A DNA stretch of 64,000 bases, from positions 2,124-66,123 of the forward strand of contig JAUIAT010000010.1 in assembly GCA_030425295.1 (NCBI GenBank). The letters run 5' to 3'. Each line of letters starts with the position of its first letter. Within the stretch, counting starts at the first letter, position 1. Shown here in pieces: positions 1-64,000 of this stretch. The stretch is from Gammaproteobacteria bacterium. GTDB lineage: Bacteria; Pseudomonadota; Gammaproteobacteria; JAUIAT01. A program made the translations under genes and the position numbers. The notes beneath the pieces were generated by a model, which was not told the origin of the DNA, made no database searches, and saw only the letters and a list, made by a program, of their open reading frames with translations.

Positions 1-908
1 CCTACATATCCAGGGCGCCTTAATGCTGAGCCTTGAGTTTTTTCCAAAAAAGTTTCTTCACTCCACATAAATAATTCGACTAACTTTATATTATCTAGAT
101 TATGTCGTGGCAAAAACGATGTTTCTTTGGTGTATTTTGCAAACCTATTCCATGGGCAAATAATTTGGCAGTCATCGCAACCAAAAATTCGATTGCCCAT
201 AGCTTTTCTGAATTCAATTGGAATAGAGCCCTTATTTTCAATGGTTAAGTAAGAAATACAGCGTCTAGCATCAATAATGTGAGGGGCAACAATAGCTTGC
301 GTTGGGCAAATGTCAATGCACGCAGTACACTTGCCGCAGTGTGCTTTAATTGGCTCATCAAGTGGCAAGGGTAGGTCGGTATAAATTTCACCAAGCAAAA
401 ACCATGAGCCAGCTTCTTTGTTCATTATCATTGCGTTTTTGCCTGTCCAGCCAATTCCTGCTTTTTCTGCAATTGCTCGTTCGAGAACTGGTGCGCTATC
501 ACAAAAAGCTCTATATCCGAATTCACCGATTTCAGCTTGAATTTTCTCAGCTAATTTTTGTAATTTCTTTCTGATTAGTTTGTGATAATCTTTTCCAAGA
601 GTGTATCTTGCAATATATGCTTTTGACTTATCTTTTAATACCTCCTTAAGGGCGACATCAGGAGGCAAGTAGTTCATGCTTACTGATATTATGCGAATGG
701 TACCAGGGACAAGTTCTTCTGGTCGAGAACGTTTGGTGCCATGCTTTTGCATGTAATCCATGTTGGCATTGAATTTATTTTCTAGCCATTGGTTTAGTCT
801 GCTCTCGGCAATAGATAGATTTGTATCAGTTATACCAACCTTGTAGAATCCCAGTTCAAGACCCCAGTCTTTTATTTGGTTTTTTAGTTCATTGAAGTTT
901 AATTGCAT
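1..908 (-). CDS. queG: Epoxyqueuosine reductase QueG (3' end runs off window)
   Basis: Not in ORF track. Minus-strand reading from ATG at 908 gives GRDYH-like, R-x-F-C-D-S-A-P-V-L-E, GIGWTGK, C-G-K-C-T-A-C-I-D-I-C-P-T, DARRCISYLTIE and GNRIFGCDDCQ..CPWN motifs. Confidence 0.92.
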   Translation of the reverse strand, partial: MQLNFNELKNQIKDWGLELGFYKVGITDTNLSIAESRLNQWLENKFNANMDYMQKHGTKRSRPEELVPGTIRIISVSMNYLPPDVALKEVLKDKSKAYIARYTLGKDYHKLIRKKLQKLAEKIQAEIGEFGYRAFCDSAPVLERAIAEKAGIGWTGKNAMIMNKEAGSWFLLGEIYTDLPLPLDEPIKAHCGKCTACIDICPTQAIVAPHIIDARRCISYLTIENKGSIPIEFRKAMGNRIFGCDDCQIICPWNRFAKYTKETSFLPRHNLDNIKLVELFMWSEETFLEKTQGSALRRPGYV

Positions 909-910
909 TG

Positions 911-2062
911 CTAATTGTTGAGTAAGTTATTCACAGATTGCCCGAGCTTGTTAACCTCAGTTATGCCAGGTAGTTTTTTCTTTAATGCTTTTAGCTCTGA
1001 TTTTTTAAGTTTTGCAAAATCTTTGTCGTTAATTATCTTACTTATATAATCTGCTAATAATTCAGGTTTTGCCTCTTGTTGAATAAATTCCGGAGCAATT
1101 TCTTTATCAGCAATTAGGTTGCAAAGGCCGATAAATTTTATGTGTCTAATTAAAAGCTTGCCTATAAAGTATGTTAACCCAGATAATTTATAGGCAATTG
1201 CTAAAGGAACTCCGAGTAGGGCGGTTTCTAGGGTGGCGGTACCTGAGGTTACGATTGCAGCATCTGCTAATTGAAGAGCAGAAAATCGCTTTTCAGTTAT
1301 AAGTTTAATGTCTAGTTCATGGTGCTGTTTTAATTGAGTTTGTACTAATTTAATGTCAATGCTAGGTGCTAAATTTAAGGTGAATTGCAGGTTGGGTATT
1401 TTATTATGTAGTAATTTAGCAGACTCTATGTAAACTGGCAACATGCGCTCTACTTCTTTTTTGCGACTTCCAGGAATTAATGCGATAGTTTTTTTGGTTT
1501 TATCCAGGTTAAAGAATTTAAGCGACTCGGCCTTGCTAAGCTCTGGTTTAATAGCTTCTGCACTGGGGTTGCCCGCAAAGGTAACGGGTATGCCAGAATT
1601 TTTGTAAACATCAACTTCAAAAGGCAAGATAACTGCCATATGATCAACGTTATCCCTGATAGTATTGATTCGACGTTTTTTCCATGCCCAAATTTGCGGG
1701 CTAATAAAATAGAATACTTTGATGCCATACTTTTTAGCAAGCTTTGCAATGCGAAGATTAAACCCAGGGTAGTCAACGAGCACTACCATATCAGGTTTAT
1801 TGGTTTTGAATATTTCTTCTATTTTTTTGTAGGTATGACGCAAAAGTGGAAGGACTTTCAATACTTCTACAAGACCAACCACAGCAATGTCTTTATAGTC
1901 CATGAAAATGTCAGCACCTTCATGGCGCATATCATCCCCGCCAATACCAAAAAATTCAATTGATTTATTGATTGCGTGGGTTGCTCGTATAAGCTCTGCA
2001 GCATGCGCGTCACCAGAAGCTTCACCGGCTAATATAAAAACACGCTTTGCCATAATGGTCAC
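911..2062 (-). CDS. lpxB: Lipid-A-disaccharide synthase
   Basis: AGEASGD, VDYPGFN, SPQIWAW, ILPFE, PGSR and SGTATLE motifs. Confidence 0.96.
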   Translation of the reverse strand: MTIMAKRVFILAGEASGDAHAAELIRATHAINKSIEFFGIGGDDMRHEGADIFMDYKDIAVVGLVEVLKVLPLLRHTYKKIEEIFKTNKPDMVVLVDYPGFNLRIAKLAKKYGIKVFYFISPQIWAWKKRRINTIRDNVDHMAVILPFEVDVYKNSGIPVTFAGNPSAEAIKPELSKAESLKFFNLDKTKKTIALIPGSRKKEVERMLPVYIESAKLLHNKIPNLQFTLNLAPSIDIKLVQTQLKQHHELDIKLITEKRFSALQLADAAIVTSGTATLETALLGVPLAIAYKLSGLTYFIGKLLIRHIKFIGLCNLIADKEIAPEFIQQEAKPELLADYISKIINDKDFAKLKKSELKALKKKLPGITEVNKLGQSVNNLLNN

Positions 2063-3012
2063 ACCATATTTCTAGTATGTGAATTCACAATATTAGTAAT
2101 CTCGATTGCAGTTTTGAGTGCTCTTAGACCATCTTCTCCGGTAACTGCAGCTTGCTTGCCTTCTTGTATGCTTTCAGTAAAGGATTTTATTTCATCCATT
2201 AGGGCATCTCCCTGCTCAAATGCCTGTTCTTCTTTAATAATCTCAGGAATGCCGGGAAACATTTCATTTTCACCTTTGTGGTGAATGGCAAGACGTCGGT
2301 TTTTAAGATCAAGTGCAAGATATGCATCATGCTGAAAAATACGTAAATTACGTTTTGGCTTTAGGCTCACACGGCTTGCTTTTACATTTGCAATGCAGCC
2401 GTTTTCGAACTCAAGGTGGGCGTGCACTATATCGAGCTGTTTTGAAAGCACTGATGTGCCGCTGGCTCTAATTTCTTTGAGAGGAGATTTTACTAATTCT
2501 TGAATAATATCAATGTCATGGATCATTAAGTCCAAAACTACATTAACTTCAGTGCCGCGTAGTTGAAAAGGAGCCAGGCGCTCACATTCAATGAACTTTG
2601 GGTTTTTTAATACTTTTTCAGATGCTTGAATAACTTTATTAAAGCGCTCTAGATGCCCCACTTGTAAAACTAGATTTTTTTGCTTGGCAATTTCAACTAA
2701 ATCTTCTGCTTCTTCAATGGTTGAGCAGATTGGTTTTTCAACTAATACGTGAACTCCGGCTTCTAGACATGCTTTCGCAACTTTGTGGTGTAAATCAGTA
2801 GGAGTTACAATGTTGACAGCATCAACATTTTTTAGGAGCTCGTGATAGTCATAATATGCTTTGGTGTTAAGTTTGTGGGCTATCTCATCACATCTTTTGT
2901 GATCTACGTCGCAGATGCCAGCAAGCTCTGCGTTTGAGAGTTGGGTGTACTTTTCTGCATGAAATTGACCAAGGTAACCAACGCCGATTACACCGCAACG
3001 TAATTGCTTCAT
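2059..3012 (-). CDS. Gfo/Idh/MocA oxidoreductase, likely GnnA-type UDP-GlcNAc 3-dehydrogenase
   Basis: GVGYLG, VEKP, VGHLERFN and DLMIHDID motifs; overlaps lpxB start. Start trimmed to MKQLRC at 3012. Confidence 0.85.
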   Translation of the reverse strand: MKQLRCGVIGVGYLGQFHAEKYTQLSNAELAGICDVDHKRCDEIAHKLNTKAYYDYHELLKNVDAVNIVTPTDLHHKVAKACLEAGVHVLVEKPICSTIEEAEDLVEIAKQKNLVLQVGHLERFNKVIQASEKVLKNPKFIECERLAPFQLRGTEVNVVLDLMIHDIDIIQELVKSPLKEIRASGTSVLSKQLDIVHAHLEFENGCIANVKASRVSLKPKRNLRIFQHDAYLALDLKNRRLAIHHKGENEMFPGIPEIIKEEQAFEQGDALMDEIKSFTESIQEGKQAAVTGEDGLRALKTAIEITNIVNSHTRNMV

Positions 3013-3146
3013 TTTTAACTCGTTTCTATAGGTGATATTTGCTAGGATGATCGCATTTTTTGGTGCATAATTCAAGATTGTTGGGCATGGTGATGAAAAG
3101 ATGTTGCCTATTACATAAAGCTTATCATAGATGTTAAGGAGCGAGA

Positions 3147-3722
3147 GTGGAGCAATTAATAGCTGGTGTCGACGAAGTTGGAAGAGGGTGTTTAGCGGGA
3201 CCAGTTGTGGTCGCAGCGGTAATTTTACCACCAGATCATGGTATTGAAGGGCTTAGAGACTCTAAAAAGTTATCAGCTAAAAGACGTGACGAGTTTTTTC
3301 AGCAAATTTGTAAAGTAGCAACTGCTTATTCCATAGCTGAAGTTACTGCTGACGAAATAGATAAAATTAATATTTTAGAGGCAACCAAGCTAGCTACTAA
3401 AAATTCTATTCTTAATTTATCTGTAAAGCCACATATGGCTTTAGTTGATGGTAATATGAAGTTAGATCTAGGTTGTGATTATGAATCAATAATCGGGGGA
3501 GACGATACAATAGCAGTTATTAGTGCTGCTTCAATTGTTGCTAAAGTGACGCGTGATCGAATGCTTGAGGATTATGAAAAACAATATCCAGGTTATGGTT
3601 TTGCTAAACATAAAGGATATGGAACCAAGCAGCACATTGAGGCATTAAAATCTTTAGGTGTTACGCCTATTCATAGAAAAAGTTTTGCGCCAGTTAGGAG
3701 GATACAAGCTAATCCTCTTTAA
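3147..3722 (+). CDS. rnhB: Ribonuclease HII
   Basis: GVDEVGRG, DSKKLS, ISAASIVAKVTRD and HKGYGT motifs. Confidence 0.97.
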   Translation: MEQLIAGVDEVGRGCLAGPVVVAAVILPPDHGIEGLRDSKKLSAKRRDEFFQQICKVATAYSIAEVTADEIDKINILEATKLATKNSILNLSVKPHMALVDGNMKLDLGCDYESIIGGDDTIAVISAASIVAKVTRDRMLEDYEKQYPGYGFAKHKGYGTKQHIEALKSLGVTPIHRKSFAPVRRIQANPL

Positions 3723-3987
3723 TTGAACCTTCGTGTAACCTATCTTCCATTCGTTTTTCGAAGTCTTTCTTGCGCTCACCAGTTTGAAACTTACTAGCTA
3801 AACCAATAATTAAATTACTGCCAGTTTTTTCAAAGATGAATGGAAAAATACCATGTAATATCAAAACTATTGCAACCATTAAGGCCTTGAATGATGCGCA
3901 ACACGACCACCAAAGATGTTGTAGGTATGTTTGTTTAACACTATTCGGGTGATCGCAAAAAAGTTTTTTAAGCATTTGAGTCTCCAT
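3709..3987 (-). CDS. Small membrane protein (DUF6356-like)
   Basis: F..HP.SV.QTY.QH...LHGIFPFIFE.TGS pattern. Confidence 0.7.
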   Translation of the reverse strand: METQMLKKLFCDHPNSVKQTYLQHLWWSCCASFKALMVAIVLILHGIFPFIFEKTGSNLIIGLASKFQTGERKKDFEKRMEDRLHEGSIKED

Positions 3988-4792
3988 TCTCGCTTATAAT
4001 TTGTTTACTCTTTATGGCTGAATTAATATGTTTCAAAATAGGTTTAATAATCCTAGGGGGTGCAGCCACAATATCTCCATATTTTAAATAGTCTTCACCA
4101 CCATTTGGGTCGCAAACTATACCGCCAGCTTCTTTGACAATTAGTGCTCCAGCAGCGATATCCCAACTATTTAACCCTAGTTCCCAAAAGCCGTCAACCC
4201 TACCACATGCTACATATGCAAGGTCAAGTGAAGCAGCACCCATGCGACGAACATCACGACAGTCGGTAAGTATTGGCTTTAAAGTTTTAAGGTTTTTCGC
4301 CTTAAGATTTTCGTCTTTAAATGCAAATCCCGTGGCAAGTAAAGCGCACTCAAATTTATTTTGCTTGCTAACTCTTATTTTATGGCCATTAAGTTGAGCG
4401 CCTTTACCTCGAGATGCGGTAAATAGATCTTGCTTAAATGGATCATAGATAACAGCATGCTCTATTTTGCCATTTAGTCGGAATGCAATTGAAATAGCGT
4501 AATGAGGGATGCCTTGGATGAAGTTGGCTGTGCCGTCAAGAGGGTCAATAATCCACATGGCATCTTCGTTTTCGCCGATCATCCCCATTTCTTCACAAAG
4601 GAAGCTATGGTCTGGATAGCGTTTTTGCAAAAATTCAACTATAGATTCTTCAACTTGTTTGTCTACAGATGTAACGAAATCATTAGGTGACTTTTCTTCA
4701 ATTTGCAAAAACTTCACACGATCGATTGCGTGTAGGATAATTTTACTTGCTTCACGAACAGCAGTAACTGCGCTATTTAAAATAGGATTCAT
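3968..4792 (-). CDS. suhB: Inositol monophosphatase family / Nus factor SuhB
   Basis: DFVT.VD, WIIDPLDGT.NF, RRMGAASLDL and WDIAAG motifs. Confidence 0.93.
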   Translation of the reverse strand: MNPILNSAVTAVREASKIILHAIDRVKFLQIEEKSPNDFVTSVDKQVEESIVEFLQKRYPDHSFLCEEMGMIGENEDAMWIIDPLDGTANFIQGIPHYAISIAFRLNGKIEHAVIYDPFKQDLFTASRGKGAQLNGHKIRVSKQNKFECALLATGFAFKDENLKAKNLKTLKPILTDCRDVRRMGAASLDLAYVACGRVDGFWELGLNSWDIAAGALIVKEAGGIVCDPNGGEDYLKYGDIVAAPPRIIKPILKHINSAIKSKQIISENGDSNA

Positions 4793-5001
4793 AATTTTGT
4801 TTCTTCTCGATTGATGGTTAGTAGGGCAGCCAAATGTATTGCCATATTGCTACAAATTATTTGTATATTTTTTTGCAGCACCAAGTGTTTTTGGGCCCTT
4901 GAGAATAATGTGAACATATTATCAGAATTAACTTATTAGTAAAGGAGAAGGTGTCACATTTCAGCATGAATAATAAAATATATTCCCATCATTATAAAAT
5001 C

Positions 5002-5028
5002 GTCATCTCCGACTTGATCGGGGATCCA
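5002..5028. repeat. Half copy of GTCAT-type REP-like palindrome
   Basis: gtcatctccgacttgatcggggatcca resembles copies at 17995, 45487 and 56091. Confidence 0.55.
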
Positions 5029-5033
5029 GCTTT

Positions 5034-6755
5034 CTAGGTGTAACGCCTTCTGTAGGGTATGTATTCAGGTTCCCACATGTTGTTATTAATTAAATCTTCA
5101 AGATTTGCTTCTTTATTGATTTGGGCCACACCTTCAGAAATAGCTTGCTTTGCAACTGCAATTGCAACCTTGCGCGCTGTTTCTTGCGCTTGCTCAAGTG
5201 ATGGTAATAGTCCTTTTTGAATGTCATGTGACATTAAGGCAGGAGCATAATCAGCAATTGCTTCACTGGCTTTATAAAGCATGGCATCAGTTATTTGAGT
5301 TGCTTGCACCATTAGTGCTCCAAGGCCTATGCCTGGAAATGCAAAGGCATTATTGCACTGAGCAATTCTAAAGGTTTTGCCTTTATAGCTCACAGGATCA
5401 AAAGGGCTTCCCGTTGCTATCATTGCTTTACCTTTAGTCCACTCAATTAAGTCTTGAGGTAAGGCTTCAGCTTTAGATGTTGGGTTTGATAGTGGAAGAA
5501 TGATTGGGTTGTTAACGTGCTCTGCCATGTGTTCTATCATTTCTTTAGTAAAAGCCCCGGAAACGGTTGAGCACCCTAAAAGAATAGTTGGTTTAACATG
5601 TTGAATAACTTCATCTAAGCTAGCTGAACTATCAGTAGCGGTATCCCAGGCCTTTGTATGTTCTGATGACCTTGCAAAATGTAATTGATTTTCTCGTTTG
5701 TAACGTTTTTCGGTAATCAAGCCTTCTCGATCAATGAGCCAGAAGCATTTACGAGCTTTTTCTGGGTCAATTCCATCGGCAATCATTGCTGATTTAATTT
5801 GATCAGCAATACCTACACCTGCTGAGCCTGCCCCAAATACAACAATTCTTTGGTCTTCTAATTTTGATCCTTGCAGTTTTGCTGCAGCAATTAGTGCACT
5901 TAGAGTAATTACGCCGGTGCCCTGAATATCATCATTAAAGCTGCAAATTGTTTCACGATAATTCTCGAGATTGGCAAAGGCATTTCTAGCACCAAAGTCC
6001 TCCCAGTGGAGAAGGGCGTTAGGGAATTTAGCTTTGACAGTAGATACGAATTTATTAATAAAGGCGTCATATTCTGCGCCTTCAACACGTTTATTATGCC
6101 ACCCGAGGTATTGTGGGTCATCAAGTAGACTTTGGTTGTTAGTTCCCACATCTAACATGATTGGCAAGGTGCGATTTGGGTCAATTCCAGCGCATAGAGT
6201 ATAGACCATCAGTTTTGCAATTGGAATATCCATAGCTCCAACACCTTGGTCACCTATACCTAGCACACCTTCACCATCAGTTACCACAATAAGATCAATA
6301 TCTGGGTTAGATCTGTTGTCAAGTAATTTATCGATGTGATCGGCATTTTGATATGAGATATACATGCCACGCTCTTGGCGAAAATCTCGACTAAACTGCT
6401 GTACGGCCGAACCGACTATGGGTGTATAAATAACCGGAACCATTTCTTCTATATGATCTTGAACCAGCTTGTAAAACAACACCTGATTTTTATTTAATAA
6501 ATTATTTAAATAAATATTTTTATGGATATCAGTTGGGTAGTTTTGATATTGTAGATATGCGCGCTTAGCTTGTTCTTCAAGTGACTCAACACGAACTGGA
6601 AGTTTGCCAATCAGGTCAAAATCAAGGCGCTCCTCATCTGTGAAGGCTGTGCCTTTATTGAGCTGTGATATGGTTAGTAATGATTTTCCAAAGTGAGAAG
6701 TTTCAATCCATTTCTCGCCAGTTTCCTTGTCATGAATAAGCCTAAAATCTAACAT
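5034..6755 (-). CDS. maeA: NAD-dependent malic enzyme
   Basis: NKGTAF, YTPIVG, LGIGDQG, FNDDIQGT, GAGSAG and LSNPT motifs; start trimmed to MLDFRL. Confidence 0.94.
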   Translation of the reverse strand: MLDFRLIHDKETGEKWIETSHFGKSLLTISQLNKGTAFTDEERLDFDLIGKLPVRVESLEEQAKRAYLQYQNYPTDIHKNIYLNNLLNKNQVLFYKLVQDHIEEMVPVIYTPIVGSAVQQFSRDFRQERGMYISYQNADHIDKLLDNRSNPDIDLIVVTDGEGVLGIGDQGVGAMDIPIAKLMVYTLCAGIDPNRTLPIMLDVGTNNQSLLDDPQYLGWHNKRVEGAEYDAFINKFVSTVKAKFPNALLHWEDFGARNAFANLENYRETICSFNDDIQGTGVITLSALIAAAKLQGSKLEDQRIVVFGAGSAGVGIADQIKSAMIADGIDPEKARKCFWLIDREGLITEKRYKRENQLHFARSSEHTKAWDTATDSSASLDEVIQHVKPTILLGCSTVSGAFTKEMIEHMAEHVNNPIILPLSNPTSKAEALPQDLIEWTKGKAMIATGSPFDPVSYKGKTFRIAQCNNAFAFPGIGLGALMVQATQITDAMLYKASEAIADYAPALMSHDIQKGLLPSLEQAQETARKVAIAVAKQAISEGVAQINKEANLEDLINNNMWEPEYIPYRRRYT

Positions 6756-6985
6756 TAGATTTCCTTTAATTTGATATGTTTCCCACGCAAGCGCAAGATT
6801 ATACATTTTTATTTATTAATTTTACATTATTTTTGAACAATATTCCTGTAGGGATGCTCTTGTATGCTTTCTGATCGTATTTTACGCGATTTTTTTCTGA
6901 GTTTTATAAGTTAGTGGCTTCATATCACACGCTAGTCGCTAATAGATAAAAAACTACAGCGTTATCGGTTACTCGCCCCTAATTA

Positions 6986-8236
6986 TTAGTCTTCAAAAAT
7001 TAGATCATCTGGCTTAAGTCGTTTATCGCGGGCAGAGCGGTGGCGAGCCTGGCGATCAATGTCTATATAACGATCGGTGATCATTGCATTGCCGTGGCCT
7101 GCGTCATCCCGGACATGTTCTCTTGGTCGATGTTCCACATCAGCAGAGATTGCAGTATGTCTTAACCAGTGAACGGTAGCGTTAGCTAAATCTTGTGCCT
7201 CATCCATTTTGTTAGCTTTTTGTAGTGAGTGAATTGCCGCGTCGAAGCATGTTTGAACGATATTTCTAATTTGTCTGCTACCAAGTCCGCCGCGACCTTT
7301 TTCTTTATGTAACATTGATGTTTGTTCATTTCGTTGTGGTAGGGGGGTAAGATTCCTACTGATTCGGTAACGTTTTAATGCTGTAAGCATTTCTTCTGGA
7401 ACGGCAATATCGCGCCACTTATTACCCTTTGAAAGTGTTGAAAGCCACCAGTAACCATGTTGGTCAGGCATGAAATCACCCATGGTTGGGGTATGGCGAG
7501 ATGAGTCGGCGAGTTCAGAAATACGAAGACCAAGCATATAAAATGCAGTCATTATGAATAAGTGGCGTTCATATTTAGGATTTTCATCCGCCATTTTTTC
7601 AATAGTATTAATTACAGAGCTCCATTGAATAGAGCTTAATTTTCTAGTAATTCGTTGGTTTTGCTTTTTCTGCACATATTGACTTTTCTGGCGAAGAAGT
7701 TGAATTGGATTAGATTTTATATATTCTTCTTGGACTAAATAACTAAAAAACGTACTTAAGCATGCTAAAAGATTAGCGATTGTGGTGTTGCTCGGTTGGT
7801 ATTGGTCGCGAGTTCTTGATTGCCCAAGCTTACGGTGAGCTTTTTGGGTGCGAACCACAAATGGGCGCCAATCTTTATTCACTGTCCTAAGCCCCTCTGT
7901 GTTATGAAATCTAGGGAAATATTGAGTGGAGATCCAGCTAATTGGAGGCTTTTGGAAAAACTCAATATAGTCACGCAAATCATGCCTATCTAATTCTGGT
8001 AACGGTTTTTTCGCAATTAACCAGCTCCATTGGATTACTCGTTCTACTTCACGACGGTATGCATTAAATGTATCTTCTGATCCTGTGTAGCTTTTCAGAA
8101 AGCCTAAGGTATGTTTGAAGTCGTCATTAACCCCATATACATCAATTTCATTCATATATTGAGTTACTTCAGGCGGTGAAATTTCTTCTATGTTTGCTAG
8201 GTTGTCAAATAGAGGTTGTGGAGACTCAGATTTCAA
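6986..8236 (-). CDS. Tyrosine recombinase / site-specific integrase
   Basis: Catalytic set LGLRISE, SKGNK, HWLRH, AGH and DRY; N-terminal SAM-like AYRREVER helix. Confidence 0.9.
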   Translation of the reverse strand: MKSESPQPLFDNLANIEEISPPEVTQYMNEIDVYGVNDDFKHTLGFLKSYTGSEDTFNAYRREVERVIQWSWLIAKKPLPELDRHDLRDYIEFFQKPPISWISTQYFPRFHNTEGLRTVNKDWRPFVVRTQKAHRKLGQSRTRDQYQPSNTTIANLLACLSTFFSYLVQEEYIKSNPIQLLRQKSQYVQKKQNQRITRKLSSIQWSSVINTIEKMADENPKYERHLFIMTAFYMLGLRISELADSSRHTPTMGDFMPDQHGYWWLSTLSKGNKWRDIAVPEEMLTALKRYRISRNLTPLPQRNEQTSMLHKEKGRGGLGSRQIRNIVQTCFDAAIHSLQKANKMDEAQDLANATVHWLRHTAISADVEHRPREHVRDDAGHGNAMITDRYIDIDRQARHRSARDKRLKPDDLIFED

Positions 8237-9162
8237 TTTTTATCTCCATTTTTAGCAAGCTCTTTACTATTTTTTTTGGCAATCTTTGCTTCTGGAATCT
8301 CCTCTTTTATTTCTTCTTCTGGTTTGATCGGGCCCATTTCATGCGCTGGGTGTATACCGTGGTCATCGTGACTAATAACTTCTTTATTCCAAGGGAGATT
8401 TTTATAAGGAGCCTGTTCATCCATGGAGTATATTGGGTATTTGATAATATTAAAATATGGAGATTGATCAAAATCAGGGGGAGAAAAAAGTCGAGGGTTT
8501 CTTTGGATCATCTCAATTTCCTTGTCATTAGTTTTTCTAATGTGAGGTAATATTGGAAAATCAATTGACATGAAGGCCTCAGCAATCATTGACGAGCATA
8601 TTTCCCTTGTAGCCTCTTTAGGATGCTTGAATAAAGTCGATAAGAATCTTCTGGGTAGGATGCCCCAAGGCAGCATAAATCTCATAAGATCAAAAACGTG
8701 ACGAATACTGTATTCGCGACCCAAGTGATCAATCGCATAAGCAATAACTTTTTGCGCGTCTTTTCGAGAAATTGCCTGGGGACGGCAAATACGAATATGA
8801 TCTTTGCGATAGTGTGTTAATGGGGCCACATATGTGCCTTTACCTATAAAGCTTTCAATTATAAGGCGGCGATCAGCTGGAAATTGGCCAACTAAATGTT
8901 CGCGGATTTTTTTGCGTAATTCTGGGTTTTCAATATCATGCAATCGCCCTATGTAGAGAGCTGCATGAGTCCATTGGCTTTGGGTGATTTTTTTTATGAT
9001 GTTACTCATGCGGCTAGTTCCTTCTATGAGCAATACATCTCCTGGCCTAATTTCATAAACCAGTCGGTCAAAATCTGTTAGATATCCGTGTACTCGAGGA
9101 CCTTCTTTACTTAAAAATTTACTAAGTTTTTGAAAAATCCAGTTTCCTATTTTCCATGACAT
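8233..9162 (-). CDS. Permuted papain-like NlpC/P60 (YiiX/YebB family) protein
   Basis: RPGDVLL, SQWTHAALYIG and ICSSMIAEAF (His before Cys = permuted order). Confidence 0.85.
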   Translation of the reverse strand: MSWKIGNWIFQKLSKFLSKEGPRVHGYLTDFDRLVYEIRPGDVLLIEGTSRMSNIIKKITQSQWTHAALYIGRLHDIENPELRKKIREHLVGQFPADRRLIIESFIGKGTYVAPLTHYRKDHIRICRPQAISRKDAQKVIAYAIDHLGREYSIRHVFDLMRFMLPWGILPRRFLSTLFKHPKEATREICSSMIAEAFMSIDFPILPHIRKTNDKEIEMIQRNPRLFSPPDFDQSPYFNIIKYPIYSMDEQAPYKNLPWNKEVISHDDHGIHPAHEMGPIKPEEEIKEEIPEAKIAKKNSKELAKNGDKN

Positions 9163-10529
9163 GCCTTGTCAACTCCGGTAGCTAGCGTCCTTGCAATTCC
9201 AATATACCCTTCTGGAGTGAGTGCTTGCAAGCCTGCTTTTATTTCGGGAGGTAATTCTAGTGTTTCAATAAAACTATGAGTCAGATTTTTATCTATGTTT
9301 TTCCCTCGAGTAAAGGTCTTTAATTCCTCATATGCTTTATCGTTGCCAAACTTGCGCATTACCGTCTGAATTGCTTCAGCTAGTACTGCCCAGTTTTGGT
9401 TTAGATCTGATTTAATGGATTCTTCATTTGGCTCTAGTTTGCTTAAACCTTTTTCTAATGCTTGATATGCTAAATCCGAATGCCCAAATGCAACACCTAG
9501 ATTTCTGAGAACAGTTGAGTCGCTAAGGTCACGCTGCCACCTGGAAATAGGTAGCTTGCGTGAAAAATGATCAAATAATGCATTTGCAATCCCAAGGTTA
9601 CCTTCTGCATTTTCAAAATCGATCGGGTTAACTTTGTGCGGCATAGTAGATGATCCAACTTCATTGTCTTTCATTTTTTGCTTGAAATGACCGATTGAGA
9701 TATAGCTCCAAATATCACGAGCCATGTCAATTAGAATAGTATTTATTCTAACCATGTTGTGAGATATTTCTGCAATAAAGTCATGTGGTTCAATTTGTGC
9801 AGTATAAGGGTTTGCAACTAAACCTAAGCTTTCAATAAATTCTTTGGAAACTTTTTCCCAGTTAACGTCAGGGTAGGCTGCCATATGTGCGTTAAAGTTG
9901 CCGACAGCACCACTGAATTTACCAAGATAATCAATTTGCTCACATTGTTTTATTTGGCGGGAAATTCTATAAGCAAAATTTGCAATTTCTTTACCTAATG
10001 TTGTTGGGGTGGCGGGCTGCCCATGAGTCCGTGAAAGCATTGCAAGGCCAGAATAATTTTCAGCCATTTTAATAAGAGTATTATTAAGGCCTTTTAATCT
10101 TGGTAATAATACATGTTCTCGATTATCTTTTAGCATTAGCGCATATGCTAAATTATTAACATCTTCTGAAGTGCAGCCAAAGTGGATAAATGGAATCCAT
10201 GACTTAAATTCTTCGTGATTTTTGAGCTTTCTCTGTAAAAAATACTCAACTGATTTCACATCATGATTGGTAACTTTTTCAAATTCTTTAACAAGTTCTG
10301 CATCTTCTAATGACCAGTTAGTTAATATGTCATCTAGTAATGATAAGTCTTTGCGGGCTTTTATTTCAGAAATTTTGGGGAGATTTGAAAGATGTTTTAG
10401 CCATAATATTTCGACTTTGGCTCTATAAAAGATAAGTGCATTTTCGCTAAAATATTTTGCTGTTTCCCTGGTTTTTAGGTTATAACGTCCGTCAAGGGGG
10501 GAAACTAAATTTAGTGACTCACTTGTCAT
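9147..10529 (-). CDS. purB: Adenylosuccinate lyase
   Basis: SPLDGRY, TNHDVK, RTHGQPATPTT and GSSTMPHKVNPIDFEN motifs; start trimmed to MTSESL after GAGG. Confidence 0.97.
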   Translation of the reverse strand: MTSESLNLVSPLDGRYNLKTRETAKYFSENALIFYRAKVEILWLKHLSNLPKISEIKARKDLSLLDDILTNWSLEDAELVKEFEKVTNHDVKSVEYFLQRKLKNHEEFKSWIPFIHFGCTSEDVNNLAYALMLKDNREHVLLPRLKGLNNTLIKMAENYSGLAMLSRTHGQPATPTTLGKEIANFAYRISRQIKQCEQIDYLGKFSGAVGNFNAHMAAYPDVNWEKVSKEFIESLGLVANPYTAQIEPHDFIAEISHNMVRINTILIDMARDIWSYISIGHFKQKMKDNEVGSSTMPHKVNPIDFENAEGNLGIANALFDHFSRKLPISRWQRDLSDSTVLRNLGVAFGHSDLAYQALEKGLSKLEPNEESIKSDLNQNWAVLAEAIQTVMRKFGNDKAYEELKTFTRGKNIDKNLTHSFIETLELPPEIKAGLQALTPEGYIGIARTLATGVDKACHGK

Positions 10530-10646
10530 TTCAAACCTCTTGTTTAATTTGGCTGGGTAAGGGCTAAGCATACCCCTAATAACATTAAGTTAAAAGGAGT
10601 ATGTTATTTTAGTATAGCAGATAGGGTTTTAAACCAATTTGGGGAT

Positions 10647-10805
10647 TAGTGTATGTTGATAATTGGTTTTACAGCTGCAAATTTCTATAATTTGTGAAAA
10701 TTTATCCTTTAATTCGTTAAATAGAGAGATTATTCGCCTAATTAAAAAATTCTCTCTCTACTCTAGATAGTTTCGCTTTGCAACATAAATTGCCAACAGA
10801 TCCTA
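10647..10805. mobile_element. MITE family A (~160 bp; termini TAGGGTCTGTTGAC-like)
   Basis: Ends tagtgtatgttgataatt and aattgccaacagatccta; interior matches 12954-13118, 25017-25089 and the reverse complement of 45640-45775. Confidence 0.7.
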
Positions 10806-12128
10806 ATTTTTTTGCGATCTATAAATTTTCTCACCCCATTCGATAGCTTTGGTTTTTATCTTATCTTCATTTAAAGTTGTAAGCTTGCCATCCTTTAGAA
10901 GCTGCTTCCCATTTACCCATACATCAGTTGTTTGCATACTATTAACGGCATAGGCAATCTGAGAAATAGGGTTGTGTATCGGTAGGGTTGCTGGGTGGTA
11001 CATGTCAAAAGCAATTAAATCAGCAGCTTTTCCTTTTACAATTGAGCCTATCTCTTTATCCAGACCCATAAGTTTGGCGCCATTAATTGTAAGCATTTCT
11101 AATGCAGTCATGGCAGATACTGCTTTAATATTATTGCTTAAAACTTTTGCGGAAATAGCGCATGTGCGCATTTCTTCAATCATGTCTAGATTATTGTTAC
11201 TGCAAGCGCTATCTGTGCCAAAAGCAACATTAATGCCATTATCCAGCATCTTCTGTACAGGGCAGATGCCGCTGTTTAATTTGTAGTTTGAGTCTGGGCA
11301 GTGAATCACTTGAGTTCCAGTTTCTTTTAGTATCTTAATGTCTTCGTCATTTGTGCACGCCATATGCACTGCTTGAAAGGTTGGATTTAAAAGCCCCAGC
11401 TTTTTTAATCTTGCAAGAGGTCGCATGCCGTACTCTTTAATACCCATATCAATTTCATCTTGTGTTTCATGAACGTGCATATAAATAGGTATGTTTTTTT
11501 CTTCAGATAAAGCCTTAAGGCGTAGTAAAGTTTGGTCAGTGAGTGTGTATGGTGCGTGTGGAGCGTAAGTGAACGTTAGCAACGGCTCGTTTTTATATTT
11601 TTGATAAGCATTTTCACCTTTTTCAAGCAGGGTGTCGGCATCTAATTGCATTGGATTTTGATTATCCATAACCCACATACCAACACCTCCACGCATACCA
11701 GTTTTAACAGCAACTTTGGCAAATACATCTGGGTAAAAATAATGTTCATTAAAACAGGTGGTCCCACCTTTTATCATTTCGGCAAAGGCAAGTTCTGTGC
11801 CGTCGTTAATAAATTCTGGAGACATCCACTTTGTCTCAGCTGGCCAAATATAGTTATTTAGCCAATCCATAAGTGGCATATCATCTGCAAGAGACCTTAA
11901 GAGAACCATTGGGCTATGTGTGTGGCAATTTATAAGTCCAGGCATTAATACATGATGTGGAAGCTCAATTATGTCATTTGCACTATATTTATTAGTTTCC
12001 GATTGAGGGTAGATATCAATTATTTTCCCATCTTTAATTGCAATGCAAGTGTTTTCAAGGACTGTATTTCTTGGTTCAATTGGGATTATCCAGCGCGCGC
12101 TTATAATAGTATCTACTTGAATTGTCAT
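10803..12128 (-). CDS. TRZ/ATZ amidohydrolase (MTA/SAH deaminase-like)
   Basis: PGLINCHTH, APHAPY, HVHET, AVHM and GTDS..SNN motifs. Confidence 0.88.
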   Translation of the reverse strand: MTIQVDTIISARWIIPIEPRNTVLENTCIAIKDGKIIDIYPQSETNKYSANDIIELPHHVLMPGLINCHTHSPMVLLRSLADDMPLMDWLNNYIWPAETKWMSPEFINDGTELAFAEMIKGGTTCFNEHYFYPDVFAKVAVKTGMRGGVGMWVMDNQNPMQLDADTLLEKGENAYQKYKNEPLLTFTYAPHAPYTLTDQTLLRLKALSEEKNIPIYMHVHETQDEIDMGIKEYGMRPLARLKKLGLLNPTFQAVHMACTNDEDIKILKETGTQVIHCPDSNYKLNSGICPVQKMLDNGINVAFGTDSACSNNNLDMIEEMRTCAISAKVLSNNIKAVSAMTALEMLTINGAKLMGLDKEIGSIVKGKAADLIAFDMYHPATLPIHNPISQIAYAVNSMQTTDVWVNGKQLLKDGKLTTLNEDKIKTKAIEWGEKIYRSQKN

Positions 12129-12210
12129 TATATTTGCCTTTGAAGGTTCTATTAAAAGGAAGATTCTATGCTATAATCCTTCTCATTTAAAGTGTTGTGT
12201 TGATCAATAT

Positions 12211-12912
12211 ATGTCAAATTCATTGCAAAGCTCAATATGGGTGGTGATCCCAGCAGCTGGTGTTGGCTCTCGCATGGGGGCGGAAATACCAAAGCAATAT
12301 TTAGAAATAAATGGTGAGGCTATTATCGAGCATAGCATTAAACCGTTTCTTGCAATGCCTGCAATTGAAGGAATTGTAGTTGCTTTAGGTGAGAATGATG
12401 GTTTTTGGACTGACTTGAAACTTTCAAAAAGTTCAAAAATTAAAACAGTTGTTGGGGGCAAAACTCGTGCTCATTCTGTTTTAAATGCATTAGCCTATTT
12501 AAATGATACAGCAAGTGTTGATTGGGTATTAGTGCATGATTCCGTTAGACCACTGGTAGAAACCGAAGATATAGTTAATTTGATTGATCTTGTAACCACA
12601 AAAAATTCTGGAGGGATTCTTGCTGCTCCAATGACAGATACAGTAAAAAGCTCAAATTGTGGCACTCAAATTAATAAATCAGTTCCTCGAGCTAAATTAT
12701 GGCGTGCATTAACTCCTCAGATGTTTAAATCATTAGAATTAAGCCAAGCTCTTGAGCAAGCGCTTTCTGGTGGTGTTGAAATTACAGATGAGGCGAGCGC
12801 TATAGAGCATGCTGGTGGTCATCCTCTTATTGTTCAAGGCAGGTCAGATAATCTCAAAGTTACATATGAGGATGATTTTAAGATTGCTGAATTTTTTCTT
12901 AAGGCTCGATAA
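12211..12912 (+). CDS. ispD: 2-C-methyl-D-erythritol 4-phosphate cytidylyltransferase
   Basis: PAAGVGSRM..PKQYL, VLVHD..RP, TPQMF, TDEASA and NLKVT motifs. Confidence 0.93.
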   Translation: MSNSLQSSIWVVIPAAGVGSRMGAEIPKQYLEINGEAIIEHSIKPFLAMPAIEGIVVALGENDGFWTDLKLSKSSKIKTVVGGKTRAHSVLNALAYLNDTASVDWVLVHDSVRPLVETEDIVNLIDLVTTKNSGGILAAPMTDTVKSSNCGTQINKSVPRAKLWRALTPQMFKSLELSQALEQALSGGVEITDEASAIEHAGGHPLIVQGRSDNLKVTYEDDFKIAEFFLKAR

Positions 12913-12953
12913 TAATTGGTTTTGCATATGTAAATTCATTATAAATTTAGCGT

Positions 12954-13118
12954 TAGGGTCTATTGATAACAGGTCTTACGGCTTTAAATGCTCCCCGAAT
13001 TTAAGTAAATTTGATCTTTAATTTGTTAAATAGAAATCCTCACCGTATCAAAGAGCAAATCTTTATCACATATTCTTGTGTCGTTTTGCCTTGCAACACC
13101 AATCGTCAACAGACCCTA
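12954..13118. mobile_element. MITE family A copy
   Basis: Inverted termini tagggtctattgat and gtcaacagacccta; conserved interior ctttaatttgttaaatag. Confidence 0.72.
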
Positions 13119-13153
13119 TATCTGGATTAAAAAATTTTGAGTAATGTTTTAGA

Positions 13154-13648
13154 TTAGTTTTTCGTGTAAATTCTATTTTTATGAATGCTAGTAAAATCAG
13201 GGTGGTAAGTAATATTTTGAAGGTAACTCAAGTTACTGTTAACTGCTGCACCGTTATTGCATGTTATTTTATTTCCTTTTTTAGCGAAATAGAGAACCAA
13301 ATTGTTTTCTGTTTTCCAGTAGTCTAGAGTGCATCTATCACTAAAGGTGGTTATTGTTTTGTTTAAAACTGCTTTTGAAACTATTATTAATATTTCCTCA
13401 TGGTTCTCATTATCTTTAAATTGTTTTATTTTAGTATCAATTGGTGGTATAGAAATGTTTGTTTCATTATTGCATTCTGTGTCTGTGCATATTTTATATG
13501 TAAGTATTAGGTGTGAGAGAGGGTCAAAGTTTGTAAAAAATATATTTTTTGTTTGGGCAATGGTGCTGGTATAAGTAAAACAACTTAAAGTAGTAAATAT
13601 AATACTTGTTAACATTTTTTTGGTATTTCTCAATTTATAACCCTCCAT
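13154..13648 (-). CDS. Hypothetical secreted protein (4 conserved Cys), paralog of neighbour
   Basis: Signal-peptide-like N-terminus; shares N.D....L...Y..C and terminal KI.C with 13630-14058. Confidence 0.65.
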   Translation of the reverse strand: MEGYKLRNTKKMLTSIIFTTLSCFTYTSTIAQTKNIFFTNFDPLSHLILTYKICTDTECNNETNISIPPIDTKIKQFKDNENHEEILIIVSKAVLNKTITTFSDRCTLDYWKTENNLVLYFAKKGNKITCNNGAAVNSNLSYLQNITYHPDFTSIHKNRIYTKN

Positions 13649-14058
13649 TTAGTTGTGCATAATATTTTGCTTGTTCCAGGTAATTTTTGTAAAAAAACTT
13701 CAACTATGGTAGGTGGAAATCCAGGCATAAAAGATACTCTGCAGGTGTTAGCGTATTTGCTAGTACTAGCTGCCATTGAAGCTTTTAGAATATTGACTCC
13801 TGTGCCCATGCGGGATTTTGTTTTCTTGGTATATTTGTCTTTCGGTTTGATTTTGTGCGACTTTACTGTGGAGCATATAAGATCATTAAGTGTTGCTTTA
13901 CAGGTTTGATAGTAGATTTTCAAAGGGGCTATATTATCTAAGTTGTACACTATTGTCGTGGTATTGTGTGCAAATGATAATGTAGAAAAGATAAGAGCGC
14001 TGCTAAAAAATAGCAATCCTATAACTTTAATCGACTCTGTGGTCATTATGGCGTCCAT
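13630..14058 (-). CDS. Hypothetical secreted protein (4 conserved Cys)
   Basis: Hydrophobic signal ending LSFA; motif shared with the downstream paralog. Confidence 0.65.
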   Translation of the reverse strand: MDAIMTTESIKVIGLLFFSSALIFSTLSFAHNTTTIVYNLDNIAPLKIYYQTCKATLNDLICSTVKSHKIKPKDKYTKKTKSRMGTGVNILKASMAASTSKYANTCRVSFMPGFPPTIVEVFLQKLPGTSKILCTTKWRVIN

Positions 14059-14584
14059 ATACTATAAAAAATATCAATTGTTATAATGAATTAATCGGGT
14101 TGTTTGCTCAATACCGTATAAATTTATGTGAAAGAGGGGTTGGTGGTTTGTCTTGAGCCTGGGGTTGTTAATACACCCAGTATGTGTATAAAAATTTGTA
14201 AATAATGGTAAATCCATTTATTAAATACTGGTATGATTTTTGAGTTTTCTCTGTATAGTACGAAAGTCATAGTATGCATTATGCAGTTGGCGGGACTTCA
14301 TGTTTTTTTAGCAGTCTCACACGCGGTTTAATTCTCGAAATTTCCTATTATGAAATCCTGCTATTTCTATCCTGTATTGATTTCTGTGGGCTGCAATGAA
14401 GAGTGTTTCATCTGGTTCAGTAATAAAAAGAGCCGACAGCTTTCTAAGTGCCACAAAATTATAAAAACTTAAAACTGGTAAGGTATAAGATTTAGCTCTA
14501 TAAAAGTTATAGTTCGGTCTTATAAGGATCTAGTGTCTATTTTGGTTGTACTTAATCTTTGTGATTCAAATATGATCATTAATC

Positions 14585-15144
14585 TAAGTCATTGATTTGT
14601 TCAGTCATTTGTAGTTAATTCAAAACTTTTTCACAATATTATCCACAGGTATTGTGGATATAGCTTTGTGTAAGTGTAATAAAAAATAATTTTGCTGGGT
14701 GATTTGCTGTCATCCTCGCCTAGCTTGGGATACGAGATGCATGATTAAAAATAGATCAATAATCTAATTGTTTGATAGATCGAAGGAAACATAACTTATA
14801 ATAAAGTTTTTCACAGAGTTATCCACAGTCTTTGTGGATTACTTTCCAAGTCAAATTACCCAGAATTGTTGTATAAAATTTACCACGATAACTAACTTGT
14901 TGATAAAATAGGGTTTGGAGGTCTTGTTAGAGAGTTTTTCACAAACTTATCCACAGTCTTTGTGGATTATTTTTTTTGATTAATGCATGAAGCTAATGAA
15001 GTCAAGAAAATTATTTAAAAATTATTAACTTATTGATATTAAAGGGTTTATTATTTTTGCCTTTTTTGCTATTGACTTTTGTAACTTGTTGATTTGTAGG
15101 TGGTTGCATAGATTTCCACAAAAAAACTAACAGAGTTATCCACA
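14585..15144. promoter_or_regulatory. Array of four IHF-site + DnaA-box units (DARS/datA/oriC-like replication control locus)
   Basis: TTATCCACA at 14639, 14819, 14947 and 15136; TTTTTCACA at 14627, 14807 and 14935; inverted TGTGGAT(AT/TA) at 14653, 14833 and 14961; YAAnnnnTTGATW at 14585, 14765, 14893, 15026 and 15082. Confidence 0.85.
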
Positions 15145-15145
15145 G

Positions 15146-16168
15146 TTAACTGTTGGCTATTAAGTTGTGGATTGTGTTGACAAATTTTACATCTTCATTT
15201 AGGCAGGGGATTAGGGTTAGTGAATTGCCTCCTAGTTCAGCCCATTGCTGTTTTGCGCGTATCCCGATTTCTTCGAGTGTTTCTAGGCAGTCTGATACAA
15301 ATGAAGGGCATATAACTGTCAGATCTTTGATTCCTTTGGTAGCTAAATCTTTAAGCGTTTCTTCGGTATATGGATGAATCCAGGGGGTCTTTCCAATTCT
15401 TGATTGGAAACATACGGTATATTGATTTCTTTTGAGGCTTAGCTTTTTTGCGACCATTCTTGTTGTTTCATAGCATTGCGCTCTGTAGCAAAATTTTCTC
15501 TTACCTACAGGAGCTGGGCACTCTTCATGCCTTGAGCAAATTTTTTCGCCATCACTTTTAGTTATTTGTCTTTCAGGAAGTCCGTGATAGCTAAATAAAT
15601 AGTGATTTTTAGTAGTTGATCTATGCTTTGTTATACTTTCTGCAAGTGCTTCGATATAGTCTGGGTTTTGATAAAATTCTTGGTGAATTATGATTTTAGG
15701 AACATTGTGTGAACTGGCAAGCTCTCTTAATGTTTCAGCAATGGCGGACCCTGTGGCGGCTGAACTGTATTGTGGAAATAAAGGAAGTATATGTATTGTT
15801 TCACAATGAGCTGCTACTAATTTTTTAACTGCCAAATTAATAGTTGGTTTGCCATACCTCATTCCAAATTCAACTATGTAGCTTGATCCTAGTTTGGCGC
15901 TAACTTCATTTTGTAAACGCTTTGTGTGAACTAATAAAGGGGATCCTTCTTCCGTCCAAATTTCTTGATAGGCTTTTTTCGTAGAAAATGAACGGAATGG
16001 AACAATTAGTAAATTAACAAGTATCCACCGTAAAAAGCCTGGTATGTCAATTACTCTAGGGTCATTTAAGAAGTCGCGTAAATATCTGCGAACTGCCTTA
16101 GTTGTTGGTGCGTCAGGCGTTCCCAAATTAATTAATATTACACCCTGTTTATTTGTAATTTTATTCAT
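15146..16168 (-). CDS. hemH: Ferrochelatase
   Basis: LINLGTP, GMRYG.P, LFPQYS, FSYHGLP, FQSR and SDCLETLEEI motifs. Confidence 0.96.
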   Translation of the reverse strand: MNKITNKQGVILINLGTPDAPTTKAVRRYLRDFLNDPRVIDIPGFLRWILVNLLIVPFRSFSTKKAYQEIWTEEGSPLLVHTKRLQNEVSAKLGSSYIVEFGMRYGKPTINLAVKKLVAAHCETIHILPLFPQYSSAATGSAIAETLRELASSHNVPKIIIHQEFYQNPDYIEALAESITKHRSTTKNHYLFSYHGLPERQITKSDGEKICSRHEECPAPVGKRKFCYRAQCYETTRMVAKKLSLKRNQYTVCFQSRIGKTPWIHPYTEETLKDLATKGIKDLTVICPSFVSDCLETLEEIGIRAKQQWAELGGNSLTLIPCLNEDVKFVNTIHNLIANS

Positions 16169-16264
16169 GATGATAGCCTACCATACATTTTATATTTATG
16201 TTAAATTTTATGAGTTGTTGGCAATTCTTATTACAGCACCTACTTACACATTCTCCACCCAATA

Positions 16265-17245
16265 ATGAGGAAAAAAATGGTAATTGATAATATTCTCCAG
16301 GGAATTGGTAAAACCCCTCTAGTTAGATTTAATAAGGTAACTGATCATCTTAAATGCCAGATTTTTGGCAAATGTGAGTTTTTAAATCCTGGTGGCTCTG
16401 TTAAAGATCGTATTGGTTATTGGATGGTCGAGCGTGCCGAAAAAGAAGGGAGAATTAAGCCTGGTGATACATTAATTGAACCAACCTCAGGTAATACAGG
16501 GATCGGTTTGGCTCTAGCTGGAGCAGTTAAAGGTTATAACGTCATCATTACAATGCCAGAAAAAATGAGCCAAGAAAAACAGGCTGTACTTGAAGCTCTT
16601 GGTGCTACAATTTATCGCACACCAACTGAAGTGGCATATGATCACCCTGATAGCCACATTTCAGTTGCGATTGACCTGGAAAATAAATTACCTAATGCTC
16701 ATATTCTTGATCAGTATTCAAATCCTAACAACCCTCATGCTCATTATGAAATTACAGCTGAAGAATTATTGGATGATATGGGGACTGACATCAAGATGGT
16801 TGTGATGGGAGTTGGCACCGGAGGTACGGTGAGTGGTGTCGCCAAAAAATTAAAAGAGAAAATTCCTGATGTAATTATTGTTGGTGTTGATCCTGTTGGG
16901 TCTATTCTCGGTGGGGGAGAGTGTCACCCTTATCAGGTTGAAGGTATAGGTTATGATTTTATCCCAGAAGTCTTAGATAACAACCTAATAGATCGCTATG
17001 TTAAAGTAAAAGATGAAGATAGTTTTAATGCTGCACGTCGTTTAATACGTGAGGAAGGCTTACTTGTTGGCGGATCTTCAGGAACTGCATTACATGCAGC
17101 TTGGGAAGCAGCTAGAGACTTAGGCCCAGAGGATAAATGTATTGTCTTTTTACCTGATAATATTCGCAACTATTTAACTAAATTTGTTAATGATGAGTGG
17201 ATGAAAGAAAGAGGTTGGTTGCGTGAAGAAGCAGTTACTTGCTAG
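16265..17245 (+). CDS. PLP-dependent cystathionine beta-synthase / cysteine synthase family protein
   Basis: KCEFLNPGGSVKDRI, EPTSGNTG, GTGGT and YQVEGIG motifs; no C-terminal CBS pair. Confidence 0.9.
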   Translation: MRKKMVIDNILQGIGKTPLVRFNKVTDHLKCQIFGKCEFLNPGGSVKDRIGYWMVERAEKEGRIKPGDTLIEPTSGNTGIGLALAGAVKGYNVIITMPEKMSQEKQAVLEALGATIYRTPTEVAYDHPDSHISVAIDLENKLPNAHILDQYSNPNNPHAHYEITAEELLDDMGTDIKMVVMGVGTGGTVSGVAKKLKEKIPDVIIVGVDPVGSILGGGECHPYQVEGIGYDFIPEVLDNNLIDRYVKVKDEDSFNAARRLIREEGLLVGGSSGTALHAAWEAARDLGPEDKCIVFLPDNIRNYLTKFVNDEWMKERGWLREEAVTC

Positions 17246-17876
17246 AAAATATACTTTTTTTGATCTGTTTTTGGGTAATATTGATCGCGCCTTAAAAACT
17301 ATTACAGTTAAAAATCTTGGATATCGCTCTAATCCTAGTGGCGATACCCAAGATGGCTTTATGTCGCAAAAAGATAAAAAGCATAGTGCTGGGCTCATGC
17401 GTGTCAATCATAGTGGTGAAATTAGTGCGCAAGGACTATATCAAGGACAAGCTTTAACTGCTAGAGACCCTAAAGTTGCTAAGAAAATGCAGCAATCAGC
17501 TGATGAAGAGAATGATCACTTGGATTGGTGCTCCGAAAGGCTAGCTGATCTAGGCAGTCACACTAGCTATATGAATATCGCTTGGTATACAGGTTCTTTA
17601 TGTATTGGTTTAATTGCTGGTCTTGCTGGAGATAAATGGAGCTTAGGTTTTGTTGCTGAAACTGAGCGCCAGGTTGTTAGGCATATAGATAGGCATCTTG
17701 CCTCCCTCCCAGACGGAGATAATCGAAGTCGTAAAATTCTATACCAAATGCGGGAAGATGAGGGGCACCATGCAACAGTTGCAATTGAGCAAGGCGCTGC
17801 TGAGTTACCTGCATTAATTAAAACAGTGATGAAGACTGTTTCAAAGGTTATGACACAAGTTGCTTATTGGATTTAG
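17223..17876 (+). CDS. coq7: Demethoxyubiquinone hydroxylase Coq7
   Basis: MRVNHSGE, EE.DHL.WC, ETERQV..H and MREDE.HH di-iron motifs. Confidence 0.93.
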   Translation: MKKQLLARKYTFFDLFLGNIDRALKTITVKNLGYRSNPSGDTQDGFMSQKDKKHSAGLMRVNHSGEISAQGLYQGQALTARDPKVAKKMQQSADEENDHLDWCSERLADLGSHTSYMNIAWYTGSLCIGLIAGLAGDKWSLGFVAETERQVVRHIDRHLASLPDGDNRSRKILYQMREDEGHHATVAIEQGAAELPALIKTVMKTVSKVMTQVAYWI

Positions 17877-17905
17877 CTTGATGATATCATTCCATTGTCA
17901 AGCCA

Positions 17906-18025
17906 GCGTTGTTGCATAAATTGTTAGTTTTATTTATCTAATAGAAAATAGATTAATTATGTAAGATATTAATTGTTTGAAATTACAGGAATTTGTCATC
18001 CCGCGATCAAGTCGCGGGATGATAG
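17906..18025. mobile_element. MITE family B partial copy with internal REP palindrome
   Basis: Starts gcgttgttgcataaattgttagttt and matches the reverse complement of 45540-45638; palindrome tcatcccgcga-tcaag-tcgcgggatga at 17996-18022. Confidence 0.7.
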
Positions 18026-18091
18026 TGTTTTTATCTCTTTACTACTGTTAAAGCATATAAGTTGATTATTTAAAACTCGAAACGGGGTTTC

Positions 18092-18490
18092 TTAAAACTT
18101 ATTAGATATAGGCGGATGATGAATCATCTGCACAACTGTACCATCAGGGTCCTTGCAGTAAAAACTTCTTGCTCCATCTCGATGAGTTTTTGGCTGAGAA
18201 ATAATTTTTACGCCATTAGCCACAAAATGTTTATGCCACTCATCAACTTGTTTTGCATTTGGAAGAATAAAGCCAATATGATCTAAGCGAGGCTTTTGGG
18301 GTTCGTTGTGGGCTTCTTCGCGGCGGTGGAGGGCTAGGTTATCAGTACCACTTGTTAAATAAACGTTATCATCATCTGGGCGCCATTCAACTTCCATTTC
18401 AAGAAGATCACGATAAAATTTTTCACATTCATCAAATTCATAAACAAATAGGGCAACGTGGCGCATCCCGATAGTTGGTTGTCTGCTCAT
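18092..18490 (-). CDS. VOC / glyoxalase family protein
   Basis: RHVAL, FY.DLL, LDHIGF and SFYCKDPDG motifs. Confidence 0.9.
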   Translation of the reverse strand: MSRQPTIGMRHVALFVYEFDECEKFYRDLLEMEVEWRPDDDNVYLTSGTDNLALHRREEAHNEPQKPRLDHIGFILPNAKQVDEWHKHFVANGVKIISQPKTHRDGARSFYCKDPDGTVVQMIHHPPISNKF

Positions 18491-18563
18491 TAATTTTCCC
18501 TCGTTTTACAATGTAAACTTCATGCGTTAAGCTGATATCTTTATTTATCACTAAGTCGACTCA

Positions 18564-19304
18564 ATGATCGAGCTAATAAACGTCAGCAAGACCTACGATA
18601 ATGGTCTGAATTATAGTGTTAGAGATATTTCATTGCAACTTGCCGATGGGGAGACTTTCGTTCTTATTGGCTCATCTGGAAGTGGCAAAACTACTATTCT
18701 CAAAATGTTAAACCGTTTGATTTCACCTTCAGGTGGTGAAATTTATATTGATGGTAAAAATATACGTGAGTTAGACAAGGTAAAGCTTCGCCGCTCTATG
18801 GGGTATGTTTTTCAAGGAGTTGGATTATTTCCTAATATGAATATTAGTGAAAATATTTCATTAATCATGAAGTTAGGTGACGCTAAAAAAAAGCTTTGTC
18901 GTGATAAATCCGCTGAATTGCTTGAAACAGTCAATCTTGAACCAGGTAAATACCTAGATAGATTTCCATGTGAGCTATCAGGAGGTGAGCAGCAGCGCGT
19001 TGGAGTGGCTCGAGCTTTAGTTAATAATCCTAAATACTTATTAATGGATGAGCCATTTGGTGCTTTGGACGCAATTAATAGAGATGCACTACAAGAAGAG
19101 TTAATTAGGCTTCGAGACAGACTAAATACCACTATAGTTTTCGTCACCCATGATATTCTTGAGGCGAAAAAGCTGGGAGATCAAATTGCAGTCATGCATT
19201 CTGGAGAATTAATGCAAGTTGGTTCTTTCGATGAATTGTCTACCTGTCCAAGTAATAATTTTGTGAAAAGGTTGATTGAGTCAGCTCAGCAGAGTCAGCT
19301 ATGA
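18564..19304 (+). CDS. Osmoprotectant ABC transporter ATP-binding subunit (OpuBA/OsmV-like)
   Basis: [27 protein letters not shown] and VTHD motifs. Confidence 0.9.
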
Positions 19305-20812
19305 ATGAATTGCTAATCAAAATTGGTGAGCAGATTTACCTGGTTATTATCTCTGTTTCTGTAGCAATACTTATCGGTATCCCTCTTGCTGTAGTTATAA
19401 CTCGCTGTAAGAAATTAGAGAAATTTACCTTAGGTTTTATAGGCGTTTTGCAAACAATACCAAGCTTGGCCATGCTTGCATTTTTTATACCATTATTTGG
19501 TATAGGTGTGGTTCCAGCTCTTATTGCTCTTAGTATCTATTCTTTGTTGCCAATTGTTAGGAACGCTTACATAGGGATCCTTAATGTGCCCAGTGACATG
19601 ATTGAAGCTGCAAATGGTATGGGGTTGACTAGTTGGCAAAGACTGCGTTTGGTTGAGATCCCACTAGCTATGCCAACAATTATTGCAGGTGTTAGAACTG
19701 CGGCTATCTTAAGTGTTGGGGTTGCTACTTTGGCGGCATTTGTGGGGGCAGGAGGGTTGGGAGACTTTATTAATAGAGGTCTTGCTGTAAATGATAACCA
19801 CCTTATTTTAATGGGTGCAATTCCTGCGGCTATTTTAGCGCTTAGTTTAGATGGTTTGATTGGTGCATTCGAAAAGTGGATTAAGCCTGGAGCTTCGAAG
19901 CAAGGCTCTAAAAAAAATAAGTTACTTATATTTGCGTCATCCTTTTTATTTGTAGTTGGTTTATTTGGTTGGTTTGTTATTTCTGAAGTTAAATATAATA
20001 GTGGCAAAGTTGTTGTTGTAGGTAGCAAGAACTTTTCAGAGCAATACTTACTTGCAGATATGATTGCAATTTTGATTAAGGAAAATACTGATTTAAAAGT
20101 TCAGAAAAAATTGAATTTAGGAGCCACAAGCCTGATTCATCAGGCTTTGGTGCGCGGCGATATAGATTTATATCCTGAGTATACCGGAACAGCTTATTCT
20201 GGAATTTTACATGCAAAACAGAAGAAAGGAGCTCGGCAAATTTACTATAGTGTTAAGAAATTTTACCAGAAAAAATATGATTTGCTTTGGTTAAAACCCC
20301 TTGGCTTTGAGAATAAAGCAGCACTCGCAGTAACAAGGAAAAGTGCCAACCAATATGGGCTAAGAAATATAAGTGATTTGCCGAAAGTTCCAAGGTTATC
20401 AATTGGTGCTCCAGCGGAATTTGTTGAGCGCCCTGATTCATATTTGTCTTTAGTGAATACTTATGGTTTAAAATTTGATGAAATTAACCAGATGGATCCG
20501 GGGCTTGCATATGAAGCACTAGCAAACAATAAGGTTAATGTGATTATGGCTTTTTCTACTGATGGTAGAGTAAAGAAGTTTAATTTGGTCTTACTTGATG
20601 ATAATAGAAATGGTTTTCCTGCTTATCAAGCGGCAATTGTAGTAAGAAACCAAACTTTGAAAAAATATCCTGAGCTTAATTCAGAGCTTAATAAATTATC
20701 TGGCAATATAAGTGATGAAGATATAATGGAGCTTAATTATGAGACTGATGTGTTGGGCAGATCTCATAAAGATGTTGCCAGAGAATTTCTACTTAAAAAG
20801 GGGCTGATTTAG
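19301..20812 (+). CDS. Glycine betaine/choline ABC permease fused to substrate-binding domain
   Basis: QTIPSLA, EAA.GMG and GAGGLG permease motifs, then GSKNFSEQ and YPEYTGT binding-protein motifs. Confidence 0.9.
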
Positions 20813-20890
20813 CGCCTAACTTGAATGTATTGTTAAAAGTTTGTTATCTTTGTTAGCCATATCTTTAATTTTTGAGGGATTTTTAAACAC

Positions 20891-22120
20891 ATGAAGTTGT
20901 TAAAAAGCAAAATGACCGGGGGGATTTTATTAGTTGCCGGTACATCTATTGGTGCTGGTATGCTCGCTCTTCCTATTACAACGGGTGCCGGTGGTTTTTT
21001 TGGAGCTCTTACTCTCTTCTCTATTTGTTTTATTTTTATGATGACAACTTTGTTTCTTTGGCTTGAAGCAAACATGACTTTTAAAGAAATTGATACCAAT
21101 ATGATAACTTTGGCTCGCCATCGTTTGGGGCCTATTGGTGAAATTACTGCTTGGGTCATGTTTTTGATGCTAATGTATGCAGCATCTGCCGCCTATCTAT
21201 CTGGCATGGGATCTCTGCTATCTAAAGTTGTTTCTGGTTCAACACCATTTCATGTAACTGATAATCAGGGTATTGTAGCCGCAACCTTTATATTTGGGTT
21301 GGTTGTTTATTTGGGTGCCTCTTGGGTTGATGGAATTAATCGTATTGCAATGCTTGGTTTGATTAGTACTTATTTAGGTATGAGCTTGTTTATAACACCA
21401 TTTATGAAGCTTAATTATTTTCTAGAGGGTGACTTAAAGTATCTGCCGGCCGCAGTCCCAATTGTAGTTTTGGCATTTATTTCTCATGTGATACTGCCAA
21501 GTTTGAGAGTTTATTGTAATGACAACTTGTCTGATATTAAGAAAATTCTGATATGGGGTAATGTTATAGCCTTTGTTGTTTATATAGTTTGGGAAATGCT
21601 TATTATTGGTGTTATTCCCTTAAGGGGTGATGCTGGCCTAATTCACCTGGGAAGTCAGCCACATCCTGTGTCAGCTCTGACCTATATTCTTCATAAGGAT
21701 TTAGGGTTGTCATGGATAGCTATCACTGTTGGTGCATTCTCATTCTTCGCCTTGCTAAGTTCTTTTTTGGGTGTTGGGTTGGCGTTAACCGACTTTTTAT
21801 CTGATGGCCTGAGTATTAAGAAATCTAAGCTAGGAATGCTTTTCCTTGTATTTATATCATTCAGCTTACCTTTAATGTTCGCGTTGTTTTACCCTTCAGG
21901 TTTTGTTATTGCGTTAAGCTATGCGGGTATATTTGCTGCAGTTTTATACGGTATTTTACCTTTTGCGATGGTCTGGAAATGTCGCAAGGCTGGTATCAAG
22001 AGCAGGTATACTTTGCCTGGTGGTAAGCCTGTATTGTTTATCGTTCTGTTCGGAACATTTGTAATTATTGGTATTCAAGTCGCTTCAAGATTTGGTATGC
22101 TTCCTTTGCTAGGAGGTTAA
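20891..22120 (+). CDS. Aromatic amino acid permease (TyrP/Mtr family)
   Basis: GGILLVAGTSIGAGMLALP and SSFLGV.L.L.DFL.D motifs. Confidence 0.9.
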   Translation: MKLLKSKMTGGILLVAGTSIGAGMLALPITTGAGGFFGALTLFSICFIFMMTTLFLWLEANMTFKEIDTNMITLARHRLGPIGEITAWVMFLMLMYAASAAYLSGMGSLLSKVVSGSTPFHVTDNQGIVAATFIFGLVVYLGASWVDGINRIAMLGLISTYLGMSLFITPFMKLNYFLEGDLKYLPAAVPIVVLAFISHVILPSLRVYCNDNLSDIKKILIWGNVIAFVVYIVWEMLIIGVIPLRGDAGLIHLGSQPHPVSALTYILHKDLGLSWIAITVGAFSFFALLSSFLGVGLALTDFLSDGLSIKKSKLGMLFLVFISFSLPLMFALFYPSGFVIALSYAGIFAAVLYGILPFAMVWKCRKAGIKSRYTLPGGKPVLFIVLFGTFVIIGIQVASRFGMLPLLGG

Positions 22121-22749
22121 ATCGTCTTATCTTTGTACTCGCAAAGATCTTGAATAATGCACTTCGTGCATTGTGGTTTTCTCGCAATGCACGTGTATCT
22201 ACCATGCAAAATCAGCAAATGGTGGGCGTCTTTTAAATGTTCTTTGGGCACAACCTTCATTAGTTTATCTTCAACCTGTCGAACCGTTTTTCCTATGGCG
22301 ACTTTAGTTCTGTTTGATACTCTGAAGATATGAGTATCGACTGCCATAGCATTTTCTCCAAAAGCAGTATTTAAAACAACATTTGCAGTTTTGCGACCCA
22401 CACCTGGCAGTGATTCTAATTCTTTGCGAGTTCTAGGTACTTCACTATTGTGCTTATCCACTAATGCTTTACAAGTTTTGATTATATTTTTAGCTTTAGA
22501 GTTATATAGACCAATGGTTTTGATGTATTTTTTTAATCCTTCTTCGCCTAGTTCATAAATTTTTTCAGGAGTATTGGCTGCAGGGTAGAGCCTTCTTGTG
22601 GCTTTGTTAACACTGACGTCAGTAGCTTGAGCAGAAAGAATCACTGCAATCAATAATTCAAAGTCAGAATTGTATTCAAGCTCTGTTGTCGGTTCGGGAA
22701 TAGCTTCTGCTAATCTGTCAAAAATTTCTTGTCTTTTTTGCTTGTTCAT
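22117..22749 (-). CDS. nth: Endonuclease III
   Basis: LSAQATD, LPGVGRKTANVVL, VDTH and C..RKPQC..C.....C motifs. Confidence 0.97.
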   Translation of the reverse strand: MNKQKRQEIFDRLAEAIPEPTTELEYNSDFELLIAVILSAQATDVSVNKATRRLYPAANTPEKIYELGEEGLKKYIKTIGLYNSKAKNIIKTCKALVDKHNSEVPRTRKELESLPGVGRKTANVVLNTAFGENAMAVDTHIFRVSNRTKVAIGKTVRQVEDKLMKVVPKEHLKDAHHLLILHGRYTCIARKPQCTKCIIQDLCEYKDKTI

Positions 22750-22802
22750 TTTGTTTTTTTTTATGTCTTAAGAAAGTGCTGCATTAATTCTATCATAGCG
22801 CT

Positions 22803-23273
22803 TTAAGGTTTTTTCTTTTGCCTTGCACGTTGAATAGCTGCCATAATTTCAGACTGACGGGCTTGGACAGTTTTAGTTTGTATGCTATTTCCAAGCTTGC
22901 GCTTTTCATGTTGGATTTGTTTTTGTTTTTCTACTTTCTCTAATCGTTTGTTGCGAGCCTCGTATCTATCGCTATATTTTTTAACCAGCTCGATATTCTC
23001 ATTTAATGATCTTGAGGGTAATTCAATCATGTCGATGCAATCCATGGGGCAGGGAGCAACGCAAAGCTCGCAGCCACTGCATTCATCAGACATAACTGTA
23101 TGCATTTTCTTTTTGGAGCCGACAATTGAGTCAATTGGGCAAGCTTTAATGCATTTGGTGCAGCCGATGCATTCATCTTCACGAATTACAGCTCTTAATG
23201 CTGGTTTATTAGTGGATGACTCTAATGCATCCAGGTGTTTTTCAAATTCTGGGTTATTCATTTTTACCTGCAT
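22803..23273 (-). CDS. Short RnfB/RsxB-like 2x[4Fe-4S] ferredoxin
   Basis: [12 protein letters not shown] and [12 protein letters not shown] motifs; lies between metG and nth. Confidence 0.82.
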
Positions 23274-24903
23274 TAATCATAGCTTCAACTTCTTCATTTT
23301 GTAGTCTGCTTAAAAGAGGTTCGAATTTATTGATTTCATGGTTAGTTAAAGTGTTACCCAAAGTATCCCATTCTAATCTGCTTATATTTAAGAATTTTTC
23401 TGCTTTGCTTGAAAGCTCTGGCAATATGGGGTTTAAGTATGCAGTAAGCACCTTAAACATATTCAAAGCTTGTGTGCATACAAGGTGAGCTAGTTCTTTA
23501 GTTTCATCTTCTTTAGCAAGTTTCCAAGGAGCTTTATCGTTAATATACTGATTTGCAATATCGGCTAATGCCATAATCTCGCGTACTGCGCGATGGTATT
23601 CACGCTCTTCATAATATTTAGCAATTATTTCTGATTTATTCGTGAATTGTTGGAATAATTCTTCATTTTCTAATCTGTAAGCTAATTTGCTATTAAATTT
23701 TTTAGTTATAAACCCGGCACAGCGACTAGCAATATTAACATATTTACCAACTAAGTCAGAGTTAACCCTCATTACAAAATCTTCTAGGTTAAGATCAGAG
23801 TCATCAACACTGTTACCAAGTTTAGCTGCTAAGTAATATCTATAATATTCAGGATTAAGATGATCGAGGTAGCGACGAGCTTCAATGAAAGTGCCACGAG
23901 ACTTTGACATCTTCTGCCCATTTACAGTTAAAAAGCCGTGCACATAAATCGAAGTAGGAGTTCTAAAATTCGCGCTCTTTAACATTGCAGGCCAGAATAG
24001 AGCATGGAAATACATGATGTCTTTACCTATAAAGTGATAAAGTTCTGCAGCAGAATCAGCTTTCCAGTATTCATCAAAGTCAACATCATCTCGTTTTGAA
24101 GATAAGTTTTTTAGACTTGCCATATAGCCAACAGGGGCATCTAACCATACATAAAAATATTTGCCTGGATGCCCTGGTATCTCAAATCCAAAATATGGCT
24201 TATCTCGAGAAATATCCCATTGTTGCAAGCCTTGTTCAAACCATTCATTAAGCTTATTAGCAACCTCTGGTTGCAGGGTTCCATCGCTCATCCATTTCTT
24301 TAAGAAGTCAGAATATTTATCTAATTTAAAGAAGAAATGAGCTGACTTTTTATAAACTGGGGTTGCGCCTGAAACGGTTGAAATAGGATTTACAATTTCA
24401 TTGGTGTTGTAATGTGAGCCGCAAACTTCGCAATTATCTCCATATTGATCTTCGGCGCCACATTTAGGGCAAGTGCCTTTTACATAACGATCAGGTAGGA
24501 ACATTTCTTTGACAGGGTCATAAGCTTGTTCTATTTCTCTAACTTCGATATCATTATTGGCCTCAAGACGCTTATATATCTCAGCTGTAAGTTCTTTGTT
24601 TTCTTCGGAGTGAGTGGTGTGGTAGTTATCAAATTTAATAAAAAAATCACTGAAATCATTTAATCTTTCTTGATGAATACTCTTGATTAACTCTTCTGGA
24701 GAAACCCCAAGTTCTTCCGCTTTAAGCATGATTGGTGTTCCGTGAGCATCATCACCGCAGATAAACAGACAATCGTGACCACGCATTTTTTGAAATCTTA
24801 CCCAGATGTCTGCCTGAATATGCTCAACCATATGGCCAAGATGGGTTGACCCATTTGCATATGGAAGCGCTGTTGTAACTAGGATTTTTCGTTTATCTGC
24901 CAT
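23254..24903 (-). CDS. metG: Methionine--tRNA ligase (no C-terminal OB domain)
   Basis: ALPYANG..HLGH, zinc knuckle, YVWLDA and KMSKS motifs. Confidence 0.97.
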
Positions 24904-25016
24904 CTATTTTTCCATGCGAATATAATAATATGCAGATATGTTATTTTATTTATTGTTTTTGTTCAAGAATTGGCGTTTATTGGTCTTGCGACATATTTAG
25001 TAGTGCATGCATACCT

Positions 25017-25089
25017 TGGAGTCTGTTGACAATTGGCCTTATAGCTGGAAATTTCTATAATTTGTAAAAATTAACCCTTTAATAAGTTA
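25017..25089. mobile_element. MITE family A, truncated copy
   Basis: gtctgttgacaattggcc...aatttctataatttgtaaaaattaaccctttaat matches the left part of other copies. Confidence 0.62.
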
Positions 25090-25248
25090 TTTATTCTTGT
25101 TTATGTAATCTTTTGCTTTGTACCAAATTGCACCTCCCGATACATTGCTTACTTCTTCTTTAGTTAGATTTTTCTCTTGCTCCTGGCCTGATTTTTCTTT
25201 GAAGGTTTTTTTGTTTTTACTATGTGATTTTAAGTTTTTCTTTTTCAT
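25087..25248 (-). CDS. 53-aa peptide with double-glycine-type leader (not in ORF track)
   Basis: Hand translation MKKKNLKSHSKNKKTFKEKSGQEQEKNLTKEEVSNVSGG-AIWYKAKDYINKNK; AAGGA about 10 nt upstream of the ATG. Confidence 0.6.
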   Translation of the reverse strand: MKKKNLKSHSKNKKTFKEKSGQEQEKNLTKEEVSNVSGGAIWYKAKDYINKNK

Positions 25249-25459
25249 TTAATTAATTTCCTTTTTTTTGTTTCTACCTTTATAGAATTATAGATCATAA
25301 AATTTATTTTTCTTGTTAGGTGTTTTGTCGTTATTTACCTGTAATACAAAATTTTGTTTGAGTTTTTTTAGGTGATTGGTATTGTTGATGTGTTCTGGTA
25401 GTGCAATAATTAGTTAAATTTGATAATATTTGTGAAATTTATCAAATCGGTATTTGTGA

Positions 25460-26308
25460 ATGTTGGTAGAACCTAAGAAAGTCCAAGGTAACCTGCGTGG
25501 GTTACCTAATATTAAAAATATAATAGTTATTGCTTCTGCTAAAGGTGGTGTTGGTAAATCAACAACTGCAGCTAATTTTGCGTTAAGCCTAAAAGCTAAG
25601 GGGTATTCGGTGGGGCTTTTGGATGCTGATATTTATGGCCCAAATCAACCAAATATTTTTGGTGTGCAAGATTCTGAGCCTCACGTGGATGAAAATAAAA
25701 AACTACTACCTGTTATTGCTCATGGCATTCCGTTAATGTCTATTGGTTTTCTTTATGGAGCCAAAAAAGCTGTAGTGTGGCGTGGTCCTATGATTAGTAA
25801 AGCAATGGAACAGTTGATTCATGATACCAAATGGGGTGAGCTAGATTTTTTAGTTATTGATATGCCACCTGGAACTGGTGATATTCCCTTGACGCTCGCA
25901 TCTAAAATTCCAGTTTGTGGTGCAGTTATTGTTTCAACACCACAAGACTTAGCTGTGCTTGATGCGCAGAAGAGTGTACAAATGTTTGAAAAAATGGGAA
26001 TCCATGTCTTTGGTGCTATTTGCAATATGAGCGTCTATCATTGCTCTTCATGTGGGGCTGAAGAAAGAATATTTGGCTCGCAATCTATTTCAGAATTAGA
26101 AGCTGAGCTTGGCACCAAAATAGTTGGTGAAATGCCGTTGTCAATTAAGCTCAGAAAACATACAGATCTTGGTAATCCGATCATAATTGCTGACCCTGAG
26201 AGTGAAGAATCTCGTGCCTATCACAATGCAGTAAAATCAGTAATGGAAGGCCTTTCTAGGTTGCCCAAAGACCTAAATCGCAAGCTGCCCCCGGTTGTTG
26301 TTGCCTAA
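25460..26308 (+). CDS. mrp: Fe-S cluster carrier ATPase Mrp/ApbC
   Basis: KGGVGKST, DADIYGP, WRGPM, DMPPGTGD and CxxC motifs; divergent from metG. Confidence 0.93.
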   Translation: MLVEPKKVQGNLRGLPNIKNIIVIASAKGGVGKSTTAANFALSLKAKGYSVGLLDADIYGPNQPNIFGVQDSEPHVDENKKLLPVIAHGIPLMSIGFLYGAKKAVVWRGPMISKAMEQLIHDTKWGELDFLVIDMPPGTGDIPLTLASKIPVCGAVIVSTPQDLAVLDAQKSVQMFEKMGIHVFGAICNMSVYHCSSCGAEERIFGSQSISELEAELGTKIVGEMPLSIKLRKHTDLGNPIIIADPESEESRAYHNAVKSVMEGLSRLPKDLNRKLPPVVVA

Positions 26309-26359
26309 AAAGTGTCTATAATTAGGGTAATACTTATCGGTTATTAGAAGGATTCTAGT

Positions 26360-27736
26360 ATGTTGGCCGAGCTAATTAAAGGTCTATTACCCTGGTTGTT
26401 ATACTTTTTTCTATCCGATCCTGACGTTACATATTTAGGCATTAGTTTTGCTCTTGCCGCCACTTTATTGGTAACTATTCCACATCTCAAAAGAGGGGTT
26501 GTTCTTGATTGGGGAACTGTTGTTTTCTTCTTTAGTTTAGGTGCTGTATCAGTTTTTAGTGGTGATTATTGGGTTGAAAAGTATGGTGTGTTGGCAGCAA
26601 ATTCTGCTCTCTCACTAATTGCATTAATATCAATTATGATAAAAAGGCCTTTTACTTGGGAGTACAGCAGGTCTTACCAAAATATCTCTTATTCTAATAG
26701 TCTTATACATATACAAATCCATACTAAAGTAACTCTTGCTTGGGCTATTGTGTTTGTTGTGAGCTCGATTATCCATGCTATATATTTAGATCATATTGGC
26801 ACTTTCTATTTAATGAACGAGGTTTTGCCGGCAGCCTTAATTTTTTTTGGAATGATTTTTACAACAATCTACCCTGGGTATGCAGAGAGAAAAATTCGCA
26901 AACAGGGGGTTGCTGGGCTTAATAATATATCTGACCTTTGTTATGTGGAAATAGAAGGGGGAAGGGCTGGATTTAGGTCTGTCGGTAAAGGGTTTCCAAT
27001 TATTATGCTGCCAGATGCTAATATGACTATGCATCAGTGGGATCCTGCGTTAATTTCTGAACTAAGTTCTGATAATCAAGTATATTTACTTGATTACCCT
27101 GGAGTGGGTGAGGCTGATTTTAAAGTTGATAATATTAATGACTTGGCTGTATATGTATCAAGTTTTGCTGCAACTGTTATTGATGGCAAATATGCTGTGG
27201 TTGGGCTTGGCTTTGGTGGCTGGGTGGCACAATCTCTTGCTATAAGTAACCCAGGCTCGGTTGCAAGAATTGCTTTAATAAATTCTGATTGCGGTGGTAA
27301 TGAGTCAGTTAAGCCTGAAGCTGCGCATATTGGTGAGTCTCTTTTAGTTAAAGATTTTTTTGAGATGCAGAAGGATCTTTTATTTTCAGACAAAGTTGAT
27401 AAGAATGCCGTACTGTCCTTTTTGAAGGTTGGTTCGGCTGCATCTCTTGAGCCTAGCGCATCCGATAAGTTTGTGTTTTCTCAAAATAAACTTATAGCTG
27501 AGTGGTATGAAAATGGTAGTTTTAGCCAGCTTAGAGATGTTCGGCAACCATCACTTATTATTTTTGGAGGGCAAGATAGGCTTATACCACCTGAAAACTC
27601 ACGCCTTTTAGAAAAAGAAATGCCAAACGCTATTGTCGTGTCTTACCCTGAGTCAGGACATGGTGTTATTTATCAGCAGCCTTATGAGCTAGCTTCTAAT
27701 GTTAAAGGATTTTTTGCAGCACTTTCTGATTATTAA
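26360..27736 (+). CDS. Multi-pass membrane domain fused to alpha/beta-hydrolase fold (nucleophile Ser absent)
   Basis: About 6 hydrophobic helices, then DYPGVG, GLGFGG, G.QDRLIP and SGHG. Confidence 0.75.
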   Translation: MLAELIKGLLPWLLYFFLSDPDVTYLGISFALAATLLVTIPHLKRGVVLDWGTVVFFFSLGAVSVFSGDYWVEKYGVLAANSALSLIALISIMIKRPFTWEYSRSYQNISYSNSLIHIQIHTKVTLAWAIVFVVSSIIHAIYLDHIGTFYLMNEVLPAALIFFGMIFTTIYPGYAERKIRKQGVAGLNNISDLCYVEIEGGRAGFRSVGKGFPIIMLPDANMTMHQWDPALISELSSDNQVYLLDYPGVGEADFKVDNINDLAVYVSSFAATVIDGKYAVVGLGFGGWVAQSLAISNPGSVARIALINSDCGGNESVKPEAAHIGESLLVKDFFEMQKDLLFSDKVDKNAVLSFLKVGSAASLEPSASDKFVFSQNKLIAEWYENGSFSQLRDVRQPSLIIFGGQDRLIPPENSRLLEKEMPNAIVVSYPESGHGVIYQQPYELASNVKGFFAALSDY

Positions 27737-27775
27737 GTTTTTTATGGCTGCTTAAGCGGCGTATGTTAGAGGGTA

Positions 27776-27970
27776 TTATACTACTCTTCCCTCCCACTTC
27801 CCGCATTTTTTACACTGATATAATTCGTACTCAACTTTATGCCTTCTTGATACCGATCTTTTGAGAACCATTTCGTGAACACTACACGCTCCTTCTTTTT
27901 TATTCCCACCTATTACCTGCTCAGTGATCGATTCGTCAAGTAGCTTCTTTGATATGTTTTTCTTTCTCAT
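27776..27970 (-). CDS. 64-aa peptide with double-glycine-like leader and CxxH/CxxC core
   Basis: MRKKN...LDESITEQVIGG then CSVH...CKKC; GAGG upstream. Confidence 0.6.
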   Translation of the reverse strand: MRKKNISKKLLDESITEQVIGGNKKEGACSVHEMVLKRSVSRRHKVEYELYQCKKCGKWEGRVV

Positions 27971-28209
27971 AAAGCCTCGCTAGCTTTTTTTAAGTTAAGT
28001 ACTTGTATTATGTTAAATTCCATACATAAATAAATTATATGACAAAAAATAATGCTTTTCCTGCTTATGCGACGCAACTGTTATATCTCAGTGAAAGCAT
28101 AGCCAAAACTTTTGCTAATTGCTTTTGTGGTGAAAATATTAAACATAATTAAAATATATTCTAGTTTGTTCTTGACACTAATTTCTTGCGGATTATAATG
28201 GAGCGAGTT

Positions 28210-28286
28210 CGGGGCATAGCGCAGTCTGGTAGCGCATCTGCTTTGGGAGCAGAGGGTCGGGGGTTCAAATCCCTCTGCCCCGACCA
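28210..28286 (+). tRNA. tRNA-Pro(TGG)
   Basis: Cloverleaf; anticodon arm tctgc-tt-TGG-ga-gcaga; GTTCAAAT; CCA end. Confidence 0.97.
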
Positions 28287-28425
28287 ATACTATTTAAATC
28301 TTTTTTCATATTTGTTTTGTCGCTAAATAGATATATGATTCTAAAGGTAAGTTAAATTAGTTTAGAATTTGCTGGTTCAAGAGAAAGCTCAACTTGAACT
28401 AGTAGAGTCCTAAGGTAATTTAAAA

Positions 28426-28502
28426 GCGCCCGTAGCTCAACCGGATAGAGCACCGGCCTTCTAAGCCGGGGGTTGTAGGTTCGAGTCCTACCGGGCGCGC
28501 CA
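28426..28502 (+). tRNA. tRNA-Arg(TCT)
   Basis: Anticodon arm ccggc-ct-TCT-aa-gccgg; GTTCGAGT; CCA end. Confidence 0.97.
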
Positions 28503-28515
28503 TTTTTTAGTTCGT

Positions 28516-28591
28516 GGTGGACGTAGCTCAGTGGTAGAGCACTGGATTGTGGCTTCAGCGGTCGTGGGTTCGACCCCCATCGTCCACCCCA
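28516..28591 (+). tRNA. tRNA-His(GTG)
   Basis: G-1 plus GTGGACG/CGTCCAC acceptor stem; anticodon GTG; CCA end. Confidence 0.96.
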
Positions 28592-28664
28592 TTTTTTTCT
28601 TGTTCACAAAATTTTCTTTGCAAGTTATTATTGGATTATCTTATTCGCATAAAAGGATCTGTTT

Positions 28665-30170
28665 GTGAGCGAAGGAATTTGTAGTCATCTAAAGCTTAAA
28701 GCTCTTGGTATTGATACTTTTAAAGAACATACTATATTTCTGCCGAAACATTGTTCTATATGTATAGCTCAGGGATTTGATGTTCCTTCTCGTGTTCTTG
28801 TAAGGTTGAGCGATAAGGAAATTCTCGCAACCTTAAACATCATTGATGATGATCTTCTAAAAAATGGTGAGGCATCTTTGTCTGTAAGGGCCTGGAAACT
28901 TCTTGGTGCCAAAGAAAACCAAATTATTTCCATATCTCACCCACCTCCATTACCATCACTAAGTCATGTTAGGTCAAAAGTTTATGGTCATCATTTAAGT
29001 TCTGAAGCAATTAAGAGCGTTATAGCGGACATTGCAGCTGAAAGATATACAGATATCTATACCGCCACTTTTTTAGCTGCTTGTGCTGGTGGCAGATTAA
29101 CCGATGGAGAAATAATTGATCTCACCAAGTCTATGGTTGACGTTGGGGATAAGTTAATCTGGGATAATGAGGTTGTAGTAGATAAACATTGTATTGGTGG
29201 TCTGCCAGGTAATCGAGTTACACCGATTGTTGTGCCAATTATTGCATCTTTTGGAATGCTTATACCTAAGACCTCGTCTAGAGCCATTACTTCACCCGCT
29301 GGAACAGCAGATGTGATGGAGGTTTTGGCTCCAGTAGATTTGACAATTGAACAAATGAAAAAAGTTGTTAATAAAGAAGGTGGCTGTATAGTTTGGGGTG
29401 GGGCAGTTAATATGAGCCCAGCTGATGACATTATGATTCGTATTGAGCGAGCAATGGATTTCGATAGTGAGGGGCAATTAATTGCATCCGTGCTGTCTAA
29501 GAAGATTGCTGCAGGCTCTACTCATATTGTTATTGATATTCCAGTAGGTGAAACAGCTAAGGTTAGAAGTAGAGCTTCTGCCAAGATTTTGGAAAATTTA
29601 TTTTATAAAGTTGCTCATGAATTAGGATTAACTTTAACTGTTATTAAATCTGATGGGGTGCAGCCCGTTGGTAGAGGTATAGGCCCCAGCTTAGAGGCCT
29701 TGGATGTTATCTCTGTATTACAAAATGCAGATGATGCCCCTTTAGATTTAAAGCAAAGAGCTATTATGGTTGCTGGCGCAATTCTTGAGTTCTCAAAAGA
29801 TATTAATAAAGGTGAAGGTGAGCTTTATGCTAAACACATTCTAGAAAGTGGAGAAGCTTGGAATAAGTTTCAAGCTATTTGCAATGCTCAAGGTGGTATG
29901 AGGCAGCCGCTAAAAGCTAAGCATATTCATGTGTTATGCGCTAGCAGAAAAGGTGTTGTGAAAAAGATTGATAATCGCTATCTATCAAGGCTTGCTAAAC
30001 TTGCTGGAGCTCCGCATGATAAAGCTGCTGGTGTGCTGTTGAATGTCAAGCTGGGTGAGATGGTTGACAAAGGTCAGCAAATTCTTGAGATTCATGCTGA
30101 GTCTAAAGGTATCCTTAAGTATGCGGTGTCTTTTCTAAAGCAATATTCAGAAATAATTACAGTAGAGTAA
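28665..30170 (+). CDS. AMP phosphorylase / long thymidine phosphorylase family
   Basis: N-terminal extension, DKHCIGGLPGNR, PKTSSRAITSPAGTAD and SVLSKKIAAG motifs. Confidence 0.9.
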   Translation: MSEGICSHLKLKALGIDTFKEHTIFLPKHCSICIAQGFDVPSRVLVRLSDKEILATLNIIDDDLLKNGEASLSVRAWKLLGAKENQIISISHPPPLPSLSHVRSKVYGHHLSSEAIKSVIADIAAERYTDIYTATFLAACAGGRLTDGEIIDLTKSMVDVGDKLIWDNEVVVDKHCIGGLPGNRVTPIVVPIIASFGMLIPKTSSRAITSPAGTADVMEVLAPVDLTIEQMKKVVNKEGGCIVWGGAVNMSPADDIMIRIERAMDFDSEGQLIASVLSKKIAAGSTHIVIDIPVGETAKVRSRASAKILENLFYKVAHELGLTLTVIKSDGVQPVGRGIGPSLEALDVISVLQNADDAPLDLKQRAIMVAGAILEFSKDINKGEGELYAKHILESGEAWNKFQAICNAQGGMRQPLKAKHIHVLCASRKGVVKKIDNRYLSRLAKLAGAPHDKAAGVLLNVKLGEMVDKGQQILEIHAESKGILKYAVSFLKQYSEIITVE

Positions 30171-30175
30171 GTCAG

Positions 30176-31060
30176 ATGAAACCAATTATTATATCTATAT
30201 ACAGTGAGGGTCTTGTCCCAAAGCTTCTTGCTGATGACCTTAATTGTGATCATGGTTTTATTGATTCAAGGATATTCCCAGATGGGGAGTCATATATAAA
30301 GTTTAACGATGATCTTGAGGGCAGAGATGTTATTATTCTTTGCAGTTTAGATCACCCTAACCCAAAAATCCTGCCATTACTATTTGTAGCTAAAACAGCT
30401 AAGTCTCTTGGTGCATCTAAAGTGGGGCTATGCTCTCCATACCTTGCGTATATGAGACAAGATAAGGTTTTTCACAGAGGGGAGGGCGTGACTGCTGCCT
30501 ATTTTGCTGATTTAATTTCTGATTATTTTGATTGGGTTGTTACTGTGGATCCCCATTTGCATAGAATTCATAATTTGTCTGACATTTACTCTATTCCTTC
30601 AAAAGTTTTGCATGCGGCGAAACCTGTATCTGATTGGGTTACCAAAAATGTTGAAAATCCTGTTTTGATTGGCCCTGATATTGAAAGTGAGCAGTGGGTT
30701 AAAGAAGTTGCTAAACTTTGCAGCTCCCCCTTTACTGTGCTGCACAAAGTTAGGTATGGTGATCGAGATGTTAAAGTATCACTTCCTAATGCAGAAAGTT
30801 TATCTGGTAAAACACCAGTGCTTATTGATGATATTATTTCAACGGCAAAAACTATGATAGAGACAGTAAGTCATTTGAAAAATTTTGGCCTAGAAAAAGC
30901 AGTTTGTATTGGTGTGCACCCTATCTTTTCTGGGGATTCCTATAACGCCCTAAAGTCGTCATGGGTTAGGCAGATAGTTTCTTGCAATACCATACGTCAT
31001 GAGACCAATGCTATTGATATTAGAAAATTAATTGTCAGTGCTATTGGTCAGTTAATTTGA
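30176..31060 (+). CDS. Ribose-phosphate pyrophosphokinase-family protein
   Basis: FPDGE, PYLAYMRQD, VDPH, IGPD and IDDIIST motifs. Confidence 0.9.
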   Translation: MKPIIISIYSEGLVPKLLADDLNCDHGFIDSRIFPDGESYIKFNDDLEGRDVIILCSLDHPNPKILPLLFVAKTAKSLGASKVGLCSPYLAYMRQDKVFHRGEGVTAAYFADLISDYFDWVVTVDPHLHRIHNLSDIYSIPSKVLHAAKPVSDWVTKNVENPVLIGPDIESEQWVKEVAKLCSSPFTVLHKVRYGDRDVKVSLPNAESLSGKTPVLIDDIISTAKTMIETVSHLKNFGLEKAVCIGVHPIFSGDSYNALKSSWVRQIVSCNTIRHETNAIDIRKLIVSAIGQLI

Positions 31061-31114
31061 TCTGAGGTGACTTATTTTTTACAATAATTTGTATGTTGCT
31101 TTTTATGGCAAGGG

Positions 31115-31951
31115 ATGCCAGTGAGAGATGAGCGGTACTATATTTTATTTAGAGCTTTGATGTGGGCCATAGTATGTTATTGTGTGATTTTGCTTATTTA
31201 TGTCGTATTTCAGAGAAGCTTTATCTACTTTCCTAGGAAGGGTCCGTATGATCCTGATGTGTGGAAGTTCAACGGGATTCAGTTGATCCAGCTAAAAACA
31301 GCTGATAATAAAAATTTATATTCTTGGTATAGGCGAGCAAAGCCGGGCAGCCCTACGTTAGTTTTATTTCACGGTAATGCTGGGTCGATGGCCGAAAGAC
31401 TTCCAATGCTAAAGTCTTATATTCAGGCTGGGTGGGGTGTTTTGATTCTTGAATATCGTGGCTACGGCCTTAATAAGGGCGATCCTACCGAAGAGGGACT
31501 TTATTATGATGGGGACGCAGCTATGCGTTTTTTAGCTAGGCAGGAGGATGTTGACTCAAGATGTATTGTCTTGTACGGCCACTCTCTAGGGTCTGCTGTT
31601 GCTACTAAAGTTGCTTCCTACTTTCATGTGGGTGGGGTGGTTCTAAGTTCTTCTTTTACTTCTGTGCCAGATCTTGCAAGTTACCATTATTGGTTTTTAC
31701 CATCAAATTTTTTTCTTATTGATCGTTTTGATAATAGCTCAAGAATATCTTCTGTGCGGTCTCCTATTTTGTATATTCATGGTGAAGACGATAAGATATC
31801 CCCTATTTTTTATGCTAAAAAATTATATGGTGCAACTAAATCAGCCAAGAAATTTATATCTCTTAAGGGGGTTGGTCATAACAATCTCCCAGATATATCT
31901 GATTATTTATTTAAGTTTGTTAGTGATAACAAAATCTGTGAGAATAAGTAA
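31115..31951 (+). CDS. Membrane-anchored alpha/beta hydrolase (Bem46/ABHD13-like)
   Basis: FHGNAG, EYRGYG, GHSLG, HGEDD and GHN: triad intact. Confidence 0.88.
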   Translation: MPVRDERYYILFRALMWAIVCYCVILLIYVVFQRSFIYFPRKGPYDPDVWKFNGIQLIQLKTADNKNLYSWYRRAKPGSPTLVLFHGNAGSMAERLPMLKSYIQAGWGVLILEYRGYGLNKGDPTEEGLYYDGDAAMRFLARQEDVDSRCIVLYGHSLGSAVATKVASYFHVGGVVLSSSFTSVPDLASYHYWFLPSNFFLIDRFDNSSRISSVRSPILYIHGEDDKISPIFYAKKLYGATKSAKKFISLKGVGHNNLPDISDYLFKFVSDNKICENK

Positions 31952-31952
31952 G

Positions 31953-32789
31953 ATGATTGAGTCATCAAATAAATTAAGGTTTGTTGCTATTATCTTTAGA
32001 TCCTTTTTCTATTTATTAGGTTTTTATATTTTTGCTGTTTTTTTGTTTTTTTTATTTCAGGGTTTTCTTTTTTATTCTCCTAGGACTGGGCCTTTTACTC
32101 CAGCTGTATATAGAGTGAGTGCAATTGGTAAGGTGCATTTTCCTGCTAAAGATGGTGTTGAGTTGTATGGGTGGTACTATCCAGCGAGAAAACTTATGCC
32201 AACGATACTTTTTTTCCACGGTGAGGATGGTTTTTTACCTGATAGGTTGCCAATGCTTAAGCCTTATATTAGCAAGGGGTATGGGGTTTTTCTTATTGAG
32301 TACAGAGGATATGGAGAATTGAAAGGTGCTCCAAGTGAGGCTGGATTATATAGTGATGCTAGAGGAGCAATGGAATTTATACAGGAAAAGGGTGTCCCTC
32401 CTAAGTGTTTTATTCTTTATGGTGAGTCGGTTGGGGCTTCTATCGCTGCTAAAATGGCTTCAGAATATTCTATTGGTGGTTTAGTTATGGTGTATCCTTT
32501 TGCTTCTCTTGTTAAATCTGAAAGCAAAAAGTACCCAGTTTTACCTATTGGTTTTTTGTGGCGAGATAAATTCGACACTGTCTCGCATGCAGAAAAGGTT
32601 AGAGTTCCTACTGTAATTTTTGAGGGTGCTAATAATATTTTCTCGCCAAAGGGAGATGCTCTTGAAATACTCTTAAAAATAAAATCTCATAAAGAATTAA
32701 TTAAGATAAATGATAAAGATAATCCCATCCCTGATGTTTCTGATCAGGTTGATAGATTTTTTCATGACCAGGGGGTTTGTGCTTGGTGA
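31953..32789 (+). CDS. Tandem paralog alpha/beta hydrolase, triad degenerate
   Basis: Start trimmed to MIESSNK; FHGEDG, EYRGYG and GESVG present; acid and His positions not conserved. Confidence 0.8.
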   Translation: MIESSNKLRFVAIIFRSFFYLLGFYIFAVFLFFLFQGFLFYSPRTGPFTPAVYRVSAIGKVHFPAKDGVELYGWYYPARKLMPTILFFHGEDGFLPDRLPMLKPYISKGYGVFLIEYRGYGELKGAPSEAGLYSDARGAMEFIQEKGVPPKCFILYGESVGASIAAKMASEYSIGGLVMVYPFASLVKSESKKYPVLPIGFLWRDKFDTVSHAEKVRVPTVIFEGANNIFSPKGDALEILLKIKSHKELIKINDKDNPIPDVSDQVDRFFHDQGVCAW

Positions 32790-33439
32790 GTATTTCTCGC
32801 GCTATAAGCGTTCTTTTTCTTGGGGGGTTAATACTACTTGGCTTTTCAAATTTCATTGATTACATAAGTAAGAATAATATTAAGTTGAATCCTTTGCCTA
32901 GAAATGCTGTTGTTTTGGCTTTAGGGGATAGTTTGACGTCAGGCTATGGGGTAAAAAGGTCACAAGCTTATCCTGAGGAGCTTCAAAAAATTTCTGGGTT
33001 TAATGTTATTAATGCTGGCGTATCTGGTAATACGACATCTCAAGCCCTACAAAGACTTCCTGGTCTACTGAGCAAGTACAGTCCTGATTTGGTTTTAATT
33101 TGTATTGGAGGTAATGACTTTTTGCGTAAGTTGGACAAAGATATTACTAAAGCTAATATATCTAAAATGCTTAGCTTAATTTTATCTTCTGGGTCGCAGG
33201 CTATATTGATAGCCGTTCCTCTTCCGGGTGTTATTTTGTCTGCCCCTAAGATGTATAGTGCTCTTGGTGATGAATTTAAGGTCCCTGTATTGGAAGGAAT
33301 TCTTTCTGGTTTGCTCGCTGATGCTCAGTACAAGTCTGATGCTTTGCATTTAAATGAACTTGGATATAGAACTTTAGCGGAAGACATTTATGAATTTATT
33401 CAAGAGCGCGGTGGAGTTACTACTTCGTATGCTCGCTGA
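32777..33439 (+). CDS. GDSL/SGNH arylesterase (TesA-like)
   Basis: GDSLT.G, NAGVSG, GGND and D.LH motifs. Confidence 0.9.
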   Translation: MCLVSISRAISVLFLGGLILLGFSNFIDYISKNNIKLNPLPRNAVVLALGDSLTSGYGVKRSQAYPEELQKISGFNVINAGVSGNTTSQALQRLPGLLSKYSPDLVLICIGGNDFLRKLDKDITKANISKMLSLILSSGSQAILIAVPLPGVILSAPKMYSALGDEFKVPVLEGILSGLLADAQYKSDALHLNELGYRTLAEDIYEFIQERGGVTTSYAR

Positions 33440-33821
33440 TGTCTATTGTTATATAGTAGCCGAGCTTTGTTGTGCTTGCGGTTAGCATTTCTCCATAGCA
33501 GTAAGATTTATTAATCTCTCCGTTCAGATACTTGAAGGTGCAAGATGATCTTACTTTTCCCTTGTCAATGTAGTAGATAAAGTCATTTCTTTCGGTAGTT
33601 ATTAGATATGTTTTGGGTATTGCTTCTGCTGAAGCTTTAGGGCTTATATTATCAGGTGGCTCAATTTCCCAGCTTCCATATAAGTATGCAGGGGGTTTGC
33701 TAAGGTGTACTGTATGGTTTAGGTGGTTATTTATTATTATCGTGTAGTTTTTAGCGAGTGTAATATTTGGTAATAAAATCATTATTGCAATGATGCTCGT
33801 TGTTAAGATTATTTTACTCAT
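33420..33821 (-). CDS. Hypothetical secreted beta-rich protein
   Basis: Signal peptide; I.N.....L......YGSW...PP..I.P pattern. Confidence 0.6.
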   Translation of the reverse strand: MSKIILTTSIIAIMILLPNITLAKNYTIIINNHLNHTVHLSKPPAYLYGSWEIEPPDNISPKASAEAIPKTYLITTERNDFIYYIDKGKVRSSCTFKYLNGEINKSYCYGEMLTASTTKLGYYITIDISEHTK

Positions 33822-33946
33822 ACCAATCTCTTAGTGTTTCTTTTGTACAATATTGGCATACAGCTATTTATTGTGCAAGTTTTAGGCATAATTTCCTGGT
33901 TTGATTTTCTCTGTATTGATGCCTGGAATTTCGTTTGATCATTTAA

Positions 33947-37730
<3,784 letters not shown>

Positions 37731-37792
37731 AATATATTTGCGTGCAGGTTTTTTTAGAGATTTGTGCGCAGCAAAAGTTCACGGTGGAGCTT

Positions 37793-38086
37793 ATGAAGTG
37801 GTTAATTGGAGTTCTTTCTTTCTTATTTATCTTGCTTCAGTATCAGTTTTGGTTACCAAGCACGGGCTTGCCAAATGTCTTGCATCTGAAAAAACAAATT
37901 TCCTTAAAAAAACTTAGAAACTATACCCTTAAAAAAAATAATGATCAGATTGCAAATGATATTGTATCTTTAAGAGAAGGTTTGGAGAGTGTTGAGACTG
38001 TTGCAAGATCCCATCTAGGACTAATTCGCCATGGTGAGACTTTTTACCAAATAGTGAAAGAGCCAGTTGATCCATGGGATATGTAG
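37793..38086 (+). CDS. ftsB: Cell division protein FtsB
   Basis: Single TM LQYQFW, coiled coil, E..AR..LGLI..GETFY; follows eno. Start trimmed to MKWLIG. Confidence 0.85.
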   Translation: MKWLIGVLSFLFILLQYQFWLPSTGLPNVLHLKKQISLKKLRNYTLKKNNDQIANDIVSLREGLESVETVARSHLGLIRHGETFYQIVKEPVDPWDM

Positions 38087-38128
38087 GGCTATTTATACTT
38101 TTATTTATTAAGGGTTAATTTTAGAAAA

Positions 38129-38797
38129 ATGAGTTCGTACACAACTTCTCTAGAATTTTTAGGGTTTACTAGGTGTAGATCTAGGCAGAAATTAATTATT
38201 AAAAATGAACTTTCTGATATTCTTTTATGTAGGCCATATAAGTATAGTTTAATTTTACGTGGGAAAAATCATGATTTAAATACCAATGATTTTAAAATAA
38301 ACGTAGAATTAATGGACTCTGAAGGTTCTTGTTTAGTTAAAGGGGTTTTTGAGCGCATAACTAGAAATCGAGTTTACATCTATTATGAAGGAGAAAGGAT
38401 ATATCCAACTAAACTACACTTTGGGTTTTATAAGCCACAAAAATTCATTATATGCGCAAAGCAAAAATATAAAGTAATAATGACCTATAAAAATAATGAA
38501 TTTTACCACCAAGAAAACATTAGATTTATTTCTAGGCTCTTGGATAAGAAGGTTTATTTGGAGCACTGGAATAGTGGGACCCAGGCACATAAAAGACTTT
38601 TCAGGGATCTTATTTACACTGAAACTAAACTTAAAAGAGTTACAAAAATAAAAAGAGAAAACGATTCTGAATCATTCAAGCAAAGTAGAGATGTTTCAAA
38701 AAAAGAAAACACTAATGAGAATATTGTGAATATACCACTCATAGATGAATGGCCTCAGCAAAGTGAAGCACAAAGTATAGATTTCTTTTCACCTTAA
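38129..38797 (+). CDS. Hypothetical protein (AT-rich orphan)
   Basis: 222-aa ORF with no recognised motif. Confidence 0.5.
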   Translation: MSSYTTSLEFLGFTRCRSRQKLIIKNELSDILLCRPYKYSLILRGKNHDLNTNDFKINVELMDSEGSCLVKGVFERITRNRVYIYYEGERIYPTKLHFGFYKPQKFIICAKQKYKVIMTYKNNEFYHQENIRFISRLLDKKVYLEHWNSGTQAHKRLFRDLIYTETKLKRVTKIKRENDSESFKQSRDVSKKENTNENIVNIPLIDEWPQQSEAQSIDFFSP

Positions 38798-38946
38798 GCA
38801 CATTGACTATAAAGCCTAGGCTAAGGTGACTTTTTAGTTTCAGCAGCTCCCTCTCGATTAAGGGTCCCCCAGATTTGGCACACTTTTGTTGTACTCAAAT
38901 CTGAGCGTTTTTTTAAATTGTACAATTTCCAGCGGGAATTACTGTT

Positions 38947-39189
38947 TTAGTTTGTACAATCGTACCTTTTATATCTTTTTAAAAGAGTTGCTTTTTGGGT
39001 GGTATTCATAGAAGTGTTTTGGTTTTGCATGCCGTTTCCAAAGTGCATATCTTGTTCTATTTTTTCGCAAATCTGACTTTTTTGACCTCCAACCATTCTA
39101 TAGCTTTGTCCTTTGTAGTGATTGCAGCCAGTTAATGCGATAATTGTTATTGATAGTGTGCTTACTAGTTTTAGTGTTTTGGCTAGCAT
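38947..39189 (-). CDS. Small lipoprotein
   Basis: Lipobox LTGC after a hydrophobic signal; GGAG upstream; two further Cys. Confidence 0.7.
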   Translation of the reverse strand: MLAKTLKLVSTLSITIIALTGCNHYKGQSYRMVGGQKSQICEKIEQDMHFGNGMQNQNTSMNTTQKATLLKRYKRYDCTN

Positions 39190-39219
39190 TTAGTCATCTC
39201 CGAGTATAAACTTAGGGGT

Positions 39220-41499
39220 ATGTTAGGAAAATCTTATCCTTTTGATGAGATTAATACAATAAAGAGAGTCCAAGTGGGAAAGAAAAATAGAAAAAAAGAT
39301 CCATATGCTGCCAGGGAGGCAGGTAAATACGATAATCCTATTCCAAGTCGTGAATATATATCTCAAATATTAGAGGATTCAGGTAAACCTCAAAATTTTA
39401 ATTATCTTATAAGTGCATTTGGTTTGCAGTCGGATATTGAGCGTCAAGAAGCAATGAAATTTCGCCTAAGAGCTATGGTGAGAGATGGGCAGCTCATGCG
39501 TGATAGAAAGGGGCGATTTGCTTTGCTTTCAAAAATGGATTTAATTTGTGGTCAAGTAATTGGGCATAAAGATGGATTTGGTTGGGTTGAGCCAGAAAAC
39601 GCAGGCCCTCGTGAGCGTGATATTTTTCTTAACCCTAAAGAAATGCGCAAAGTTTTTCATGGTGACAGGGTTTTAGTTCGTGCTGAAAAAAGAAGAAAAC
39701 GTGAAGGAAAGCTTGAAGGTGTTATTGTCGAGATTTTAGAGCACGGTATCACCCATGTTGTCGGTAAGTATTTTATTGAAAATGGTTTATCTTTTGTTGA
39801 ACCTGATAATCGCCATATGTCTCGTGATATTTCTGTTCCACCTTCAGAAGCAAAGAATGCTAAATCTGGTGATTATGTTGTTGTGGAAATTACAAAATAC
39901 CCAAATAAAAGACACCAACCAATCGGTAAGATTACAGAAGTATTAGGTAGTCAGTTAGAAGCCGGTATGGAAGTAGAATTAGCTTTGCGCTCATATGAAA
40001 TACCGTTTGAGTGGTCGAAAGCAGTTTTAAGCGAAATAGATGACTTTACTCCTGAGGTTCCAGAAAAAGATAAGAAAGGAAGGTTGGATTTAAGAAATTA
40101 TCCATTTGTAACCATCGATGGTGAAGATGCCAGGGATTATGATGATGCAGTTTATTGCGAGCCTCGTAAAGATGGTGGATGGGTGGTTTACGTTGCAATT
40201 GCCGATGTTTCTCATTATTTAAAGCCAAATACAGCCCTCGAGGCAGAAGCTAAGCTTCGAGGCAACTCTGTTTATTTCCCTAGCCGAGTCATTCCAATGC
40301 TGCCTGAGATCCTTTCAAATGAACTTTGCTCATTGAAACCTAAGGTAGATAGGCTAGCCATGGTTTGTAAGATTGACGTTAACGAAAAAGGTGAAATGCA
40401 GGACCATACGTTTCATGAGGGAGTTATTCATTCTCATGCCAGGCTAACATATAACTTGGTTGCAGATATTTTAGAGGGGAACTCAAAAGAATATTCACAT
40501 TTGCATAATATGCTTTTTGATTTACATAAATTATATAATTCTCTATTTAGTGCGCGCAAAAAGCGAGGTGCAATTGATTTTGAAACCAAAGAATCTCAAA
40601 TTATTTTTGATGAAAAGGGTAAAATCGATACCATAGTCGCGCGCGGGAGAAATGTAGCCCATCGCATTATTGAAGAATGCATGCTTCTAGCAAATGTGGC
40701 GGGTGCCGCTTTCTTGCAAAAAAATAAGATAGCAACTTTGTTTAGAGTGCATGAGCGCCCAGATCCAGAGAAGCTTGAAAAATTGAGGGATTTCTTAAGT
40801 TCATTTGGTTTGAAGCTTGGTGGCTATGATACTCCCTCAGCAAAACATTATGGGAAATTATTATCACAAATTGAAGGTAGGACTGATAAACAACTTATTC
40901 AAACTGTTATGCTAAGGTCATTACAACAGGCAATTTATTCTCCTGAAAACGTTGGTCATTTTGGTTTGGCTTATCCTGAGTATTTGCATTTTACTTCACC
41001 TATAAGACGTTATCCCGATGTTATTGTGCATCGAGCAATTAGGCATTTAATTAATGATGGTAATGCTAAAAATTGGTCATATTCACATGAAGAATTAGTT
41101 AAGTTAGGCTTACACTCCTCACAGACTGAAAGACGAGCGGATGAGGCAACTCGTGAGGCTATGGATTGGTTGAAATGTGAGTATATGCAAGATAAATTAG
41201 GCGAAGTCTATGATGCCATTATCACAAGTGCTGTGAGCTTTGGTATTTTTGCTGAGCTTAAAGATGTTTATGTTGAAGGTCTAGTTCACGTTACAGGGCT
41301 TCCGGATGATTACTACGAGTTTGATGATATTGGTCACAGATTGATTGGGCAGCGTACTGGTCGAGTATATAGACTTGGCGATGAAATAAAGGTTCAGGTG
41401 GTTCGTGTTGATATTGATGAGCGTAAAATTGATTTTGAAATAATTGAGGATAAGAATGCAGGAACTAGCAAAAAAGGTAGAAAAACTAGGTCTAGATAA
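39220..41499 (+). CDS. rnr: Ribonuclease R
   Basis: DP...[34 protein letters not shown] and S1 domain; probable start GTG at 39274. Confidence 0.97.
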
Positions 41500-41815
41500 A
41501 AGGAAAAGGCATATATTTATATGTGCTGACCAAACTAAAGCAAAGTGTTGCTCATATGAAGATGGTATTAAATCTTGGGATTTCTTAAAGAAGAGATTGA
41601 AAGAGCTAAAACTTGCTCCAGCACAAATTGGACGAACTAAAGCAAATTGTTTACAAGTTTGCGCAAAAGGCCCAGTCGCTGTAGTTTATCCTGAAGGCGT
41701 ATGGTACCATTCGTGTACGCCTGAGGTGTTGGAGGAGATCATACAAAAACACTTAATCAATGGCGAAGTTGTTTCCGAGTATGTGTTTCATAAGCAAGAT
41801 TGGACTTTAAAATAA
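41456..41815 (+). CDS. Thioredoxin-like [2Fe-2S] ferredoxin
   Basis: HIFIC...CC and [17 protein letters not shown] motifs. Confidence 0.88.
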
Positions 41816-41816
41816 C

Positions 41817-42239
41817 ATGAAAGACAAAAAAAATTTTAAGTTGGTGCATCAGTCAGAAATTCAGGTGCGCTGGGGCGATATGGATGCATTTAATCATGTT
41901 AATAATGCCGCGTATCTGAGCTATTTTGAACAGGCTAGATGTGACTGGTGGAACTCTATGGGAATGGATACTAGAAGGTCAGATGAGGGCCCTGTGGTTC
42001 TTTTGGCGGATTGTTTTTATAAAAAGGCAGTGTACTTTCCTTCAACTTTGGTTATTGACCTGTATGCTTCAGCACCAGGCAGATCAAGCTTTACAATTTT
42101 CTATGAATGCAGAGTAAAGGGTAGTGATGAAATTTGTACTACTGGCAGCACAAAAATGGTTTGGGTTCATTATGCCATAGAGAAATCTATTGAACTTCCA
42201 GATATTATTCGACAAGCCTTACCGTCGACAGAGAGTTAA
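41817..42239 (+). CDS. Acyl-CoA thioesterase (YbgC/4HBT family)
   Basis: VRWGDMDAFNHVNNAAY..YFEQAR motif. Confidence 0.9.
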   Translation: MKDKKNFKLVHQSEIQVRWGDMDAFNHVNNAAYLSYFEQARCDWWNSMGMDTRRSDEGPVVLLADCFYKKAVYFPSTLVIDLYASAPGRSSFTIFYECRVKGSDEICTTGSTKMVWVHYAIEKSIELPDIIRQALPSTES

Positions 42240-42243
42240 TAAA

Positions 42244-43053
42244 ATGCAAGGAAATTTACGTAAGCTCAAAGGTGAGCTTTCTTCTGTTATTCAATACTCA
42301 CTTCCTATTGGTGAGCAATTCATTCCTCTTAATGAACTTATCGGTCGAGATGTAAGTTTTGAGTTTTTAAATGTTATAAATTGTATTCACTGTGGAAGAA
42401 AAACAAATAAAAGTTTTCAGCAGGGCTTTTGTTTTCCATGTTATCGTAGGCTTGCTGAATGCGATTGCGCGCTTCATCCTGAGCGCTGTCGCGTGGAAAA
42501 AGACGGATGCCCTGAAGATGATTGGGCGCATAGCCATTGTCATGGAGATCATATAATTTATTTAGCTAATACTTCTGGCTTAAAAGTAGGTATTACTAGA
42601 GCTTCTCAAGTACCAACAAGATGGATTGATCAAGGTGCAACACAGGCTTTACCAATTATGCAAGTATTTAATAGGTACCAATCTGGCCTAGTTGAAGTTG
42701 CTCTAAAAAACTTTGTTGCCGATAAAACAAATTGGCGAGCCATGCTTAAAGGCAGCAATAACTCTCTGGATTTGAAAACTCTGAAAGATGAACTTATTGA
42801 TAAGGCCAGTGATTTTATTCAAGAGGCAGAATCAAAATTTTCATATGGTAAAATTCAATACTTAAATGAAGATATTGTTGATATTAGTTATCCTGTTTCC
42901 CAGTATCCTGACAAGATTAAGTCTTTTAATTTAGATAAAAACCCTGTTGTTCAAGGCAAGTTGCTAGGGGTAAAGGGCCAGTATTTGATTTTTGATACAG
43001 GAGTTATAAATATAAGGAAGTTTGGTGGATACTTAATTCGCGTAGATTTGTAG
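42244..43053 (+). CDS. DUF2797 family protein
   Basis: C..CGRKT.KSF.QG.C.PC, KVGITR, RWIDQGA and G.KGQYL motifs. Confidence 0.85.
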   Translation: MQGNLRKLKGELSSVIQYSLPIGEQFIPLNELIGRDVSFEFLNVINCIHCGRKTNKSFQQGFCFPCYRRLAECDCALHPERCRVEKDGCPEDDWAHSHCHGDHIIYLANTSGLKVGITRASQVPTRWIDQGATQALPIMQVFNRYQSGLVEVALKNFVADKTNWRAMLKGSNNSLDLKTLKDELIDKASDFIQEAESKFSYGKIQYLNEDIVDISYPVSQYPDKIKSFNLDKNPVVQGKLLGVKGQYLIFDTGVINIRKFGGYLIRVDL

Positions 43054-43083
43054 GTTTGCTGCGCCTCAGTAAGGTTTATATAT

Positions 43084-43545
43084 ATGCTAAATATTGTTTT
43101 GTTTGAGCCAGAGATACCGCCAAATACAGGAAATATAATTCGTCTTTGCGTTAATATGGGAGCTCGCCTTCACTTAATATATCCTTTAGGTTTTGATGTT
43201 AATGATAAGCAGCTAAGAAGAGCAGGGCTTGATTATATTGATCAAGATATAATTAAGCATCACGAAAATTTTGATCAGTTTATTGCGACTGAGTCTCCAA
43301 ACAATTTGTATGGTTTTTCTACCAAAGCTACAAAATATTATACCGATGCTTTATTTGAAGATAATGATTACCTAATGTTTGGTCCTGAAACTAGGGGGCT
43401 GCCTGAGGATATTAGGAAGTTTTGCGGGTATGAAAACCTATTAAAACTACCAATGCGAGTAGGGGCGAATAATAGAAGCTTAAATCTTTCTAACTCTGTT
43501 GCAATTGCGGCTTATGAGGCTTGGCGACAGTTAAGCTTTAAATGA
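43084..43545 (+). CDS. trmL: tRNA (cytidine/uridine-34 2'-O)-methyltransferase
   Basis: [24 protein letters not shown] and RSLNLS motifs. Confidence 0.94.
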
Positions 43546-43639
43546 AACAGACTCTAAGTGTAGAGATTTTAACTGTGGAAAATTAATACTATCTATTTTA
43601 GAATGTAAATTATATGATCATTATCTTTTTTGTATCCTT

Positions 43640-44722
43640 ATGAAAAAATTACTTGCTCTTACAATAGCTATTTTTATATTTTGCGGACAGGCAAGTTTTG
43701 CTTCCAACATAGACTTATATCGCGCTGAGATTTTAATAAGTAAGGATGCTAACAGTCTAGATTCTTCTTTCAAAACTGCTCTAAAGCAAGTATTAATCAA
43801 AGTTAGTGGTAATCCTGAAGTGGCAAGCGTACCTTCGATTGTTAAAGAGCTTTCTAATGCTACTAAATATGTCCAGAGTTATCGTTTTAATAATGTTGAT
43901 GATGGGCATGAAACCTTATTTGTAAAATTTAGTGTTAATGGTGTAAATAAGATATTATCTGAAAGCGGACAAGGCATGTGGCTTGGGTATAGGCCAAGCC
44001 TTGTTACTTGGGTAGTTTTGCAGTCAGAAATAGATCCAGCTTACTACCAGACTCCATCAAGCAATGCTAAGCTTAGCAAGCTGCTTGAAGGTAAAGCTCA
44101 AGCTTACGGTTTGTCAACAATTTTGCCAATTTGGGATATTCAAGACTTGAAAATTCTTAAGCCGGAACAAGTATGGTTTGATGATTTTCAAGATATTCTA
44201 AAAGCTAGCGAAAGGTATCAAACTTACTCTGAGCAGCCAATATTAATTGGAACAGTGACTGGATCTAAGGTTGGTTCATGGCAGGGCAGATGGATATTGC
44301 TAGAAGGTAGAGACATTAAAAGCTGGCAGTTTAAAACTGAAAATATTGAGGAAATGATAAATCACGCGTTTGCTAAAGTTCTTTCTTATATCGCCAATAA
44401 TAATGCTGCCCTTATTGAGAATAACTCTTTAACTGAAAAAGTTCATTTAAAAGTATCTGGCGTTATAAATTCTGATAAGCTTACATCTATCACAAAATTT
44501 CTTAAAAATATATCTGTTATTATAGATACGCAGATTGCTGGCATTAATCAAGATCAGACAGATTTCAATATAACAGCTATTGGTGGTATGCCGTCAATTC
44601 TTGAAGCATTTAGGCATGCATCTATGATAAAATCATTTAGGGTCGATCCTATTAAAAATGAAATTTTTATAAATTGGCAGTCCAATACTTATGAAAACCA
44701 AACAACTAACACTGGGAATTAG
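43640..44722 (+). CDS. DUF2066 family secreted protein
   Basis: Signal peptide; AL.QVL.KVSG, W...RP...W and LP.WD..D patterns; upstream of hda. Confidence 0.75.
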   Translation: MKKLLALTIAIFIFCGQASFASNIDLYRAEILISKDANSLDSSFKTALKQVLIKVSGNPEVASVPSIVKELSNATKYVQSYRFNNVDDGHETLFVKFSVNGVNKILSESGQGMWLGYRPSLVTWVVLQSEIDPAYYQTPSSNAKLSKLLEGKAQAYGLSTILPIWDIQDLKILKPEQVWFDDFQDILKASERYQTYSEQPILIGTVTGSKVGSWQGRWILLEGRDIKSWQFKTENIEEMINHAFAKVLSYIANNNAALIENNSLTEKVHLKVSGVINSDKLTSITKFLKNISVIIDTQIAGINQDQTDFNITAIGGMPSILEAFRHASMIKSFRVDPIKNEIFINWQSNTYENQTTNTGN

Positions 44723-45386
44723 ATGGCAAGATGCTGCGAGCTTCGATAACTTTTATGTTGCAAGTGAAAATGCTTTTGCGTTAAGTTGTTTGCAGGATTT
44801 AACTAACTCTCCTAGTAAAAATCAAATCGGTTTATTTATTTATGGTAGCGATGGTAGTGGATGCAGTCATTTGCTACAAGCAAGTTGTCAGGCGGTTATA
44901 GACCGTCCGGTAGCCTACTTTCCCTTAAAAAACAAAAAACTTCACCCTGAAATGCTTCAAGGTGTTGAAAGCATGCATTTGGTTTGTATAGATGATATAG
45001 ATTCAATTGCTGGTGATACTGCTTGGGAGGAGGCTATTTTTCACTTATATAACCGAATCTTGTTAGAAGATACTCGCTTAGTTGTAGCTTCTCATAAACC
45101 AGTTACTGAAATACAATTTACACTCAATGATTTGCGCTCAAGAATTCAAGGGTTGCTTAAGGTTGAGATTCAAACCTTATCTGATGACCAGAAGATGGAA
45201 GCTTTAAATTTAAGATGCAATTGCCGAGGCTTTGAGTTGCCACTTGAAGTCGCCAGATTCATGATATCTCATTATCAAAGAGATATGGGAAGCTTAATGG
45301 ACGCTCTTGATAAGCTTGACCAGGAAACTTTATCAGAAAAGAGAAGACTAACAATTCCATTTGTTAAAGAAGTTTTTGGTCTTTAG
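44691..45386 (+). CDS. hda: DnaA regulatory inactivator Hda
   Basis: Clamp-binding QLTL, FDNF, degenerate Walker A, FHLYN, DLRSR and RLTIPFVK motifs. Confidence 0.92.
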   Translation: MKTKQLTLGIRWQDAASFDNFYVASENAFALSCLQDLTNSPSKNQIGLFIYGSDGSGCSHLLQASCQAVIDRPVAYFPLKNKKLHPEMLQGVESMHLVCIDDIDSIAGDTAWEEAIFHLYNRILLEDTRLVVASHKPVTEIQFTLNDLRSRIQGLLKVEIQTLSDDQKMEALNLRCNCRGFELPLEVARFMISHYQRDMGSLMDALDKLDQETLSEKRRLTIPFVKEVFGL

Positions 45387-45775
45387 GGTCGTTGCTGCGT
45401 TGTTGCATAAACACTTGTAGGCTTTAAGGTTAAAATTATTTTCCCTTTATAATCAATAGATTAGTCTTTTAAGTTACTATTAGCTTTCATCCCGCGCCTT
45501 GATTGTGGGATCCATTGAACTAGATTCCGCAATCAAGGCGCGGAATGACAAAATTCTATAATTTCAAATAATTAAGATCTGTCATTGTTAACCTATTTTT
45601 TATTAGATAAATGAAACTAACAATTTATGCAACAACACTGGAAGCTGCTTAGAATGCAAAGCAAATTTTTTCTTTACTTAGGCTAATAGCCTCTCTATTT
45701 AACGAATTAAAGGGTAAATTTTCACAAATTATAGTAATTTGCGGCTGCAAGACCAATTGTCAACAGACCGCCCTA
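45384..45775. mobile_element. Composite: MITE A containing MITE B (45397-45638) containing REP palindrome (45487-45548)
   Basis: Outer ends tagggtcgttgc and gtcaacagaccgcccta; inner inverted repeats gcgttgttgcataaa and tttatgcaacaacac; core tcatcccgcgccttgattg...caatcaaggcgcggaatga. Confidence 0.7.
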
Positions 45776-45780
45776 GTACC

Positions 45781-46563
45781 TTAGAAAGATGAAGGTGTGT
45801 TTATGCGCCCTTCAACCTCCTGCTCTGGTGTGTGTATTGAGTTTTGATGATTATCATAACTCAAAGAGTGCAGGTGTAGCTTATTTTTATTGCTCACTAG
45901 AGTTTTATTTTCCGCATACTTTATTAGATCTCCAACCACCTTCCTTGCATGTTCTTTATATGAAATATCATGATGTTGGTGCACAAGGTAATGCCCTGTC
46001 CTGAAGTTGAATTTATTACCTTTCATGGTACCAGCAATTTGAACTTTTTCTTCTTTGGAAAAGCATAGATGTGTATGTCTTCCCATAAAATACGTATCCT
46101 CGATACAAATTAATTCATTTCGTGGAATTATTAGAAGTTTATGTTCTGTCACTGCAAAAATATATTCTATTTTTTTATCGAGATCTTTATCTCTATTTTT
46201 AATTTCATTTAAAAGTTTACTTGTTAATTCTTTTGGTTTTCCTTTAAAGATAGGATCACACGAATAAGTGACGCACAGATGCTCGCAAAAAAGATCATAA
46301 GGTTTTTGAGCTTTTTTTGCAGTGGGTAATTCAAATATCCGCAACTCTTTATTTAATTGCGGTTTATCATTTCTTATATTAGGAATTGCTCTAATGCTTT
46401 CTCTGAGGTCGGAGTGCCTTTGTAAAAATTTATCTATTTCAATGTTTATAAGCTGGTGAAATTTATTAATCGCATTGCTATCCCTTTTTGCATCAGGCAG
46501 CTTAAAAGGAAATTCTTTAGTGCCGTTTTGTGCCAAAAGATTGTGTGTAGTATTAATAAACAT
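45781..46563 (-). CDS. Hypothetical protein, possible toxin/effector-like domain
   Basis: YIFAVT..KLLI, H..L......V.IAG and TGHY pattern; no signal peptide. Confidence 0.55.
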   Translation of the reverse strand: MFINTTHNLLAQNGTKEFPFKLPDAKRDSNAINKFHQLINIEIDKFLQRHSDLRESIRAIPNIRNDKPQLNKELRIFELPTAKKAQKPYDLFCEHLCVTYSCDPIFKGKPKELTSKLLNEIKNRDKDLDKKIEYIFAVTEHKLLIIPRNELICIEDTYFMGRHTHLCFSKEEKVQIAGTMKGNKFNFRTGHYLVHQHHDISYKEHARKVVGDLIKYAENKTLVSNKNKLHLHSLSYDNHQNSIHTPEQEVEGRINTPSSF

Positions 46564-46664
46564 TAGTTAAGGTTACTCATCAATTATAATTGAGCGAATA
46601 TTACACTGTAAATATAAAAAATGAAAGTTAAATTTTTGCAGGGAAGGTTAAACCTTAAAAATTA

Positions 46665-48278
46665 TCAGCTCAGCTCTGCATCGTTATGATGCTCGTCTAT
46701 ATCATGCCTAAATTCAAGCTCTTGTAGATAATTAGCTGTCTTTTCAGAACTTAGTTTAAATACAGTTGAAAGTTTTATTATTACTAAACAGAAGATTGCA
46801 AATAAGGCAAGCATGGTTTTTGCATCAAATAGACCTAATCCTCCACCATAATTACCAATATAAGACAAGGCCATTAAACCAATAAGATATGGCCACATCC
46901 ATAGTGAGCTCTTGAAGTCTAGATCAAATAATTTGCCCTTAGATTCATATGAAAATATTTCACACAAAAATAAAATTATTAATCCAGATCCGATTGCGAT
47001 ACCCATTTTTGATAAGGTATCCCAACCACTCCAGTATGCAAGAAGAGTACATATATAAAATGCCAGAAAAGACCAAGTTTTACCAAATGGTAATTTTACT
47101 GGGCGCTTATAGTTAGGCATTTGCTTTCTTAATGTGATTAAACATATTGGCCCAATACTGTAAGTTACCGCTAGAAGTGAACTCAAAAAATTAACCATTT
47201 TATCCCAGCCTGGAAGTGGGGCAAACAACATCATGCCAAAGAAAAAGTTGACTATAATGGCATAAACAGGATTTCCATAACCGCTTAATTTTTGAAAAAC
47301 TTTAGGTATGTAGCCGTTAGTGCTCATACCATAAATTGAGCGTGCAGCACTACCGCAATACATCAGACCTGCTGCAAATGGACCAATTATCGCCCCTATA
47401 TAAAGCAATGGTAGTAATGACGCCAGGTTATCTTGCACCACAATTGCTGAGAATGGGCTATTATTGTTTTTTAGTTGAATGTCAGGCCATCCATTTAAAA
47501 TATTTTCAGGGGTCAAGGATGATAAAAAAGCTATTTGCAATAATAAATAAATAGCAAGGCAAAGCACTACGGAACCAACGATTGCAAAAGGAACGGAAAA
47601 TTTTGGATTTTTTGCTTCACCAGCCATTTCAGCAGCTTGTTTAAACCCATTAAAGGCGAACATGATGCCACCCATTGAAATAGCACCTAAAACTCCATGA
47701 AACCCCATGGGAGCAAATTCAGAGTGAGCAGGATGAAATATGCTTTTTTCTGAACTGAAGTAATACATTACAATACCCACTAGAATTAGTGGGATAATAA
47801 TTTTGATAATAGTAAGGAAATCATTAGCTTTAATTAGCCACCTGAGGGAGTACGTATTAATTGTACTTACAAAAACCATGAGAATTGTTGCTGCAATATA
47901 TCCTTTGGACGTTAACTGTCCGGATGAATAAGTTAAGCTTGGAAAGTAGTAGCTAGAGTATTGAATAACAGCCTGTACCTCAGTTGACATAAGAGATAGA
48001 TAAGAAAGCCAGATCAACCAAGCAAAAACAAAACTTACCATTGAACCATGCGTGAACTGAGGAATTCTTGCACTTGACCCACTAACAGGCATCATTGCAC
48101 AAAGTTCTGCAAAAACAAATGCAACTATAACTATAAATAGTCCACCAAGAAGCCAAGAGTATATTGATGCGGGACCAGCTAATTGAGCTGTGTAATAAGC
48201 GCTAAATAACCACCCGGATCCTAAAATAGCGCTTACTGATGTAAATAATAAGCTCTTAGTCGAAATTGAACGTTGCAT
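46665..48278 (-). CDS. APC family amino acid permease
   Basis: SAILGSGWLF, AGPAS, FAFNGF..AAEMAGEAKNP; 14 TM-like segments. Confidence 0.92.
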   Translation of the reverse strand: MQRSISTKSLLFTSVSAILGSGWLFSAYYTAQLAGPASIYSWLLGGLFIVIVAFVFAELCAMMPVSGSSARIPQFTHGSMVSFVFAWLIWLSYLSLMSTEVQAVIQYSSYYFPSLTYSSGQLTSKGYIAATILMVFVSTINTYSLRWLIKANDFLTIIKIIIPLILVGIVMYYFSSEKSIFHPAHSEFAPMGFHGVLGAISMGGIMFAFNGFKQAAEMAGEAKNPKFSVPFAIVGSVVLCLAIYLLLQIAFLSSLTPENILNGWPDIQLKNNNSPFSAIVVQDNLASLLPLLYIGAIIGPFAAGLMYCGSAARSIYGMSTNGYIPKVFQKLSGYGNPVYAIIVNFFFGMMLFAPLPGWDKMVNFLSSLLAVTYSIGPICLITLRKQMPNYKRPVKLPFGKTWSFLAFYICTLLAYWSGWDTLSKMGIAIGSGLIILFLCEIFSYESKGKLFDLDFKSSLWMWPYLIGLMALSYIGNYGGGLGLFDAKTMLALFAIFCLVIIKLSTVFKLSSEKTANYLQELEFRHDIDEHHNDAELS

Positions 48279-48430
48279 TAAGCTTCCTTTGGTTTTTGCG
48301 ATCAGTAATTGTCCCTTGTTTATAGATTGATGTCAAATAAGTCGTGGTCAAACTCAGGGCAAACGCATCTAAATTTATACAATTGTTAATACGGAGTCTT
48401 AAAAATATAATTATATGGAGACCCCAAAAG

Positions 48431-48620
48431 CGTCATCTCGACTGGAGCACCATAGGTGCGTTCCTACGTCATCTCGACTGGAGCACCATAGGTGCGTTCC
48501 TACGTCATCTCGACTGGAGCACCATAGGTGCGTAATGGAGAGATCTAACTGAATTATATTTTCAGATCTCTCGACTACGCTCGAGATGACAGTTGTAGTT
48601 TACGCTCAAGATGACAGCTA
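48431..48620. repeat. 36-bp tandem repeat (x2.8) forming the left arm of a GTCAT..ATGAC REP-like element
   Basis: cgtcatctcgactggagcaccataggtgcg(ttccta) at 48431, 48467 and 48503, then gagagatct...agatctctcgactacgctcgagatgac and a second tacgctcaagatgac. Confidence 0.85.
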
Positions 48621-48803
48621 TAGTTCTTGAGGTGTTAAATTAGGGGGTAGTGACAGCTTCTAGGCGGTGAAACTTGTGACACAGTTCTTTGTAGCGTGTT
48701 TTAGTCAATTGTGCAAATTTGGATGTGTTTACCCTGTGGTCAAATTGAAAAACGACTAAAATGTAATACAATTAAGACAGTAGCCATGGATAAGGTGATT
48801 AAT

Positions 48804-49820
48804 ATGACGTTAAGCAGATTGAACACATCTTTGTTAGTTGGTGTTTTTGGTATTATTTTGTTTTTATTTGTACCTAGCGCTCAGGCAATAAATAATTATT
48901 ATGATCAGCTTCCAGCTGATCTTAGAAAGCCAACAGGTAGAGTGGATTCAGGAGATATTTACCGCCAGGTTTATGCCATTAATATATTATTGGACCAATT
49001 TTTAAAAGCTATGGGGCAAACCAAAAAAAAACATCCCGAGTTAATTATTGCCAATGTGCAACCTAGAGAACTTCTTTTTCAAGCAAAAGCACTCTACGCT
49101 CAAACGAGCAGGTTATCATTTGAGTATACTAGGAAGTCAGAAAGTCCTATATCCCGGGCTAACATTCGCAATGTAAAACTACGAGATATTTGGATTATTG
49201 TTCATGAATCTTTAGTTACTCTTTATAATTTACGACCAGTTCTTGATGTAGTAGAGCCTGTTAAAGTGCCAAAAATTATTGAAAGAAAAACGTTAACAGA
49301 GGTTTATCAGCAAATTCTTGATGTTAATGAAAAATTAGATGATTTGGCTTGGTTTGAATATTCTCCATCTGAATCTTATCAGGTTGTAACTCAAGCTATA
49401 TATTTTGCTAGCGCTTTAATTCAATTTTCTCCTAACCCTAAGCCAATTCCTGAAGCTCCTGGGTTTATAAGAGGTCAGACATCCGCCGATGCGTATAAGC
49501 AGCTATTGAAAATCATGAAAAACATTGATCAAATTGCAAAAATCAGTGGTATTCCAACTTTAACTCTTACCGATAAAGATTTAACCAGCGTTAGACCGGT
49601 TGATGTTTATAATTTAGCAAATTTAGTATTATCAGAACTGCAGTATATTTTTGATTTAGCAGGCGGAAATGAAAATAAGGTTCCTGTGTCATACTATCCA
49701 GGGTGGAAATTTCCTTCACATGTTAACCAAAGAATTGGTGTTTTAAGTCAGCAGGTAGATCAACTGCTAAAAACTGTTAAAGACAACCCTAGTTGGATTC
49801 TTAAAGGAAGGAGATCTTAA
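48804..49820 (+). CDS. Periplasmic helical-repeat protein
   Basis: Start after TAAGGTGA; signal ending AQA; repeated P.(D/E)(V/I/S)Y helices; stop overlaps the cyclase start (TAATG). Confidence 0.75.
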   Translation: MTLSRLNTSLLVGVFGIILFLFVPSAQAINNYYDQLPADLRKPTGRVDSGDIYRQVYAINILLDQFLKAMGQTKKKHPELIIANVQPRELLFQAKALYAQTSRLSFEYTRKSESPISRANIRNVKLRDIWIIVHESLVTLYNLRPVLDVVEPVKVPKIIERKTLTEVYQQILDVNEKLDDLAWFEYSPSESYQVVTQAIYFASALIQFSPNPKPIPEAPGFIRGQTSADAYKQLLKIMKNIDQIAKISGIPTLTLTDKDLTSVRPVDVYNLANLVLSELQYIFDLAGGNENKVPVSYYPGWKFPSHVNQRIGVLSQQVDQLLKTVKDNPSWILKGRRS

Positions 49821-51724
49821 TGACTCCCTTTAGAAAACGTCGAGATGGAGATAAAAAGATAGAAATAAAACCTAATCTTATAAAGAGATTAGGTGAATTT
49901 ATTTTATTTGGTAACTGGAAGACTATTAAAGGCAAGTTCATACATGCATTTATGAATATTGCAATTGCTGCAGTTCTAATGCTAGTTGTAGCATTAACAA
50001 CTTTTATTTGGCTTCGAGATCATGCACTAACTTTGGCTGAGCAAAGGGGGCCGATGGCGCAAGCAGCAATGGGGCTTGATAGCGGATTGCAGCGTAGTTT
50101 ATCCGCTATCAGAGGTTGGGTTTCTGTGCCTGACAAACATTTTCTTAAGGTTTATAAGGATACCTGGAGTGCTCAGGTATGGCCTAGTTTCAATAAACTA
50201 AAAAAACTAGGAGAATCTAACGATAACGAAGAAATCATAGAAAAATTAAAGGAGTTAAATCCGAAACTAGTTCTTTTATTTAATATACAATGGACTATTG
50301 CGGATATTGCTCATACTACGGGAAATAATCCTGCTTTAAAATTCACAAAACTTTCAGTTGCCCCCGTATTAAAAGGAATTATTGGGCTAGTTGATGGGGT
50401 AATTGAATTACAGGAGCAATCAGGGTTAACCGATTCTCGCAAAGTGGCGCTGCTGAAAAATTTAAAAAGCCAATTACTATTAAGTTCGCATGCATTGCAA
50501 GCTTATGCTTTGACTCAGCACGAATCAGATCATCAGGAGTTTTTAACGTATTTTAATTCTGCTTTAGCTTTAAGTGAAGATAAAGATTTATATCCAAATG
50601 GGGGAGAGGATACCTGGATTAATCAGGAAGCTAAAAGACTATACAATAGTTTAACACCTGAGCTATTGGCATATCAATTTTTGTCTCAGGAAGCTGTATA
50701 TTTAGTGCAAGATGGAGAAACTAATATTGCAAATCAATGGTTAGAATTTAGAGCAATGCCTCTTGAGATTGAGATAACCAAGTTGCTTAATAATATTGTT
50801 GAAACACAGCAAACACTTTTGGCGTACGGCAGCCAACAAGTTGCTGATGTTGGATCAGTTGCTCCTTGGGTTATGGCTCTTCTTATTGCATCCACGTTTA
50901 CTATAGCTGTGCTTCTGGCTGTATTTGCTGCCATGCAGCTTGTCAGGCCAATTTCAAATCTTTCTAGTGCCACCAAGAAGTTAGCAAGTCACCAATTAAA
51001 TAAAGATCTTCCAGTATCAAGCAAAGATGAGCTTGGTCAGTTAACTATATCTTTTAATAAAATGAGGGCATCTCTTCAAGCCTCTGAAGAGCAAACTGAA
51101 AAACTTTTGCTTAATACTTTGCCCAAATCCATTGTGAAACGCTTAAGGAATGGTGAAGAGTTAATTGTTGATCAGTTGAATGATGTAAGTGTTGTTTTTC
51201 TGGATTTAGTAGGATTCACTAAACTTGCGTCAAGCGTTCCTCCAAAAAGATTAATTCAAATTTTGAGTTATTTGTTTGCCCACTTTGATACTTTAGTAGA
51301 AAAGCATCATTTAGAAAAAATTAAAACTATTGGTGATGCTTACATGGTTGCTGGGGGAGCTCCTGAGCCAAACAAAAAGCATTTAGAAAACTCTATTGAG
51401 TTTGCACTAGAAGTCGTAAAAAGCTTAGACAAATTTAATAAAAAGCATAAAACTAAACTTCAAGTTCGTGTTGGAGTTCACGTTGGTCAGGTTATCGCTG
51501 GAGTTATAGGTCAGAGTAGATTTACTTACGACTTATGGGGTGATACGGTTAATATTGCAAGCCGCATGGAGTCTCACGGCATCCCAAATTCTGTACAGGT
51601 TACTGATGCGGTATACAATAGATTAAAAAATAAATATGACTTTGAAAAACGTGGTGAGATAGAGATCAAAGGCAAAGAGGGCGAGCACAAAGTATACCTA
51701 GTGAAGGGCAAGAAGCTTAAGTAA
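49820..51724 (+). CDS. Membrane class III adenylate cyclase (TM-sensor-TM-HAMP-CYC)
   Basis: HAMP DELGQL..SFN.M; FLDLVGFT, KIKTIGDAYM and YDLWGDTVNIASRMES motifs. Confidence 0.93.
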   Translation: MTPFRKRRDGDKKIEIKPNLIKRLGEFILFGNWKTIKGKFIHAFMNIAIAAVLMLVVALTTFIWLRDHALTLAEQRGPMAQAAMGLDSGLQRSLSAIRGWVSVPDKHFLKVYKDTWSAQVWPSFNKLKKLGESNDNEEIIEKLKELNPKLVLLFNIQWTIADIAHTTGNNPALKFTKLSVAPVLKGIIGLVDGVIELQEQSGLTDSRKVALLKNLKSQLLLSSHALQAYALTQHESDHQEFLTYFNSALALSEDKDLYPNGGEDTWINQEAKRLYNSLTPELLAYQFLSQEAVYLVQDGETNIANQWLEFRAMPLEIEITKLLNNIVETQQTLLAYGSQQVADVGSVAPWVMALLIASTFTIAVLLAVFAAMQLVRPISNLSSATKKLASHQLNKDLPVSSKDELGQLTISFNKMRASLQASEEQTEKLLLNTLPKSIVKRLRNGEELIVDQLNDVSVVFLDLVGFTKLASSVPPKRLIQILSYLFAHFDTLVEKHHLEKIKTIGDAYMVAGGAPEPNKKHLENSIEFALEVVKSLDKFNKKHKTKLQVRVGVHVGQVIAGVIGQSRFTYDLWGDTVNIASRMESHGIPNSVQVTDAVYNRLKNKYDFEKRGEIEIKGKEGEHKVYLVKGKKLK

Positions 51725-51978
51725 ATATTTATTAAAGAGCATACTATGAAAACTACTACTTACGCGCACCTTGCTCATAAAACATCAATAGTCCTTCTTT
51801 AAAATTACACGTTCATACATTGAGTATAGGATATAATAAATTGGATTTTGATATAATCTTGGTTATGGAATCTGCTCTGAAGTGCACTTCCAGCAAGAGC
51901 CTGAGTTAATGTATGTGGGCGCTTTATTAATCGTTATGAGTCCAGTTAAGTTAATTTTTTTATATGATTAGATTAGCT

Positions 51979-52734
51979 TTAAAATATAAATACTTGTCTT
52001 GGCTCAACAAATCCTGCAAAACCTTCGCTTAATGGGTCAGGTAGTTTTCCTGGGTTGTAGTGGTAGAGCCACATTTTCTTTTTTATGTGATCAGGTAAAG
52101 TTTTCAGCTGATCAAAATGCGAATGAACGCCACTTCGAAATAGCGTAGTTTCACAATCATGAAAAATTATGTCAGCTTTTTCATAGTAAGGCATTAGGTA
52201 ATCTGGCGTAAATTGTGTATCTGTAGTAAATAGCACTGAAGTTTTGTTTGCCTTAAAGAATATACCAAAGCTCGGCATCCAGTTTTTGTTGCTCTTAAAG
52301 TGGTGCGTTCGTATTAGGTTTACTTTAAGCCCATCGTAGTCAAATTTATCTGAAACATGATGAGTATTAAAAAAAGTTTCAATGGTAGCATCTTCATCAT
52401 CAAGAGTTTTTAATCCTGATGAAAGGTTATTTTGCCAAAGAGTAGGTATTAGCTCTTCTGATGCGTAAAGATCCGGTTTGCTTACTGTAGGATCAAATTT
52501 TCTTGCAAGAGCTAACCACTCGAGTCCACCGCTATGATCTGCATGATAATGGCTTATGTAAACTGCGTTAATATCTTTGTATGATAACCCTAAAGCATTC
52601 AAAGAATGTCTAGCATCAGAGCCACAGTCAATTAGGAGGCTTTTACCATTATCCATCTTTAGCAGTGCATTGGAATGATAGTTATTATCTCCAACTGTGA
52701 ATGCAGAACCTGTTCCAAGAAATACTAATTCCAT
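51979..52734 (-). CDS. MBL-fold metallohydrolase (RNase Z / cNMP phosphodiesterase-like)
   Basis: FLGTGSAF, LIDCG, SHYHADH, TTDT, FHDC, VHSH and LYHY motifs. Confidence 0.85.
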   Translation of the reverse strand: MELVFLGTGSAFTVGDNNYHSNALLKMDNGKSLLIDCGSDARHSLNALGLSYKDINAVYISHYHADHSGGLEWLALARKFDPTVSKPDLYASEELIPTLWQNNLSSGLKTLDDEDATIETFFNTHHVSDKFDYDGLKVNLIRTHHFKSNKNWMPSFGIFFKANKTSVLFTTDTQFTPDYLMPYYEKADIIFHDCETTLFRSGVHSHFDQLKTLPDHIKKKMWLYHYNPGKLPDPLSEGFAGFVEPRQVFIF

Positions 52735-55205
52735 TATCTTGACCTTTCATCAGCTACTTTTTCAATGTTGTCAGTAATTGTAGGATAGTTAGCTTTAATT
52801 TTCTCAAAATCTGAACGTTTAAGTTCATAGATTACACAAGGCGTTGTTGCTCTACAGGTTGCTGTACGTTGAACATCTCTAATTAGAGCTATTTCGCCTA
52901 TAAAATCGCCGGCTAATAAGCTAGCTAAAGTTTCTTGCTTACCATCTTTTTCAACGAATACCCTGACTACACCTTTGGCAATGAAATACATTGAGCTTCC
53001 TTTATCACCTTGTCTAATTATTTCGTGACCAATTCCTATGGTGTAAGAATTAAACATTTTATATATTTCTTTAAACTGACTTTTTGACAAGCCATCAAAT
53101 ATATAAGCTTTATTGAGAAGTTCGTAAGGATCAGCTTTATAAGGCTTAATTTTATGCCTATTTATCTCATTAAGCTTTTCATTTAAATTCTCTTTCATTT
53201 CTTTTGCTAGCGATTCAGGAAGTCTTCCAGAATGAGCCTGATCATCAATAGTTTCAATTCTAGACTGAATTACAGCTCTTTCTGTGAAAAGTTTTTGTAG
53301 ATCAAGGATAATGCTAGGGAAGTCCTCTGCCATTTTATCTAACTGTTCCTTTGTCATCTTATTCCAGGAGTTAAAGTGTCTCTTTAAGCTATCTACTGTT
53401 TCCGCATGTAGGCCTGTTTCAATTTTAAATTTATCTAACTCCTCAATAAGTTGATTGCTGCATTCATGTAGTGCCCATACTTCTTCATACTCGCGAATTA
53501 GTCTTTTTGTGCGAAGTGAATCACTCAGAAAACTGAGCCAGGATATAGGCTCAAGAAACTTTATATATAGTAGTTCCAAGTATTTTGGCATTTTGCGAAT
53601 TTCAGTAAGAACCGAAAGCCCTCCACCATAGCGTACAGCATCAACTTGAGCTTTAACCATATCGTGAAGGTTTCTATATGCTGATTCAGATATAAATCCT
53701 TTGCCATAAAGTATATATAGCTGCTTGTCCTCAGAAGTTAGCAAATTCAGTAAAACAAACTGTTCAGTTTTTTTGGCATCTAATTTGTGTTCTTGAAAAC
53801 TTTCAAACTTATCTTTAGATAATCTCACCTCATTTTTTAGCTTTTTGCCGTAACTATTTGATACTGTGGGGGAAAATAGCCCTTGATGGGTAATCTGCTG
53901 CAATCTTTTTTCTGCGTGCTCATAAGAAACAATATTTGTCTCCATCTGGATAAATCTATCAATTAACGGGAGCTTATCTAACCCAAGCTTTCTTAACAAT
54001 TTTTCAATCGATAGGCCCTGCACAAACAGTGTGAAAAGTACCGCACCTGTTGTTATATCAATAAACAGTCCTTGCTCCGGGATATCTTTAAGACCCAAGA
54101 CAATTGCCAATGCAATTGCCCCGCGCAATCCTCCCCACCACATTATTGTCTGGTATGGAATATTTACTTTTGTAGACAGTGGCATTTTTCTGGTTATAGG
54201 GATAAGTCCATAAATTATTACAGCGCGTGAAACTAGCATTGCTATAATAACTACAGTTAACTCAAGCATAAAATTGTTAGAGGGATGTAAGTTGATGCTT
54301 AATCCCACTAATAAGAAAATTACAGCATTAGCAAGATATGCCGCAAACTCCCAGAAGTTATTAAGATATTCTGATACTGAAGGCGACAGCTTAGCTTGCC
54401 CCCAGTTACCCATGGTAAGTCCAGCAGCAACAACGGCCAATACGCCACTTACATGTAGTACGTCATCAGCTATGATAAAAGATGCATAAGCTAGAACCGT
54501 TGTTAAGCAAATCTCTATTTCAGGCTCACCTTTGATATGACCTAGAACCCAACCAACAAACCTAGCAAACAGCCACCCAAAAGCTAATCCCCCAAAAAAC
54601 TCAGTAAAAAATTCAATAAAGCCATGTCCAATATTATGTGAAGTTACTGCTCCCGCTGCAATTATCATTAACATAACTTTTGCTGCAACCAAAGAGGTTG
54701 CATCGTTCATTAAGCTTTCACCCTCTACTAATATCGTTAATCTTTCTGGTGCGCCTAGTTTTTTAAATAAAGAAACAACAGCAACTGGATCTGTTGCGCT
54801 TAGAATTGCACCTAAAAGCAAGGCTGGTAGCAAAGCAATTGCTGTAAAACCTGAAACAAATAGGCCTATTATAGTCATTGATATTAAAAGACCAGGAATA
54901 GCTAGAACCAAAATTGGTGTAATATTCCTTTTTAATTGCTGACTGTCAAGGTTGTAAGCTGATTCAAATATTAAAGTTGGTAAACAAAGATAAAGTATAA
55001 AATCAGGGGTTAATTCATAGTGTGAAATAAAGCTTGCCCAGGATAACCCTTTATCACCTAGGTAGTCTAGAGATATACCAACAGCAACGAGCATGATAGT
55101 AAAGGGAAGTTTAACCCGAATACAAAATGCTGTGACAATAGCAGCTATTAACATCAAGCTTATAGTTGCTGTGACGAGCTCAAGAATTGGCACACCTGTT
55201 TCCAT
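52734..55205 (-). CDS. CPA1 Na+/H+ antiporter with C-terminal cyclic-nucleotide-binding domain
   Basis: LPTLIFES, ATDPVAV, EGESLMND and GGLRGAI motifs; CNBD IIRQGD.G..MYFI..G...GDFIGEIAL....RTATC. Confidence 0.93.
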   Translation of the reverse strand: METGVPILELVTATISLMLIAAIVTAFCIRVKLPFTIMLVAVGISLDYLGDKGLSWASFISHYELTPDFILYLCLPTLIFESAYNLDSQQLKRNITPILVLAIPGLLISMTIIGLFVSGFTAIALLPALLLGAILSATDPVAVVSLFKKLGAPERLTILVEGESLMNDATSLVAAKVMLMIIAAGAVTSHNIGHGFIEFFTEFFGGLAFGWLFARFVGWVLGHIKGEPEIEICLTTVLAYASFIIADDVLHVSGVLAVVAAGLTMGNWGQAKLSPSVSEYLNNFWEFAAYLANAVIFLLVGLSINLHPSNNFMLELTVVIIAMLVSRAVIIYGLIPITRKMPLSTKVNIPYQTIMWWGGLRGAIALAIVLGLKDIPEQGLFIDITTGAVLFTLFVQGLSIEKLLRKLGLDKLPLIDRFIQMETNIVSYEHAEKRLQQITHQGLFSPTVSNSYGKKLKNEVRLSKDKFESFQEHKLDAKKTEQFVLLNLLTSEDKQLYILYGKGFISESAYRNLHDMVKAQVDAVRYGGGLSVLTEIRKMPKYLELLYIKFLEPISWLSFLSDSLRTKRLIREYEEVWALHECSNQLIEELDKFKIETGLHAETVDSLKRHFNSWNKMTKEQLDKMAEDFPSIILDLQKLFTERAVIQSRIETIDDQAHSGRLPESLAKEMKENLNEKLNEINRHKIKPYKADPYELLNKAYIFDGLSKSQFKEIYKMFNSYTIGIGHEIIRQGDKGSSMYFIAKGVVRVFVEKDGKQETLASLLAGDFIGEIALIRDVQRTATCRATTPCVIYELKRSDFEKIKANYPTITDNIEKVADERSR

Positions 55206-55323
55206 ATTTGCTTCCTTTCAAATATAATATTTTATAACTGATTAAATAATAACTTTAAATCTCGGTTTAAATCAATTTTAAGTGTATACTTTGCAGTATA
55301 TTAAACATATTTAGGTTAATAGA

Positions 55324-56067
55324 ATGGTAAAACATGTTTTTGGTTGGCATGCAGTAATGAGACTGATTGAGCAAGCTGATAAAAAAATTGAAAAGCTGCT
55401 GGTTGCCGAGGATAGAAAAGACTCGCGAGCTGAGAGTTTGCTTAAGCTTGCCAGCGATAAAGGAATACCTGTTGCAAGAGTTAAAAAGCATGAGCTTGAT
55501 TTTGAAGTTCAAGGTAAGCATCAAGGTGTTATAGCCTATGTATCTCAATCTACCCAACTTGCTGAAAAGAAAGATTTATTTGAGTTTGTTTCTAACTTAG
55601 ATCATTTGCCTTTTATTTTGATACTTGACCAAGTTAAGGATCCTCACAATTTAGGGGCTTGCCTGCGTTCAGCGGAAGCTGCGGGTGTTGACGCTGTAAT
55701 AGTCCCAGAGAGACGTGCTGTAGGAATTACTCCAGTTGTGAGCAAAATTGCCTGTGGCGCAGCAGAAACAATGCCATTCTATCAAGTCACTAATTTGTCA
55801 AGAACTATTGAACAGCTACAAAAGCTTGACATAAGAATAATTGGTGCAGCCGAGCAGGCTAGCTCTGAGCTTTTCGATTCCGATCTTACTGGTTCTATTG
55901 CTTTAGTTATGGGGGCTGAAGATAAAGGACTTCGTCGCTTAACCAGAGAAAAATGCGACGAGATAATTTCAATTCCAACCATGGGTAAAATTTCTAGCCT
56001 AAACGTTTCAGTGGCAGCAGGTGTTTGTTTGTTTGAAGCTGTTAGACAGCGTAACTTTTCTATATAG
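55324..56067 (+). CDS. rlmB: 23S rRNA G2251 2'-O-methyltransferase
   Basis: G.HAV, HQGV, DPHNLGACLRSA, GAE.KGLRRL and SLNVSVA motifs. Confidence 0.95.
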   Translation: MVKHVFGWHAVMRLIEQADKKIEKLLVAEDRKDSRAESLLKLASDKGIPVARVKKHELDFEVQGKHQGVIAYVSQSTQLAEKKDLFEFVSNLDHLPFILILDQVKDPHNLGACLRSAEAAGVDAVIVPERRAVGITPVVSKIACGAAETMPFYQVTNLSRTIEQLQKLDIRIIGAAEQASSELFDSDLTGSIALVMGAEDKGLRRLTREKCDEIISIPTMGKISSLNVSVAAGVCLFEAVRQRNFSI

Positions 56068-56091
56068 AGCTGACAGTAGGATATTAACTTA

Positions 56092-56118
56092 ATCCCGCAA
56101 AGAATGCTGCGGGATGAT
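56092..56118. repeat. REP-like hairpin between convergent genes (possible bidirectional terminator)
   Basis: atcccgca-aagaatgc-tgcgggatga resembles 17996-18022. Confidence 0.55.
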
Positions 56119-56140
56119 AGATCCTGTTTTTAGAGAAATC

Positions 56141-57466
56141 TTAATTAGCAGCTTTGCTTTGATCCCACTTCATCCATGCGTAAAATGGAAGACCCATTAA
56201 GAATAAAATTAACACGTAAAATGCTTGTTCAGGCCCGGCACCAATTAAGGCCCACATGATGTATGTAAAGCCAAGTATTGCTAAGCTTAATCTAAACCAC
56301 AAACCCCTCTTAGGTGTTTTTTCTGGGTTCTGTATATAAAATATCATCTCAGCAAAAGTTGTAAATAAATAAGGAAGCAGAGTTATTGATGTGGCCATTA
56401 ATATAATAAATGTAAATACATCAACTAGGTTGGGACCATATCTTAAAGTTAGCAAAATACTTACTAATATGCTTGATGCTAAAAGCCCTATATAAGGAGT
56501 TCCATTTTTACTGACTTTTGCAAATGACTTTGGAAACAAACCATCCTCGGCTGCAGCAAACGGAACCTGTCCTTGTAACAAAATCCACCCGTTAAGAGTA
56601 CCTATACATGTAATTATAGCGGCAACCCCCATTACTGGGCGTCCCCAGCTTCCAAAAATCTTACTCGCAGCATCAGCATAGGGTGCGCTTGAGTGTGCTA
56701 ATTCTGCTGTTGGAATTAGCCCCATCACAACAGTTGTACCAAGTATGTATATAATAGCGGCAATCAAGGTTCCAAATACTGTGGCTCTTGGAATAGTTTT
56801 AGTAGGATTGACAACATGTTCAGCGGGGACTGTGGCAGATTCCAAGCCTATAAATGACCACAACGTTAAAGTCACCGCGGCTCCAATGGCATATAGGTTT
56901 GATTTTCCAGTGGCGTTAAATGTCCCAATGTGATGAAAATCCACAAAAAACAGACCTATTATCGCTATTGCCACTAAAGGTATAATTTTAAGAACGGTCG
57001 TAACAACTTGGATTGTTCCTCCTTGTTTTACACCGACTAGATTAATTATTGTAAGTCCCCATAGCGCAGTTAAGCTTGCTATTAATTGCATAAATGGGTT
57101 GTGATCAAGTCCGGGCCAGAAAATACCTAAGTATCCTACCAGTGCCACCGCAAGTGCAGAGTTACCAATCCAGAGAGCTATCCAGTATGCGTAGGCTATC
57201 TGAAATCCGGTGAACTCACCAAAAGTAGCCTTAACATAAGCATAAGGGCCACCAGTTAAAGGTATTAATTGGCTCAATCTGCTAAAAATAAGCGCTAATA
57301 CTATTGCTCCGCACGATGTCAAAATCCAGGCTAAAAGACTAATACTTCCAATCATTGCAAGAGATGCAGGGAGAAGGAAGACCCCTGACCCAATCATATT
57401 TCCTGCAACTAACGATATAGATTTACCAAGACCTAAACTTCTGTTCCAATGATGCTCATGCGACAT
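56141..57466 (-). CDS. APC amino acid/polyamine antiporter (AdiC/PotE-like)
   Basis: NMIGSGVFLLPA, GGPYAY, LWSFIGLESA and NP.KTIPRA motifs. Confidence 0.9.
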   Translation of the reverse strand: MSHEHHWNRSLGLGKSISLVAGNMIGSGVFLLPASLAMIGSISLLAWILTSCGAIVLALIFSRLSQLIPLTGGPYAYVKATFGEFTGFQIAYAYWIALWIGNSALAVALVGYLGIFWPGLDHNPFMQLIASLTALWGLTIINLVGVKQGGTIQVVTTVLKIIPLVAIAIIGLFFVDFHHIGTFNATGKSNLYAIGAAVTLTLWSFIGLESATVPAEHVVNPTKTIPRATVFGTLIAAIIYILGTTVVMGLIPTAELAHSSAPYADAASKIFGSWGRPVMGVAAIITCIGTLNGWILLQGQVPFAAAEDGLFPKSFAKVSKNGTPYIGLLASSILVSILLTLRYGPNLVDVFTFIILMATSITLLPYLFTTFAEMIFYIQNPEKTPKRGLWFRLSLAILGFTYIMWALIGAGPEQAFYVLILFLMGLPFYAWMKWDQSKAAN

Positions 57467-57484
57467 AATAAAAAATCACTCAAG

Positions 57485-58060
57485 TTAAACTTTTTTCTCT
57501 TCACCTTTTCTAAGGCGATCGATATTAGCTCTGTGGGTCCAAGTAACTATTGCTGCAATAATCAAAAAGGGTATAAAATTATCAGGTGATAACACCAAAA
57601 ATAAAACTGGGGCTGTAGCGGTAGCAATTAAAGATGCCAACGAAACATATCTCGTAAGAAGAACAATACCTACCCAAACTAATGCGCAAATTATACCAAT
57701 AAAATAGTTGACCGCAAGTAAAGTTCCAAACATAGTTGCTATCCCTTTGCCACCTTTAAAGCCAAAAAACATTGGAAAGATATGACCTAAGCATGCTGCA
57801 ACTGCCAAAACCCCAAGGCTTTCTCCATGCAAACCAAAGACGTTTAAGGCAATAAATAAAGGAATATACCCTTTTAAAGCGTCACCTAAAAATACCAATG
57901 CAGCAACTTTTTTACCACCGATTCTATAGGCATTAGTAGCGCCAGGATTGCCAGATCCCTGATTCCTAGGATCTTCAAGCTTCAAAAGTTGGCAGACTAA
58001 AATTGCCGAGTTAATTGAGCCTAAAGCGTAAGCAATAACAATACATACTATTAAATTCAT
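57485..58060 (-). CDS. plsY: Glycerol-3-phosphate acyltransferase
   Basis: GSGNPGATN, GH.FP.FF.FKGGKG.AT and HRANI.RL motifs. Confidence 0.95.
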   Translation of the reverse strand: MNLIVCIVIAYALGSINSAILVCQLLKLEDPRNQGSGNPGATNAYRIGGKKVAALVFLGDALKGYIPLFIALNVFGLHGESLGVLAVAACLGHIFPMFFGFKGGKGIATMFGTLLAVNYFIGIICALVWVGIVLLTRYVSLASLIATATAPVLFLVLSPDNFIPFLIIAAIVTWTHRANIDRLRKGEEKKV

Positions 58061-58374
58061 TTAGATAAACTTCCTATTTGATTTTTTAAATTATCAGCAT
58101 TTCTAGCTGCAAGACCAATTGAAGAGTTCTTTAGCTTTAAATTATACAGGAGTTTCGCTCTTCGTGCTTAATCTTTTAATATATCGCCTCTGCGAAGTAA
58201 ATTCGCATCCACGGCGACCAAAAAAGGGTGGCTTTAGCTTTACATCCCCCCTTTGGAAACCCCATAGGTCCTTGAGTTTTTTACAAATCGCGAAACTTCT
58301 ATTATATATTGTTATTTGATTACCTTCGAGCGATGTGGCATGCTGAAAATATAATAATCAATATGAGTGTAATC

Positions 58375-58899
58375 ATGAGTTTTAAGAATAAGTTTCAAAA
58401 TGCATTTCAACATATACTTTGGGACACAAGATTACTTGTTATTATAGCTGTTATTACGAGTCTAATTGGTGCCGTTATAATGCTGATAATTGGTGCTATG
58501 AGCGTAATTTGGGCTGTTGAGAAATTCCCTCATCTTTTGTCTTCAGCTACATTTGAAGAAACTTTCCACATGATAGCCTTGAAGATTATTAGCGGTATAG
58601 ATGCTTATCTGGTGGCAACTGTATTATTAATTTTTGCTTTAGGATTATATGAGCTATTTATCAATAAGATAACCATCAAAGAGGCTAAGGGTAGCGTACC
58701 AAGCATATTAAAGGTAAAGAATTTAGAGCAGTTAAAAGAAAATTTAGGTAAAGTTATTGTGATGATTCTTGTAGTCCTATTCTTTAAAAATGCTTTGATG
58801 TTAGAGTATCATGATACAAAAGACTTAGTCTTTTTAAGTTTTGGTATACTTATGATTTCACTGGCATTATTTTTAAGTCATCATAAATCTAAAAAATAG
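58375..58899 (+). CDS. YqhA (UPF0114) membrane protein
   Basis: ID..L.A.VLLIF..GLYELFI and L.QLK..L.KVI patterns. Confidence 0.85.
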   Translation: MSFKNKFQNAFQHILWDTRLLVIIAVITSLIGAVIMLIIGAMSVIWAVEKFPHLLSSATFEETFHMIALKIISGIDAYLVATVLLIFALGLYELFINKITIKEAKGSVPSILKVKNLEQLKENLGKVIVMILVVLFFKNALMLEYHDTKDLVFLSFGILMISLALFLSHHKSKK

Positions 58900-58925
58900 A
58901 AGTGGATTTTTAAATCAACTTCTCC

Positions 58926-60374
58926 TTACATAGGTTTTCCAACTAAATTATTCCACTTTTCTTTCTGGTTTTCGTATCTTTTTATTTTGTCTTTAACTCT
59001 TTGAATAGAGTCTTCTGATAATTTCTTATTCTTTAGCAATTGCTTAAGTATCACATTAGCTTTTACCCACTGGCGGGATAAGGCGTAAGTTGTTGCTAGC
59101 GCTTCATGGTAATGCTGGAAGGACCCAGATTTATGATAGGCTTCAGCTAAAAGAGCCCAAAGATCAATCATTGTCGGATTATTATTTATGGCTTGCTTTA
59201 ATATGGGTATGCTTTTTGCTGCTTGCTTCGACTCAATTAAGTTATCCGCATAGTTTAAAATCAAAATTATGTTATCAGGATATATTTTATATTTATCTTT
59301 TAGGATCGAGATACTTTCTTTTGTTTTTCCATCAAGAAATAATGAGTCTGTATATAAGGTTATAAAAAATAAATTATTAGGATTTTGTTTATAGAGGCTC
59401 TTACTTATTTTTATAGCCTTATCGTATTGTCCTTCCCTTGCAAGCAGGGTAGAGTACCCATATTTATAAGCTTTTTTCTGTGCATCCAGGGTATTAGTTT
59501 GTTTGAGTTTATTTTTATAAAAGCTTTCTAGGTTGGGGCCAGGTTTAGCGGTTAGTACTCTAACTCTTTCTTTAGCAAGGTAGTAATCAAGTGAGTTTAA
59601 TTTTGGACTGATATTGTACTGACTGGCAAGCTCTTCAGTCGCGGCTATTCTTGATTTAGTTAGAGGATGTGTTCTAAGGAACATAAATGATTCACCATTA
59701 TTGAATGACTGTGATTTCATTCTTTCAAAAAATTTAGCCATCATCATTGGGTCAAAACCTGCTTTCACCATAAGCCTAACAGCTGTACTATCCGCTTCTT
59801 TTTCTTGAATACGCGTATGGCTCACCAAATACTGAGTTCTTGCGGATGCAACTGCAGCAATTGCTCCAGTGGTCGCGGCAGGATTCCCAGAAGCAGCAAT
59901 TGCAATGGCTGCCAATGTCCCAGCAATAGTCGCCCAGCTCATTTGTTTTTGTTGCGCTATTTTTTGCAAGATATGATTATGAGTTAAATGACCAGTTTCG
60001 TGAGCCAATACTGAAGCTAGCTCGCTTTCATTCTCAGTTAATAAAATAATTCCTGAATTAAGAACAATGTGCCCTGAAGGTCCAGCAAAAGCATTAATGG
60101 CTGCATTGTTGGCAACATAAACATGAACGGGTTGACCTGCGAGATCAGCATATGGCAGCATTCTTTCTTCAATGTGATTTACATATTCTGAAATAAGCGG
60201 ATCACCAAGTATGTTTATGTATCTATGTATAAAATAATTGAATTGAATACCAAGAGCTTTACGTTGAGCTGGAGAAAGAATATTGGCGACAGGTGTGCCT
60301 AGCTGAGGAAGAGTATCAGCAATTGAATTAATGCATATCAATAATATACTTCCAATTACTAGGGTTTTTTTCAA
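58926..60374 (-). CDS. bepA: M48 periplasmic metalloprotease BepA/YfgC with TPRs
   Basis: LP.LG, INAFA, ELASVLAHETGH, E.EAD and L.THP motifs. Confidence 0.85.
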   Translation of the reverse strand: MKKTLVIGSILLICINSIADTLPQLGTPVANILSPAQRKALGIQFNYFIHRYINILGDPLISEYVNHIEERMLPYADLAGQPVHVYVANNAAINAFAGPSGHIVLNSGIILLTENESELASVLAHETGHLTHNHILQKIAQQKQMSWATIAGTLAAIAIAASGNPAATTGAIAAVASARTQYLVSHTRIQEKEADSTAVRLMVKAGFDPMMMAKFFERMKSQSFNNGESFMFLRTHPLTKSRIAATEELASQYNISPKLNSLDYYLAKERVRVLTAKPGPNLESFYKNKLKQTNTLDAQKKAYKYGYSTLLAREGQYDKAIKISKSLYKQNPNNLFFITLYTDSLFLDGKTKESISILKDKYKIYPDNIILILNYADNLIESKQAAKSIPILKQAINNNPTMIDLWALLAEAYHKSGSFQHYHEALATTYALSRQWVKANVILKQLLKNKKLSEDSIQRVKDKIKRYENQKEKWNNLVGKPM

Positions 60375-60473
60375 CCAATTTATTAGTAAATTTGATTTGA
60401 TAACTACCTGCCTCTTTATGGTACAATTGAGGTATCACTTTTAATCTTGATCATATCACTATTTAGGATTGAT

Positions 60474-61562
60474 ATGAATACAACTGATCACGAGTACTTC
60501 CTTAAACGAGCACTGCTGTTAGCAAAACAACGAGCAGGGTTCTGCGCACCTAATCCTTCTGTTGGAGCTATTGTTGTTAAAGATAATAGGGTTATATCTG
60601 AAGGTCATCATTGGGCTGCAGGGCACCCTCATGCTGAAGTGGTTGCCCTTGAAAACATTGACTTTAAAACGTGCAGCCAATCTACATTGTATGTAACCCT
60701 TGAGCCTTGTGCTCACAGCGGCTTAACGCCTCCTTGCACTCAACTGATACTAAAGAAAGGCATTAAAAAGGTTGTTTATGGTTTTTCAGACCCTAATTTA
60801 CATGACAAATCTGGTGGAGCATTTGAGCTTACAAAACATGGCGTTAATTGTGAAAGAATTAAAATTTCAGAAATAGATGCTTTTTACAGGAGCTATTCTT
60901 ACTGGGTAGCAAAAAAAATACCATTTGTTACGGCAAAGCTTGCTATGTCTTTAGATGGTAAAATAGCTAAAGAAGGAGGCGAACGCTGCCTTATATCTGG
61001 AAGTAAAGCAAGAGATTTTACTCATGAGTATCGTTTGCGTTCAGATGCGATTCTTACAACAGCAAGAACAATCAAATTTGATAATCCCCAATTAAATGCG
61101 CGTCTTGATGGGGTAAACTACTCTAAAACAATATATATAGTAGATTCTGAATTAAACACGCCGTCAACTGCTCAAATATTTGACACATCAAAACAGGTTG
61201 TTATACTTTATTGCAATGATGATGGAAGGTCCCAGGCTAAAGAGCGCTTAAGATCTACTGGAGCAGAGCTTAGGCGTCTGCCATATAATGAAAAAATGGG
61301 CGGCATTGATTTAAAAAGTGCTCTCGCTCAAATTGGAAGTGACGGTATTCATGACTTATGGGTTGAGGCCGGTGGTATTCTTTTCTCATCATTAATAAAT
61401 GAGAAAATGATTAATCGATCTTTATTCTATATTTGCCCTAGATGGTTAGGCTCAAGCGCTATTTCTGCTTTTAGTAGAGCAGATTGGCTAAAAGAAGCTG
61501 ACAACCTTTCCTGGAAACCTTTGGGCAGTGATGTATTATGCGAGATCGATTGGAATAACTAA
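60474..61562 (+). CDS. ribD: Riboflavin biosynthesis deaminase/reductase
   Basis: PNPSVG, HAE, TLEPC....PPC, SLDGKIA and VEAG motifs. Confidence 0.95.
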   Translation: MNTTDHEYFLKRALLLAKQRAGFCAPNPSVGAIVVKDNRVISEGHHWAAGHPHAEVVALENIDFKTCSQSTLYVTLEPCAHSGLTPPCTQLILKKGIKKVVYGFSDPNLHDKSGGAFELTKHGVNCERIKISEIDAFYRSYSYWVAKKIPFVTAKLAMSLDGKIAKEGGERCLISGSKARDFTHEYRLRSDAILTTARTIKFDNPQLNARLDGVNYSKTIYIVDSELNTPSTAQIFDTSKQVVILYCNDDGRSQAKERLRSTGAELRRLPYNEKMGGIDLKSALAQIGSDGIHDLWVEAGGILFSSLINEKMINRSLFYICPRWLGSSAISAFSRADWLKEADNLSWKPLGSDVLCEIDWNN

Positions 61563-61600
61563 CTCACCTTACGCAGGCGAGCAACCAAGGGTAATCTCAC

Positions 61601-62203
61601 ATGTTTACAGGTCTGATTCAGCATATAGGATCAATTTCTTCAATTGACAAATCATCCAACCCCTGGAAGATTAAGGTTCAATCCAATATGCTAAATTATG
61701 TATTAGGCGAGAGCATAGCTGTAGATGGTATTTGTCTAACTGTTACAAAATTTGATGACAATTCTTTTTCCTGCGATATTGCACAAATGACGCAAGACGT
61801 TACTACTATAAGCTCTTGGAATGTTGGCAAAAAAGTTAATTTAGAGCGAGCAATTTGTGCAAATCAACCATTTGGTGGTCACTTTGTAACTGGCCATATT
61901 GACGCATGCGTAAGAGTTGCCTCAATAGAATGGGTTGGCGAGTGTCTTGCCATAGCATTTGATTCGATATCTTCAGAATTTCAAAAAATTATAACCCCTA
62001 AAGGAAGTATTTCTTTAAATGGAGTTAGCCTAACAATAAACACAATATCGGATACTGGATTTACTGTGATGTTAATACCAGAGACCTTGAACAGAACTAA
62101 TTTAGGCAATTTAGCAATTGGAAATTTTGCAAATATCGAGTACGATATGCTTGCGAAAATGGTTTGCGAACAGATTAAAAATATGAACCTATCAAAGGTG
62201 TAG
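61601..62203 (+). CDS. ribE: Riboflavin synthase (alpha chain)
   Basis: [26 protein letters not shown] and GVSLT motifs. Confidence 0.95.
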
Positions 62204-62205
62204 TA

Positions 62206-63423
62206 ATGAAATACAGAGAAATCGAAGCAGCAATTGAAGACTTACGTCAAGGTAAGATGATTATCGTAACAGATGATGAGAGTCGAGAAAATGAAGGTGA
62301 CTTAGTTGTTGCAGCAGAAAAAGCCACAACTGAAATTGTTAACTTTATGGCCGTTCACGCTCGTGGCCTTATTTGTATGCCAATGACCGAAGAAAGACTT
62401 AGTCGTCTTGGTATTCCAATGATGCTAGATAATAAGAATGCTGAAATGGAAACTGCTTTTACTGTTTCGATTGATTCCTCCCATGGTATTAGCACCGGTA
62501 TTTCTGCTCGAGACAGAGCTCATACGGTTAAAGTTGTTTTAGATGAGCAATCTACACCTGATGATATCGCAATGCCTGGCCATCTATTTCCCTTACGAGC
62601 TAGAAAAGGTGGTGTTCTCACAAGACCAGGGCACACTGAGGCAAGCGTTGATTTAGCGAAATTAGCTGGATTTAAACCGGCTGCTGTTATTTGTGAAATC
62701 CTTAACGAAGAAGGAGATGCAGCCAGAGGAGATCAACTAGAAGAATTTTCACGCAAACATCAACTGCGTACGATTAACATCAATGACCTTATTGCCTATA
62801 GATTTCAACATGAATCCCTTGTTGAGACTATGGCAAGCGCTCAAATGCCTGTACAAGATGAGCAACCCTTTACTATTAAAGTTTTCCAAAGCCGATTAGA
62901 TAATGCGGAACATATAGCTTTAATAAAGGGTGATATTGAAAAATCTGATATTCCTCCGCTAGTTAGATTGCACTCTGAATGCGTAACAGGAGACATTTTT
63001 GGTTCTACAAGATGTGATTGTGGTGACCAATTAAATCATTCAATTGCAAAACTGAATGAAGAGGGTGGTATTTTACTTTACTTACGCCAAGAAGGTCGTG
63101 GTATTGGCTTAATTAATAAAATTAAAGCTTATGCACTGCAAGATCAGGGGCTAGACACAGTTGAAGCCAATCAACATTTAGGGTTTTCTGCCGATCCTCG
63201 CGACTACGGCATTGCCGCGCAAATTCTTAGAAAACTAGACATATCTAAAATTCGGCTAATGACGAACAATCCCAATAAAATAGACAGCATGAATCGTTAT
63301 GGTATAGACGTTACTGAACGAGTTGCTGTAGAAATTAACCCTAAACCAGATAATATTGAGTATCTAACAACAAAACGTGATAAATTAGGTCATATGTTAG
63401 ATCTTTTACAAGAGGTTAGCTAA
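62206..63423 (+). CDS. ribBA: DHBP synthase / GTP cyclohydrolase II
   Basis: [30 protein letters not shown] and QEGRGIGL motifs. Confidence 0.96.
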
Positions 63424-63905
63424 TGATTCAAATCAGGGCAAATGTTGATTCCCTAGAAAAAAAGGATCTTCGTATCGGAGTTGTTGTTAGTGAATTTAAC
63501 ACTGAAATAACAACGGCTTTATGGGAAGGGGCTAAAAAAGAATTATTAGACTCCGGTATTTCAGAATCTGGTATTGTTGCAGTTTTCGTCCCTGGAGCCA
63601 TTGAGATCCCAATTGCAATTAAACGCCTTTCTGAGTACCAGAAATTTGATGGATTTATTGCTCTTGGTTGTGTGATTCAAGGCGAAACCAGACATTTTGA
63701 CTATGTGTGCGAGCAAGCTAACGACGGCAGTCTTAAGCTATCTCTTGATCTTGATTTACCAATTAGCTGTGGAATTCTAACAACAGAAAATCGAGCGCAA
63801 GCAGAAGGCAGAGCTGGTGGATATAAGGGCCATAAGGGGCATGAAGCAGCTCAGGCACTACTTGAAACATTATCAGTTTTAGATCAGCTAAAAAAAACAT
63901 ATTAA
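63423..63905 (+). CDS. ribH: Lumazine synthase
   Basis: S.FN, VPGA.EIP and G.VI.GET.HFDYV motifs. Confidence 0.96.
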   Translation: MIQIRANVDSLEKKDLRIGVVVSEFNTEITTALWEGAKKELLDSGISESGIVAVFVPGAIEIPIAIKRLSEYQKFDGFIALGCVIQGETRHFDYVCEQANDGSLKLSLDLDLPISCGILTTENRAQAEGRAGGYKGHKGHEAAQALLETLSVLDQLKKTY

Positions 63906-64000
63906 TAAAGAACAAGATATAAAAACCTATGCTATGATGAAAGCATAATCAATGGCATTTAAAAGGATTTTACGCCGTGGTATTTAAATCGCTTCGTGAT

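Follow-up and report, generated by a model that had tools for sequence, protein, structure and literature searches.

This study identified four intact genes at positions 48804-55205 of the window (the whole 64,000-nt stretch of DNA that was analysed), arranged as two convergent pairs (g1 with the cyclase gene, the antiporter gene with the MBL gene) that form separate transcription units. The ORF listing and the sequence revealed TAATG at both within-pair junctions, so the two convergent two-gene operons described by the first-pass annotation are supported, and the motifs it had named (KIKTIGD, YDLWGD, HxHxDH, and GEIAL...RTA) are present at the residues it assigned. Its component identities also stand: Pfam recognized HAMP and cyclase domains in g2 and CPA1 and CNBD domains in g4, and g1 is a secreted protein with a signal peptide. 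The features are as follows.

48804-49820, + strand: g1, ORF of 338 aa, helical protein (secreted or periplasmic) and candidate co-sensor for the cyclase
48804-48887, + strand: g1 signal peptide, aa 1-28
49820-51724, + strand: g2, 634 aa, predicted membrane sensor-HAMP-class IIIa adenylate cyclase; start overlaps the g1 stop (TAATG)
50030-50848, + strand: g2 periplasmic helical sensor domain, about aa 71-343, from hydropathy
TM1 (aa 38-70) and TM2 (aa 344-370) of g2, + strand: flank the sensor domain, from hydropathy
50927-51082, + strand: g2 HAMP domain, aa 370-421 (PF00672, 53.2 bits)
51173-51706, + strand: g2 catalytic domain, aa 452-629 (PF00211, 210.8 bits)
51725-51978, no strand: convergent intergenic region between the cyclase and MBL genes, 254 nt, AT-rich
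51979-52734, - strand: g3, 251 aa, Apyc1-family MBL-fold (class II type) predicted cyclic-nucleotide phosphodiesterase; start overlaps the g4 stop (TAATG)
52734-55205, - strand: g4, 823 aa, CPA1 Na+(K+)/H+ antiporter with a cytosolic helical domain and a C-terminal CNBD
53988-55151, - strand: g4 transport domain, aa 19-406 (PF00999, 230.4 bits)
53112-53966, - strand: g4 cytosolic helical coupling domain, about aa 414-698 (AF2 helices 414-682)
52788-53030, - strand: g4 CNBD, aa 726-806 (PF00027, 79.2 bits)

Concerning the start of g1, the longest ORF begins at GTG 48711; the ATG at 48804, used by the earlier reading, is preferable, as it is preceded by an AAGGTG Shine-Dalgarno-like site and followed by the 28-aa signal peptide, and the homologues start there. 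In the intergenic region 51725-51978, promoter-like and terminator-like sites were no commoner than in shuffled sequences, and a consensus terminator was not found. The genes flanking the locus have housekeeping functions (Hda, amino-acid permeases, a SpoU methylase, and PlsY), and GC content is uniform.

The cyclase domain of g2 covers profile positions 5-182 of 183 in PF00211 (Guanylate_cyc). Alignment to the C1 and C2 domains of AC9 and to mycobacterial Cya placed all six catalytic residues in one chain, namely the metal ligands D462 and D506, the substrate residues K502 and D571, and the transition-state residues N578 and R582, with K502 and D506 in KIKTIGD and D571 in YDLWGD; this one-chain set is homodimer-competent. 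The K/D pair aligns with the residues that specify adenine in the C2 domain of AC9, and the closest solved relatives of g2 are adenylate cyclases (182-232 bits), whereas guanylate cyclases reach at most 125 bits. These residues suggest that g2 is a class IIIa adenylate cyclase, which would produce cAMP from ATP. Like class IIIa membrane cyclases, it has a catalytic domain matching AC9, AC8, AC5, and mycobacterial Cya structures (180-232 bits) and the six residues; its N-terminus, however, is a two-TM periplasmic helical sensor followed by HAMP instead of the 6-TM anchor of the mycobacterial Cya/Rv1625c type and the mammalian tmACs, and a secreted protein accompanies it as a partner.

The transport domain of g4 matched Na_H_Exchanger (PF00999) and scored 245.8 bits against TIGR00831 (a_cpa1), slightly below the cut-off of 279.6. 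The transport motifs T138-D139 and N167-D168 and the arginine R361 are present; D168 and R361 are invariant among 21 g4 homologues, and D139 and N167 are conserved in at least 90% of them. The role of the TD and ND motifs and of the arginine is established in the NhaP and NHE literature. In the AF2 model of g4 (pLDDT 79.7), the transport domain adopts the NhaA-type fold, superposing on the TMDs of SOS1, NHE1, and PaNhaP with VIA Z of 41-49 and rmsd of 1.9-3.4 A, and with the rice SOS1 TMD 8j2m at Z 49.4, rmsd 1.9 A, and 398 aligned residues. The CNBD, whose modeled strands span 719-796, carries the canonical cassette G770-E771...R780-T781-A782, of which G770, E771, R780, and A782 are invariant across the 21 homologues; it matches PKA-R, PKG, SthK, HCN, and CAP, with the cassette aligned to PKA-R, PKG, and SthK.

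The parallel with SLC9C1 and SOS1 drawn by the first-pass annotation was borne out for the full-length fold of the g4 model. SLC9C1, the sperm Na+/H+ exchanger of sea urchins and mammals, likewise combines a CPA1 TMD, a cytosolic helical coupling domain, and a C-terminal CNBD. It is the best PDB sequence match for the g4 TMD (174 bits) and the best fold match for g4 (Foldseek E 6e-32, TMq 0.62-0.65), and residues 5-684 of the model superpose on 8xqa_A with VIA Z 46.9 and rmsd 4.6 A over 646 aligned residues; the g4-SLC9C1 alignments cover 646-783 residues of a chain range spanning about 870-1,026. SLC9C1 is reported to bind cAMP at 2.4 uM (PMC10620091). SLC9C1 is functionally tied to a cyclase, the soluble AC, whereas the cyclase neighboring g4 is a HAMP-coupled membrane sensor. 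The S4-type voltage sensor that SLC9C carries between exchanger and CNBD was not seen in g4: beyond aa 407 the model lacks a further TM bundle, the helices at 414-682 are cytosolic, and the helical domain leads straight into the CNBD; therefore, g4 is SLC9C1-like in its predicted working and yet not an SLC9C member. It also differs from SLC9C1 in being bacterial and in having a putative phosphodiesterase gene translationally coupled to it.

Plant SOS1/NHX7 shares the three-part architecture (TMD 170 bits), and residues 5-822 of g4 superpose on 7y3e with VIA Z 45.8 and 729 aligned residues. SOS1 is described as having an autoinhibitory tail beyond the CNBD-like domain, released by phosphorylation (PMC10372031; PMC7573149). 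Such a tail was not seen in g4, which ends at aa 823, about 17 residues past the CNBD match, and unlike SOS1 it keeps the canonical cNMP cassette. In the CNBD-gated channels SthK, MloK1, and LliK, membrane transport is under direct cNMP control via a C-terminal CNBD, as proposed for g4, whose CNBD matches that of SthK at E 1.3e-17; those proteins are channel pores, whereas g4 is a secondary-active antiporter.

The g3 protein had been proposed as a phosphodiesterase from its HxHxDH motif, and this call is now firmer. It matched PF23023 (Anti-Pycsar_Apyc1) at full length (aa 4-227) with 83.3 bits against a cut-off of 50, as well as Lactamase_B_2 in Pfam, and its best PDB matches are three Apyc1 structures, 7u2r (E 1.4e-29), 7t28, and 7u2s, in the range E 1e-24 to 1e-29. 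The HxHxDH metal ligands are H62, H64, D66, and H67, and H144/H145, D172, H192, H204/H206, and H225 align with 7u2r and 7t28; H62, H64, D66, H67, H145, D172, and H204 are invariant across 17 members of the MBL clade. Judged by its sequence, g3 is a member of the Apyc1 cyclic-nucleotide phosphodiesterase family. The idea that it is some other MBL hydrolase, such as an RNase Z-like nuclease or a lactonase, placed here for reasons unrelated to signaling, could draw on a weak, partial match of its N-terminal half to the NCBIfam RNase Z (66.5 bits) and on a score of only 32.8 bits against the NCBIfam "cyclic nucleotide-degrading phosphodiesterase" model (cut-off 400). We regard it as improbable, given the full-length PF23023 match and the Apyc1 structures against E 9e-8 for RNase Z in the PDB, and it hardly accounts for the finding, described below, that cyclase and CNBD genes adjoin the MBL gene across its clade.

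Apyc1 enzymes (those of phages SBSphiJ and Bsp38, Paenibacillus Apyc1, and B. subtilis YhfI) share with g3 the PF23023 domain, HxHxDH, and the other metal ligands; g3 differs in being chromosomal, in a housekeeping context, and in having a cyclase and a CNBD transporter as partners instead of serving anti-defense. Within the class, g3 falls in a gammaproteobacterial clade (support 99/99, 21 rows) on a long branch (1.41), apart from the other Apyc1-family matches. Apyc1 family members are described as hydrolyzing cAMP, cGMP, cCMP, and cUMP (bioRxiv 10.1101/2024.08.21.608784; Hobbs et al.), and loop length is said to decide activity among the published homologues (bioRxiv 10.1101/2024.08.21.608784). 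[quoted passage not shown]

This broad specificity (Hobbs et al.) bears on whether cGMP or another cNMP, instead of cAMP, is the messenger. Among the MBL-linked partner cyclases examined, 15 of 16 carry K at one substrate position and D, T, or S at the other; one MBL-linked cyclase, L135, has E and G there and looks guanylate-cyclase-like. The R-T-A cassette of the CNBD does not tell cAMP from cGMP, as is known for PKG and HCN, and occurs in cGMP-preferring domains as well. In g2 itself, the adenine-type K/D pair and the closer relation to solved adenylate cyclases speak against a messenger other than cAMP, which we consider very unlikely.

The locus had been described as a self-contained circuit, and the genome inventory agrees. 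The genome (1,803,692 bp, completeness 100) contains exactly one match each to PF00211, PF00027, and PF23023, all within this 6.4-kb stretch, and the profile search of the genome returned no PF01295, PF01928, or PF02112 match, that is, no class I or class IV/CYTH cyclase and no PDEase_II. Since g4 carries the sole CNBD (PF00027) of the genome, cAMP has no other canonical receptor in it; the three GAF-domain proteins encoded could in principle be further cyclic-nucleotide receptors. A CpdA-like metallophosphoesterase is encoded elsewhere (NF008359, 110 bits, below the cut-off of 225), and thus g3 is perhaps not the sole eraser. Likewise, three further PF00999 transporters are present, and therefore g4 is not the sole cation/proton antiporter.

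The test that the first-pass annotation itself had named, co-occurrence of the four families elsewhere, went against it. An MBL gene adjoins 0/80 antiporter homologues, a CPA1 gene adjoins 0/100 MBL-clade loci (0/20 in genomes and 0/80 in metagenomes), and the nearest g4 homologue, at 54% identity, lacks both partners, cyclase and MBL gene, within 10 kb. No second instance of the four-gene set turned up, and the source genome has no relatives in its order in which conservation of the arrangement could show. The conserved links are pairwise: the MBL gene is often found with a cyclase or a CNBD gene, and the antiporter sometimes with a cyclase. At the 20 MBL-clade loci drawn from a sample of 400 genomes of the class, a class III cyclase stands beside the MBL gene in 10 (in 9 of these within two genes), as against 0/7 for the more distant Apyc1-family loci. 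Among the 31 metagenome loci flanked on each side by 2.5 kb or more, a cyclase lies within 2.5 kb in 14 and a cyclase or CNBD gene in 18, and the CNBD neighbors are varied effectors, including MscS-CNBD, SulP-STAS-CNBD, and MMPL-CNBD proteins. A class III cyclase is present in 18/19 other clade-bearing genomes versus 262/401 overall. Concerning the antiporter, a cyclase is the nearest or next-nearest neighbor at 5 of the 46 CNBD-bearing loci, in different lineages, and is absent within 10 kb at 40/46; most family members are therefore served by distant cyclases or by none.

These counts favor, in part, a functional unit of the cyclase and the MBL phosphodiesterase only, with the antiporter as a chance neighbor whose CNBD is incidentally served, vestigial, or structural/autoinhibitory as in SOS1: MBL-cyclase adjacency recurs (10/20 and 14/31), MBL-CPA1 adjacency never does (0/80 and 0/100), and the 40 of 46 CPA1-CNBD genes noted above stand without a cyclase. 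We nevertheless hold such a two-component unit to be unlikely. The only CNBD of the genome is that of g4, with an intact binding cassette that does not vary across the family, and the TAATG overlap between g4 and g3 implies co-translation. Moreover, because the MBL clade adjoins CNBD transporters and channels elsewhere, a CNBD transporter beside g3 fits the pattern.

The combination of a cyclase, a CNBD-bearing membrane protein, and an enzyme of the Apyc1 type that acts on the signal also resembles Pycsar. In a Pycsar-like abortive infection, a cNMP made upon infection would cause the CNBD membrane effector to collapse ion gradients, with the Apyc1-like enzyme as a safety brake. PADLOC indeed reported PycC for g2 (62.8 bits) and PycTIR/Effector for the g4 CNBD (45-56 bits), the g3 family is named after the anti-Pycsar enzyme, and Hobbs et al. 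suggest host Apyc1 as a possible Pycsar regulator. The PADLOC scores, however, lie far under those of the generic Pfam models (210.8 and 79.2 bits), and the matches extend over the shared domains alone; K502 and D571 are of the purine (ATP) type, and the periplasmic sensor, HAMP, and secreted partner of the cyclase point to environmental sensing. The supposed effector g4 is complete, keeps its motifs intact, and belongs to a family of more than 1,500 proteins, cyclase and effector lie in different operons, and the housekeeping flanks and uniform GC argue in the same direction, which makes this explanation extremely unlikely. Unlike Pycsar, the locus has an environmental sensor input and a housekeeping transporter output and lacks an operon link between cyclase and CNBD. 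Membership in Pycsar, for which a pyrimidine-making cyclase and a CNBD effector would share one defense operon, was rejected, as the cyclase and CNBD genes are on opposite strands, the substrate residues are of purine type, and the PADLOC matches are domain-level only.

On the input side, g1 matched no family in Pfam or NCBIfam and has only four homologues (35-43% identity); its AF2 model (pLDDT 80.1) gave no clear match among solved folds. In one genome (G091), a g1 homologue lies directly upstream of a histidine kinase bearing a sensor related to that of g2: the g2 sensor and the kinase N-terminus share 25% identity (E 7e-19) and a W-x-I-A-D-I-A-H-T motif. A word search for homologues of the g2 periplasmic sensor domain gave none, and the Atlas lead for this domain was to HAMP, 4HB_MCP, and CHASE3-like proteins. 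The complex model of g1 with the g2 periplasmic domain reached an ipSAE of 0.70 (0.68-0.71 in three runs), as against 0.00 for the best of three controls, with contact agreement of at least 90% and partner pLDDT of at least 84. That mark is also reached by 58/80 solved complexes and 2/110 mismatched pairs, counts that apply only roughly here because the alignments were our own. The modeled interface joins the invariant YYPGW of g1 to the conserved sensor motif. The model thus suggests that g1 may bind the periplasmic domain of the g2 cyclase.

Taken as a whole, the locus reads, with a probability of about 60%, as a four-gene cAMP signaling module with ion transport, and not transcription, as its output. 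In this module, g1 would be exported to the periplasm and dock on the helical domain that g2 exposes there; a periplasmic cue would pass through TM2 and HAMP to the homodimeric class IIIa cyclase, which, from its residues, is expected to make cAMP from ATP. The cAMP would bind the C-terminal CNBD of g4, and the signal may be relayed by the helical coupling domain, as in SLC9C1, to alter electroneutral Na+(K+)/H+ exchange, activation being our guess by analogy with SLC9C1. Finally, g3, translationally coupled to g4, would hydrolyze cAMP to 5'-AMP, as the biochemistry of its family suggests, and reset the signal.

The first-pass annotation knew no characterized bacterial equivalent. This holds for the antiporter, since our literature searches found no characterized bacterial CPA1-CNBD antiporter; a 2020 review stated that this domain combination is absent from bacteria, although the bacterial CPA1-helical-CNBD family numbers more than 1,500 proteins. 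The idea as such is partly in print, as bioRxiv 10.1101/2024.08.21.608784 presents chromosomal Apyc1 homologues as predicted regulators of cAMP that occasionally lie beside a cyclase. It is plausible, then, that the locus is a real writer-reader-eraser module, partly anticipated in print.

A wider reading is offered tentatively, as a possibility that we would not yet favor: cAMP here would exert purely post-translational Na+/H+ control, no CRP-type regulator being involved; the regulatory architecture of SLC9C1 and SOS1 would have its prokaryotic counterpart, and possibly its origin, in the bacterial CPA1-helical-CNBD family; and g1 with the g2 ectodomain would form a two-protein periplasmic receptor not described before, pluggable into either a cyclase or a histidine kinase. 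If true, this reduced genome would have one cAMP writer, one canonical reader, which is an ion transporter, and a dedicated eraser. With writer, reader, and eraser side by side, the locus would provide a simple, testable model for nucleotide-gated ion transport.

The locus comprises two convergent gene pairs, as follows in the ORF listing:

start 48711 or 48804, end 49820, plus strand: g1, secreted protein
49820-51724, plus strand: g2, sensor-HAMP class IIIa cyclase, 634 aa
51979-52734, minus strand: g3, putative MBL-fold hydrolase of the Apyc1 family, 251 aa
52734-55205, minus strand: g4, CPA1 antiporter with a CNBD, 823 aa

All four ORFs were found where the first-pass annotation had placed them, and the g1/g2 and g4/g3 pairs are each joined by a one-base TAATG overlap. 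The spacer between the converging pairs is AT-rich, 254 nt long, and holds weak hairpins (about -10 kcal/mol); promoter and terminator scans returned nothing exceeding shuffled controls. The ATG at 48804, already chosen in that annotation, is preferred over the longer GTG ORF as the start of g1 because it is preceded by AAGGTG, is followed by a 28-residue signal peptide, and is where the four homologues begin. As the GC content varies little over the region (0.34-0.39) and the neighbors are housekeeping genes (DUF2066, Hda, two amino-acid permeases, SpoU methyltransferase, PlsY, and M48 peptidase), the region is not an island. The 525-nt gap between an amino-acid permease gene and g1 contains a perfect 36-nt tandem repeat (2.9 copies, 100% match, window 48431-48533) and a second repeat of 25 nt (2 copies, 88%, window 48576-48625). 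Between hda and an amino-acid permease gene lies a 260-aa ORF (window 45781-46563, minus strand), which matched no Pfam family at E ≤ 0.001.

The genome-wide inventory of cNMP families, performed by six-frame profile searches of the whole genome (assembly of 1,803,692 bp in 28 contigs; completeness 100, contamination 0.09), returned a single match each for the class III cyclase (PF00211), the CNBD (PF00027), and Apyc1 (PF23023), namely g2, g4, and g3, and none for the class I cyclase (PF01295), CYTH (PF01928), or PDEase_II (PF02112). These counts support a circuit that is self-contained within this genome, as had been proposed from the sequence. The PF00027 search of the whole genome revealed neither a CRP-type regulator nor any canonical cNMP receptor beyond g4; that g4 carries the sole CNBD is our strongest single argument that the cyclase product would act on g4. 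Three caveats apply to this self-containment. The genome encodes a CpdA-like metallophosphoesterase of 254 aa (NF008359, 110 bits against a cut-off of 225 bits; SpdA, 81 bits), located outside the window at G000:C22:51684-52328 (G000 being the source genome) beside a queuosine-precursor transporter gene, which is possibly a second cAMP phosphodiesterase. Three GAF-domain proteins and three further PF00999 transporters are also present. Overall, we assign a probability of roughly 0.6 to the whole chain, in which g2 would write the cAMP signal, g4 would read it as the output, and g3 would erase it.

The g2 protein contains HAMP (53.2 bits) and class III cyclase (210.8 bits) domains by Pfam, and a periplasmic stretch of approximately 275 residues between hydrophobic segments at aa 38-70 and 344-380. 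The nearest solved structures to its catalytic domain are mammalian AC9, AC8, and AC5 and mycobacterial Cya (180-232 bits), compared with at most 125 bits for guanylate cyclases. Alignment to both AC9 halves located the metal aspartates D462 and D506, the residues that select adenine (K502 and D571), and those of the transition state (N578 and R582). Because the metal, substrate, and transition-state residues all lie in one chain, g2 should be an active homodimer producing cAMP. PADLOC matched the locus only at the domain level (PycC and CNBD).

Concerning the antiporter, g4 has a CPA1 transport domain (230.4 bits), which carries R361 and both the TD and ND motifs, and a canonical CNBD (79.2 bits), whose cassette residues G770, E771, R780, and A782 are invariant across 21 homologues. 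To our knowledge, eukaryotic SLC9C1 is the only secondary transporter whose cNMP gating is understood in detail; SOS1 has the same architecture, used differently. The AF2 model of g4 (pLDDT 79.7, pTM 0.64, from a 21-sequence alignment) resembles sea-urchin SLC9C1 and plant SOS1 over its whole length (Foldseek E 6e-32 to 8e-30), with TMq values of 0.62-0.65 versus about 0.45 for exchangers alike only in the membrane domain. VIA-align superposed 646 residues of g4 (model 5-684) on SLC9C1 with an rmsd of 4.6 A; for Arabidopsis SOS1 the number was 729 (model 5-822). The membrane domain likewise has SLC9C1 (174 bits) and SOS1 (170 bits) as its top PDB sequence matches, versus 118 bits for NHE1. The parallel with these two proteins drawn earlier held for the full-length model fold. 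SLC9C1 has a voltage sensor and SOS1 an autoinhibitory tail, neither of which is present in g4; the protein is predicted to work like SLC9C1 and SOS1, yet is a member of neither family.

The CPA1-CNBD architecture is common: the search with g4 gave 1,524 proteins at E ≤ 0.001 among 8,000 scored candidates. The accessible part of a 2020 review describes the combination of a Na+/H+ exchanger and a CNBD as "not present in bacteria" (PMC7573149), which is contradicted by the finding of both domains in 120/120 among the bacterial matches listed for g4, the nearest having 54% identity. The available portions of the SLC9C1 literature contain no mention of prokaryotic CNBD-bearing homologues, and no characterized bacterial CPA1-CNBD antiporter was found in the full-text literature, whose coverage leaves out most subscription journals. 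The CNBD transporter in the Arthrospira genome paper was considered as a precedent and rejected, as it is ATP:ADP antiporter-like and not CPA1. Family members of g4 as long as 969-991 aa also occur.

The g3 protein exceeded the Pfam cut-off for the Apyc1 family (PF23023; 83.3 versus 50 bits), which sets it apart from generic MBL proteins and places it in that family. Among solved structures, its three top matches are Apyc1 proteins (E 1.4e-29 to 6e-24), ahead of RNase Z (9e-8); the putative phosphodiesterase call was thereby borne out as a family assignment. Hobbs et al. 2022 (PMC9117128) showed Apyc1 to be a class II MBL phosphodiesterase with broad activity on cyclic mononucleotides, and suggested that its host homologues might play a part in "other cNMP-based signalling systems". 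The AntiDefenseFinder preprint (10.1101/2024.08.21.608784), in its accessible sections, counts 2,301 Apyc1 genes, 80.7% of them chromosomal, and its Figure S4 depicts Apyc1 beside a cyclase. As judged from these sections of the preprint, the eraser idea is therefore already published, and the present additions are the frequency of the association within the MBL clade and the CNBD effectors.

Of 400 genomes sampled from the class, 27 (G000 included) had PF23023 matches above the cut-off. The 26 besides G000 contain 27 such places, all of which were compared, with the three below-cut-off rows (G016, G384, and G022) left out; 20 of these places are 41-57% identical to g3 and the other seven 26-32%. 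Together with g3, the 20 make up a long-branched clade supported at 99/99, in a tree made without L131 (a 7.6-kb contig). Alignment A4 excluded the loci L135, L140, L141, and L150. Ten of the 20 clade loci have a cyclase domain no more than 6.5 kb away, at a distance of zero to two genes and often overlapping in nine and of 3.8 kb in one, compared with 0/7 of the distant loci. CNBD genes are close by in five of the 20: stand-alone CNBD proteins encoded between cyclase and MBL gene, SulP-STAS-CNBD, MMPL-CNBD, and CNBD-PqqD-M50. The sensors of the partner cyclases are unrelated (dCache, MASE2, CHASE2, and kinase-AAA-TPR-GAF), and the substrate positions are K with D, T, or S in 15 of the 16 partner cyclases examined. 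The exception is the cyclase of L135, with E and G at these positions; this 591-aa protein (10331-12106) is encoded by a gene overlapping the MBL gene, and its residues suggest a guanylate cyclase paired with the g3-type phosphodiesterase clade. A class III cyclase is present in 18/19 other clade-bearing genomes, in nine as a single copy, versus 262/401 of the sample, a figure resting partly on the unpublished genomes G038, G446, G458, and G291.

A metagenome scan with a query alignment of 17 clade members yielded 80 loci (46-56% identity), of which 31 are flanked by 2.5 kb or more in each direction. Within 2.5 kb, a cyclase was found in 14 of these 31, a CNBD in five, and either one in 18. 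The ten metagenome CNBD neighbors examined comprised five CNBD-only proteins, two kinase-like-CNBD proteins, two MscS-CNBD channels, one CNBD-patatin, and one CRP. The pairwise link of the MBL clade to a cyclase or CNBD gene is strong and spans many families. The CNBD fusions beside the clade at L135, L138, L217, L238, L172, L197, and L244 (MMPL-CNBD, SulP-STAS-CNBD, two MscS-CNBD, CNBD-NTE_Ploop-patatin, and two kinase-like-CNBD) appear little studied.

The antiporter side was evaluated in 80 genome loci by tblastn scans of flanks of up to 10 kb, in which a cyclase domain was found near 8/80 antiporter homologues and an MBL gene beside none. A CNBD is detectable in 46 of these loci; six of the 46 have a cyclase within 10 kb, as the nearest or next-nearest gene in five of them: L029, L030, L032, L061, and L071, which belong to Photobacterium, a Rhodospirillaceae MAG, a Verrucomicrobiia MAG, and Fulvimarina. 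The antiporter-cyclase link is thus a real minority pattern. At the Photobacterium loci L029 and L030 (9953-12802), the CPA1 proteins are 948-949 aa long with two tandem CNBD matches, and the cyclase, one or two genes off, shares 44-47% identity with the catalytic domain of g2. Conversely, a CPA1 gene was found near the MBL gene in 0/80 metagenome loci, and the four-gene set is so far unique among the loci compared. The co-occurrence of the four families elsewhere, on which the first-pass annotation had staked its proposal, was therefore not observed: the component calls and the circuit logic hold in G000, whereas the proposal that the four families form a conserved module fails. As G000 is the sole member of its order among the genomes compared, with all 60 "relatives" sharing only the class, every comparison here is a distant one. 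The organism has a genome of 1.8 Mb, about 36% GC in the window, and top protein matches in Legionella species at only 42-54% identity. Its DNA is present in three sequencing runs from two studies, two of the runs being possible sources; none of the listed runs is of RNA.

For the periplasmic input, g1 matched no family in Pfam, NCBIfam, or PADLOC, and a search of 5.8 billion proteins retrieved just four homologues. The homologue search found none in the L. londiniensis genome and one among 149 scored Legionellaceae genomes (two were unscored). In that genome, G091 (L098, G091:C115, 2261-10659), the g1 homologue is directly upstream, on the same strand, of a gene for a 1,424-aa HAMP-PAS-GAF hybrid histidine kinase, whose N-terminus is 25% identical to the g2 ectodomain (E 7e-19) and has in common with it the motif W-x-I-A-D-I-A-H-T-x-G-N-x-P-A. 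Downstream are CheR, CheB, and a receiver-GGDEF-EAL protein, so that the input module appears there wired to c-di-GMP output. Because G091 pairs both parts, there with a histidine kinase, g1 and the g2-type ectodomain are seen, at the level of homology, to travel together with differing outputs.

Complex prediction for the g2 ectodomain (68-345) and mature g1 gave an ipSAE of 0.70 (runs 0.68, 0.70, and 0.71), with 0.00 in 3/3 controls, partner pLDDT of at least 84, and at least 90% of contacts agreeing between runs. The ipSAE mark, met by 58/80 solved complexes versus 2/110 mismatched pairs, is only a rough guide here, as our own thin alignments were used. The predicted interface joins the invariant YYPGW of g1 to the conserved motif region of the sensor; the modeling supports the binding of g1 to the g2 ectodomain. 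The g2 sensor (aa 40-370) matched only itself among 8000 scored candidates in a word-indexed search of 5.8 billion proteins, which is not proof of uniqueness. The top match of the g1 AF2 model (pLDDT 80.1) among 48,161 PDB representatives reached Z 5.3, which is not evidence of a new fold, and the structure matches are mostly confined to an N-terminal helix spanning the mis-called leader and signal peptide. For g1, ESM Atlas returned nothing beyond unnamed clusters (best 0.90); for the g2 sensor it offered HAMP, 4HB_MCP, and CHASE3-like leads.

The module, as assigned from its domains, combines known kinds of components: a CNBD-regulated transporter, a class III cyclase, and an Apyc1-type phosphodiesterase. 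The gammaproteobacterial MBL clade is habitually encoded beside class III cyclases and CNBD effectors, and our counts back the published proposal of a housekeeping role for chromosomal Apyc1 homologues as cNMP erasers. Judging from sequence and model, bacterial CPA1-CNBD proteins may be the prokaryotic counterpart of SLC9C1/SOS1 regulation. With the transport, helical, and CNBD parts of SLC9C1 but no voltage sensor, g4, which comes with its own putative cyclase and phosphodiesterase, would offer a compact and readily expressed model of CNBD-exchanger coupling, and the circuit would be an example of bacterial cAMP signaling that bypasses transcription.
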